Below are positions 1 to 64,000 of a DNA stretch of 64,000 bases, in pieces (the first letter of the stretch is position 1; each line of letters starts with the position of its first letter). The notes beneath the pieces were generated by a model. That model was given only the letters and a program-made list of their open reading frames with translations. It was not told the DNA's origin and did no database searches. Origin of the DNA: Octopus vulgaris (lineage: Eukaryota); NCBI GenBank assembly GCA_951406725.2, contig OX597827.1:8556001-8620000 (forward strand), written 5' to 3'. Made by a program: the position numbers and the translations under genes.

Positions 1-55
<55 letters not shown>

Positions 56-243
56 TATATGTCTGTGTAAATGTGTGTGTGTGTGTATGTGTACTCTATA
101 GACAGAAAAAAGGAGCCAACACTATAGGCATATTTTTACCCAATTTTCTAAAGCTATTCTCATGGCTGTTCTCCTGCATTGAAAATTTTCTAAAATTTCT
201 AAAAGTATGCCAACTCACTTGACACTTAATACTTGCTTGTATA

Positions 244-955
244 TCTTTTATGTTTCAGCCATTTGACTATGGCCATGATGGAGCACCACCCTGAAGAGCC
301 TTTACTTGAATAAATCGACCCCAGTACTTATTTCTTTTAGATTTTAAGCCTGGTACTTATTCTACCGGTCACTTTTTGCCAGACTGCTTAGTTACAGGGA
401 TGTAAACAAACCAATACCAGTTGCAAAGCAGTGGTGGGGACAAACACAGACACAAGTACACATACACGCACACATACACACACACACATTCACACAGATA
501 TGTGTAGCCACTATATCTTTTTGTATTTCCTCTCCATTTATTTCTGTGTTCCTTTCTGTCGAAGAGCAAAGGCTCGAAACATAAAAGACTTTCTCACTTC
601 CCGAGCATTAAACTAAAACATCTGTTTGTTCTTTACACACTTGTCTTCATCTTTTATTTTTTTGTAAATTCTCACTATATATATATATCATTTGCTAAAT
701 TTTCTTGAGAACATTCCCTTCTTAGGGGTAAGACCATAGCGTATCTATTTCTAGCATAATGAATGTCTACGTAGTGGTCATCCCTCTTATATGTATGTAA
801 TATATATATATATATGATGAGCTTCTTTCAGTTTCCATCTACCAAATCCACTCACAAGGCTTTATAATTGACCCAAGGCTGTAGTAGGAGACACTTATTC
901 AAGGTGTCATGCAGTGGGACTGAACCCGGAACCATGTGGTTGGGAAGCAAGCCTA
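244..955 (-). mobile_element. SINE family A, interrupted and degenerate copy
   Basis: 3' half at 244-490 and 5' half at ~816-955, separated by inserts. Confidence 0.7.
512..690 (+). mobile_element. Short TA-associated repeat with hammerhead-like fold (copy 1)
   Basis: 552-587 cttt-CTGTCGAA-gagc-aaag-gctc-GAAA-ca-TA-aaag; homologous to 27313-27412 (+) and 53059-53213 (-). Confidence 0.5.
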
Positions 956-1037
956 TAGGGTATAGAAGTGTTGAGGCTCTTTTTTGTAACGAATAGAGCC
1001 AGCTTGTGATAGAACCAGACTGAAGAAGTTAAGGTCA

Positions 1038-1434
1038 TCTTTATATATAAAAGAGAGGTTGTGTGTCTGTCTCCTACGATTTAGATTCCTAACTACTCCC
1101 ACATTTTGCGGTGCAGTTTAACCAAAACCGGGCATCTTATAGTCGTGATTCATATCGAGCCCTTCTGGGTATTAGTGTGCATCTACGATGAGTCTAAGAT
1201 TTTTAAAAAATTTACCATAATTTTTTCCCATTTTTAATGCATTTTTTTGCTATTATATAAGGGAAGTAACTCTCTAAAAATTTATTATTAAATCTAAGAA
1301 CGTAAAAAGCTACAGTAAGACCCCCCCCCTTTGTGGTTAACCATATTGAGATGGCTATTATACTTTACATCTCTAAAAATGCTTATATAGTTATTTCCCT
1401 TACAAGCCCGAGCAACGCCGGGTGATACTGCTAG
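1038..1434 (+). mobile_element. Non-autonomous Helitron
   Basis: A|TC 5' end, (TGTC) microsatellite near the 5' end, 3' hairpin cccgagcaacgccggg, CTAG|T terminus, no TSD. Confidence 0.8.
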
Positions 1435-1554
1435 TATATAATAAGAATGCTAGACTTTTGTGAAAGAACCAAATTGAAGAAACAGTGAGGTCAGATAATA
1501 AGAATGCTGGTTTTCACAGATGAGGCGATGCAAATTCAAGACATTTGCTTATCA

Positions 1555-2002
1555 TGGTATGGTGATGACGATGGTGGTAGTAATAGTGATTGTGGTAGTG
1601 TGGGGTAGTGGTGGTGGTCGATAGTGGTAGAGAGGGATAGTGGTGGTGGTGGTGGGGGATAGTGGTGGGGTGGGATAGTGGTGGTGGTGCGGTGGATAAT
1701 AGTAGTGGTAGCAGTGGTGGTGATGGTGGTGGATAATAGTAGTGGTAGCAGTGGTGGTGATGGTGGTGGCAGTGGCCATGGTGGTGGTGTTGGTGGGTGG
1801 TGGTGGTGGTGTGGGATAGTGGTGGGTTGGGATACTGGTGGTGGTGGGGTGGATAATAGTAGTGGTGGCAGTGGTGGTGGTGGTGGTGGTGGTGGTGGCG
1901 GCGGTGGTGGTGGTGGTGGTGACAGTGGTAGTGGTGGTGGTGGTGGTGGTGATGATGACGATAACAAAGAAATAACAACAACGACGACGACGATGATGAT
2001 GA
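1555..2002. repeat. Compound (GGT)n trinucleotide repeat
   Basis: (GGT)n with AGT/GAT interruptions; source of the poly-H/P/T/G ORFs. Confidence 0.95.
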
Positions 2003-2539
2003 ATGTTACTCATCCTTTCTTTCTCTTTTGGTTTCACTCTTGGCGAAATGATTAATAAAATGATAGAGAAATAGACAGACAACAGGCAACAGATATATAT
2101 ATATATATATATATATATCAAGAGACAGACAAATGGAAATTAGTATTAGTTGAGGTGTAATTGCTGCACAGTTAAGATGTTTCAATACTGATCGGAAGGT
2201 CGTAGTTCAGACATAACCAGAAAGTTGTGCCTGTAGTGAAATCACATCATACCACAGTCTTACTTCAGCTCTGATACACCAATGAATATAAATATTGCTT
2301 CGTCGTTCATGGCTGAGTGATTTTTAACTGGAAGGGAATTCTACTCTACAATATAATTGCTCCTACAATTTAAATGTTTTACAGTTTCGTGTTTATGTTT
2401 GTGTATGATTTAGTGTCTGCGTACGTGCAGAGTATATATTTTCTCATTAGTTGAACATTATACATTTATATTTATGATGGAAGTGTATAGAATAGTGTGT
2501 CACTTATGAGTATATGATAATTAGTATAGCAGCTGTATA

Positions 2540-2939
2540 TCTTTATATATAAAAGAGAGGTTGTGTGTCTGTCTGTCTCCTACGATTTAGATTCCTAACT
2601 ACTCCCACATTTTGCGGTGCAGTTTAACCAAAAGCGAGTATCTTATAGGCGTGATTCATATCGAGCCCTTCTGGGTATTAGCACGCATCTACGATGAATC
2701 TACGATTTAAAAAAAAATTACCATCATTTTTTCCATTTTAATGCATTTTTTTCGCTATTATATGAGGGAAGTAACTCTCTAAAAATGTCTACGATGAGTC
2801 AACGATTTAAAAAAAATTTACCATAATTATTTTTCCATTTTTAATGCACTTTTTTGCTATTTTTTGGCTATAACTCTCTAAAAATGCTTATATAGTTATT
2901 TCCCTTACAAACCCGAGCAACGCCGGGCGATACTGCTAA
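2540..2939 (+). mobile_element. Non-autonomous Helitron (same family as 1038-1434)
   Basis: Same 5' TCTTTATATATAAAAGAGAGG, same 3' hairpin, CTAA|T end; carries an internal duplication where copy 1 has a different block. Confidence 0.8.
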
Positions 2940-3457
2940 TATATATATATATATAGTAGACACATCATACATAGATATTTAATTACTGTGTTTATTCTGG
3001 TTTTAGAATAAGTAAGCTGTGTTTCTATGTATTCTAAGAGGTGGTTGAAAAGGCTGGCAACAAGAAAGACACCATAAAAGATTGCCTTATAAAATAGGAA
3101 CCAGGATGACTATGAAACTGTCGTGGAGGCTTGTCAAAACTAACCTCACCACTTTAGCGAGGAAAACAGCCTAAACATTCAGAAGACACAGAGATAGTTG
3201 AAAAGGGAAGGAGGGGCGCGGAGACCATAAACATCTGAAAATAAAGCCTAGTAAAAGTGGCATCAGAAAACCACAAAGGAAGGTGATTCGGTAATATTCA
3301 GGAATGAACGGGGGAGGAAGATAATGGAAAGCATGAGGCTGGTTAATGACCAGGAAATATGGATGGAGGAGACTGAGCCTCTTGCTGTTTAAGTACAGCC
3401 GCACTATTTCACAGATGTTGATTGATTCCCACATTAAATAATATTTGGCGTAACTCA

Positions 3458-3872
3458 TTTACTCTTTTACTTGTTTCAGTCATCTGACTGCGGCCATGCT
3501 GGAGCACCACCTTTAGTCGAGCAAATCGACCCCGGGACTTATTCTTTTTGTAAGCCCAGTACTTATTCTATCGGTTTCTTTTGCCGAACCGCTAAGTGAC
3601 GGGGACGTAAACACACACCAGCATCGGTTGTCAAGCAATGCTAGGGGGACAAACACACACACACAAACATATACACACACACATACATACATATACATAT
3701 GCATATATACGACGGGCTTCTTTCAGTTTCCGTCTACCAAATCCACTCACAAGGCATTGGTCGGCCCGGGGCTATAGCAGAAGACACTTGCCCAAGATGC
3801 CACGCAGTGGGACTGAACCCGGAACCATGTGGTTGGTTAGCAAGCTACTTACCACACAGCCACTCCTGTGCC
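3458..3872 (-). mobile_element. SINE family A (tRNA head, CORE-like ccttgggcaagt block, internal microsatellite, (GTAAAAGA)n tail)
   Basis: Pol III A box TGGCTGTGTGG and B box GGTTCAGTCC; near-identical to many copies in the window. Confidence 0.9.
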
Positions 3873-4451
3873 TACTGAGAATACTTCTCAGTTTAATTAT
3901 TTTGCTTAAGTAACAAACTTTCCTATAGATGTCACTAAGGTATAAATTTATATCTCATGGTGCTGCACGTTTTACAATCCCGGTTAAATTTTATTTTTAT
4001 TACATTGGTCAAGGAATAGAAGCTGCATCCATTCTCTTATTAGGCCTTCTCTGACTAAATGAGATCATTTTTGTTGTTTTTGCTGTTCTGATGAAGATCA
4101 ATTCTGATCCATCAGAATTAAGATCAATAGCATTTGAACCTTGCCTATTATGTCTTCTGTCTTTCCCTTGAGTATTATGTATCTAGATATCATTCCGCGT
4201 GTCTTCCTTTTTTAATACAGCGGGGTGTAATTTGGGAAAGATTTGGCAGGTACTTATGGCAGATCAAATGACCACAAAAGGGCTCTCATATTTAGTGTTC
4301 TCATTTAACCCCAAGATCCACATCAGCCCTGACCGAAGCATCTAAGCTTTATGAAGTAAAGAATTCAAGCTATGACCATCCTGCCTTTTATTCAGACACA
4401 GCAAAAATTATGGACAAATTAATCAGTATGTCCCTTTAGTTAAAGATATTA

Positions 4452-4868
4452 GGCGCAGGAGTGGCTGTGTGGTATGTAGCTTGCTTACCAATCACATGGT
4501 TCCGGGTTCAGTCCCACTGTGTGGCACCTTGGGCAAGTGTCTTCTACTATAGCCTCAGGCCGACCAAAGCCTTGTGAGTGGATTTGGTAGACGGAAACTG
4601 AAAAGAAGCCCGTCGTATATATGTATATATGTGTATGTATATATATGTGTGTGTGTGTTTGTGTGTCTGTGTTTTTCTCCCCAACATCGCTTGACAACAG
4701 ATGTTTGTGTGTTTATATCCCCCGTAACTTAGCAGTTCGACAAAAGAGACCGATAGAATAAGTACTAGGCTTACAAAGAATAAGTACTGGGATCGATTTG
4801 CTCGACTAAAGGCGGTGCTCCAGCATGGCCACAGTCAAATGACTGAAACCAGTAAAAGAGTAAAAGAG
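4452..4868 (+). mobile_element. SINE family A
   Basis: ggcgcaggagtggctgtgtgg...ggttcagtccc...ccttgggcaagtg...aagtaaaagagtaaaagag. Confidence 0.9.
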
Positions 4869-6109
4869 TAGTTACTGGAGAGGGACTATGCTTCTATTTT
4901 TAGCAGATTGAATAAATATGCAAAGGTTCCACCCAATGTAGTTCACAAGCAGCTTCAATAAATTGATGTCCAGCTGTAAAATATGGTATAGTAGAGAGAA
5001 TATTACAGAAAGCTGCTGTTCTGAAGAGAAGAGATTGGCCAGTAGAGATTGGTTTTGCAGATGAGACAGAGTGGGATTGAATGATGAAAAAGGGAGAGGC
5101 AAATATAATAGATGGACTTTAAGGAAAGTGGTATTCAGTCAGTATATTAATTTAAAGAATTAGGGAACCATTGTTGTGGCAGAAGGGATATATGTATATG
5201 TATGTATGTGTGTGTGTGTATGTATAATCTCACACAGATACATCATCATCATCACATATATTATATATATGCATATATATACATATATATGTATATATAT
5301 ATAATACATACATATGTATGTAAATATATACAATATATATGCATACATACATGTATATGTGTGTGAGAGAGATATAGCTATATATACACACAGAAACACT
5401 CATTAGAGAGAGAGACAGAGACAGAGACAGACAGATAGATAGCACATGGTTGAAGCAGTAAGTGGCTGCATGTTTGTTGAATGAAGGTTTGCTAATCAGA
5501 TGGATAGCTAATTATTTGATGAGAGAGAGAGGAGTTCCAATTTAAAGTGTTTGCATTAGGCAGCTGCTCCACTCTCTGGTGGGAGCTTTCACTTGTGCTT
5601 TTTGTACAAACCCCGCCAACTGATTTAGGGTTGGGTTGAAGTACTTCCTAACCCCTGAAATGCAAATCCTCATAGACTCTAAGGATTTATCTCATAAAAG
5701 AAAAAATGAGGAAACAAACAAATGGAAGAATTTAAGAAGAGATAATTATGATTTTTTTTTTTTTTTTTTTTTGGTTTTCTTATTCGAAAGACTCTGCAAA
5801 GGATGTTAACTCTGAATCACATATATCTAATCAAATATATTATATACATTATATACATAGATCAATGATGTAGACTAATGTCTGGCATAACAAAATTAGA
5901 GTTGGAAATCTCATCCCTTTTTTTCTTAGAATTTCACAGGATTTGAATTGAGTGACAAATAGTGACATAACGAAGATCCGTGTTCTTTAGTTACCTTTTG
6001 ATTATAATGGGCGAGACCATAATGGAGCATTGCTTTCGTGTAGTCTTGTAATAGACATTTGGATTAAAACATGTTGATGTATAAGTATTGAAATACTTCA
6101 TGTTCCTCT

Positions 6110-6149
<40 letters not shown>

Positions 6150-6415
6150 AACACACATACACAGACTCACACACATGCACATACACACAAACATATGCAC
6201 ACATACATAAATACTTAAATACACACATGTGTGTGTCTGTGTGTATTTATACATGCACATGCATATATACATTTACAGAGAGGGAGAGAGAGGGTAGGGG
6301 GAGGGAGGGAGGGAGAGGGGAGGGAGAGAGAGGTGAGAGAGAGATTCCTTGATAGATATATACACATACATCTATACTCAGTTATTTATATCCCAATCTA
6401 TTCTATCTTCCTATA

Positions 6416-6471
<56 letters not shown>

Positions 6472-6534
6472 TATATATATGCATTTATGCATGTATGTAT
6501 ACACACACATATATATATAATAAATAAATAAATA

Positions 6535-6659
<125 letters not shown>

Positions 6660-7112
6660 AAGATAGAGGAGAGAGAGAGAGACACATAGCATTAGCAATA
6701 TAAAAGGTATGAACTGACTACAAACAAGAGCGAAGACTAGGTTGTTATTTGTCATGGAGAGCTTGGTTACATTTTTTTTTTCTGTAAGTTACTCAACTTA
6801 TCAAGAATATCTATTTTTGTTTGCTTCACTTCCATAGAATTTTGCAGTCATTAACCCATTTGATACAAACCGGTCTGAAACCAGCTTATTTTCTCTGATA
6901 CAAATTCCTTGTTTTAAAAGGATCTAAGTGAAAAACCCTTCATCAAATTTTAACACCAACTTAATATTGGTTTTAAATTTTGATATAAGGCCAGAAAGTT
7001 TCAGTGGGGTGGGTATGAATCGATTTTCCTGACTCTGACCCCAGTGTTCGACTGGTACTCATTTTATCAACCCTGAAGGAATAAAAGACAGTGTCAACCT
7101 TGGTGGAATTTG

Positions 7113-7526
7113 AACTCTTTTACTCTTTTACTCTTTTACTTGTATCAGTCATTTGACTGTGGCCATGCTGGAGCACCACCTTTAGTCGAGCAAATTGACC
7201 TCAGGACTTATTCTTTGTAAGCCTAGTACTTATTCTATTGGTCTCTTTTGCTGAACCACTAAGTTACGGGGATGCAAACACACCAGCATCAGTTGTCAAG
7301 CGATGCTAGGGAAACAAACACAGACACACAAACACACACACACACACATATATATACATATATATGACGGGCTTCTTTCAGTCTCCGTCTACCAAATCCA
7401 CTCACATGGCTTTGGTCGGCCCAAGACCTAAGGCTATAGTAGAAGACACTTTCCCAAGGTGCCACGCAGTGTCACTGAACCTGGAACCATGTGGTTGGTA
7501 AGCAAGCTACTTACCACACAGCCACT
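7113..7526 (-). mobile_element. SINE family A nested in a family-B-like SINE (~6970-7600)
   Basis: Family A sequence splits gaatttgaactc | ...aaagacagatgaaatgctgctaggcatttcg. Confidence 0.85.
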
Positions 7527-7929
7527 AAAAATCTAAAGACAGATGAAATGCTGCTAGGCATTTCGTCCAGCATGCAAACAATTCTGCTAGTTTGCTGTCT
7601 TACATCAGGTCGACACTGATTTCAAATTTTGGCACAAGACCAGCAATTTTAGGGGTGGGGGATAAGTGAACTACATCAACCCCAGAGGTACTTACTGGTA
7701 CTTACTTTATCAACCCTGAAAGGGTGGAATGCAGAAAAGAACCTCAGCAGAATTTGTGCACAGAACACGAACACAGACAAAATGCCGCTAACCTTTCTGT
7801 CCAACATGCCAACAATTCTGCCAACTCACTCAGTCATACCAGCTTAATATTGATAGTTATTTCAATAAATTCTTCATTATTTTCAAGACTAATGAAACAA
7901 AAGCAGTATATTTCAGCATTAGTATGGTT

Positions 7930-8272
7930 ATCAGGTCAGGTCAGGACCCCCTTCGGTCATGACACTGACCATGGGATTGCACCTAGAAAGCTACCCACCT
8001 AGTCACAAGTCTGGGCAAGGTGGTTTATGGAAGACCAGCAGTTGCCCATGCATACTGGCCTCTCCTCTCCATGCCACCAGTGTTATCCAAGGGAAAGGCA
8101 AAGGGGCTGATACAGCTTGGCACCCGTGACATCGCAACTCATTTCTACAGCTGAGTTAACTGGAGCAACGTGAAATAAAGTGTCTTGCTCAAGAACACAA
8201 CACGCAGCCCAGTCCGGGATTCGATCTCACAACCTCACGGTCGTAGGCTCGATGCTCTAACCACTGAGCCAT
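7930..8272 (-). mobile_element. SINE family D (tRNA head, CORE-like ttgagcaagacactt block)
   Basis: A box TGGCTCAGTGG, B-box-like GAGATCGAATCC, (CCTGA)n tail. Confidence 0.75.
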
Positions 8273-9318
8273 GGTTATAAAGTGGTGTAAACAATGGGAA
8301 TTGTGTCAATAATCAGATTGCAGCAGATGAGCAACAATTTCAACATTTTATAAAATAAATGAGAATGGAATATAATAGTTTTTTGTGTGGTTTAACATTT
8401 TTCTTACCACATTTCTGTTGAGATTCTGTCTTTGTTTCAATTAATTTTAAATACAATAAAGAATTTAGTAAAATAACTTTGCTATTATTAAGGTTGTGTT
8501 AAGAGCATAAATTACCACAACATTTACCAGGACAGGATAATGGGCAAGGCCACAAATTCTTGAGGTGAGAGAACAAGTCAATTATATTGATCCCAGCACT
8601 TGACTGGTACTTATTGACAAACCCAAAGGGATGAAAAGCAAAGTTTCCCTCAATGGGATTTGAACTCACCCATAAAGAGCCAGAAAAAATGTTTTTCAGA
8701 ATTTTGCCTCACATGCTAATGATTCCACCAGCTTGTTGCCTTCACTGTACAAGTACAACTTCAACATAAATCTATTTTATATATTTATTATTACTCCTGT
8801 TACTCACTGTCTTCCACTCTTCTACATCTCTCTATCATCTCCTCCAGCTCATAGCTCTTGTCTCATCCTTCCAGAAGCCCTACCTGTTTTGGCTGTCTCC
8901 ACCCCACCCCACCCATTTCTCATTCACTTTCCCATAACAATCTTACAAACCCACCCAACCACTTCGATCCACCTCATGCTCTGTGGAGCTTTTGGAGGTA
9001 TCCAGGCTGCTTGTAGAGCAACCTGAGTACATTGTTTTACACCAATTTATTCATTTGGAATAATACCAATGATATCTTCGAAACTTGTGTCGGAAGTAAA
9101 AAAATTTGAATAACACTTCCATTTAACTCCATTTATTTATTTATATATATCATACAAAATATTTCACGTAAACTCGACGTTTCTACCTTTAAAAACAAGG
9201 AATTATGCCCTTTTTACCTGTGTGATTTTTTTGCTACCCTGATAACTATCTACTTTTTCCATGTTAATTGTAAACAAGGGAAAAATACACACATCTATCT
9301 ATCTATCTATCTATCTAT

Positions 9319-9406
<88 letters not shown>

Positions 9407-10304
9407 ACTCTGTGACAATTTAAACAGAATTTTGCCACTGTCTATGGCAAACCGCATTAGACGTTTTTCCTCCAAGGTCAGACATCTAAATAGTTTTTGG
9501 TCACATTTGCCCTTCTATAGATTTACTAAATCCTACCACAGAGCCAGGACTACTTGCTCATCTAGAAATCTTATAGGAATTAATGATGAAAACCTTACTT
9601 AGATAAGAATTGTGTAAAGAAAAAAAGAAAGCATAAACTATAATTTTAATTTTGTTTCTGATAAGAAGAATGTTTAGTCTTCGCTACATCTGCTCTGAAT
9701 CAAACCACTGAAAAATATTTACATGTCAAATATTTATCTGTTAAGTGCATCTAACAGAGATAAAGTTTATACTGATACAGTAAATATTAAGTTAGATGTA
9801 AAGTTTATACCGATACAGTAAATATTAAGTTAGCTTTGCGTTCAATGTCACATTTGTAATCACATTAAGCTGAGAAAATAACAGGTTTGATAAACTTCCA
9901 ATAAACAAATTCAAGAAAATCTTATGTCTGTACATGTATAAGCCAACAAAGAACCCCCCTGTGGTTGCTTGACAGGTTAGAAATAACAGCCAAAATCTCC
10001 TTCAAACCAAACCTTACAGATAAATCCAAGAAATTCGGTTGAGAGTAAATAATATAAATTTTGTCCTATTGTAAAAACATTATGTTTCAGATGCAATAAC
10101 CTTGTTATTAATATTTGTAGGGGGATGGATGGTGTTAGCTAAATTAAATTGTAACATTATGTAGTAATAGATATATGATAATTGCATACACTGAGAGAGG
10201 GAGAGAGAGAGAGAGAGAAAGAGAGACTGGATGACCATCAATGAATGCTTTTTCCTCATTGGTTTTCATAGTCAGGGTTGACCTAGGGCTAAACAGCAAC
10301 TTAT

Positions 10305-10705
10305 AGGTGCAGAAACATGGCTGTGTGGTTAAGAAGCTCACTTTGCAACCATGAAGTTTCAGGTTTGGTTCCACTAAGCAGCACCTTGGGCAAGTATTTC
10401 CTACCACAGTCATAGCATAACCAATACCTTGTGAATGAATTTTGTAGACAGAAACTGTAAGGAAGCATGTTGTACAGGTGTTTGTGTGTTTGTTCTTTTT
10501 GTATGTGATTCTCCCTCAAACCACTTGCCAACTGATGTTAGTTTGTTTACATTCCAGTGACTTAGCAGTTTGACACAAGAGACCAAAAGAATAAGTACCG
10601 GACTATAAAAAATTAGTACTGGAATCAATTTGTTTGTCTATACCTTTCAAGACTTTGTCCTAGCATGGTCACAGTCCAAAGACTGAAACAAATAAAAGAT
10701 AAAAG
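10305..10705 (+). mobile_element. SINE family A, old divergent copy
   Basis: atggctgtgtggttaag...ccttgggcaagt...gactgaaacaaataaaag. Confidence 0.7.
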
Positions 10706-10819
10706 AACTGCAACTTAACGTCATTCAGTCTATTTGCTGAGGAGGTGTAATAAGACAGAAATATGCCCAGACTTGTTATAATGCTTGCCAACAATCAGAC
10801 TCACTGCATGACTAAGCAC

Positions 10820-11385
10820 CAGTGATGTACCTAGGGTAAGTCATGCCCAGGGCAAGACACAAAAATGTCCCCTCCGCAATTACAAAATCGACACTATTAT
10901 ATAGTATTTATTTGTTACAAGCAATATTTTAGGATTACTTTACCAGGGTTCATTTACCTGCCCTTCAGTACAGCCTGTTATTCAAAATATATTTTTTGAA
11001 TACTCTTTTACTCTTTTACTTGTTTCAGTCATTTGACTGCGGCCATGCTGGAGCACCGCCTTTAGTCAAGCAAATCGACCCCGGGACTTATTCTTTGTAA
11101 GCCCAGTACTTATTCTATCAGTCTCTTTTGCCGAACCGCTAAGTGATGGGGATGTAAACACACCAAATCCACTCACAAAGCATTGGTCGGCCCGGGGCTA
11201 TAGCACAAGACACTTGCCCAAGATGCCACGCAGTGGGACTGAACCCGGAACCATGTGGTTGGTTAACTTTTATAAATTCTAGAAATGGAATTCAAACTTA
11301 TCGCATTATGGTCAATTCTGCACCCCACTTCAATTGGTGCCCGGGGCATGTTCCCACCTTCCCCCCACCCCTGGTTATGCTACTG
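10820..11385. mobile_element. hAT-type MITE with a nested SINE
   Basis: Imperfect TIRs cagtgatgtacctaggg / ccctggttatgctactg; 8-bp TSD ctaagcac (10812-10819) / ctcagcac (11386-11393). Confidence 0.7.
11001..11265 (-). mobile_element. SINE family A with internal deletion, nested in the hAT MITE
   Basis: Joins gtaaacacacca directly to aatccactcac (ACCA microhomology), removing the microsatellite block. Confidence 0.85.
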
Positions 11386-11794
11386 CTCAGCACATTCAAT
11401 TTTTAATCAATTTAGATCCTAGAGTTGTCTTCCTTGCCTTTTATGACAAGAATTATAATTAACACTAGTAATTTTTCTCTTCATTATATGTGTAATTTTA
11501 ATTGATTAATAATATTTTTGTTCTCAATAACTATATTAAGCATGTAAGTATGCTAATTCTTATCTATCTACTCATTTTTCAAGCCACCTATGGAATTGAT
11601 ATCACTTAGTATTGTCTTGTATTGTCCTTAGTATATTATGCATGCATGAGTATACATGTGTGTGTATGTTTGCGTGTGTGTAGGTGTGTGTGTATATCTA
11701 TATCTATCTATCTATCTATATATATATATATATGTGTGTGTGTGTATGTGTCTGTACATACAGATATATATAATTGTATGTATGTATGTAAGTA

Positions 11795-11825
<31 letters not shown>

Positions 11826-11885
11826 GCATACATATATATACATATACATATATATACATATATATATGTATACATACATACATAA

Positions 11886-12042
<157 letters not shown>

Positions 12043-12957
12043 CATATATATATTACTACTTGTCCTTGACAACCTTTATGCTTCCTTTGCTTCTGCACAT
12101 GCTATCTCTTCTTTTATTTTTTTTTTCCTTTTGTCTTCACTGCTTTTTCAAGAATGTCAGCTAAGATATATATATATACAACGTGTTCTTCTTCTTTCCT
12201 TCTTTTCATTTATTGAGAAAAATATTGTAAAGCAAAAAAAGATGTGCCAGGTATTGCTAAGCCTCTTCTTCGTGGTGGTCCATGGCCTTTGCCAAGTCAG
12301 CGCTACGTACTTTAAGTCAATGACGGCCTTTTTTGCTTTAGCATTGATAGCTTTTGCGGGACTGATGCCAGCTGTGTCACTGCCTACTCTTAGGATATTT
12401 TGCAACTTCAAAAAGCTTGGCCTCAAGCACAAATAGATTCTTCCATAACAGATATTGCAGAGCAACTAAATATCTAGTAATGCATATTGCCTTATCGATG
12501 CTGTTTACATTGATTTATGATGAATGATAGGGAAGGAAAATATTGCAATAAATATATTTTCTTAGACAAAGTAAACACTGTTTATAATTTGAACCAATAA
12601 ACTATATCTTAATGTATGCAAACATATGTTCCTATCATTGATGTTATTCCTACTACTGTTGAAGATGACGATGGTGGTGATGGTAGTGGTGGCAATAAAG
12701 GTGATGACAGTCATGTAAATGAGAAGTAAGATTATAAATAAGAAGAAAGAATCGGTAAGGAATGCAAGGAGAAATTTTGTTATTATTATTATTATTATTA
12801 TTATATGACAATATTTTAGTGATGGCCATAGAGACAAATTTCTGATTACATTACACAGATGTATGAAAGAACATAAAAATATATTTCAAGAAATAAATGC
12901 TGACAGTTAGAAAGAATATATAAGATTTTAAATGAAAATTAAATTTTCAAGAAAATC

Positions 12958-12991
<34 letters not shown>

Positions 12992-13057
12992 ATATAGATA
13001 TATATATATATGTATGTATGTATGTATGTATATAGATAATGTGTATATACATGTATG

Positions 13058-13105
<48 letters not shown>

Positions 13106-13143
13106 TAGATAGATAGATAGATAGATAGATATAGATATGTATG

Positions 13144-13179
<36 letters not shown>

Positions 13180-13475
13180 AGCACAGTAAAAGCAATGAGG
13201 CTAGCAACATATGTTATACTAATTAACATTTAAACATCTTTTGATTTATAACTGACTGTTAAAGTGGAACATATTTAATTAGATAGCTGGCTTAATCACC
13301 ATAACTTTATAATTATATTTGAATCTCTAACGAGCAACAAACAGTGTATGAGCCAAAGTTACTCTTTTCCAAGGGAATAAAGTAATTTTGTGATCTCATT
13401 GCTGTAGTAAATAACCCTTTTACCACAAAAAAAATCTATTCCCTACCACAAAGATAAAAAATATATATCCATACA

Positions 13476-13889
13476 GGCGCAGGAGTGGCTGTGTGGTAAG
13501 TAGCTTGTTTACCAACCACATGGTTTCGGGTTCAGTCCCACTGCGTGGCACCTTGGGCAAGTGTCTTCTACTATAGCCTCAGGCCGACGAAAGCCTTGTG
13601 AGTGGATTTGGTAGACAGAAACTGAAAGAAGCCCGTCGTATATATGTATATATATGCGTGTGTGTGTTTGTGTGTCTGTGTTTGTCCCCCTAGCATTGCT
13701 TGACAACCGATGCTGGTGTGTTTACGTCCCCGTTACTTAGCGGTTCGGCAAAAGAGACCGATAGAATAAGTACTGGGCTTACAAAAAGAATAAGTCCTGA
13801 GGTCGAGTTGCTCGATTAAAGGCGGTGCCCAGCATGGCCGCAGTCAAATTGACTGAAACAAGTAAAAGAGTAAAAAGAGTAAAAAGAGT
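13476..13889 (+). mobile_element. SINE family A
   Basis: Full-length head, body and tail. Confidence 0.9.
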
Positions 13890-14980
13890 ATACATTCTTA
13901 CTATAACGTTTCCATGAGTATCAAAGATGCATTATAGCCACTAAAGCCCCCCCCCCCCAGACAACAGATTCACTCACAAACAATTACTGTGTTATCATTA
14001 AACACAGCCGCCGCCCTTATGCATAATCACTGCTTTCACTGTTATGTTGAGATTGATTAAAAAGAAAAAGAAAAATAAAAAATAAATGAGACATGAATAA
14101 TAATAAAAAAAAAATAATGCTAACTCTTCTCTTTTGCTTTGATTGATTGCACTACGTTTTCATTTCAATTAAATGTAAGCACAAATGGCTGAATTATTTG
14201 AGAGTAGTATTCGAAGGGAAATTTTTGCTGTTATGGCGTGTTAGTAATGATTTCATATAATGTGGAATTATGAGATATGTATTTAGAATACATTTATGGA
14301 TAAAATGTGAAAGATCTTTAATGTGAAATGTTGACAAAGATAATCAAGATAGTTTAATAGCAAAAATTCAAATAAAAGTTCATATAGCTTTGTGTTGTTC
14401 ACTAACATAGATTAATATACTTTCATGTTAAACTCTAAAACAGAAAGAAAAAAAAGGTTAATATACATTATTGTTAAACCTTTTCAATAGCATTAGTTTT
14501 AATGTTTAAACTTCAATAAAAGCTGATAGTTGTCAATTTTAAACATAATAATAGAAATAATTCCAATTGTAGGTGTTCTTCATTGATGCATTGCATTCAA
14601 TCTAGTTTATATTCAATAAAAGCAGTTGTCATTTGAAGTGTTCCTAGTTTACATTTGCTATGTAATGAAGTATTCAGCCTTGCAGGAAAACACACACAAC
14701 ACACACACACACACACACACACACATATGCACACGTACACACGCATTCACATACACACAAACAAAATGTATTTTAAAATGCTGTCATACTGACCTCTAAC
14801 TCGTATTATATTTATAAGTCTCTTGTGTTTTTTGAACTCAGGCGAATACTTTGTTGGGTTACAGATTAATTTGATTTAACGAGAGATATTTCAACATGAT
14901 TTTTTTTTTTTAAATGGAGAAGTATTTACATCCATAAGGAAATATTTTGGTTGTATGTGTGCAGGTATACATACAAGTAA

Positions 14981-15211
14981 GGCGGCGAGTTGGCAGAATC
15001 GTTAGCAAGCCGGGCGAAATGCTTAGCTGTATTTCGTCTGCCGCTGGGTTCTGAGTTCAAATTCCACCGAGGTCGACTTTGCCTTTCATCCTTTCGGGGT
15101 CGATAAATTAAGTACCAGTTACGCACTGGGGTCGATGTAATCAACTTAATCAATTTGTCTGTCCTTGTTTGTCCCTTTCTGTGTTTAGCCTCTTGTGGGT
15201 AGTACAGAAAT
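14981..15211 (+). mobile_element. SINE family B (tRNA-like head, Deu/Nin-type central domain, no simple-repeat tail)
   Basis: B box GAGTTCAAATTCC; central gcctttcatcctttcggggtcgataaattaagtaccag; TSD aggtatacatacaagtaa (14963-14980) / aggtatacatacacgtaa (15212-15229). Confidence 0.85.
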
Positions 15212-15918
15212 AGGTATACATACACGTAAGTATGTAAGCATGCATGTGTGTGAATTGTGTGCGTGCATGTGCGTGCATGTGTGTGTGTGTGTGTGTGTGC
15301 TTGTGGTTATAGAAGGATATAGTAGAAGACACTTGCCCAAGTGCAACTGAACCTGAAGCCAGGCGGTTGGGAAACACACTTCACATTGGCACTTTAAAGC
15401 AGATTTTCTTTAAACTCTCCCAGGGAAATGTGCCAGTAATTTCTCATTTGATCTCTAGCGTCTTATGAAACCAAAAAGGTAGAAAACCCCTGTCTTAATA
15501 TTTTAACAGTTGCTGGACTTCTTTTCTTTTATTCTTTTACTTGTGTCAGGCATTAAACTGTGGCCATGCATGGGCACCGCCTAAAAGAATTTCAGTCAAA
15601 TAAATCAACCCCACTACTTTTTTTTTATATTCTAAACCTTGTACTTATTCTGTCCATCTCCTTTGCTGAAGATGCATATGTATGGGTTACTATTCAGAAA
15701 CCCAGGTCAATGTGTATCACGTCAGGCTAGAGATGGGAGCAATGATTTCCCTTCGTAAATTCTGATCGGGCACAGACAGTGTGTCGTTAGCTAGCTGGAG
15801 GAGATGTATTCCTGGGGCTATAAACTACAGTAGCATCGTCCCATATGGGTCAGCCACATTTAGGTGGCAAATGTACTTCACAATGTCATGCTGCTACAGT
15901 TTAATTCTGAGATTTATA

Positions 15919-15962
<44 letters not shown>

Positions 15963-16013
15963 AATAAATAGAGAGAGAGAGAGAGAGAGAGAGGTGGATA
16001 GATAGATAGATAG

Positions 16014-16080
<67 letters not shown>

Positions 16081-16093
16081 GTAGGTAGGTAGG

Positions 16094-16147
<54 letters not shown>

Positions 16148-17032
16148 CAACTGGCTTCTTTCAGTTTCTGTCTACCAAATCCACTCAGAAGTCTTTGGTC
16201 AGCCTGAGGCTGTAATTGAAGACACATGCCTAGGGTGCCACATGGTGGGAGTGAACCCCTGGTAGATAATTTTTCCAAAACTAATACATATGTATTTCCA
16301 AAACGAATATCTTTACATAACAAACCTTAGCTCTACAGATATTTGCTAATATGGGGGGAAAAAATGGAATGTATGTAACACATGTCAATGTTGATACACA
16401 TTTGCTGAAAGGTAACTGTCTTAGAGATCAAACTAACACAGATATTTTTCTATTATGAATTCTATAACCCACACCGATGGATCTCAATACATAGTAATGT
16501 TTTCCATCACCTCAAAATTTTAAAGCGTGATAATAAGAGTGACATAACAACATTTTATTTTATCTATTTATTTTTTAGTTTTTTTTTTGACTAATGTCAA
16601 AACTCAGTAGTGTTGCTTGCAAGATAACCAGTCATGCCAAACCATGAAAACAGTGAAAGAAATCTCTCTGAATGTCAAATTTTTGAGACATCATATATAT
16701 ATATGTCAGCTATTCATATTTTAACATCATTCACCTTTCATCTTCAGTAGAAGCAAAATGAGTGAAAGAGTTGTAGTAAAACAAAAAAGTGTGAGTTGCA
16801 TTTTTGTTTTAGAAACATTAAAAAAAAAGTATGTAAAGAAACTTGAGTTGCTCTTATTTACTTTTACCAATATGTTGTCAACAAATATATATAGATAATA
16901 CTAACATTTGGGTCTTGAAAAAAATGAGCTATAACTTTTTATCTTTTAACGTAACATGTTTTGAATTCAAACCTTGATACAGTTGTTGTGTCTTGTATAT
17001 TCAGGCCATGGTATATTTCCCTGTCTGTTTTT

Positions 17033-17472
17033 GCGAGCTGGCAGAAACGTTAGCACGCCAGGCGAAGTGCGTAGCTGTATTTCGTCTGCCGTTACTGAGT
17101 TCTGAGTTCAAATTCCACCGAGGTCAGCTTTGCCTTTCATCCTTTCAGGGTCGATAAATTAAGTACCAGTTACGCACTGGGGTCGATGTAATCGACTTAA
17201 CCCTTTCATTACTGCATTTATTTTGAGATGCTCTGTATTTCTTTCAATTACTTTAAATATAACAAAGAATTTAGTAAAATAACTTGGTTATCATTAAGCA
17301 AGTGTTAGGAGCATAAATTGTGACTAAGGTTTGGTGGAAGATTTTAATTGAGAATTTATGAAAACAAGACATTTGTACTAAAGAGCCAGGGTTGGCAACA
17401 AAAGGGTTAATCTCTTTGTCTGTCCTTGTTTGTCCTCTCTCTGTCTAACCCCTTGTGGGTAGTAAAGAAATA
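17033..17472 (+). mobile_element. SINE family B interrupted by the piggyBac MITE
   Basis: Matches 14981-15211; 18-bp TSD ggtatatttccctgtctg at 17010-17027 / 17473-17490. Confidence 0.85.
17201..17406. mobile_element. piggyBac-type MITE inserted in a SINE
   Basis: TTAA|CCCTTT...AAAGGG|TTAA; interrupts the family-B SINE exactly at its TTAA. A related decayed copy lies at ~8392-8530. Confidence 0.75.
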
Positions 17473-19034
17473 GGTATATTTCCCTGTCTGCTCCAGTCTA
17501 CCTTGTAGAAGAAGACTAAGAAATAGATTCATCAGCAAAATGATGATGATGATGATAATTATGATGATGAACACAAGCATGATCATCATCATCATCATTG
17601 TTGTCATCATCATCGTCGTCGTCGTCGTCGTCGTCACCACCACTATTTAGCATCTGTTTTCCAGGCTGGCATTGGTTGACTGATTCAACAAGAGCGGGTG
17701 AGCCAGAAGACTGCACTAAGTCAGCTTCAATGTCTGCTTTAACATGGTTCCTATGACTGGATGCCCTTTCTAATGCTTATCGCTTCACACATTGTATTGA
17801 GTGTGGTTTACATGATACTAGCACTGGTGAGGTCACCAAGTAATTTGCAACAGAAGACCTATCTATAATGAAGGGTCTCCATGCATTTGCATGTGCATGT
17901 ATATATGTAGCTGTATATAAATATATACACACACAAAGACACATGCACACACGCACCCCCCCACACATACACACAACATGAACACACACACACACACACA
18001 CATGCAGTTTATATATATAGTACATTGTTATGGTTGCTTTAACTCCTAGAGATAGGTGCCAAATCTCCCTCCAATTTAACTTAAATAATAAAAATAAATT
18101 TGCAAAAAATAGTCCTGGTTATATAAAAAAAAAATGAAATGGCTGTGTCTGTAATGCTTTTGATAATAGGTCTGTTCAATCACCAAGGAAACAATATCAT
18201 ATTAAAACACATTCTCTTTGAAAATTTCTAATAAACTTTAAAGGCACACTGAATTGTAGAATTAGCTAGAAAAACCAATGTTGTAGTTTTAACATTAAAT
18301 TTCTATAAACAGTGGTTGGTCACATGTAACTCATCTAGACATCTGGTGTTTTGATATCATCTAGACATCTGGTGTTTTGATATTATCTGATATCATTCTC
18401 TTGCAACTATAGAGATTCATTTTTATCATAATTTGGTTTTGAAATTGGGTTTTAACCATCTCAGCTATAAGACAGCAATGAACCGATAACTTCTTAGAAG
18501 TGTCGTGATAAGTGACAACTTCACGTTAGAAACCTAAAATCTCTGACTCAATAACAGATATTTATCTTTTTATCAAGTGTATCTCGGAATTCTTACAAAC
18601 AAGTAAAATGAAATATCTACTTCAAGCCAGTAATAAACTTGATTCTTCTGTCTAACACCTTGTCTGCAAAGATAGTAACTGATATCTTTGAAAACATATC
18701 AAAAGGAAACTAGTTAGGAAAGCTTACTGGATTGTGAGTTTGATAAGTGATTTGGAAAAAGACACATTGTAATTTTCTTATGGCATTTAAATCAAGCGTG
18801 TAAACAAAGTGAGAGGAGAGATGGGCAGGGAAAGGGAATTTATCTTGGATCACTCTGAAGAATTCATCCTTCATTTTGGCAAGTTACAAACAAGTATTTA
18901 AAAAGAAATAAGATTAATAAATAGTAATTTCTTATTTTCCAGTTGTGTGAATTTTAATAAATTATAAAAACAAATGGTAATTAATTTACTAATGTATATA
19001 AGGCCCTAAATTAGTTTAATGATTAAAACATGAC

Positions 19035-19328
19035 ATAGGTAAGATCACAGTATAAGGTCATTCATTATAGGTAAGATCATAGAATAAGGTTCTTCATTAT
19101 AGGTAAGATCATAGAATAAGGTTCTTCATTATAGGTAAGATCATAGAATAAGGTCATTCATTATAGGTAAGATCATAGAATAAGGTTCTCCATTATAGGT
19201 AAGATCATAGAATAAGGTTCTTCATTATAGGTAAGATCATAGAATAAGGTTCTTCATTATAGGTAAGATCATAGAATAAGGTCATTCATTATAGGTAAGA
19301 TCATAGAATAAGGTCATTCATTAAGGTA
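19035..19328. repeat. Minisatellite, 32-bp unit x ~9
   Basis: ataggtaagatcatagaataaggt(tcttc/cattc)att at 19035, 19067, 19099, ... Confidence 0.95.
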
Positions 19329-19859
19329 GTAGTATCCAGATGGTGCACTGTGACACAACTAAGTGTTTTCAGAAAATTATGAAAATTATATTAAAAGAAA
19401 AAGAAGAGACTAATACAAGCTAAAATTAGAAACAAAGTTTTCATAACTATATTTTATCTGTTGAATAAAAACAAAACAGTTTAAGGCTTCCTGCAGTATA
19501 AATAATTTATATCTATAGGCTAAAATATATAGAACTCATTTTTTAATACATTTTCTTTGACATTAGACACAAAAATGTACCAAAATAGACTTTTATCCTA
19601 AAAAGTAATAACACAACAACAACAATAATAACAAGCATTTTCAAATCCATTTTCTCTGCTAATGCAAGGGGTAAAAGAGAAGAAGACTATCACGTGGTTT
19701 ACAAGACCCTATGACAATCTTTTCTATTTTTTCCCTACGTCTTCCTTCATCAGTCTTTGTATCTTGATTTGAATTAAGTACAAATATATCTATATATATG
19801 TAACAAGAAGTAACAAAATGTGTCAGGGATAGGAAAGGCGCCTTACACATAAATTGACT

Positions 19860-20163
19860 CCCTGTCAGTTATGATGATGAGTGTTCCACTTGATCTCATC
19901 AGCCTGCTCATGAAATTAACATGCAAGTGACTGAGCAGTCCACAGATACATGTACACTTAATGTAGTTCTCAGGGAAACTCAGTATAACACACAGAGTGT
20001 GACAAGGCCAGCCCTTCGAATTACAGGTACAATTCATTTTTGCCAGCTGAATGGACTGGAGCAATATGAAAGTAAAGTGTCTTGCTCAAGAACACAGTGC
20101 ACCACCAGGAATCAAATTCATGATCTTAAGATCATAAGTCAAATACCCTAACCACTAAGCCAC
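19860..20163 (-). mobile_element. Chimeric SINE: family-D-like head and CORE joined to a family-C 3' half
   Basis: 20035-20163 resembles 8140-8270; 19860-20030 resembles 27770-27945. Confidence 0.7.
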
Positions 20164-20429
20164 ACATGTTTACAGGGTAGGTTTCTAAATTCAATACAAA
20201 AACACTGCAGCAAAAATAGACCTCATGATAATTTTCTGTAAAGTGTATAATGAATAAAAAGAAAAAAAGTTTAAGAACCGCTGGTCTAAATCTTCGTCCG
20301 TTTTTATGATCAGAGCTATGATCAAAAGAATTCTAACCATGACCATTCTATCTTTTTAGCGGGTATTTTGAAGAACTACTACAAAATATTAATTTTCAGA
20401 TTAAATTCAAAGTCTAACAGCATGCATAT

Positions 20430-20773
20430 TGCATCGTGGGAGAAGGTTATGCAGGTAACATCATGGAATAAGGCACTGCATATAAGATCATGGAATAGGG
20501 TCATATGTGTAAGATCATGGGATAGGGTCATATGTGTAAGATCATGGGATAGGGTCATATGTGTAAGATCATGGGATAGGGTCATATGTGTAAGATCATG
20601 GGATAGGGTCATATGTGTAAGATCATGGGATAGGGTCATATGTGTAAGATCATGGAATAGGGTCATATGTGTAAGATCATGGGGATAGCATCACATATTT
20701 AAGATCTTTGAATAAGATCATACACATTGAGATCGTGTAAGTTCACACATGTAAGATTATGGAACTAGGTCAT
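20430..20773. repeat. Minisatellite, 27-bp unit; ~7 homogeneous units (~20483-20685) with degenerate flanking units
   Basis: gtaagatcatgggatagggtcatatgt repeated. Confidence 0.95.
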
Positions 20774-21022
20774 CATCATCATCATCATCATCATCATCGT
20801 TTAACGCCCGTTTTCCATGGTAGCATAGGTTACTCTTAAAAATGTAGTACACAATAGTTTTTGAGAAAATAGCAAATGAATAATTTTTGCTAGGGCAGTT
20901 AATATTAGTTTACTCAAAATTAAGAAATCACTGCTTTTAACTCCATCATTTTCAATTATTCTTACCTTAGCATCTTACCTTAGCTCTACCTTAGCTCTAC
21001 CTTAGCTCTACATTCTTACCTT

Positions 21023-21275
21023 AGCTCTACCTGCGACGATTTCATCTCAATCGAAGGAGAGGAGCTTTCTCCATCCGGGTTGCGGATCCGTGGAACAAGC
21101 TGCCAGACGAGATGGTAAAGATGCCGACGACCGCTTTGTTCAAAGCCTCCCTGGACCTCAAGTGGCCTGAACTCTTTACATGAACACCACCCTGTACTTA
21201 ACTCCATGTCCCCCTACATGGCCTTGCTATTTGCTTTTGAGCCAAATTAACTAACTAACTAACTAACTAACTAAC
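21023..21275 (+). mobile_element. Young 5'-truncated CR1-clade LINE 3' end
   Basis: LYLRRFHLNRRRGAFSIRVADPWNKLPDEMVKMPTTALFKASLDLKWPELFT* is the CR1 ORF2 C-terminal F..RV...WN.LP...FK..LD motif; CpG-rich; (AACT)n tail; TSD tagcatct at 20968-20975 / 21276-21283. Confidence 0.85.
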
Positions 21276-21535
21276 TAGCATCTATCTGTGTTTTCTGCCA
21301 CTGAATGGCTGCTAAGTGAGTGTCTAAAAACTATCATAAGAATATCTATTTTAAGAAAATTAAAATCAATGGTGGGGGGTGTGCACCCACTATAAATAGA
21401 CAGGACGGTCATGATAAAAATGTTTTAGATCATTAGTCAGATTTCTCCAGGGTGACCTAGGGCAAAACAGAAACAAAAACAACAGCAACAACATAAATTC
21501 AATTAGTGAAATAATAATATCGAATTGTCACTCAC

Positions 21536-23956
21536 TTGTGATGTTTCTTCGGTGGTAGCCGGCCAAGGAATTCCTGTTTGCAAACTTTCTCTGTTAGGAT
21601 TCATTTGTCTCCTTGCATTCACAAGTTGTTGCATTTTGCTTTCCTCACCAGAAAGTGTTGTCACTGGGACATCATATTGAAATGACATAGGCTCCCCTAA
21701 ATCAGTTTGGTGGTTATCTTCTGAACTACGATAAGACATGTTTGTCCCACGTCTTAGTTTAGAATTTTTATTATTACTGCCTTTCACAATGCAAATTGTT
21801 ATAGACACAACAAGTACAACAGATACTGCTACTGCTGCAACAATGATAATGATGAATAAATTAATATGTATTTTGTTGTCAGACTGTGTATCAATAGCAG
21901 TGAATAATTTAGCTGTTGTATTGCTTACGGTTAGAGTTAAAGATAGTGTTGTTGTTGCTGATAAGCTTGGTGTGCCACTGTCTTTGACAGCCAAATGAAG
22001 CTCAAATGACCCAGCATCATTTTGATGAACTGGCCGAGAGAAAGACAATACTCCTGTGTAAGGATTAATGGCAAATAAATATTTAGCATTGCCTCCTCGA
22101 AGTTCATATTTAAGAAAAGCATTTTGTCGACTGTCTCGGTCTGCAGCTCTTAATGTTGTAATGTCACTTTTACTCTGCGGGTGGTAGTGAACATCAAGAC
22201 TGAATGGGTTAACACTGGGGAAGATGAAATATGGTGCATTGTCATTTTCGTCCATAATTTCCACAATAACCTTTGCCGTATCATTAAGTGACGGTACCCC
22301 ATTGTCTTTGACTAAAACTTTGAACTCATAAATTTCTTGCTGTTCACGGTCCAACAGTTTTGTAGTAGAGATAAATCCAAAATTAGATATTTCAAAAGGA
22401 AGAAAATGTCTATTGCTTTTGAATATCGTGTAAGTAAGATGACCTCCAGGTCCCAAATCAGGATCAGTAGCATTAACAAAGCCAACAGGAAAATTTGGCC
22501 TTTCATTCTCATAAGTTAGAAATTTAAAAGTATCTTTTGTGAATTGTGGTTGTACATCATTGACATCTATCACTTGAATGGAGAACTTTCTTTCTGTTTT
22601 CAGCGGAGGAGATCCTTTGTCTTGACAAGTTATAGTAAAATTTATATATTTCTCAATCTCTCTGTCAACACGATTTTTTATAACCACTTTATATTTCTTT
22701 ATTCCTCGACTCTGTAGTTGAAATTTATCACTGTCAAGATTACAGCTGATCTCTCCATTTTCTCCAATGTCATTATCAATAATTTTCAGATAAGCTATAA
22801 AGTTGCCAACTTGTATATCTTCAGAAATCATGGCAGTGCTTCCTGATGACTCTGAGAAGAAATTCATATCAATAGTAGGTGCATTGTTCTGTTGATTGAT
22901 AATATTTACAAGTATAACAACAATTGAACTCAAAGGTGGGCTACCTTCATCCCTGGCTTCAATAAATAACTTAAATCTTTTTCTCTTTTCTTGATTGTAT
23001 TGTTCATTAAGGAAAATTTCTCCAGTAATTTCATTTAATCTGAAGTATGTTTTAACCAGTTCAGAAGTTTTAGAACTAAAATAATACTGAACCTTGCTGT
23101 TTTTACCAGAATCCATGTCTGTTGCAACAATCATTGCAATTGGTCTATCTAGTTGGTGTCGGTTGTTAATGGTAACATTATAGAGATTTTGAGAGAATAC
23201 TGGAGAATTATCATTTATATCTCCTACAGATATTTCAACTTGTAATGTGCCTTGGTTCTGTGGAAAACCTGCATCTTTAGCAATGACTTCTAACATATAG
23301 GTCTCTTGTATCTCTCTGTCTAACTTATTTTCTAAAGTGATTCCAAGGGAATAAGAACCATCAACCCTTTTTGAAACGGCAAGTGAAAACGGATCATCAT
23401 GATTTTTTATTAATTCATAGTTGATCTGGGAGTTCAATAAGCCAACATCATTGTCAATAGCATTAGAAATTGATTTAGTCATTCCTTTTCGATCCCCTTC
23501 AGAGAATTGAAGCTGAATTAGTCTTTTAGGAAATTCAGGCCGATGGTCATTGATATCTTCTATAATTACCTTGATTTCTAATATTTTAATGAAAAATTTT
23601 TCTCTTTGCACAGCAACATCAAGCATTCTAAAGCATTCTTTATTGTAGCTACAAAGTGTCTCTGCATCTAGAGTCTGTGTGGTGTATAGTTTTCCTCTTT
23701 TGGTGACATTGAATAACTGAGGAATGTCAGAATTATGTTTTATTTGACTGAAACTTATCCGATCTTTGACTGGAAATGTTTCTACAAAATGGGTATCGAT
23801 GTCAATATCTCCAATATAAGTATTAGATCTTTTACCTTCTTCAACATGGTAAGTCACATCAACACAGAGACAAGATGTTATAAAGATCATGAGAAAAATC
23901 AACGGCATCAACATATCGCTAGTGAAAAATGTTGCTAAGCAACAGTGGTTGATCAT
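21536..23956 (-). CDS. PCDH: Protocadherin, large ectodomain exon (signal peptide, EC1-EC6, TM, proximal cytoplasmic tail); 807 codons, continues into downstream exon(s) not identified
   Basis: Within ORF 21503..24175. Cadherin motifs LDAE/LDRE/VDRE, AxDxD, DINDHRPEF, DINDNSPVF, DVNDVQPQF, DENDNAPYF; EC1 C-x5-C (CSYNKEC) typical of protocadherins; TM INLFIIIIVAAVAVSVVLVVSITICIV. Likely ATG at 23956 (MINHCC...), just after an acceptor ttttctttttt gtcag/ttgcag (exon start 23999 or 23993). Phase-0 donor CAA|GTGAGT at 21536/21535, so the ORF tail VSDNSILLFH is probably intron. An alternative downstream Met start cannot be excluded. Confidence 0.95.
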
Positions 23957-24982
23957 TTTTAAAGAGAGGGCCTCATGTGATGGTTCAGAAAATCTGCAAC
24001 TGACAAAAAAGAAAATAAACAAATTGTGTTTATATTGAGAATATATATACTTTCTTTCCAAAATACTTTTAAGGAGTGTTTTAAAAAAAGTGTGTTTATA
24101 CCCCATGTCATGCAGCAGAAATAGTGATAAGAAGAATTCACGAGAATTCATTCCTTCAAGAAGACACATATACAAAATTGATATGTTCGAATGTAGTTAT
24201 TTAGCAAGAGAAAAGCTTTATAGATATATATGTATATTTTTAACTATATTTTCTGGACTTGAAGGTGATAAGAATGTACAAGTATACATAAAATATAAGT
24301 TTTATGCTTCTGCAAGAAGAAAACCCTGCTGGGATGCTGCAAATGAAAAGTAAGCGTCATTGCAAGTGAAATTTTTCTTAAGACATTTTCTTTTAGCATT
24401 TCTAAATGGTGTAATAGCAAAATATCTGGCTGTGTCTTAACATCAAAAATCATCCTAATGTGTTATAAAATGTTACTATATCATGTGGAAAAGAAAAATG
24501 ATAAATAAATTTTTAAAAAAACTGGTGAGAGCCTAGAAAACATTACATCTTAAGAACTGTTTCAGTAGCTGATTCACTTCTTTACATTAAATATTAAAAA
24601 TTTTTTAAACTGAACAAAGTATTCAAAGTATGAATACATGCTTCACTAAAGATGATATCAATGGCTACATATAATTAAGTTAGACAGATATCTGTAATGT
24701 AAGCTGGATAATATCTAGGACAGTTACCAACTTTCTAAATCATTGAAGTAATTCGAGAATTATTTGGAGATAGTTTTGCCGAAAAACTCATCAATTATTG
24801 AAAAAAAACTAAAGCCATATCAGATACTGTTCTATCCAGTCTTCCTAAACTCTGAACCATAAAAAAAAAGAGAAGCTAAAATAAGTAAAATATAACTATG
24901 ACAAATGATTATATATATTTATATAAACACAACATTTCTATAATTATTCATAGTATGGCTATACCAGATCAATGGTAACAAT

Positions 24983-25105
24983 ATTTATTGACAGTAGCCC
25001 AAGAAATGATTTTTGGCACATTAATCCTATCAGTAGTCATGTCAAATATATCTGACAGAACCACATCATACCTCCTCTACACTTGTCAGCCTCTTTCACA
25101 TAAAA
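24983..25105. repeat. Left arm of a perfect 123-bp inverted duplication
   Basis: Exact reverse complement of 26541-26663; the ORF track shows the same peptide on opposite strands. Confidence 0.95.
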
Positions 25106-25734
25106 TCTCTAGGTTGCCTGCCCCTGCGAATGACAAGCAACCATTTTTGTCATCTCTTGACAAATTCAATTAACTTTCCTGATCACATTTCACTGCCTGT
25201 CTTGGAATAAAAACCTCTATAACTCCCAGAGCAGGAAGCAAGATGGCTTAACTTAGCATTGATCAAGTTAAATTGTGTAGGATAAGTGATAAATGGGAGT
25301 CGTTTCACCTGGGATTTTTGCATAATAAATCTTTTGTTGCCATGTAGAATCTTGAAATTAGATCAGAATAGCCAGTTGAGGCATTTCCTGCACACGGTTA
25401 ATAAATAAACTTGATCAGTTTACTTAACGCAAAGTCTAGCACAGCAAGAATATTGATGATAGTGTTGAAATGAATGAAGAAGATAAATTGAATTTATCCA
25501 GCAAGCAGTTTACCAAGCTATGCATAGTAAATAAGAGCAAGTATAGGATTTCATCTCCCTAGTGTTCATGATAAACACATTTTATAAGTATGAAAATTTT
25601 ATAAGTATGAAAAGATGAATCTATTTTATTATTTCTCAATTTACAATGAGAGTTATCAAAATACATGAGACCAAAATAATATCTGTATGCATGCAAACAG
25701 ATTCATTGTATGTATGTATGTATGTATGTATTTG

Positions 25735-25784
<50 letters not shown>

Positions 25785-25798
25785 CATATCTATATATG

Positions 25799-25832
<34 letters not shown>

Positions 25833-25864
25833 CACATATATATATATTTACATATATATATGTG

Positions 25865-25911
<47 letters not shown>

Positions 25912-26084
25912 ATGTATGTATGTATATAGACATATAGACATATAGCTAGCTATATAGATAGATAGATAGACACCTACATATGACTATATATATATATATA
26001 TATGTCTGTGTACATGTATACATAAACCACACATACACACACATGCACACAAGCCTACAATATACACAGACACTGTAAGTTTAG

Positions 26085-26340
26085 TATAGTTTCTGATTCT
26101 ATCCCTTCGCGTTTTCTTGTTCCCTTTACTTCTCTTTGATATAGGGTATAACCCGAAACGTTAGATCTTGGCTCTATTTCTTTCTGTTGGTGTATATTTA
26201 CTTTCATTGTCCACATTCTTTGATTGTTATTGTTTTGTTTCATTTTCCATCCCTTCTTCAATCTTTTTTGCTCGTCTAACTTCATTCATTATTTACTTTT
26301 TTTGCCTTTTTCTTTACCTGAATCTTCTGCATTTCACATA
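26085..26340 (+). mobile_element. T-rich Penelope-like terminal fragment with hammerhead-like motif
   Basis: 26133-26165: tct-TTGATATA-gggt-ata-accc-GAAA-cg-TT-aga. Boundaries approximate. Confidence 0.45.
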
Positions 26341-26364
26341 TATATGTTTTTCATCTACCCATTA

Positions 26365-26412
<48 letters not shown>

Positions 26413-26458
26413 TATGTGTTTGTCTGTGCCTGTCTGTTCTGTATATATATATATGTGA

Positions 26459-26529
26459 GCATCAGTGGTTCAGTGGTAGAATGCTCGCCTGCCATACAGG
26501 CGGCCCGGGTTCGTTTCGCGGCCGATGTA
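26459..26529 (+). tRNA. trnG: tRNA-Gly(GCC), probably a pseudogene
   Basis: GCATCAGTGGTTCAGTGGTAGAATGCTCGCCTGCCATACAGGCGGCCCGGGTTCGTTTCGCGGCCGATGTA matches the canonical 71-nt animal tRNA-Gly-GCC with ~7 substitutions that break pairs in the acceptor, anticodon and T stems and change the T-loop A58 to T. T7 terminator-like run at 26538-26544. Confidence 0.85.
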
Positions 26530-26540
26530 CAGATATGTTT

Positions 26541-26663
26541 TTTTATGTGAAAGAGGCTGACAAGTGTAGAGGAGGTATGATGTGGTTCTGTCAGATATAT
26601 TTGACATGACTACTGATAGGATTAATGTGCCAAAAATCATTTCTTGGGCTACTGTCAATAAAT
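26541..26663. repeat. Right arm of a perfect 123-bp inverted duplication
   Basis: Exact reverse complement of 24983-25105. Confidence 0.95.
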
Positions 26664-27312
26664 GTTTTTTTCGCAAATAGATTATTTTGATTAAAGGTGT
26701 TCTAGCTATAATAATAAACTATGTCTATCTCTTTCTTTTATAATGGCAGTGCCCCAGCATGGCCACAGCTCGTGAGCTGAAACTAGATAAAATTTAAAAA
26801 AAAATATATATATATATATTTATACACACATATATATCATCATCATCCTTATCATCATATATATATGTATATATGCATATAAATATTTATGTAAATATGT
26901 ACATAAATATATATGTCTCTGTGTTCACTTACACATACATAAATATATATGACTATATTGAGTCCATCATTATTATCATCATTTTTACTTTCCTTTCAAA
27001 GCTGGCATGAGTTAGAAGCAACATTACAATCTGTTCTAATTCTTATTTAGTTCTACTGCCTTCCTAGACAGGTCAGACAAACATGTCTGAAACACAGGGT
27101 TTACTTTTGGTATGATTTCTATGGAAAGACACTCTTCTTAACACCACCTATATTAGAGCGGGTACTGGGTGCTGGTTACAATGCCTCACACAATATTCAG
27201 CTAGGGTCTTTTGCAACCCACTAAGTACCAACTATTTTAAGCAAAGTGCTGAATGTGCTCTACTGTGGTCCCAACACTACAAAATTTGCACTGTACTCCA
27301 TAATATTAAATA

Positions 27313-27412
27313 CAGAGCGTAGGCTCGAAACATTAAAGACTTTTTCACTTCCTGAGTGTTATACTAATACATCTGTTTGTTGTCTACACCACCTGTCTTT
27401 GTCTTTTGTTTA
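27313..27412 (+). mobile_element. Short TA-associated repeat (copy 2, 5'-truncated)
   Basis: gagcgtaggctcgaaacattaaagactttttcacttcctgagtgttatactaatacatctgtttg... matches 563-660. Confidence 0.5.
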
Positions 27413-27427
27413 TATATATATATATAC

Positions 27428-27488
<61 letters not shown>

Positions 27489-27505
27489 CAAGATATATGC
27501 ATATA

Positions 27506-27543
<38 letters not shown>

Positions 27544-27573
27544 CACAGACACACACACACACACACACACACG

Positions 27574-27618
<45 letters not shown>

Positions 27619-27747
27619 CACACTAGCCATCTATACAAGTTTACACTTAGGGATGTCAGAAATGATCAGCTGCCACCTAATCAATTACAAATCAAATTCT
27701 AGGCAAAACAATTTCACCAAGCTGACAAGAAATAGAAGCATATATAT

Positions 27748-28141
27748 AAGATAAGATAAGTGGCACTCCATCAGTTATGATGATGAAGGTTCCAGATGAT
27801 CTGATCAATGGAACAGCCTGCTTGTGAAATTAACATGCAAGTGGCTGAGGACTCCACAGACATGTGTACCCTTCACATAGTTCTTGGGAAGATTTAGCAT
27901 GACACAGAGTGTGACAAGGCTGACCCTTTGAAATACAGGTACAACAGAAACAAGGAAGAAAGATTGAAAGAAAGTTGTAGCAAATAAGTACAGCAGGGTT
28001 CACCATCACACCCTGCTGGAGCTTCATGGAGCTTTAGGCGTTTTCGCTCAATAAACACTCACCACACCCGGTCTGGGAATCGAAACTGCGATCCTACGAC
28101 CGCGAGTCCACTGCCCTAACCAATGGGCCATTGCGCCTCCA
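27748..28141 (-). mobile_element. SINE family C
   Basis: Reverse-complement homolog of 59531-59910, with an (ATCTT)n tail. Confidence 0.85.
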
Positions 28142-28278
28142 CTATATATATCTATATATACATACACCCGCACACACACACACACATACATATATATACA
28201 TATATGTATATATATATATATATATGAAAAAACAAGTCAAAAATAGAAAATGCTAAGATGATTTTATAGTGAATCTTT

Positions 28279-28316
28279 CAGTACCGGTTTCGGTCATTTT
28301 GAGACCTTTTCAACTG
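28279..28316 (-). ncRNA. Mirror copy of the minimal hammerhead motif in the left arm of the foldback
   Basis: Exact reverse complement of 28461-28498. Confidence 0.7.
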
Positions 28317-28460
28317 TAACGATTAAATAATTAAATTTAGAAAAATTTAGAAAAATTAGAAGAAAGGTTTTTTTAAAGGAATACTTCCATAGTAGTGTTC
28401 AGATATAAACCTTTCTTCTAATTTTTCTAAATTTTTCTAAATTTAATTATTTAATCATTA

Positions 28461-28498
28461 CAGTTGAAAAGGTCTCAAAATGACCGAAACCGGTACTG
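28461..28498 (+). ncRNA. Minimal type-I hammerhead ribozyme motif (Penelope type, U3-A8 covariant core)
   Basis: cag-TTGAAAA-ggtc-tcaaaat-gacc-GAAA-ccgg-TA-ctg: stem I cag/ctg, core U3UGAAA8A9, stem II ggtc/gacc, GAAA, palindromic stem III CCGG, GUA cleavage triplet. Confidence 0.7.
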
Positions 28499-28581
28499 AA
28501 AGATTCACTATAAAATCATCTTAGCATTTTCTATTTTTGACTTGTTTTTTCATATATATCAACTCGTGTGTTCCTTTCCAC

Positions 28582-28618
<37 letters not shown>

Positions 28619-29278
28619 CATATGTATGTATATGTGTGTATGCATATACACACATACATACATATATAACTACCTATCTACATACATATATAAACATAGA
28701 AGTTTTATGCTCAATAAACAAAGAAAAATATGCAGATTTTATTTGGAAATATATACTTTCTCTTGTAGTGTTAGTATTAGTATCAATTGATTTAATTAAG
28801 CCAATTAACTTGAACCAGGTAAACTGCATTCTTCTATTGCTGAATGCATTATTTCAATACAATGCATGTTACTATTATATATACACTTGATTCTAAAAGT
28901 GAGTGAAAAAGTCACAGGGAAAAAGTCACCGAAAAAAAAAAATAACAGTACACAGAAGAAAGGTCACAAAAAATAAGTAAAAGGGTGAAGGTGGGGGTAA
29001 AAGAGTCGCAGAAGTCACAGGTAAAAGTTAGAGACTTTTGATTGAGACAATGCTAGTTTTTGTACCATTTCTGTATTTCCTTGCTTCCTTCACATACATG
29101 TCTGAGTGTTTCATGATTTTATTGTCATTGTGTACAATTTGCATCATAATAGTTAAGAAGTGGCTTAATATAGTATGTTGAACTTAATCACTTTCATTAT
29201 ATATATATATCTTTTTACACTTGTTTCAGTTATTACACTCTGGACATGCTGGGGCACCATATATATATATATATACAT

Positions 29279-29341
<63 letters not shown>

Positions 29342-31403
29342 TATATATGTATATATATACATATACATACATACATACATATATATATACATAAACACAC
29401 ACACACATATATATATATCATCATCATTATTGGACGTTAAACGATGATGATGATTATATATATATATATATATATATATATGCATGTATATGTATATATA
29501 TATGTATGTATGTATGTATGTATATGTATATATGTATGTATGTATATTTAAATGAAATGTGGTAGATTTTACCAAATTTTTCCTTTGACAAAAATTGTGA
29601 CCTTTTTTTTACTTTATCAAAATGTGGACTTTTCTCCTAATTATACTTAATTCTAACTTTTTCTTTAATAAAAAAAATGTAAATTTTTATCTATGACCTT
29701 GTATGTATTCAAGTAACACCAATCTATATTTATAGTACACTGTTTAAGATGATGAGCTTATAATAATACAGAATATATTGTAGTATAGCATAACGTAGAT
29801 ACTAACGTTAGGGGTGTTGAGTTCAAAACGAACTTGAACTTAAAATCTAAGTCCCCAAATTAGTTACCATAAGTTATATAAACCATTTTGACTAGTTGAA
29901 AACAATGTGAATCATCTATATTCTATATATTGTAATAATTATGCATCTTGATTAAATGCAAAACTTATTTTGTGAAACTGAATACAACCAAATAATCAAT
30001 GTTCTGCATTTCACAGGTATGTTCTGAATTTTATTGATTCTGCTAAGATGAAATTAAAATTGTTGCTAATATGAACTAAAGTGAAGATGTCAGGATGGTT
30101 TGGCAAAGTAAAGATAAGAGGGCTACTGTAAAGAAAAGTACAGGAGGATCAGTTAATTATGGTTCTATTCAACTTATTCCCCTCTGCACTTATTCCAACG
30201 GTCCTCCAGTTTTTCTAAGCCCTGTAAAAGAACTTGGAAGGTTGGGCCCCCAGCCAGGCCCTTTGTGATACCCATAAAGCCAGGAACTTTTCAGCACCCC
30301 CTCATAAATAAATAAATAAATAAATAAATAAATATGTAAATAAACATTGTACTTTAAGTAATGCAAATTGACTCTTCGCTATACTCTTATCACTGTGATC
30401 TTTAATTGCAATTTCTTGTGTATAGATACAGGATACTTTTTGTAAGGGGAGAAGGGACAGTAAGTTTCAATATGTTGCCAGTATTTTTTGCTTTCCTTGT
30501 CACTGGCAGGGAAAAATGAAAATGAAAACTTTACCCTAGCGTCAATCGAACTCACAACACTGAGGTAACCAACTTAGAAATAAAATATCATGTAGTCTAT
30601 CTAACTGCTAAGTGTATGCTATACAGAACACTTTTAACACTGCATATTGTAAAATAAACATCATAGATCAGACATCAACAACAACAAAAATGTTAACAAC
30701 AAAAACAATTCCAACTTAGATTAACAACATAAACATCTGTTGTTGTTGTTATATTTATTACTTATTGTTTTGGTTTTTTTCCCTTGCATAGGAACAAGAT
30801 ACAAGATTTATCAAAGAGGCAAAATGAGATTGTGTAACATTCATGCTCTTTATAAGGACTTTGTTACTAGAAGATAGTTTAACCTACAGTCACACTTAAA
30901 ATACTAAAGTTATTGTGAAAAACAAAACGACAGTTAAATATTAGAATATCGATACAGACTATAGTATAGAAATAAATAAATAAATGATGGTTCGAAAAAT
31001 AAAATAATAATTTTTTTTTATTTCCTTAAACTGAAAAATTACTGACTAGACATTCTTATTTAAGTAAAATACATTTTAACTATTAGATATCTAAACAACT
31101 TTAGATAGTGATCACAACCATATATTTCAACTTTTCCATCAAGAATATAACATACAGATATTATATACAGTATGTGTAATATAAAATATAAATATAAAAA
31201 CTTGTATTACAAAAATATAGTAAACGATGTAAGTAGTTTGTTTCTTTTGATAAATCATATCAAAGTATAGAAGGTTTTTTCACTTAGTTTAAAAAACATT
31301 ACAAGATAAAATATAATCTATTTATCTGTTTATATATTCATTCATCTCCTCACTTTTTTTTATATATTTGTGATTTGTGATAATTAATACCCTCACCTAC
31401 ACC

Positions 31404-31480
<77 letters not shown>

Positions 31481-31535
31481 GTATATATGTATATATATAT
31501 ATGCATATACATATATATATATGTATGTATGTTTG

Positions 31536-31571
<36 letters not shown>

Positions 31572-31621
31572 TGTATATATGTATATATATACACTCGGAA
31601 AATTAAGAGAAGCTTACTTAC

Positions 31622-31700
31622 TTGTGTCACTAAATCCATTGCAGTTTGTCGTTAAATGAGACATGTATCCTGCTGTAGAGTTGTGCAGTCAATGCTGACT
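31622..31700 (-). other. Putative 5' non-coding first exon of the protocadherin
   Basis: Consensus donor CAA|GTAAGT at 31622/31621 in unique sequence. The large exon starts with an acceptor ~40 nt before its ATG, so an upstream UTR exon is needed. The 5' boundary is a guess. Confidence 0.4.
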
Positions 31701-31960
31701 GCTGTTGTGTGCTAGCAGAGTTATATGTGGCTTGGTCTGTGTTGTTGTGTGGATATATATATATGGGAGAGAGGTCTGCAGTTCTACTAAGTGAGGTGTA
31801 TCTATGTAATGTCTGTTGCAGCCAATGTCTGGCTGGCTGGCTGGTTGGTTGGTTGGTTGGTTGGCTGGCTGGCTGGTTGTTTTGGAAGTGGCAGGGGAAG
31901 GTGTAGGGGTGGGGGTGGGGGTGGGGGTGGAAGGAGGGAGGGAGGGGGGTCACAAAAGAA
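31690..31960 (-). promoter_or_regulatory. Putative protocadherin promoter
   Basis: Minus-strand CATATAA near 31721-31727, about 25 nt upstream of an Inr-like GCAGTC; CCAAT near 31822; (GGCT/GGTT)n and (GGGGT)n GT/GC-box-like tract at 31893-31950. Confidence 0.3.
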
Positions 31961-32317
31961 AAGGGGGAACAAAATTTTCCTCTTCTAACACTTTTAAAAG
32001 AATGAGTCATTTATAATTCAATGTACACAGACTTAACTCATGTTTTTGGGTATGCTTATTGGAATTTAATTTTTAGGTTCTAAGTAAACTTCATGTACAT
32101 ATATATATATATAAACATAAATATATATATACATATATATACACACGGGGAGAGAGAGAAAGAAATACATATGCATGTGTGTGTGTGTGTGAGCAGTTAG
32201 ATAGATAGATAGACATACATATTTGTGCACATGCATATGTACATAGTTATATATAATATGGTATATATATGCAAATACATATACACACATATAATATACA
32301 TACATATATATATACAT

Positions 32318-32364
<47 letters not shown>

Positions 32365-32401
32365 TATATATATATATACACATATATGTATATACATATA
32401 A

Positions 32402-32455
<54 letters not shown>

Positions 32456-32471
32456 ATATACATATACATAT

Positions 32472-32505
<34 letters not shown>

Positions 32506-32860
32506 GCACTTATATATATATATAATGTATCTCTCGCTCTCACTTTATATATTTTTTTTTTGGGTAATTGCATATAGAAGAGAAAATATAACTAAATTAT
32601 GAAAATTTAATGATATTTAAAGAGTATGTATCTTTTGTTTTACTTCTAATTAAATTTATCTCACTCAAGCCAGACTTTCTGAAACAGCAGCATATTATGA
32701 AGCTTTACTTATATTCACTAAAATTTCAACCAACTACAAGTTCACTTCTACCAAATACTCTCATGGAATATTTTGAAACAAACTTATTTTCATGGTTGTT
32801 TTTGTATTGGTTGTTGCTGCTGCTGTTGCAGTTGTTGTTTTTCATATTATCACTGTTGTT

Positions 32861-32883
32861 ATCATCATCATCATCATCATGAC

Positions 32884-32940
<57 letters not shown>

Positions 32941-32955
32941 TATTATTATTATTAC

Positions 32956-33015
<60 letters not shown>
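32861..33015. repeat. (CAT)n/(TAT)n microsatellite
   Basis: Seen directly. Confidence 0.95.
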
Positions 33016-33016
<1 letters not shown>

Positions 33017-33194
33017 TTTTGTTGTAAAGAACCTATTGCTGTCAGTTTAGTTTTTACATGACCGCTTCAATTATGCTTTTATCTTATACATGTACATACA
33101 CATATTTATATATATTTATGTACACACACATTTCTATATACATGAATACATACAAATATACATATATATCATACATATATGCATACTGCATATT

Positions 33195-33230
<36 letters not shown>

Positions 33231-33508
33231 TAGATATATATATATGTACATATTTATATATGTATGTGTGTATGTGTGTATTAATTACTTTGTGAATATT
33301 TAATTTCATATTGTAGACTCTGCAGAACAAAACCCTTTTTTTTACATTTTTACATTTTCTATGATTATATTGGCTGCTAAATTCATAAAACTTTTATTCT
33401 ATCTTTCAAGTTGACTTTTCTAATTTGAAGTATACTAGTGCACTAACTTCTGGTAAGTTTTCTATGCTCAGGACTCCAGCTAATAGTATTTGATAAGTTC
33501 AAGTGATG

Positions 33509-33583
<75 letters not shown>

Positions 33584-33948
33584 ATATATATATGTGTGTG
33601 TATGTATGTATATATATATATGCTTATATATATATATATATATATATACATACACACACACACCCACAGAGTGAGACAGACGATTATATATATATATATG
33701 TTTCTTTATTGGCCACACAGGGCTGGACACAGAGGGGACAAAATACAAAGTAGAGCTTATATAGATAGATAAATTGATAAATAGATAAACAGATGGATAG
33801 ATAGATATAGATATATATATACATGTGTGTATGCGTGTGTTGTTATGTATGCATGTGTGTGTAGATATATGCATACATATATATATGTATATCATGTATA
33901 CATACACATAGACACAAACACACACACGCATGTGTGTGTATGTATGTT

Positions 33949-33994
<46 letters not shown>

Positions 33995-36900
33995 TGTGTG
34001 AGTGTGCATGTGCACATATGCTTGTGTGTGTGTTTACGTTGTGGTGATATAGCAAAATATTTCTATAATATAATGTTAAAGAACTGTATTTCTATCACAT
34101 TTTATCAAAAGACTATATCATTATGCAAGTGACAAGTCAAGTGTGGAAAGAAAAAAAATTGCAGGGACGGCAATAGTCATGAAACAAAGCAATCTGTTTG
34201 AAATATGGAGCATTTTTTCTCTCTATGTATTTATATCTACTTCATCATAAAGTGGAAATACACATTCCCATCCTTCCACAATAAATTCTACGTTTGAAAC
34301 AGATCAAACAACTGTATTTGTAAAGACTTCAAATTGAATGTCAATCTCATTATGGTGCCACATATTTCAAATTGAATTGATATGTAAAATTAAGTTTAAC
34401 TGCCGGGAAGAACTGACCTTGCTTTTTCTGGAAGCATAAGTTCAGTCAACAAGATACAGCTAAATAGCTCTGTTTATAAACTAAATTCTTGTATTTCTTT
34501 ATTTGAAATTTAAAATTTCCACAGCAGCACATGTTTGGAAGTAAAGTATAAAAGAAAAATAGCTATTTAATGATTTTCTTTAATATCAACGCTAATTAAT
34601 TGCCGCAGATGTAAGAGAGCATGAGTTATTTTTATGCCTCCTACTCTGCTGATGCTAAAAACCTTTGCGTTTCATCTTTCTGGGGATTTGATATAAATAT
34701 TATTTTCTTGTTATTTAGCCACCGGTCAGCTCTCATTTGGTAAATCCATGGTATAAGCTCTCTTAACTCTGATGATCCCAACCTTATGTAAATCTCAGAG
34801 TACTTTGTCAAACATGTCCTTTTTATGAAATGGTAAAGAAGATGTGGCTATTGACTTTAGCTGCTGGATCAACTGAATTACTGCATTCCTACTGAATCAC
34901 AATTAGTATCAGTAGGATCACTAGTTTGAATGAATTAACTAAACACTCATTACATCAAATTTAGACTTGTGTCTGATCAAACATCAAAATCAACACAGGA
35001 TACAGTTTCAGAAACTGCTTTCCTGAAAACTTATAATGGTAAGAAATGGTTCTTCAAGAGGCAAGCATTCAGAAATATATATTTAAAAAAAAGTGATTGT
35101 ATGCAGCATGTAAATATAATCAGTAATTGTATATAAATCAACTCTATTACTACTTCAAACCAATCAACAGTCTTCACATTGTTGTTCATGTTATTGTTTC
35201 ACTTGTGGCCAATTCATAAAAAAAAAAATTATCGTCATTAGTAACAAAAAGGACAATCATACTCATGTAAGGAAAGATTCATTTCATTAATGTTTATAAT
35301 AATAATAAAGCTTTTAAGTTGAACATGCTAATTTCAAGCGTTAGGTTTCTGAAAATGGTATTGTTATCAAATACGTATATTAAAGAACATTTATGAGAAA
35401 ATTTGCTAACTGCTCTAAGACAACTGGAAAATATATCTTTCAATGAAGGAAGTAGACAAAAACAATGTCTTGTCTTTCTTCACAATTTCTAACAACTATT
35501 CATCCAATACGAAAGAAATTAGTAAAGAAAACTAAAAGATATTCTTCACATGTTAATAAAATACTATTTTTTTTAATGTTTACTTCAGAAGTAATTGTTT
35601 TATTACCTAAATATATATATATATATATTTATTTGTTTTTTAGTGTAAAAAGCAAACTAAATGCATTTTATTTGATATAATAAAAATTAGTTATGCGTTC
35701 ATGTTTAAAGTAATGTTTTATCGTATGAAAATAAGAATGGTTTTGAGACAAATATCAGCTTCAAAGAATTAAAAGAGACACAAGCATTTTGATAAAAAAA
35801 AAAAGGTATCTGAAGTAAGTTTTATATAATCCACTTAATTCATCTAGAAATTACTCAAGTAAATGATGGGGTTAAATAGGAATATTTTTTATGACTTTTA
35901 GAGAATTTAAGATAATCCATAGTATTAATGGCAAGGTGGGGAGGCGAGAAAGAGTAAAAGCAGAATGAATAAAGAAGAACTTGTGGAGAAAGAGAGAAAG
36001 GAAATTGTGTTTTAATCTATTGTATATAATATCTGTATAGTTTGTAAAGTAAGAATCTCTCATAATCTTCGTCCAAAATAAGAAGATCCGGATACTGTTT
36101 TTAACCAATTTATCCTAGGATGATAAAAATGAAAAAAAAAGTTAAGTTGATAGATATCTTTTTTTTTTATCTAGGAATACTAAAATATCTAAGTATTCAG
36201 AAATTGTTGGATATATAATTAAATATATAGTAATATCAGAGGCAAACATTTTCAAACAATTTTTGAATTGAATGATATAAACAAATAAAATTGTACTAAA
36301 AATTTCTTTCTTTTAAGAAATGTATACTGAACCAACTGAAAACTTTGCTTTAATATTACATTGCTTATTTATAACCTATACTTTTGTTTTCATAGTTATG
36401 GTTAATGTTTCCAGAGTTTCCATAGCTAGAATTCTGAGTTGTAGATTATGTCTTAAAAGATTAATAAATGAATTAGGGTATGAATGGTAAGCCTCAAACG
36501 CCATCATAAACAGGAATAGATTTACTTTTAGCCATGTAACGAAATGCAATAAAAATATCAAGGCAATATGATTTGATATATTTTCACCCAATGTTATTAG
36601 TGTTCTCCAATAAAGCAAATAGGAATGTACATCTGTTCATGAATCACATTGCAGGTTAGGGCGTACATTTATGAGTATTAAAAGCACCTAGCTACAGATA
36701 TTGGTCTCGTTGCTTGGCCACTAATGAACAACTTTCGACTATAAATGAAATCTCTGAACGTTGGAAAGGAGAATTCCATACGTAAGTAATTTGAGGTGGG
36801 GAGTTCAGGAGGAGTCATCAGCTGTACAAAGATTGTGTGAGATCTATACTTCTGCAAGACCAACCAATAATTAAAAAAATAAATAAATGAATGAATGAAT

Positions 36901-37161
36901 GAAAGAAGTAAAAAAAAAAAAGAAAATATAGAATAAACAAAATATGTTGAGGAGTAATATTTCAAGTGTTGAGGTATCTATATAGCTATGTATGCATGAA
37001 TATATGCATGTATATATGCATGTATGCATGTTAATGTATGTGTGTAAATATATACATTATTGATACATGTTCATATATGTACATATGAATGTATGTATGT
37101 ATGAATGTATGTATATATATATACATACACACACACACACATATATATATACATATATATG

Positions 37162-37192
<31 letters not shown>

Positions 37193-38356
37193 ATACATTA
37201 TACACATACAAACACACACACATATATATATATACACATGTACACACACATGTGAAGCAAATATTATGATTGAGAAATAATAGAAAGATCAGGAGAAAAG
37301 TTGGAAGAAATAATAAGAGAGAGATCTAAGATAAATTACCATTATATACTATGTTCACAATTCTAAATTCTAGCTGCTTTTGAAATGTCTGCTACATCAA
37401 ATGATGAGACTAAATAGAAAATGCTGCTGGCATAATCATAGATTCCAGATTACTACCTATTACTTATTTAAATGTAAGTGGTAAAGATTTTGAGCGGCTG
37501 TAGGAAATTATGAAAATATGCATTTAGAAACTCTTAACTTGCTAATTAAAGAGAATTTCCTTGAAGATGATATAATTTATCTCAGAAAAAGAAACTCTTA
37601 TCTCAGTGAAACCAATTAAAGAAGTTTTATGTATCCAAATAACACTACTGTTGACAATAAATTAGATCTACACCAAATTAGCAAATGTCTGTTAAAAATG
37701 GAAATATCACTGGTTGAAACATTTTTTCTATCTACACTGGAAACTGTGTTTTGATGTATATGTCAATGTGTATGATCTATATGTCTATGTGTGTATTGTG
37801 TAATGCTTGTGTGTGGCATATTATGAGTGTATGGTGTATATGCCTATGTGTGTATGATATATTATATGTGAATAGACATAGATAAATAAATATATACATA
37901 AAAATGTATTTATTTACATAAGTATGGTGAATATACATACATACATATACATTATACATAAATATACCTATATCCATATACATACATTATCACATGTGTA
38001 TATATGTGTATACATATATGTTTGTTGTGCGCATAGATGTGTGTGTAATTCTCACTCACCACACATTCGTATACAAATAAAATCCATTAAGTTTTCTTCT
38101 ATTTTTGACTTTATTGATTTTTTTTCTCTAAAATTCATCTAAATTAATTTACAGATAGCTTGGTGGAAATAATGTTTGTTTAAAGGCTCTCAAAACAGTT
38201 TTAATGTATATTTGTTAACTTACACATAGCACCCGTATACTGCGATAAACAAGCATTCATTTTAAAGCCTTTCCAGTTTGCTCTCATTAAAACTACCAAA
38301 GAAGCTTTATAACACATTTGTAATCCTTATTTTTTCAAATAATTACTGTTATCATT

Positions 38357-38631
38357 TTAATTGTTTGAGTTGTTTGGAAGTGCAGGAAGAGGTTTTGAGA
38401 CATTGAAAGTGTTTCTTGTAGGAAGGTCCCAAGGTTGCAAGACTAGTTTACAGTTTCTACTGCCAACTGAGGTAGGTATTTGGTTAATATCATCACTGTA
38501 TATATTTTTATTTATATTAGAATGAAATGTATGTCTAGCACTGCTGCACGTATCCAATTGTCTGGAAGGAGTTTGAGGTAAAGAATTTCCATACGTTTTC
38601 AGGAACTTTTCCATTTTGCAAGAATTAGGAC
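38357..38631 (-). CDS. Putative terminal coding exon of an upstream same-strand gene, probably a protocadherin cytoplasmic tail
   Basis: Strong acceptor ttgttatttacttttgtag|GT (phase 1) at 38632/38631 inside ORF 38357..38713. Non-repetitive S/T/N/P-rich peptide GPNSCKMEKF...QPWDLPTRNTFNVSKPLPALPNNSNN*, followed by several kb of AT-rich, SINE-free sequence resembling a 3' UTR. The protocadherin assignment is inference. Confidence 0.65.
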
Positions 38632-38948
38632 CTACAAAAGTAAATAACAACAAGTTGTTGATTTTTTTTCTCTTCTTGTTTTTGGCAATAATCACAATTT
38701 TTTTGAATCTCAATATTAAATTTTATTTTTTACAATTTCGCATTAGTTTAAGTGTGTGTGTGTGTGTATGTGCATGCATGTGTGTAGTGTGTGAGAGAGA
38801 AAGAAATAGAGAGGAAGAAAGCAAGAGAGAGAGAGTACATGTGTATGTGAGACAGGGTATACCAGTAATTACTGGATAAAAGTGGAATACATATACACAA
38901 GATTGTGAGTGGATATGGAAGAATATGAATGCATAAAACTGAGTACAC

Positions 38949-39131
<183 letters not shown>

Positions 39132-39538
39132 CTGAGTATCTGCAAAACTGTATGTGAAGGCACATGGAAAGGAAAGGTCAAGAAAAAGAGAGGGAGAGAG
39201 AAAGGAAGAACAAGAAGTTGATAGAAAAGGAAAGAGGGAGAAAGAAGGAATATGATTGCGTTTTGAGAATTTGAATATTTGGATCTGTTTTGGTTGATAT
39301 ATTTAGATTTATTTTGTACAATATGTAATTTTATGCTACAAAAATAATTTCAAGTTATTTACCACTTAAACTATTTTACTTCATGTCAAATTAATTACGG
39401 TAAACTGCACTAAAACATTTTCTTTTCATGAACAGATTTTTATTTTTACTATTTATTATTTCATGCTTACCTAAATCCCCAACATTTTTTTTTCACCAAT
39501 TTTGCTTTCCCAAAAACTATATATATATATATACATAC

Positions 39539-39601
<63 letters not shown>

Positions 39602-40621
39602 TATACATATACATATATATATATATAAATATATATACACACACACACATATATATATATACATACCTATATATATATATACATATGTAAATATATACAC
39701 GCACATATATATATATACACACACATACATTCTTTATATATTATACACAATATGAATACACATACATTCACAACCAAATAAGTTCCTCAGTTCTTCAGTT
39801 AGATTTAGTCATCAAATCCAAGACCATGCTGGAGTACCACCATTATACATAAATATATTTACATATCACTTGTGTTCTCAAATCAAGTACTCGGCTGAGT
39901 ATAAACCCACATCATATTTGCTGTTTGATATGCATAACATACAGATTGGGATATCTATAATGCAACACTAAAAGGTTTATTTCCTGGCATGTTACAAAAT
40001 CTGCATAAGAGAATTCGTATATAGCTCTCTAGTTTCACCTCAACAGAATAAAATTATTTCAATAATTCAAGAAAAGCCATTCCATAGTAAGACCACCACC
40101 ACTTTTAAGCTCTCAGAATAAAATTGTTTGTGAATTCTAACTGAGAATTAAGGAAGGAAAATGTGATGATAGAAAGAGGGAGAACAAAGAAGCGAATAAC
40201 TTGGAATATAACAAAATCTGAAATAAAGACAAAATATGAAAACCAAGATTGTATTTGGCCACCAGGTTTGATTCTCAAGAATAAAGAGTTTAAATCTTAT
40301 CTTTGAATGAAGTCTTAGATAGATTCCCCCAAGGAATTGGTACTGTGTATTTCTGGCTTAGTTTTAAATGAAGATACTTTTCAGTGTCAAAATTTCAATC
40401 TTCTTTTATTCACATTCATTTATACACAATATTTGAAACCCTACTATATTTGTATTTAGTATGCAGAATACTCTCATCAGGTATACTCCCTCGGTCATAT
40501 TGTTGACATACATAATCAACATCATTATGTCCCTCTCCTTTTCTTTCTCTCTCTCACTCTCTTCATATGCACATGTATATATAAATATATATACACACAC
40601 ACACATATACATATCTCTTTC

Positions 40622-41227
<606 letters not shown>

Positions 41228-42372
41228 ATGTGTGAGTGTGTGTATGTATGTATATGTATATATATACACATGCATATATTTCTATACACACAATAAGGAC
41301 CACTTGGACTGCTAGAAATAACCACTGATTCTCTATTAGTCACACCTTATATATAAAAAAAAAAAGGTAACTTTCAATAATATTATCCCATAAACATTAC
41401 ATCTGGGATGGTCATGGTTTGACTGTCTTTAATCATAAGTCTGCTGAGTACAGACCGAACATATGGCTCAATAAAAATAAGAATCTCAATTATGTATAAA
41501 TGTCCAACTGTTTTCTGATAATACAAACAGTCTTCTTGCCAAACCCAATATTAATAGATTGATAAAAAGAAAATATTTGGTTTCTTCGTATCACGGCAGA
41601 AAATATCTTATGCCTGAACTCAAGTTTAAAAGTGTAAGCTGATGTAGCTGTAACACCAGTATGTCAATTTGCAACTTAATATAACTTGGGACTACAGAGT
41701 ACATCTGTTACATTTGCAATGTAATATATATGGAAGCCCATCCCTTTAACAGGTATTTCTCTCAAAATGTATTTGCAGCTTTGTAGGCAAGAAACAAAAA
41801 AATACAATAATAATAAAAAAAATCTTCAAAGTTTGGAATACTTCACCAATTCATGCCAATAAACTGCATTTCGTCTGCATTCACAACAAATGCAATGTGA
41901 CGAGCGAAGAGAGCACATAGTTTTCATGAAATTTACAGCTAAAAGCACACTCTGCAGCCGCACGTACTGCTTGGCTTCAATACACATCTCAAGTAAACTT
42001 AGATTACTTCACTTCTTCACTCAACTTAAATGTTTTCTAGCAAGATTTCTGTCTCAATCTGAAAGTATTTTCTAAGGAGAAATTTCCTAATGATGATAAC
42101 ACACCTTTGCATATTTTCTGCCGTTTCTCAAAGACATCAGACAAACTCAGAATCTACATCTTGAGCTACATATCAAACTGATCATTTCAGATGACAGCTT
42201 CACTTCTCTCTAATTTATTTTATTGTACTTAATAACATCTTCATGTAAAATCAACTATAATATATGTATACAATGTTATAACTGAAGCAATTTTCATTTT
42301 TCAGTCAGCATAAAAAAAAAATTAATGTATAAATTCATGACATTAAATTTAATAATAATGTTGTGGCCTAAG

Positions 42373-42818
42373 CCAGGGGTGTAACCAGCCCACTTATGTG
42401 TACCTTCCCTTCATTGGACACTGTTTTTGAAGACTTGTTGAGGCGAGTGAAATCAGAATCGAAATCAAATTTGATGACTGGCATTCGTGCCAGTGGCACG
42501 TAAAAAGCACCATTCGAGCGTGATTGTTACCAGCATCACCTTACTGGCACTTGTGCCAGTGTGCAGGTGACACGTAACAAAAAAAACACGATTTTTCCAT
42601 GGCCATTGCCAGTACCACCTGACTGGCCTTCATGCCAGTGGCATGTAAAAGCGCCCACTACATTCTCAGAGTGGTTGGCGTTAGGAAGGGCATCAAGTTG
42701 TAGAAACTCTGCCAGATCAAGATTGGAGCCTTGTGCAGCCATCTGGTTCGCCAGTCCTCAGTCGAATCGTACAACCCATACTAGCATGGAAAGCGGACGT
42801 TAAACGATGATGATGATG
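42373..42818 (+). mobile_element. Retroposon family E (RTE-related 3' end, (GAT)n tail, internal ~65-70-bp repeats)
   Basis: gagtggttggcgttaggaagggcatc...catggaaagcggacgttaaacgatgatgatg; shared with three other copies. The RTE link is inferred from the tail. Confidence 0.7.
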
Positions 42819-43396
42819 TTATGAGGTGATACATTTACTTAGAATTATGAGTTGTTTAGCTCAACGAGGTAAGAGGAAATATACAAACTACCACAAGTTG
42901 TCAAGTGGACAAACACAAAGACACAAATACATATATATATATGATAGACTGCCACACAATTTCCATCTGCAAAATTCTCTTATAAGACATTGATCAGTCT
43001 GGGACTATAGCAGAAGATGCTTGTACAAGGCACCACCCAATGGGACTGAGCCCCAAACCACATGGTTGCAAAGTAACCTTCTTAAATACGTAGCCATGCC
43101 CATGCCATCCATTTTTTTTTATTCTGAGGCTATGGGGCGACAGGCTTAATCTTCCACCCTGTTAAACACTACAACCCAGGCTTGGGTGTCTTTAACAGAG
43201 ATCACTTTTCCATGTATGCATGAATTGGACAGAATTTTGTTGAAGTGGGTTTTCTATGTCCAGATGTCCTTCCTAGTGGCAACCTTCACCTGTTTCCAAA
43301 TAAGGTAATATTTTTGCTATAATCAATCATGTTTCCACAAAAGATTGGGAATGAAACGATGTTGTTTGCATTTACATCTATCACATGATATCAATA

Positions 43397-43645
43397 CATC
43401 ATCATCATCATCATCATCATTTAGCGTCCGTTTTCCATGCTAGCATGGGTTGGATGGTTCAACTGGGGTCTGTGAATCCGGAAGGCTGCATCAGGCCCAG
43501 TCAGATCTGGCAGTGTTTCTACGGCTGGATGCCCTTCCTAACGCCAACCACTCCGCGAGTGTAGTGGGTGCTTTTTACGTGCCACCCGCACAGGTGCCAG
43601 ACGGAGCTGGCAAATGGCCATGAACGGATGGTGCTTTTACATGGA
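43397..43645 (-). mobile_element. Retroposon family E
   Basis: (CAT)n-ttagcgtccgttttccatgctagc...ggatgcccttcctaacgccaaccactcc. Confidence 0.75.
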
Positions 43646-43940
43646 ACAGAAATACAAGGAACAGAAATACACACACATATATCAGACAGGCTACTTTCAG
43701 TTTCCATCAACTTGATACATTCACAAGGCTTTTGTCAGCCCAGGACTATAAGAGAAAACACTTGCCTAAGACACAACACACAGAGATAGAACATGGAACC
43801 ACAGCCGTGCCTGCACCTATAATGAGTACTTTTTTCAATTGTCAACCATGAAACATTATGCACCTGAGCACTTCTTAGGAGAATAGATAAAGGTGTAGAT
43901 AGTTTACAAATGATGAGGTATTGCAAAGTATATAAGACTC

Positions 43941-44364
43941 TCTCTTTTTACTCTTTTACTTGTTTCAGCCATTTGACTGTGGCCATGCTGGAGCACCACC
44001 TTTAGTTGAGCAAACCGACCCCAGGGCTTATTCTTTGTAAGCCTAGTACTTATTATTCTATCGGTCTCTTTTGCCGAACCGCTAAGTTATGGGGATGCAA
44101 ACACACCAGCATCGGTTGTCAGGCGATGTTAGGGAGAGGGACAAACACAGATGCACAAACATATACACATACATACATACACATATATATATACATATAT
44201 ATGACGGGCTTCTTTCTGTTTCCATCTTCAAAATCCACTCTCAAGGCTTTGGTCAGCCCGAGGCAATAGTAGAAGACACTTGCTCAAGGTGCCATGCAGT
44301 GGGACTGAACCCGGAACCACGTGGCTGGTAAGCAAGCTACTTACCACACAGCCATTCCTACGCC
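43941..44364 (-). mobile_element. SINE family A
   Basis: Full-length match to other copies. Confidence 0.9.
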
Positions 44365-44859
44365 TATGGTGAAGAAAATCAGCAGGAGGTTTATTTAGGT
44401 CATGAAAATGTAATATAGACAACATTATCCAACTTGTCCTTCTTTAAGATGATGTGATGTTATTGACAGCTACATAGAGACTGCCTCATTGATTTGACAG
44501 CCAATAAAATGTAATAATTCTGAAGTTATTTTATATTGCATTCAGTACTTGAGTCCTTCAGTTCTTTAAGCTTTCTGTCAATAAGCATATTTTGAATTTG
44601 TAGGCCTGAAATATTCCTTTTTTTTAGTCCTTTATGTTACAGTGGCTTCAAGCCTTGTTTGGGAAAAAATTGTGAAAAAGAAAAAACAAAAATGAGAATG
44701 AGAACAATGGTTGCTGGTTGCAGTTTTTCCAGTAGACAAAGCATTGGTTCACTGCATATTCAATAATAAGGGTGATTAGGAATAATTTTTGCCAGTTGGG
44801 CGGAATGAATATTACCACTCGTTATTTTTGAGGTTTCTTAAAAAAAAGAAAATCTTATA

Positions 44860-45024
44860 GGCATAGGAGTGGCTGTGTGGTAAGTAGCTTGCTTACCAAC
44901 CACATGGTTCCAGGTTCAGTTCCGCTGCGTGGTACCTTGGGCAAGTGTCTTCTACTATAGCCTCAGGTTGACCAAAGCCTTGAGAGTAGATTTGATAGGT
45001 GGAAACTGAAAGAAGCCCGTCGTA

Positions 45025-45070
<46 letters not shown>

Positions 45071-45286
45071 CATATGTTTGTGTGTCTGTGTTTGTCCCCC
45101 CAACATCGCTTGACAACCGATGCTGGTGTGTTTACGTTCCCGTAACTTAGCAGTTCGGCAAAAGGGACCGATAGAATAAGTACTAGGCTTACAAAGAATA
45201 AGTCCTGGGATCGATTTGCTTGACTAAAGGCAGTGCCCCAGCATGGCCACAGTCAAATGACTGAAACAAGTAAAAGTGTAAAAGAG
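44860..45286 (+). mobile_element. SINE family A
   Basis: Full-length match to other copies. Confidence 0.9.
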
Positions 45287-45476
45287 TTATCGATTTAATT
45301 AGGAAGATTATCATAAACATTTCATAGTTTCCTTATTATCACAGTTTTCATTTCTCTTAATTAGAATGAAAACTTCTTAACTCAGTACTCGGTTGCCCAC
45401 TTTAATCATAAAGCTAAAGACAGTGCTCCAGTATAGCCATAGCCAAGATGGTTTAAAACACACTGAAGAACTATAT

Positions 45477-45516
<40 letters not shown>

Positions 45517-45992
45517 TATTTTCAAACATAGAGAGAATATGACAAAAACTTGAGGAATGATTTATTTTCATTATTTGAAGATCAGTGCAGCTACAAAACT
45601 TGAAATACATTTAAAATACATTTAACTTACAGCAATTTTAATGTTCATAAATATATTTCGAAAAAAAAAAAACTGGATTGCAAAGATTGTTAAAGAATGT
45701 CAGTTATGGTTCACAAAACTCCAACAGAATATTCTTAAAAGATGCATGAGTACAATATGCGAAAACAGCAAGAAGTTTTGAAATAAAGTTAAAATGAACA
45801 TGCTCCTATGTTGCCATATATTATCTTAATTTGGTTATAGCCTTACATGTAACAACGCAAGGGAGTAGATGTCTTTTCAGAGATGTGTATGAGATAACAA
45901 TTTTCTTCTACTAGAAATAGAACTTGCAATTTTGTTTTTTTATTTATGTCTTTAGAAAAATCACAGCGAAACTGAAATTGTTTAAGAATCTC

Positions 45993-46157
<165 letters not shown>

Positions 46158-46240
46158 ATATATATATATATATATATTCACATAATATATGTTGACACAA
46201 CTATACATACACACACATATATGTACATATATACATATTT

Positions 46241-46291
<51 letters not shown>

Positions 46292-46307
46292 CATATACAT
46301 ATATGTA

Positions 46308-46371
<64 letters not shown>

Positions 46372-46937
46372 ATATATACAGATAATTATACATATATGTA
46401 TATACATATATAATCATATAAATAGATTTGTGTGTGTAACCACATGTGCATACATACTTTTATATTTAATTTCTTTTACATAGCTGCTTCTTAATTAAGA
46501 GGTTTGAATGCTTCATTTCCAAAATTCTTCTCTAAACTCAAAATTATAGTTAGCAAACTTTAAATAGGATTTCATCAGGGACTGGTTCATTCATTACTTG
46601 CCTAACAAGATCTCCAATTCGAAGAATTTATCTGTGCTCTGCTAATGTGCTGAATAGTCATCATGTTCACTTTCACAGTTGTACAGCAGTAGGTTAGAAA
46701 GACAATATGATATAAAATTGGGAAGTGCTTACAGACTGTTTTAATTAATGAATCATTTAATTCCATGATGATTTTAGTGACAATTACTGTATCATTAGGT
46801 TTTAGCATGTTATATGTGTATTTCTCATTATTTAGCAGACGGAAGATTAAGGGAGGCTACCATGACCTTTGCGAACCATCTCAAACTCATGAAATAGATT
46901 TGAATGCTGTTCACCTTGATTTTCTGTAATCTAATAC

Positions 46938-47298
46938 ATCATCATCGTTTAACGTCCGTTTTCCGTGCTAGCATGGGTTGGACGGTTCGACCGGGGATCT
47001 GGGAAGCCAGAAGGCTGCACCAGGCTCCAGTCTTATTTGGCAGTGTTTCTGCAGTGTTTCTATGCCAACCACTCCGTGAGTGTAGTGGGTGCTTTTTACG
47101 TGCCACCTGCACAGGTGCCAGGTGAGGCTGGCATCGGCCACGGTCGGATTGGTGCATTTTACGTGCCACTGGCATGGAAGCCAGTCGAGGCGGCACTGGC
47201 TTTGGACACGATTCGGATGGTGCTTTTTACGTGCCACCGTCACAGAAGCCAGTCGAGGCGGCGCTGGCATCGGCCCAGGCAGTGCTGGCATCGACATG
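46938..47298 (-). mobile_element. Retroposon family E with three ~65-70-bp internal repeats
   Basis: Three units starting gtgc(t/a)ttttacgtgccac at ~47089, 47152 and 47220. Confidence 0.75.
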
Positions 47299-47494
47299 TA
47301 GTGAAAAATTTGGTAATTTGGGAGCTCCTATCACACACAGTCACTCACCCTACAAGAAATAACAGTTAAATCTCACACAAATGATACATTGGTTTAAGAT
47401 GAAATGGTAAAGCTGGAGTGCTTTTGATTCTATTCATTTAAGGTTGATCTGAGTCTAAACAACAACAACGCATAGCTAAGGAATGAGTTCCAGA

Positions 47495-47775
47495 AGATAA
47501 GGCTGTGTAGCAGGAAGCACAGGAGAAAGTTTTAGAGTGAAGGCTTTGTTGAGAGTGTCAAAGTATAAATGATAAGTATAGGAGTGGCTGGTGCCATTAG
47601 ATGCATTTTGTGGAGGTAGTGCATGATTTAACAGTCCAGATAAGTAGATACATTCATTGTTAATGATAGATGCGACAGAGAGGAAACAATGTGTCTGTGA
47701 GCTAGTGAAGTCGAGTAAGTCATTTGGGGGCCACTCTGTGAGACCTTGAGAAATTTAAAGCAGCCTTGGATATAT
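47495..47775 (-). mobile_element. Old CR1/L2-like LINE fragment
   Basis: Minus strand reads ...SLAHRHIVSSL..., resembling the L.SL.HRR.VASL motif of CR1-type ORF2 C-termini; heavily decayed. Confidence 0.35.
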
Positions 47776-48520
47776 TTGACTGTTTTTGCCTTTTATTATC
47801 ACAGATGTCTGAACAACATTACTGCACAGTTTACTGATCAAAGTCTTTTGTTAGCTGATTACAAAAGTTCAGATTTATTAATCATTTTCAAAATGTGTAA
47901 CAATGAAATTTAATTTTGCATATGTTCTCTCATCTGATGTAAGGCAAATATATCATTTTGTTTACTTTTATATATATTAATCAAGGCATTCTTTTAGCAA
48001 ATACATAACTTTTAGTTGTTGATAGTATTATAAAGAGTTGTTCATTTAAAAGGAAAAAAAATATTCATCTTTGTTGGCTACTTGGAAAATGTCTATCAAG
48101 CTTACATATGTATTACAAGCAACAATATATAAATCTTAAATCATTAACCAGTATAAAAATATCACAACTAAACAGCGAAGCATAATAAATCATATTGCAG
48201 AATATTAACAATGAAAACATAGATGTTTGATACACTATGAACCAAAATATTCATTTCCATTTGATGATAAGATATAATAAAATATACCATAAATGTAAAA
48301 ATCAAAAGACATAGCCAGCACTCATAAGTATGTATGACTTGGTAGCATATACTATATATTTTAGGTACCTATGTAGTCATGAACAACTATTGACACCTCT
48401 TGGCCTTCTATCCTTTGACCCCGTGAAGCATTGAGGATGTGACCACTAGAGAGAGTGAGAGAGGTGGTGGATGCACTAGCCTTTAATTGATACCCATTTT
48501 CAACTGATTGGAACAACATC

Positions 48521-48523
<3 letters not shown>

Positions 48524-48572
<49 letters not shown>

Positions 48573-48768
48573 GATAATAATAACATCGAAAAGTACCTTA
48601 GGAATGAGAACCCAGGTTCGAAATTTCCCCCAAGACACCTGATGAAGGCTGGAGGGTATATCAGCCAAAACGTTGTGTTAACAACAAACAAGATGAGGAC
48701 AAATATCTGTCAATTGTAAATAATGTAAATAATGTACATAATTCCTCATCTCTTAAATATAGAACTGT
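48524..48768 (+). mobile_element. Penelope-like terminal fragment with a degenerate hammerhead, next to (AAT)n
   Basis: 48635-48678: acac-CTGATGA-a-ggctg...cagcc-AAAA-cg-TT-gtgt (G12 replaced by A). Confidence 0.55.
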
Positions 48769-49027
48769 ATTACTGTGGTTGATTTATTTGAGTAAAGATC
48801 CTTCAAGATGATGCCCCAGCATGGCTGCAGTCTAATAACTAAAACAAGTAAAAGATTAATAAGCACAGACATGGTTGTGTGGTTAAGAAGCTCTTTTTCC
48901 AACTATGACAATTTGGGCAGGTATCTTCCACTATTGTCCCAGACTGACCAATACTTTGTGTGTAAATTTGGCAAAGGTAAACTGTGTGGAAGCTTATTGT
49001 GTGTATGTGTGTGTGTGTATATATATA

Positions 49028-50262
49028 CAGGGTGCATAAGGTATTTGAGGACATACCTTTTTTGGGTCATTGCGGAATTTTTGCTAGCTCTGTATAATCT
49101 TTGTTTCAGAAAATAATTGCAGGCGCTCAGCTTACTCAAGAAATGAAGAGGCATGCTGTTGTTGTGGTTATAAAGGCTGAGCATAACGATTTAGAAATAT
49201 CTTGACTTCTAAAAGTTGCCAGATCTTTCGACTACAAAGTTTGTAAGGAGCTAGAGACTGAAGATGGAAATGTATCACCAGTATCAAAGCATAAAAAGCA
49301 TTCTAAATGCTCTGAAATCATCAGAAAACCTGAATTTATCCAGCAAGTTCAACAGACATTTGATTATAATACCAGAAAGTCCATGAGGTCAATTGCAAAA
49401 GATCTTCATGTGTCAGAAGGAACAGTCAGAAATGTTATCCACGAAGACATCAGATATAAATCTTATATGACGAGGAAAAGTCAATTTGTCAGAAAAAGCA
49501 AAAGAAAATAATTACATCAGATCTAAAAGACTCTTAAACAAACTGAAAAATCCAGCAGAAGATTTGATTTGGTTTTTCTCCAACGAGAAAAACTTCAACC
49601 AAGATCAAAAGGTTAACAGAAGAAATGACTGATGTGCAGACCCTTCAGAAGTTCCAAGTGTTATGCATACAAAATTTCATGCAACTATCATGGTTTTAGG
49701 GTTGTCAGCAATGAAGGACATGTGATGCCTCCTTACTTCTTTCCATAAGGCTTTAGAGTTAACTCTGCTGCCTACATTGAGGTCCTGGAAACAATTGTCA
49801 AGCCCTGGATAGACAGTGTATACAACAGAAGGTCATATGTGTTTCAGTAAGACCCTGCACTATCACAAAGGGCTCTAGTAACACAGGAATGGATAGCTGA
49901 AACTTTTCATAACCCCTAACACTTGGCCTCCTAATTCCCCACATCTAATCCATTGGACTATTACATGTGGAACATTGTTGAGAGAGAGGTCACTGAACAT
50001 GTCCATAACACCAAAGATTCTTTGAAAGCTGCCATAGTCAAAGTAATGTCCAAAATGAACCAGGACCACTTGATTCGAGCATGTAGATGATTTAGATCTC
50101 ATATAGAAGCAGTTATTGAAGCTGAAGGTGGCTTTATTGAATAACATTATAGAAAAGAAGGTTCATTTTTATTCTCATAGCATTTTTTGATAAATAAAGT
50201 TATTATCTGTTATCATATATCTTTTTTTATGAATATATAGATGTCGACAAATATCTTATCTG
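49028..50262 (+). mobile_element. Tc1/mariner-superfamily transposon, maT (DD37D)-like, decayed
   Basis: TA flanks on both sides; TIR cagggtgcataaggtatttgaggacat versus a degenerate right end atgtcgacaaatatcttat-ctg. Translated pieces SMRSIAKDLHVSEGTVRNVIHEDI, WFFSNEKNF, YVFQ*D, WPPNSP, EAVIEAEGGFIE*. Inserted in the TA tract of a degenerate SINE. Confidence 0.88.
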
Positions 50263-50408
50263 TATATATATTTATGTATGTATTAGTATGTGTGTGTGTG
50301 TGTATGTGTGTATGTTTATATATATATGTGTGTGTGTGTGTGTCTGTCTGTCTGTCTGTCTGTATGTATGTATGTATGTATGTATGTGTGTTTGTATGTG
50401 TGTATGTT

Positions 50409-50441
<33 letters not shown>

Positions 50442-50814
50442 CTGTCTGTCTGTCTGTCTGTATGTATGTATGTATGTATGTGTGTGTATGTGTGTATGTT
50501 TATATATGTGTGTGTATGTTTATATATGTGTGTGTCTGTCTGTATGTATGTATGTATACTTTTGTGCTTGTATTTGTCCTCTAAAACCACTTGATAACTG
50601 GTGTTGGTTTGTTTACATCCCCATAACTTAGCAGTTCAGTAAAAGTAACAGAAGGAATAAGTACCAGATTTCAGAAAAGATAATAAGAGGGATGATTTAT
50701 TCAGCTTAAACCTTCAAGGCAGCACCAGAATGGCCACAGTTCATTCTGAGGTGCTGAAATAAATAAATGACAAAATATTTCCAAAACAGATCATCTTCTG
50801 CTTTTGTCTTTCCC

Positions 50815-51036
50815 TTGTTTCTGTGTTTAGACTCTGGCCATGCTGGGGCACTGACTTGAAGGGCTTTAGTCAAATGAATCGACCCCAGTACTTCTTTTTC
50901 CTTTTCAAAGCCTAATACTTATTCTATCAATCTCTTTTACCAAACTGCTAAGTTACAGGAGCATAAAAACATCAACACAAGTTGCAAATCAATAGTGGAA
51001 GGACAAACACAGAAACAAAGACACTATCACACACAC

Positions 51037-51095
<59 letters not shown>

Positions 51096-51257
51096 CACAT
51101 ACAATGGGCTTCTTTCAGTTTCCGTCGACCACATCCACTCACAAGGCTTTGGTTGGCCCAAGGCTGTTCTAGAAGACACTTGCTCATGATGCCATGTAGT
51201 GGGACCGAACCTGGAACCATGTGGTTTGGAACCAAGCGTCTTACCACACAGCCATGC
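50815..51257 (-). mobile_element. SINE family A, older subfamily
   Basis: ggccatgctggggcac...gggcttctttcagtttccgtc...ttaccacacagcc. Confidence 0.75.
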
Positions 51258-51649
51258 CAGCACCTTTTCATGTTTAAAATTAATTTAAAAGACACAGACA
51301 ATGTATTTCATTTGAAAAAGGGTTAAAGAATTCTCATCCGCCTCCTCAAACATACCGTACAGTAAGTCATAAAATAGATACTATTGGAGGTTGGTACATT
51401 GGTGATGCCAAACATATACATATATTATATTAGGTAGATTAAATGTCCAGAGATACAACAACAAAGAATTTCATACATCAATATTTAAATATCACATTCA
51501 ACACAAAATCCAAATGGCTAATGCAGTTTAGTCAAAAAAAAAAGATCAAAGAATTTGACAATAGCGAAAGAGCAAGTTATATTCTCGCTATTAGACGACA
51601 CTGAATTTTTGAGAGTAAATACGTTTCTCAGTTGTGAAAACAGAAAAAC

Positions 51650-51680
<31 letters not shown>

Positions 51681-51865
51681 AACTATACTAAAAAAAAAAA
51701 GCAACAACTGTTCATTATGCTGAAAGACAAACAATATTCTCCACAGAGGAATATATTGACTATTTATTTCTCGAGAAGGCAACAAATATTCACTATAGTG
51801 GAAGAGATCTCTGGAAACGTATATATGTGTGAGTACGTATGTGTGTGTGTATGTATGTGTGTATG

Positions 51866-51910
<45 letters not shown>

Positions 51911-52698
51911 ACATATATATATGTATAAATATTATATATATATACATATTTATTTATATACACATCTATATATATATTTATATGTACATATTTATTTATT
52001 TATATATATATATACATATATATACATATATATACATATATATATACATATACATACATATATATACATATATATATATACATACATATATATATATATA
52101 CACATACATATATATATGTATGTATATGTATTTATCTCTATGTGTGGGTGTGGGTATGAGTGTGTATGCACAGATATATATATATATTGCAAGATCAGCA
52201 TTCTGTAAAAATATTAAAACTTTACCTGAGAGCAAGTTATATATATTAAGCATATGGATACACAGAAGTTCTACAGCGGCATGCAAGGAAGTTTCTGGTT
52301 TGTAATAAATAAGTGAGTGTATATATTTATTTTAGTAATGTTGTAATTTAGTCTCAACATTAAAGTACCCGATATTTTTATTAGCCAGTATATAATGATA
52401 GCTTAAAATAGAACACATTGTTACTACCTTGTAATAACAAATGTCTCTAATATATATATAGAAATAATGGCATATGTGTAGAGATATGGTTTAGAAGTTT
52501 GGCACGTGAAGGCATATTCTGAGGTTCAATATCACAGCAGGGAACATTGAGTAAAGATCTTCTGTTATAGGCCTGGCCTGTACTGACAAATATCTTTGAG
52601 TGGAATTTAGATGATGGAAACTATGCAAGAACCTAATGAATATGTGGCTGTGTGCATGTGTGCATATGTGTATGCATGCCTTTCTGTATATATATATA

Positions 52699-53006
52699 CT
52701 AGCAGCATAGCCCGGCGTTGCCCGGGTATGTAAGAGCCCCTAGTAGGCAACGACTGCGAAAACTACAACAGAAAATGTGTTGCATATAAAAAGCTTAGAT
52801 TCTCGACCCCATGACGAATTTATCGATTTTCCTCAGAATTGGGGGAACTTTTCAAAATTTTCCCTGCGTTAGTTTTGAATTATGACATTGGGCTATGTGT
52901 GTGTCAAGTTTCATCAGAATCGGTTGAAAACCGTGGTCAGGTGAGGGTACAACCTGACAGACACACAGACACACAGACAGACAATCTGCCGTTTATATAT
53001 AGAGAG

Positions 53007-53007
<1 letters not shown>
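52699..53007 (-). mobile_element. Non-autonomous Helitron (second family)
   Basis: Minus strand: A|TCTCTCTATATATAAACGGC...(TGTC)n...cccgggcaacgccggg-ctatgctg-CTAG|T. Confidence 0.8.
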
Positions 53008-53058
<51 letters not shown>

Positions 53059-53062
<4 letters not shown>

Positions 53063-53213
53063 AGAGTTTACAAAGAAAACAAAAGACAAAGGCAGGTGGT
53101 GTACAAGACAAATAGATGTATTAGTATAACGCTCAGGAATAGAAAAAGTCTTTTATGTTTCGAGCCTACACTCTTCTACAGAAAGGGACACAGAAAAAAC
53201 AAGGAGAGAAAAA
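53059..53213 (-). mobile_element. Short TA-associated repeat with hammerhead-like fold (copy 3)
   Basis: Minus strand 53185-53150: cttt-CTGTAGAA-gagt-gtag-gctc-GAAA-ca-TA-aaag; flanked by (TA)n. Confidence 0.5.
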
Positions 53214-53244
53214 ATATACATATATATATGTATGTATGTATGTA

Positions 53245-54541
53245 TTGGGTCATCCCGTAAATAATGCAGTTTTTTCAATTGCATGATCTAAAAGTCGGAG
53301 GAGGATGATGGCACAAACTACCTGCATCAATTTGCTATAAAAGCAGGCAGTAATTTTACCTTGTCCTTATTTTCAGTGCAAGCTTTTGAAAAGTGCCATT
53401 TGATTTTAACAGTTATTTTTTCGAAACTATAATGGAAGTGACAAAGGAGCATATTCAGCATATTTTGCTTTATGAGTTCAAGAAAGCCAACAACACAACA
53501 GAAAGTGTGAGGAATATTAATGTAGTATACGGGGATCAGACAATAAGCGTAAGCCAGTGTCAATGGTGGTTCCAGAAATTCCAAGCTGGAAACTACAGCC
53601 TAGAAGACAAGCCTCATTCTGGAAGATCTGTAGAGCTCAATCAGGTTGTCAAACAAACCCTGGTAGATCAAAATCCCATTGTAACTGTTGAGGAACAAGC
53701 AGAGAAGCTGGGATTTGGTTATTCACCCATTCACTGACACCTGTGTGCCATCAGAAAAGTCAGGAAATTGGGTCAATGGGTTCCTCATAAATTTTCCAAG
53801 TCTAATCGCATGCAGAGAGTGAACGTATGTTCTTCTTTGCTGTGATGTCTCATGAATGAACCATTTTTGGACTGAATAGTGACTGGTGATGAGAAATGGG
53901 TTCTCTATAAAAATGTCAAGTGTCAAAGACAGTGGGTTGGGAAAGGAGAATCACTGGAACCCCAGGTTAAAGAAGGTCTTCACCCACTTAAAGTGTTGTT
54001 ATCTGTTTGGTGGGATATGAAAGGTTTAGTCCACTTTGAACTTTTAAACCCAAACCAAATAATAATAAAGGAGATCTACTGCAAGCTGCTTGAGTGGCTT
54101 AAGTCAGCATTAGAAGAAAAACAACCATCTTTGGTTTCAAGACAAAAGGTGTTCTTCCATTAGGATAATGCTTGGCCACATACGACAAGGATAACATTCC
54201 AAAAGCTGGAGCAGTTTGAATGGGAAACGATGTCCCACCTACCATATTCACCAGACATTGCCCCATCTGATTTATTATTTATTCCACAGTCTTCAAAATC
54301 AGTTGGACAGAAAAAATATGAATTCTGTTGATGAGGTCAGAACAGTACTGGAAGAGTATTTTTTGTCATGGACAACTGAATTTTTGGAAGAGGGGCATTG
54401 CAAGTCTACCAGGTAGATGGAAGAGCATTGTAGAAAATGAAGGAGAGTATATTTTAGATTAAAAAAAAAACATCTTTGTTTATCTTAATTTTGAAAAATA
54501 AAAGAAGTATAAAAAACTGCATTATTTATGGGATGACTCTA
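53245..54541 (+). mobile_element. Mariner (D,D34D-type) DNA transposon, full length but decayed
   Basis: ~31-bp TIRs (ttgggtcatcccgtaaataatgcagtttttt / aaaaaactgcattatttatgggatgactcta), TA on the left, ~1.3 kb. Transposase motifs WVPH, VTGDEKWVLY, H*DNAWPH, PYSPDIAPSD, with several stops and frameshifts (ORF pieces 53393..53737, 53879..54163). Confidence 0.93.
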
Positions 54542-54553
54542 CATATATAATAA

Positions 54554-54812
54554 GCAGTAAACACTGTAGTATTCAATGCTGAAATAATTACATAACAATG
54601 GTAAAAACATTATGAAATCATGCACTTCACTTCATCAGTGTCCTGCAATGTATATCTCTATCGATGTTGTATTTATTGCAAGACACTGATGAAGGCTGGT
54701 GCTTGATTACATAACATTTCTGCTTCTATAATGTAATCATTTCGGCATTTTAGCAAAACATGTGTATGTCTCCCAAATTACTGAATACCACACCTCTTTT
54801 CTGTTTATTGTT
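54554..54812. mobile_element. Old degenerate foldback with CTGATGA core (Penelope-like pLTR pair)
   Basis: cttcatcagtgtcctgcaat / attgcaagacactgatgaag inverted arms extending imperfectly ~90 bp; right arm reads gaca-CTGATGA...AAAA-catgtg-TA-tgtc. Confidence 0.45.
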
Positions 54813-55921
54813 GTTTTTATGTCTTAGCTTGCATTCCACACACTACTAGGCAATCTGAAGGTTGGTGCCTCATGTTGCACTACACTGGATACTGGAGTGG
54901 AGTGTGGTGCTTTATAGGTGCCACTAGTACAGGTGCATTTTATGTGGCACCAGCACAGGTGCTTTTTATGTAGCACCAGTAATGGTGCATTTTAGATGAC
55001 ACCAGCACCTGTGGGTTGCCAAGTAGCTTACAAAACAAAGACATCCTGGCTGAGAGAGGAAGCGAAACTGAGAGAAATAGCCATGTACCAGGCAAGAGGC
55101 TGGAGCATGATAGCTGTCTTACTATAGAGGAGATACTTGGCTATCCCAACAGGACAAGGATGGAGGAGAGGAAGCTGGGAGAGAGTTAGAGAGGAAGATG
55201 GAGAGATAATCAGAGAGAGAGAAGGTCTACCCACAGGGAACAGTTGAGGGAGTATAAGTAGAACAGAAAGAATAGAGAGTGGGGAGGTTCAATAAGAATG
55301 TAAGCAGGGAGGATTAGAGATGGTAAATGATAGGGAGAGGAATTGGGGTGACTGGAAGCTGGATGCGGAAGATGTGAGAGCATGGAGAGTGTGTAGATAG
55401 GCACATGAGGGAGAGTGGAAGGGACTGCATTGGGTGGCGAGGATGCTGGAGAGCCGAATATATATATATATTTGTTTGCGTGACTGAAGTTCCCTTTGTT
55501 TAGACATCATGTGATGGTTGTAAATGTGAATCACCATCATACAAACGACATTATTCATTTCCAGTCTTCAAAGGAAGACTTCAGGCTATGGAGAATAATA
55601 TTTTGCATGGAAACAGGTTAAGGTTGGTCAGAAAAAGGTCATGAGGGTTGTGAAAAATCTGCTGCAACAAATTCTGTCTCACCCATGCAAGCAGACATTA
55701 AATGATGATGTGAGTGGATATATATAGTTGTATGTATATATGTTTGTGTGTTTATGAAGAAAATGCTAGAAATAAAGGTATACTTTGAATGAATTTATTT
55801 GTGATGTTTGTTCTAAAATGGTCTACAGACACCTGCTTGTCATTCTCACCATCAGAAACAAGGTGACCCAATGACTGATCCACAGGAAACCTATAACCCA
55901 CAATGCCATTTCCCCCATATG

Positions 55922-55958
<37 letters not shown>

Positions 55959-55959
55959 C

Positions 55960-56405
55960 TCTTGTCTTTTGCTGGTTTCAGTCATTTGACTGTGGCCATG
56001 CTGGGGCACCACCTTGAAGGGTTTTAGTCGAAGTCAACCCCCAGAACTTCTTTTTTTTTAAGTTTGGTACTCATTCTAGTGGTTTCTTTTGCTGAACCAT
56101 TATGCTATGGGGATGTAAACATACCAGAAAGTGGTGGTAGTGGTGGGGTGGGGGACAAACGGAGACACAGACACACATACACATAAATATATACATATAT
56201 ACATATATATATACACACACACATGCACACACACACACGTATGTACACAATGGGCTTCTTTCAGTTTCTGTCTACTACATCCAATCACAAGGCTTTGGTC
56301 GAGGCTATAGTAGAAGACACTTGCCCAAGGTGCCACGCAGTGGGACTGAACTCGGGACCATGTGGTTGGTAAGCAAGCTACTTACCACACAGCCACTCCT
56401 AAGCC
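55960..56405 (-). mobile_element. SINE family A
   Basis: Head, CORE-like block and tail are recognisable. Confidence 0.8.
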
Positions 56406-57114
56406 TATAGAAAATTAGCTACACATCAAAATTGTGTCAGATGATCATAACAGTACACAGAAAACTAAAAATCAGTTTTGCAATAAACAAGTGGTGCACA
56501 TCTATTTTCTTCATACTATAATTTCGTCTGAGCACTGAAGTACATTTGCTGGACTTTTATAATATTCAGCAAATAACTAATATCTTGAAATGGAATCTGC
56601 TGATACAAACATTCAATATCAAATATCACTAATATATTCTGAAATAATTTTGCTGTTATTGCTGCATACTCAAACGGTAAAGAAGTTCACTTTGAAACCA
56701 TGGAGTCATGGGTTCTGTCCTACTACGTCGTAAGTGTCTTAGGCAAGTGTCTTCTACCATAGCCCTAAATCAGCTAGCACCTTTTTTGAGTGAACTTTGA
56801 GAGAAGTAATATCCAGAAGCCCACAGTGTGTATGTATGTATGTATGTATGTATGTATGTATGTATGTATGTATGTATGTGTGTATGCATGTATGTGTGTA
56901 TGTATGTATGTATGTGTGTATGTATGTACGTATGTATGTATGTGTGTATGTATGTATGTATGCATGTATGTATGTATCTGTGCATGTATGTATGTATGTA
57001 TGTATGTATGTATGCATGTATGTATGATTTTCTCATTCTCTTTTTAAACTAGAGTAAATTTTGACCAGCTGCCAACTTGTTAGCAAAATTGTGTGGGAAA
57101 AAACTCGTTTAATC

Positions 57115-57285
57115 CGTATCCTTTAAATGGTAAGAAGGTCTTAAAGATTTTTATAGACCCAGATATCACAGTCATTTTTAGCATATGAATTAAGGATTTG
57201 CATTCTCTCCCCAAGATCCTAAGTTCAGCTATACTTTGCTCCATACGGGTTGGTATGTATCCCTTTGCTCCATTAATATGTAAGA
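57115..57285 (-). mobile_element. Second, divergent R4/Dong-like C-terminal fragment
   Basis: INGAKGYIPTRMEQSIAELRILGRECKSLIHMLKMTVISGSIKIFKTFLPF aligns with IIGALGFVSKCLKENLDKLGFSEREINQLIRTL*VQSVSGTVKICKTFLKF of the adjacent copy. Confidence 0.6.
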
Positions 57286-57300
57286 AGCTGATGTATGTAT

Positions 57301-57830
57301 ATTTTTTTAATTATCATAAATCTTCCACTGAGGAGAGAGCTGGTTTCCAACAAAGATACAAGGATCTATCTTTGGGATGTAGTTAACACAGACAAATTCA
57401 CATTTGGAACTTGAGAAAAGTCTTGCATATTTTTACTGTTCCACTCACAGATTGCACTTATAATGTACGAATTAGTTGGTTGATTTCTCTTTCTGAAAAT
57501 CCCAGTTTATCCAGATTCTCCTTTAAGCATTTACTAACAAAACCTAGTGCTCCAATTATTATTGGTATGGTATGAATTTATAGTCTGGATATAGAAGCTG
57601 AAGGTTTTGAAGCAGTTGTCCATAGAGATCCTCTTTTCCTTTGATTTTTCAAAGAGATATTTATATCTGCAGGGCAGCTGACCTCTATAATGGTACATAC
57701 CTTTGCCCATCTGCCCCAAAAAACAATATCCAGCATCTTATGTTTACATTTGACAGAAGTTTTGATGGAAATATTCCACTAGTATTCCTTGAGTTGGTGT
57801 TTATGAATATATTCCATAAAAGAGAAATTT
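57301..57830 (-). mobile_element. 3' end of an R4/Dong-like non-LTR retrotransposon (restriction-like endonuclease domain), decayed
   Basis: Minus-strand translation EY*WNISIKTSVKCKHKMLDIVFW...CTIIEVSCPADIN...KEDLYGQLL...PIIIGALGFV...SGTVKICKTFLKFQM* (stop at 57398-57400), with frameshifts; short 3' UTR and A-rich end. Confidence 0.8.
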
Positions 57831-58151
57831 TTAAAGTTTATTTCAGTTTATTTCAATTTATTTCATATGCATGTATGTTATGTCACTTTTAGTGCTGTTG
57901 GTGACATATAATGCAGTACAACTCGTCACATGGGCTGTCAGCAACTAAACTATCAAGTCTTCTTTGTAAGGAGAGTTGTTTTCATTGGACATCCTGCAGA
58001 ACATAAGACAAAGCCTGTCAATGGACAAGGGAGCTCAGTAGGGTCAACAACCATTTAATAGCCAGGAGTGAGAGAATGATTACAGGTATGTTCACCACCG
58101 TCAATTTCCTATGAAGAAAGTTCATCATGAGGAAAGTTGACCAAGAAAATA

Positions 58152-58513
58152 TCACCATTTGAGTGTGATCGTTACCAGCATCACCTTACTGGCACATGGA
58201 AAACAACATTTGAGTGAGGTCGTTACCAGTGCCACTGGACTGGCTCCTGTGCAGGTGGCAAATAAAAAACACCACTTGAGCATGGCTGTTGCCAGTACCA
58301 TCCGACTGGCCTTCGTGCCGGTGGTATGTAAAAGCACCCATTACACTCTCGGAGTGGTTGGCATTAGGAAGGGCATCCAGCTGTAGAAACTCTGCCAGAT
58401 CTGATTGGAGCCTGGTGCAGCCATCTGGCTCGCTAGTCCTCAGTCAAGCCATCCAACCCATGCCAGCATGGAAAGTGGATGTTAAACGATGATGATGATG
58501 ATGATGATGATGA
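58152..58513 (+). mobile_element. Retroposon family E
   Basis: Same conserved block and (GAT)n tail. Confidence 0.75.
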
Positions 58514-58982
58514 CTATCTCACCATTAATAGTTAAAAACTATTCTATTGATAAAAGAAAATGGTGAATTGATGACAATGAACTTTCCTTGCAGTGAATTG
58601 ATGACGATGAACATACCTGGTATGAATGAGAGACCCCTAGTTTTGTTTAGATATCTCTCTAAGAGAAAGGAAATCCTGCAATAACACCTGCTTGATTGTA
58701 AAGTCAGAGATCTTGATTTTGTTTGTTTCTGGACTACTTGGCACGTAGGCGAGAGTCTTGGTATTGTTTTGCAAGCTGCTATTGACTTTAAACTTTAGCA
58801 TGTCGATTGCTGACAACAGTTGCCTTTAACAACTAGAATATGACAATAATTTGTCAGTTATGATCACACTCATTTATACGTCGATAGCCACCATGTATGT
58901 AAACGTGTATATATGTGTATATATTGTATGTAGGTATGAATGTATGTATGTGTGTATGTATCTATGTATGTGGTATGTATGT

Positions 58983-59211
58983 GGTGAGCTGGCAGAAATG
59001 TTAGCATGCCAGGTGAAATGCTTAGCGGTATTTCGTCTGTCTTTACATTCTGAGTTCAAATTCGGCCGAGGTCGACTTTGTCTTTCATCCTTTCGAGGTC
59101 GATAAATTAAGTACTAGTTATGCACTGGGGTCGATGTAATTGACTTAATACCTATGTCTGTCCTTGTTTGTCCCCCTCTATGTTTAGCCCCTTGTGGGTC
59201 ATAAAGAAATA
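58983..59211 (+). mobile_element. SINE family B
   Basis: Matches 14981-15211; TSD ggtatgtatgtg at 58972-58983 / 59212-59223. Confidence 0.85.
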
Positions 59212-59530
59212 GGTATGTATGTGTGTATATGTGCATATTTTGTGTATGCATGTATGTGTATGTATGCATCCTGTGTGTATGTTAGTGGATGTGTACATCT
59301 TAGGGTTTACCTCTCTGTGTTTTGTCTCTACATGTCACCATTAACAACTAGCTTTAGTTGGTTTTTGTCCCTGTTCCTGAGTAGCCTGGCACAAATTACC
59401 ATTGATGGAATATGTACTGGAGTTGACTTGATTGACTATAAACCATTCCAGATAGTCTCCATAAATGGCCACAATTCAGTAAACTAGTAAATGAGTAAGT
59501 AAATGTACCAGACTGTACATTTGTTGATTT

Positions 59531-59910
59531 GGAGGCGCAATGGCCCAGTGGTTAGGGCAGCAGACTCTCGGTCATAGGATCGTGGTTTCGATTCCCTGAC
59601 CGGGCGTTGTGAGTGTTTATTGAGCGAAAACACCTAAAGCTCCACAAGGCTCCGGCAGGGGATGGTGGTGATCCCTGCTGTACTCTTTCACCACAACTTT
59701 CTCTCACTCTTACTTCCTGTTTCTGTTGTACCTGTATTCCAAAGGGCCGGCCTTGTCACTCTCTGTGTCACGCTGAATATCCCCGAGAACTACGTTAAGG
59801 GTACACGTGTCTGTGGAGTGCTCAGCCACTTACACTTCACAAGCAGGCTGTTCCGTTGATCGGATCAACTGGAACCCTCGTTGTCGTAACCAACGGAGTG
59901 CTTCCCGTCC
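59531..59910 (+). mobile_element. SINE family C (tRNA-derived head)
   Basis: A box TGGCCCAGTGG, B box GGTTTCGATTCC; TSD acatttgttgat at 59517-59528 / 59911-59922; homolog at 27748-28141. Confidence 0.85.
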
Positions 59911-60221
59911 ACATTTGTTGATGTAAAGAGAGAAAAAAAATGCTTAAAAATTAAATAATTTAAAAACAACATCCACACGAAAATCAATAGCTAAGTTATT
60001 GGTAACATATTTAATACAGGAAATATTAAAATGCTAACTAGAAATAATTATGGTAATATCAGAAATCCAAGTAAATGGATAGCAGTCTGCATTAGTAAGA
60101 GTTAATCAATAAATGTACATAGGTAAAAAAAAAAAAAAAAATGGTAAGGATTTGATGCAGCCTGAGTATTGAAAAATTCATTTCAGATTCTTACCCTTCC
60201 TTACAGAGAGAATATCATTGC

Positions 60222-60272
60222 CGTTGTCGTCGTCATCATCATCATCATCATCATCATTACTAACATCATCAC

Positions 60273-60319
<47 letters not shown>

Positions 60320-60696
60320 CATCCACCATCATCATCATCATCACTTCCATCATCATCATCATCATCATTGTCGTCGTTGTCATCATCATCGTCATTGTCA
60401 TCATCATCATCATCATCATCATCACATCCACCATCATCATCATCATCACATCCATCATCATCATCCTCATCATCATCATCATCATCATCGTCATCATCAT
60501 CATCATCACATCCACCATCATCACCATCATCATCATCACTTCCATCATCATCATCATCACCATCATCATCATAATCATCGTCGTTGTCATCATCATCATC
60601 ATCATCATCATCACATCCGCCTTCATCATCACTTCCATCATCATCATCATCATCGTCGTTGGCATCGTCGTCATCATCATCGTCATCATCTTCATT
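60222..60696. repeat. Compound (CAT)n trinucleotide repeat
   Basis: ~475 bp of (CAT)n with recurring cacatccac/cacttc interruptions; source of the poly-D/M/I/S ORFs. Confidence 0.95.
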
Positions 60697-61095
60697 GTCC
60701 ATTTTAATGTCCACTTTTCAATGCCGACATAGGTCAGGGTGAATTTTTTGAGGTACATTTTCTACAGCCAGGTGTTCTTCTTGTCACCAGCACTCACCTG
60801 TTTCCCAAGCAAGGTAAATATTTCCCCATGGCCAGACATGTTTTCACAGAAGATTGGATATGAACAACATCACTTGTATGATGATGTTCATTTACAATGA
60901 TCATGTGGTGTCATAACAAGGATATGCACAAATACACACATGTACCTTGGGCAAATGTTTTCTGCTATAGTCTTGAGCCATCAAAAGCCCTGTAAGTAGA
61001 TTTGATGAGAGAAGCTGACAGAAGCCTATCGTGTGTGTGTGTGTGTGTGCGTGTGACTTTGTGTCTATGTTTACCTCATACCATTTTTTTTTTTT

Positions 61096-61288
61096 TTACT
61101 TGTTTCAGTCATTTGATTGTGGGCATGCTGGAGCACCGCCTTTAGTCGAGCAAATCGACCCCGGGACTTATTCTTTGTAAGCCCAGTACTTATTCTCTTG
61201 GTCTCTTTTGCCAAACCGCTAAGTGACGGGGACGTAAACACACCAGCATCGGTTGTCAAGCAATGCTAGGGGGACAAACACAGACACA

Positions 61289-61332
<44 letters not shown>

Positions 61333-61501
61333 CATATATACGACGGGCTTCTTTCAGTTTCCGTCTACCAAATCCACTCACAAGGCATCGGTTGGCCTGG
61401 GGCTATAGCAGAAGACACATGCCCAAGATGCCACGCAGTGGGACTGAACCCGGAACCATGTGGTTGGTTAGCAAGCTACTTACCACACAGCCACTCCTTG
61501 C
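61096..61501 (-). mobile_element. SINE family A
   Basis: Full-length match to other copies. Confidence 0.9.
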
Positions 61502-62865
61502 TTGACAATTGCAGTTGGTTTGTTTATGTCCCTGTAACTTAATGATTTGGCAAAAGAGACATAAAAGTACGAAACTTACGAAAACAAAGAAGTGGGGTCA
61601 ATTTATTCAACTTGAAATTCTTGTGAGAAACTATGTGTGTGAAAGCTTACATTCACACATGCAAATGACATCATACTTTTGCATGAAACCATTTGAGCAA
61701 ATATGTCCTGTAGCTCTGAGCTATCAACTTGTGATAACCAGTGAAATAAAAGAGACCTTTTAAAAAAGCAGGAAAAGTTGGCTGTGAAGCACTGCTCTGA
61801 CACATCTTGTACCAACCCATGCTAGCATTAAAGGTGGACGTAAAAGCAATTGGCTGCAGTGGGGATTTCCTCTGCTATCTTTTTACCTTTTACTTGTTTC
61901 AGTCATTGAACTGCAGCTATGCTGGGACACTGCTTTAAACGGTGTCAGTTGTACAGATCAATTCCAGTACTTGATTTTTTAAGACTGGTACTGATTTTAT
62001 TGTCTATTTTGCTGAACTGCTTAGTCACAGATTTGGTTAAAAAGAGACAATGAGCAATGGCTATAAGGATATTGAGCTTTATTTGATAACCAGCTGATCT
62101 TGCAAGCAGGGCCTCATATCAGTGAGGGAGGCCGGTGCACATTGATGCCGTCGAGAGGTAGGCCCTGAAACGGTGCCCATTCTCTCCTGATGACCCCATA
62201 CACTTGCTGGCTTCTGGTATGCAGAGTTTTTGACTGGTAGCACTTGCATGTGCAAGTTGTTTGCATGACAACTAACATTACTCATCAAGTAGGGGTGAGG
62301 TGACAAACATGGACACAAAGACAAACAAATACACACACATACTCACACGCACACACTCACACACATACACACACTGACACACACTCTCACACAAACACAC
62401 ACATATATACATATACATAACAGGCTTCCACAGTTCGTGGAATTTCATTCACATGACAGTAGTCAACCCTGAGATATAGACGACACTTCCTCAAGATACC
62501 ATCCAATGAGATTGAACCTAAAACTAGGTGGTTGCAAAACAAGCTACTTATCTTCAAAACCATGCCTGCTACTCCTGTATCTAAAAATATATGGTAATTA
62601 GAAAATCCCATTTTCTTTAAATGAAACAAGTAATTTGTTTTGTTTTTTTTCCATTTCATATGATGAACATACGATTAAATATAGCAAAAAAATTTGGAAA
62701 GGAATTAGATTAGATCTAAGCATTTTCAGCCTTATAGACAAGTCAACTTAAGATGAAATTGCATAAGATATATTTGAGTTAGTAAATGTATATATCTTTG
62801 TCATCCTTAGCATGAAGAAAAAACAGCAAATAATACAAAGAATGAAGATTAACAAGAGAGTGTAA

Positions 62866-62899
<34 letters not shown>

Positions 62900-63153
62900 C
62901 TTGATGACATCTGGTGATCCATCTGCTAAGAAATCGTGTGGAGATAAATGGGATATTTCTGGCTGTGCATGAATAGCCAATAGCATAAAGCAGCAAGGTG
63001 TGAGTTTAATGTACAGCACTTTACTCACACTTTCCATATTGACAGTTTTTCGCTTCGTATTTGCATATATGTGTGTGTATGTATGAGTGTGTGTTCATGT
63101 GTATGTGTGTGTATATGTTTGTATTTCCAAATGCACATACATAACACACACAC

Positions 63154-63256
<103 letters not shown>

Positions 63257-63259
63257 TAT

Positions 63260-63291
<32 letters not shown>

Positions 63292-63437
63292 AGATAAAAC
63301 TTGAGTTTCAGATGCCAAAGTGAAATCCACAACACCATCTCTCGGTTATCTGGCTATTTCTAATGTAACATATTGTATAGATAAATTTCCTCTATTTACA
63401 TAATATTGAGGTCTTCTTTCTTTTTTATCTTACGTTT

Positions 63438-63540
<103 letters not shown>

Positions 63541-64000
63541 GGATAGATAGATAGATAGATATACAGGCATACACACACACAAAAATAATAAGAAATTTAT
63601 ATTACAGGGAATTAACTCCAATGTATATTATTACAGTCCAAATTATACTTTGGAATTAATTCAGTGTAACATATAATAGGAAAACTGCATTTTGCTATTT
63701 TTCATATTTCTTGACTTATGCAGAATACTTTTAATGTGTGTGTGTGTGTGTGTGCATGGAGCCACTTAATGGACAGTTATTGCAAAACAGGGGTGATAAT
63801 AATTTCTTCATAATTATTATCTTGAACTTGAAATTTAAGGAATAAAGAAGATTCATGGAATATAGATATTTAATTTTTTTGCTTGTTTATTTTTGAAAGT
63901 TTCGAGATATCCAGTCATATAAAAAGCAGGTTTAGCACCATATTGTTCTTATATATATGAAACTGTGGAAAGGAGAACTCAAAGGAGTACAAATTAAGAA

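What the first reader, a model, noticed from the sequence alone, without database searches (positions are those of the whole stretch)
28218..28559. Near-perfect 340-bp foldback carrying two mirror-image minimal hammerhead ribozymes with a covariant U3-A8 core
Seen: ~150-bp arms, each containing cag-UUGAAAA-ggtc(7)gacc-GAAA-ccgg-UA-ctg. Established: the hammerhead core C3-G8 pair can covary to U3-A8, and minimal type-I hammerheads with a short palindromic stem III mark Penelope-like element pseudo-LTRs and are thought to act as dimers. Inference: this is a young non-autonomous Penelope-type unit that searches for CTGANGA would miss. Transcription from either strand, including the inferred protocadherin intron 1, yields one sense ribozyme plus its perfect antisense. 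Co-transcriptional folding order would then decide between self-cleavage and a long dsRNA that ADAR could edit.
Basis: partly seen in the sequence, partly recalled or inferred. Interest (0 to 1): 0.8.

Follow-up and report, generated by a model that had tools for sequence, protein, structure and literature searches.

The report
Head-to-head Penelope ends, locked hammerheads
This 360-base hairpin is two short, mirror-image end-pieces of a very abundant repeat that is likely copied by Penelope-type jumping genes, and its two miniature self-cutting RNA motifs (an already published variant) are predicted to be zipped shut by each other, so it is most likely ordinary genomic debris of a known kind.

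Summary
In detail: 153-bp arms (152/153 complementary), each with a minimal type I hammerhead whose core is U3-A8. The interpretation needs correcting. In four public runs the sequence is a very abundant repeat. The 36-nt 'loop' belongs to the left copy and runs on into a longer parent, and a 32-nt tail (28553-28584) belongs to the right copy only. So the insertion is 28225-28584: two 5'-truncated ends set head to head in (TA)n with a one-sided tail, the published footprint of Penelope-like elements. U3-A8 is the family norm and is published for Penelope hammerheads. No folding switch is predicted: read-through from either side makes the antisense arm first, and the ribozyme fold costs 59-67 kcal/mol. 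Selection on the core was not shown (0/13 vs 14/132 variable places, p=0.25). The parent (autonomous element or retrozyme), cleavage, the intron position and editing are untested. One lead: the tailless end falls on a TATATAT inside the element, which could pair with the (TA)n target. New member of a known kind; interest 0.25.

The parts
28207..28224 (.). Left (TA)n target microsatellite; its last 7 nt mirror the element's internal TATATAT (28553-28559)
   Evidence: sequence; identity past the arm end is 7 nt
28225..28407 (-). Left copy: 183-nt 5'-truncated element end, tailless, includes the apparent loop
   Evidence: loose ends at 28407/28408 continue into the same further sequence in 4 of 4 runs; run X14 record 11 matches 28318-28407 with 0 differences and has 30 more letters
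28276..28319 (-). Minimal type I hammerhead, U3-A8 core (U3 at 28313), predicted cut after 28282
   Evidence: descriptor hit; Rfam HH9 22.9 bits, below gathering score
28371..28406 (-). 36-nt unpaired centre: the extra 5' part of the left copy, not a designed loop
   Evidence: family-level depth across it in all 4 runs and contigs that run through it
28407..28407 (.). Head-to-head junction; this one base fits both copies
   Evidence: sequence and loose-end rows at 28407/28408
28408..28584 (+). Right copy: 177-nt 5'-truncated element end with tail
28458..28501 (+). Minimal type I hammerhead: helix I CAG/CUG (+2 bp past a mismatch), core U3-A9 28464-28470, helix II 28471-74/28482-85, GAAA 28486-89, palindromic ACCGGU, predicted cut after A28495
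   Evidence: descriptor hit; isolated fold P(helix II) 0.96, P(helix I) 0.56
28553..28584 (+). One-sided 32-nt tail beginning with TATATAT
   Evidence: summed depth at 28561-28576 of 83,710 / 460,052 / 16,508 / 321 in the 4 runs; diverged contigs span arm end and tail; other contigs leave at 28559 into TA repeats
28585..28614 (.). Right (TA)n target microsatellite; no target-site duplication can be discerned
   Evidence: sequence

Best explanation
The hairpin consists of two short, 5'-truncated copies of the end of a very abundant hammerhead-bearing repeat, joined head to head in a TA microsatellite with a tail on one side only; it was likely written in one insertion event by a Penelope-type enzyme, and its ribozymes are predicted to be locked in a duplex. 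SHOWN: the anatomy, the abundance of the family, the longer parent, the one-sided tail, U3-A8 as the family state. INFERRED mechanism: the endonuclease nicks both strands of (TA)n. The top-strand end primes cDNA at the element's inner start site (28552, tailless) and the bottom-strand end primes at the outer site (28584, tailed). The cDNAs stop after 183 and 177 nt and are joined at their ends with one shared base. Both arms cover the same stretch, so the template would be a tandem or circular RNA, or two RNAs from one source. In the parent RNA the hammerhead would cut only as a dimer through ACCGGU, or with protein help. At this locus read-through makes a ~150-bp dsRNA and no ribozyme. Whether the parent is an autonomous element or a non-coding retrozyme is open (about even).
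For:: 1026, 1220, 416 and 22 contigs laid in 4 runs from at least 3 organism labels. The centre continues into a longer parent in 4 of 4 runs. The tail has family-level depth, and tailless ends leave at 28559 into TA repeats (20 contigs in X3, 9 in X9). One contig shows a different head-to-head joint (28383>28464). Published layout: inverted 5'-truncated copy plus a 30-40-bp one-sided tail (PMC8557442 passages; PMC3846280 passages). In vitro a Penelope protein cuts and extends both strands from two start sites that bound the tail (PMC11167929 parts 1-2). U3-A8 minimal hammerheads and pairs on opposite strands 100-700 bp apart are reported for Schistosoma Penelope elements (PMC4209133). Both arms carry an allele (28366/28411) seen in only 3-8% of family depth, which fits one source. 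Folding.
Against: No reverse transcriptase or GIY-YIG gene was linked to the repeat: none among 129 window ORFs scanned, no genome held, and no match to the Hydra, Naiad or Chlamys consensus sequences in 6 short word searches (line breaks in that file can hide matches). Core conservation is not significant (0/13 vs 14/132, p=0.25; whole ribozyme 3/44 vs 11/101, p=0.33). No listed contig bridges this locus's own junction (32 of 2689 pieces shown), so read support for the locus itself is indirect. Summed contig depth is not a copy number. The double-hammerhead fold (-18.5 kcal/mol) is not favoured over two monomers (2 x -9.8) in nearest-neighbour energies.
Confidence: 0.8

Rival explanations
1. 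Same element, but the second arm arose by fold-back self-priming of one cDNA (or of an antisense RNA), or the arms were homogenised by conversion after insertion, rather than by priming from both DNA strands.
For: Arms share a rare allele and differ at one CpG only. Self-priming on an antisense template was proposed for head-to-head Penelope copies (PMC3846280 passage).
Against: Geometry (sequence): the loop belongs to the left copy, so only a left-first fold-back is possible, and that copy has no tail to template 28560-28584. The junction shares one base and has no palindrome.
Confidence: 0.09
2. The whole foldback is a mobile non-autonomous unit, and folding order acts as a switch between self-cleavage and an ADAR-edited hairpin in protocadherin pre-mRNA.
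For: Intact motifs in both arms. The isolated motif folds helices I and II. The family is present in an RNA-like run (X14; RNA is a guess).
Against: The antisense arm is transcribed first from either side; the ribozyme fold has P about 1e-42 to 1e-48; only transcripts starting at or after about 28320 escape. The centre differs in another copy and runs into a longer parent. The single A>G place in X14 (28503) is also in the DNA runs.
Confidence: 0.04
3. A DNA-transposon MITE with long terminal inverted repeats (TG...CA) and a TA duplication; the hammerhead match is inherited or accidental.
For: Symmetric TGAAAAAAC...GTTTTTTCA ends between TA dinucleotides; a mariner-type transposase remnant lies elsewhere in the window (53390-54160).
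Against: One-sided tail at family-level depth, centre continuing into a longer body, a different joint in another copy; complete hammerhead with palindromic helix III, 0 of 40 shuffles.
Confidence: 0.05
4. Assembly or library fold-back artefact.
For: Near-perfect palindrome between microsatellites; no listed contig bridges the junction.
Against: The arms differ by a CpG transition, the flanks are not mirrored beyond TA repeats, and the two ends coincide with the family's two end points.
Confidence: 0.02

Closest known systems
Insertions of endonuclease-bearing Penelope-like elements with inverted 5'-truncated pLTR and one-sided 30-40-bp tail (Pen2a_Av, PMC3846280 passages; PMC8557442 passages and sections 11, 15)
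   Same: Head-to-head truncated ends, 32-nt tail on one side, hammerhead about 90-120 nt from the end, microsatellite target without discernible TSD.
   Different: Both copies are under 190 nt, with no ORF; no parent ORF was identified.
U3-A8 minimal hammerheads of Cercyon Penelope elements, Schistosoma mansoni (Cervera & De la Pena 2014, PMC4209133 parts 1-2 of 4); natural U3-A8 also in Perreault et al. 2011 (PMC3088659 passages)
   Same: Type I, U3-A8 core, G10.1-C11.1, palindromic 15.2-16.2, pairs on opposite strands 100-700 bp apart.
   Different: Helix II is 4 bp (7-8 bp there), no extra base after A9, 4-nt CCGG in helix III; sequence unrelated.
Hydra-clade Penelope-like elements, e.g. 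Hydra-1_Obim and Penelope-13_HM (PMC8557442 section 11, supplement parts 2 and 52)
   Same: (TA)n target; hammerhead near the 3' end; Penelope-13_HM has an inverted copy with a hammerhead on each strand.
   Different: All Hydra hammerheads in that table have a C3-G8 core; the Hydra-1_Obim hammerhead is a different sequence; protein features could not be tested.
Animal non-LTR retrozymes (PMC7229834 passages; bioRxiv 10.64898/2026.07.22.740005 part 1 of 5)
   Same: Non-coding, low-GC, type I hammerhead, linked to Penelope pLTRs.
   Different: No tandem array or monomer length was shown here; the hammerhead is minimal rather than classical.
PAc (Anolis Poseidon) in vitro mechanism (Frangieh et al. 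2024, PMC11167929 parts 1-2 of 4)
   Same: Two start sites bounding a tail; both strands extended; AT-rich target.
   Different: PAc starts at template sites not homologous to the cut DNA; here the inner end sits on a TATATAT that matches the target for 7 nt.

Membership tests
Minimal type I hammerhead | Core N3UGANN8A / GAAA / UH with a Watson-Crick 3-8 pair | tested here: met
   U3-A8; no variant of 5% or more at 13 core places in 4 runs
Minimal type I hammerhead | Helices I and II can form; helix III palindromic | tested here: met
   isolated P(helix II) 0.96, P(helix I) 0.56; ACCGGU
Minimal type I hammerhead | Purifying selection or covariation among copies | tested here: inconclusive
   0/13 vs 14/132, p=0.25. 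Two of the three variable places inside are the partners G10.1>A and C11.1>U, but linkage cannot be seen. Some diverged contigs leave at the outer edge of helix I (28276, 28319).
Minimal type I hammerhead | Rfam hammerhead gathering score | tested here: not met
   23 bits against 52 for HH9; none at gathering level in the window
Minimal type I hammerhead | Self-cleavage | not testable with these tools
   bench assay needed
EN+ Penelope-like element insertion | Inverted 5'-truncated copy next to a direct copy, head to head | tested here: met
EN+ Penelope-like element insertion | One-sided 30-40-bp tail | tested here: met
   32 nt, 28553-28584
EN+ Penelope-like element insertion | Hammerhead within the terminal repeat | tested here: met
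EN+ Penelope-like element insertion | Parent with RT + GIY-YIG ORF | tested here: inconclusive
   none in the window (129 ORFs); no genome held; only 30 nt of the parent seen beyond the junction
Hydra clade | (TA)n insertion | tested here: met
Hydra clade | RT/EN motifs (DKT, RWK, no CCHH) | not testable with these tools
   no protein linked; the hammerhead differs from Hydra-1_Obim
Non-LTR retrozyme | Tandem non-coding monomers and circular RNA | not testable with these tools
   no tandem copy in the window; only contigs
MITE | Fixed unit with symmetric ends and constant centre | tested here: not met
   one-sided tail, centre part of a longer element, different joint in another copy

The most novel reading that the evidence does not exclude
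This TA-targeting family carries its own primer-alignment site. The tailless start falls on a UAUAUAU inside the RNA, so the nicked (TA)n end pairs with the template before extension, as telomerase does, unlike the non-homologous start reported for PAc. Microsatellite targeting would then be partly RNA-guided. The palindromic ACCGGU of the hammerhead would hold two template copies together for a dimeric enzyme that primes both strands, which makes two-armed insertions. I found neither idea in 3 paper searches (listings only) or in the parts of PMC11167929, PMC8557442 and PMC3846280 that I read.
Probability: 0.25. Interest if true: 0.55.

Novelty: new member of a known kind. Interest (0 to 1): 0.25.

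Why it matters
As it stands, little: it adds one more U3-A8 hammerhead family and one more two-armed Penelope-type footprint, both described before. Its use is as a clean, young record of how such insertions form (tailless start on one strand, tailed start on the other, one source), which can be counted across thousands of copies. If the internal TATATAT guides priming, it would bear on the open question of why Penelope elements prefer microsatellites. The long dsRNA could be an editing or RNAi substrate if the locus is transcribed, but nothing here shows that.

Tried and rejected
No genome was held, so no genome-wide copy search. Window searches by blastn and nhmmer found no second copy; weak hits at 4837, 55974, 38077 and 62660 are other repeats or AT-rich chance. 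A 25-nt motif of the parent's continuation had 0 matches in the window. Two metagenome scans and one viral scan gave 0 hits. Look-ups of earlier findings by sequence gave 0. Pfam on 129 of 132 listed ORFs (3 inside the cadherin ORF left out) found no RT or GIY-YIG. The three frames of the left copy show no recognisable protein end. I first took 28517 and 28520 as rare alleles shared by both arms and dropped them, because contigs are split between mirror places; only 28366/28411 stands. Rfam microRNA hits are artefacts of the palindrome and TA repeats. The low depth at 28417-28464 reflects contigs being laid on the other arm and is not a finding. Supplement file 1 of PMC4209133 could not be searched and may hold closer hammerheads. 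Lunse et al. 2017 on dimeric Penelope hammerheads is recalled, not read.

Full report
Observation. The foldback is real. Arms 28218-28370 and 28407-28559 are 153 nt, 99% complementary and 36 nt apart, with one mismatch, 28320/28457, a CG>CA transition in the right arm. Each arm holds a minimal type I hammerhead: helix I CAG/CUG (two more pairs past an A-A mismatch), U3UGAAA8A9, helix II GGUC/GACC, GAAA, a palindromic ACCGGU, and a predicted cut after A28495 (mirror 28282). My descriptor, which allowed five kinds of 3-8 pair, found exactly these two sites in 64 kb. Forty shuffled windows gave 0.35 loose hits each and none with a palindromic helix III and a 4-bp helix II. Rfam's best hammerhead match was below threshold (HH9, 23 of 52 bits). 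The genome looks octopus-type; this is inferred from the protocadherin ORF, the repeat style (recalled) and unchecked earlier notes.

What it is. No genome was held, so the family was studied through public contigs. Of 24 runs listed, 20 hold part of the stretch; four were laid on 28145-28600. They gave 1026, 1220, 416 and 22 contigs, with summed depths of 1e5-7e5 in the two deepest runs, against 19.6 for one contig at a single joint. That points to thousands of copies, as an order of magnitude only, since the tool warns that depth is no copy number. Three things change the anatomy. First, the 'loop' is covered at family depth, and in 4 of 4 runs contigs leave at 28407/28408 into the same further sequence; X14 record 11 matches 28318-28407 without a difference and goes on for 30 letters. 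The loop is therefore the extra 5' part of the left copy, which is a truncated piece of a longer parent of the same haplotype. Second, 28553-28584 also has family depth and is spanned by diverged contigs, while other contigs leave at 28559 into TA repeats (20 in X3, 9 in X9; 24 of 215 loose-end rows were shown). The family thus has a tailless and a tailed end 32 nt apart, and this locus has one of each. Third, one X1 contig joins 28383 to 28464, a head-to-head copy with another centre. The insertion is 28225-28584: a 183-nt tailless copy (minus) and a 177-nt tailed copy (plus), sharing one base at 28407, in (TA)n without a discernible duplication.

The ribozyme in the family. No difference reaching 5% was listed at any of the 13 core places in the four runs, so U3-A8 is the family state, not a covariation seen within it. 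Folded onto one arm, 14 of 145 places vary: 0 of 13 in the core against 14 of 132 elsewhere (Fisher p=0.25), and 3 of 44 in the whole motif against 11 of 101 (p=0.33). Selection is therefore not shown. Two weak hints favour it: two of the three inside changes are the partners G10.1>A (3-6%) and C11.1>U (0-16%), and some diverged contigs leave exactly at the outer edge of helix I (28276, 28319). Linkage cannot be seen in these tables. Both arms carry the allele at 28366/28411 that makes up only 3-8% of depth, which fits one source for both arms; two other places that I first counted were dropped because contigs are split between mirror positions.

How it most likely works. Inferred from the anatomy and from PMC11167929 (parts 1-2 of 4 read), where a purified Penelope protein cuts and extends both DNA strands and starts at two RNA sites that bound the tail: both nicked strands of the (TA)n tract primed cDNA, one at each start site, both stopped early, and the ends were joined. 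Since the arms overlap in sequence, the template must be tandem, circular, or two RNAs from one source. Fold-back self-priming (proposed in PMC3846280, passage) fits badly, because the loop belongs to the tailless copy, which cannot template the tail. At this locus the ribozymes are predicted to be silent. They point outward, so read-through from either side makes the antisense arm first. The constrained ribozyme fold lies 59-67 kcal/mol above the ensemble at every length tested on both strands, and only transcripts starting at or after about 28320 keep helix II (P 0.7-0.96). A lone copy cannot close helix III, and the mirror copy is on the other strand. The double-hammerhead fold scored -18.5 kcal/mol against 2 x -9.8 for monomers, so even the dimer is marginal by these energies, in line with the low or protein-dependent activity reported. 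A cadherin ORF (21506-24196, minus; PF00028, E 2e-70) with a likely acceptor near 23994 lies 4.2 kb away, but its upstream exon was not located. The only A>G place in the RNA-like run is also in the DNA runs.

Comparison. The layout is that of endonuclease-bearing Penelope-like insertions (PMC8557442, passages, sections 11 and 15, supplement parts 2 and 52; PMC3846280, passages). U3-A8 minimal hammerheads, about 1,300 hits, and opposite-strand pairs were reported in Schistosoma (PMC4209133, parts 1-2 of 4), and natural U3-A8 earlier (PMC3088659, passages). It works like a Penelope end and meets three structural features; the fourth, a parent with RT and GIY-YIG, was not found, so clade membership is open. 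It is not Hydra-1_Obim, whose hammerhead differs. A non-coding retrozyme parent is about as likely; earlier notes on this genome describe such U3-A8 families (unchecked; look-ups by sequence found no match). A 2026 repeat annotation of Octopus vulgaris counts recently active Penelope families and does not contain the word hammerhead (PMC13282606, passages).

Novelty. New member of a known kind. The one lead is that the tailless end falls on a TATATAT inside the element that matches the target for 7 nt, so the primer could pair with the template. It may equally be a relic of an older insertion into (TA)n. I found no such proposal in three searches (listings only). Interest 0.25.

Noticed in passing
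window 21506-24196 (-): 897-aa protocadherin-like ORF, 5 cadherin domains passing the E-value cut, with a likely splice acceptor near 23994 just upstream of the ATG.
   Followed up: partly
window 24977-25105 and 26541-26669: 129-bp inverted repeat, 98.5% identical, 1.4 kb apart, starting within the dsRNA-forming range upstream of the protocadherin ORF; not examined for an element type.
   Followed up: no
window 26459-26529 (+): tRNA-like sequence (Rfam RF00005, 33 bits; not called by ARAGORN) between a TA tract and the right arm of that inverted repeat; probably a pseudogene or SINE head.
   Followed up: partly
window 53390-54160 (+): Broken mariner/Mos1-type transposase (PF17906, PF01359).
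   Followed up: no
window 3453-4869 and 43946-45283: Two further inverted pairs of about 430 bp, 85-89% identical; possible dsRNA-forming repeats.
   Followed up: no
window ~28010-28143: SINE-like repeat directly left of the TA tract (identification recalled, not tested).
   Followed up: no
window 28502-28503: A GA>TG subfamily variant is 1% of depth in run X1 but 61%, 76% and 100% in X3, X9 and X14; it would extend helix I without a bulge. Shares from contigs are rough.
   Followed up: partly
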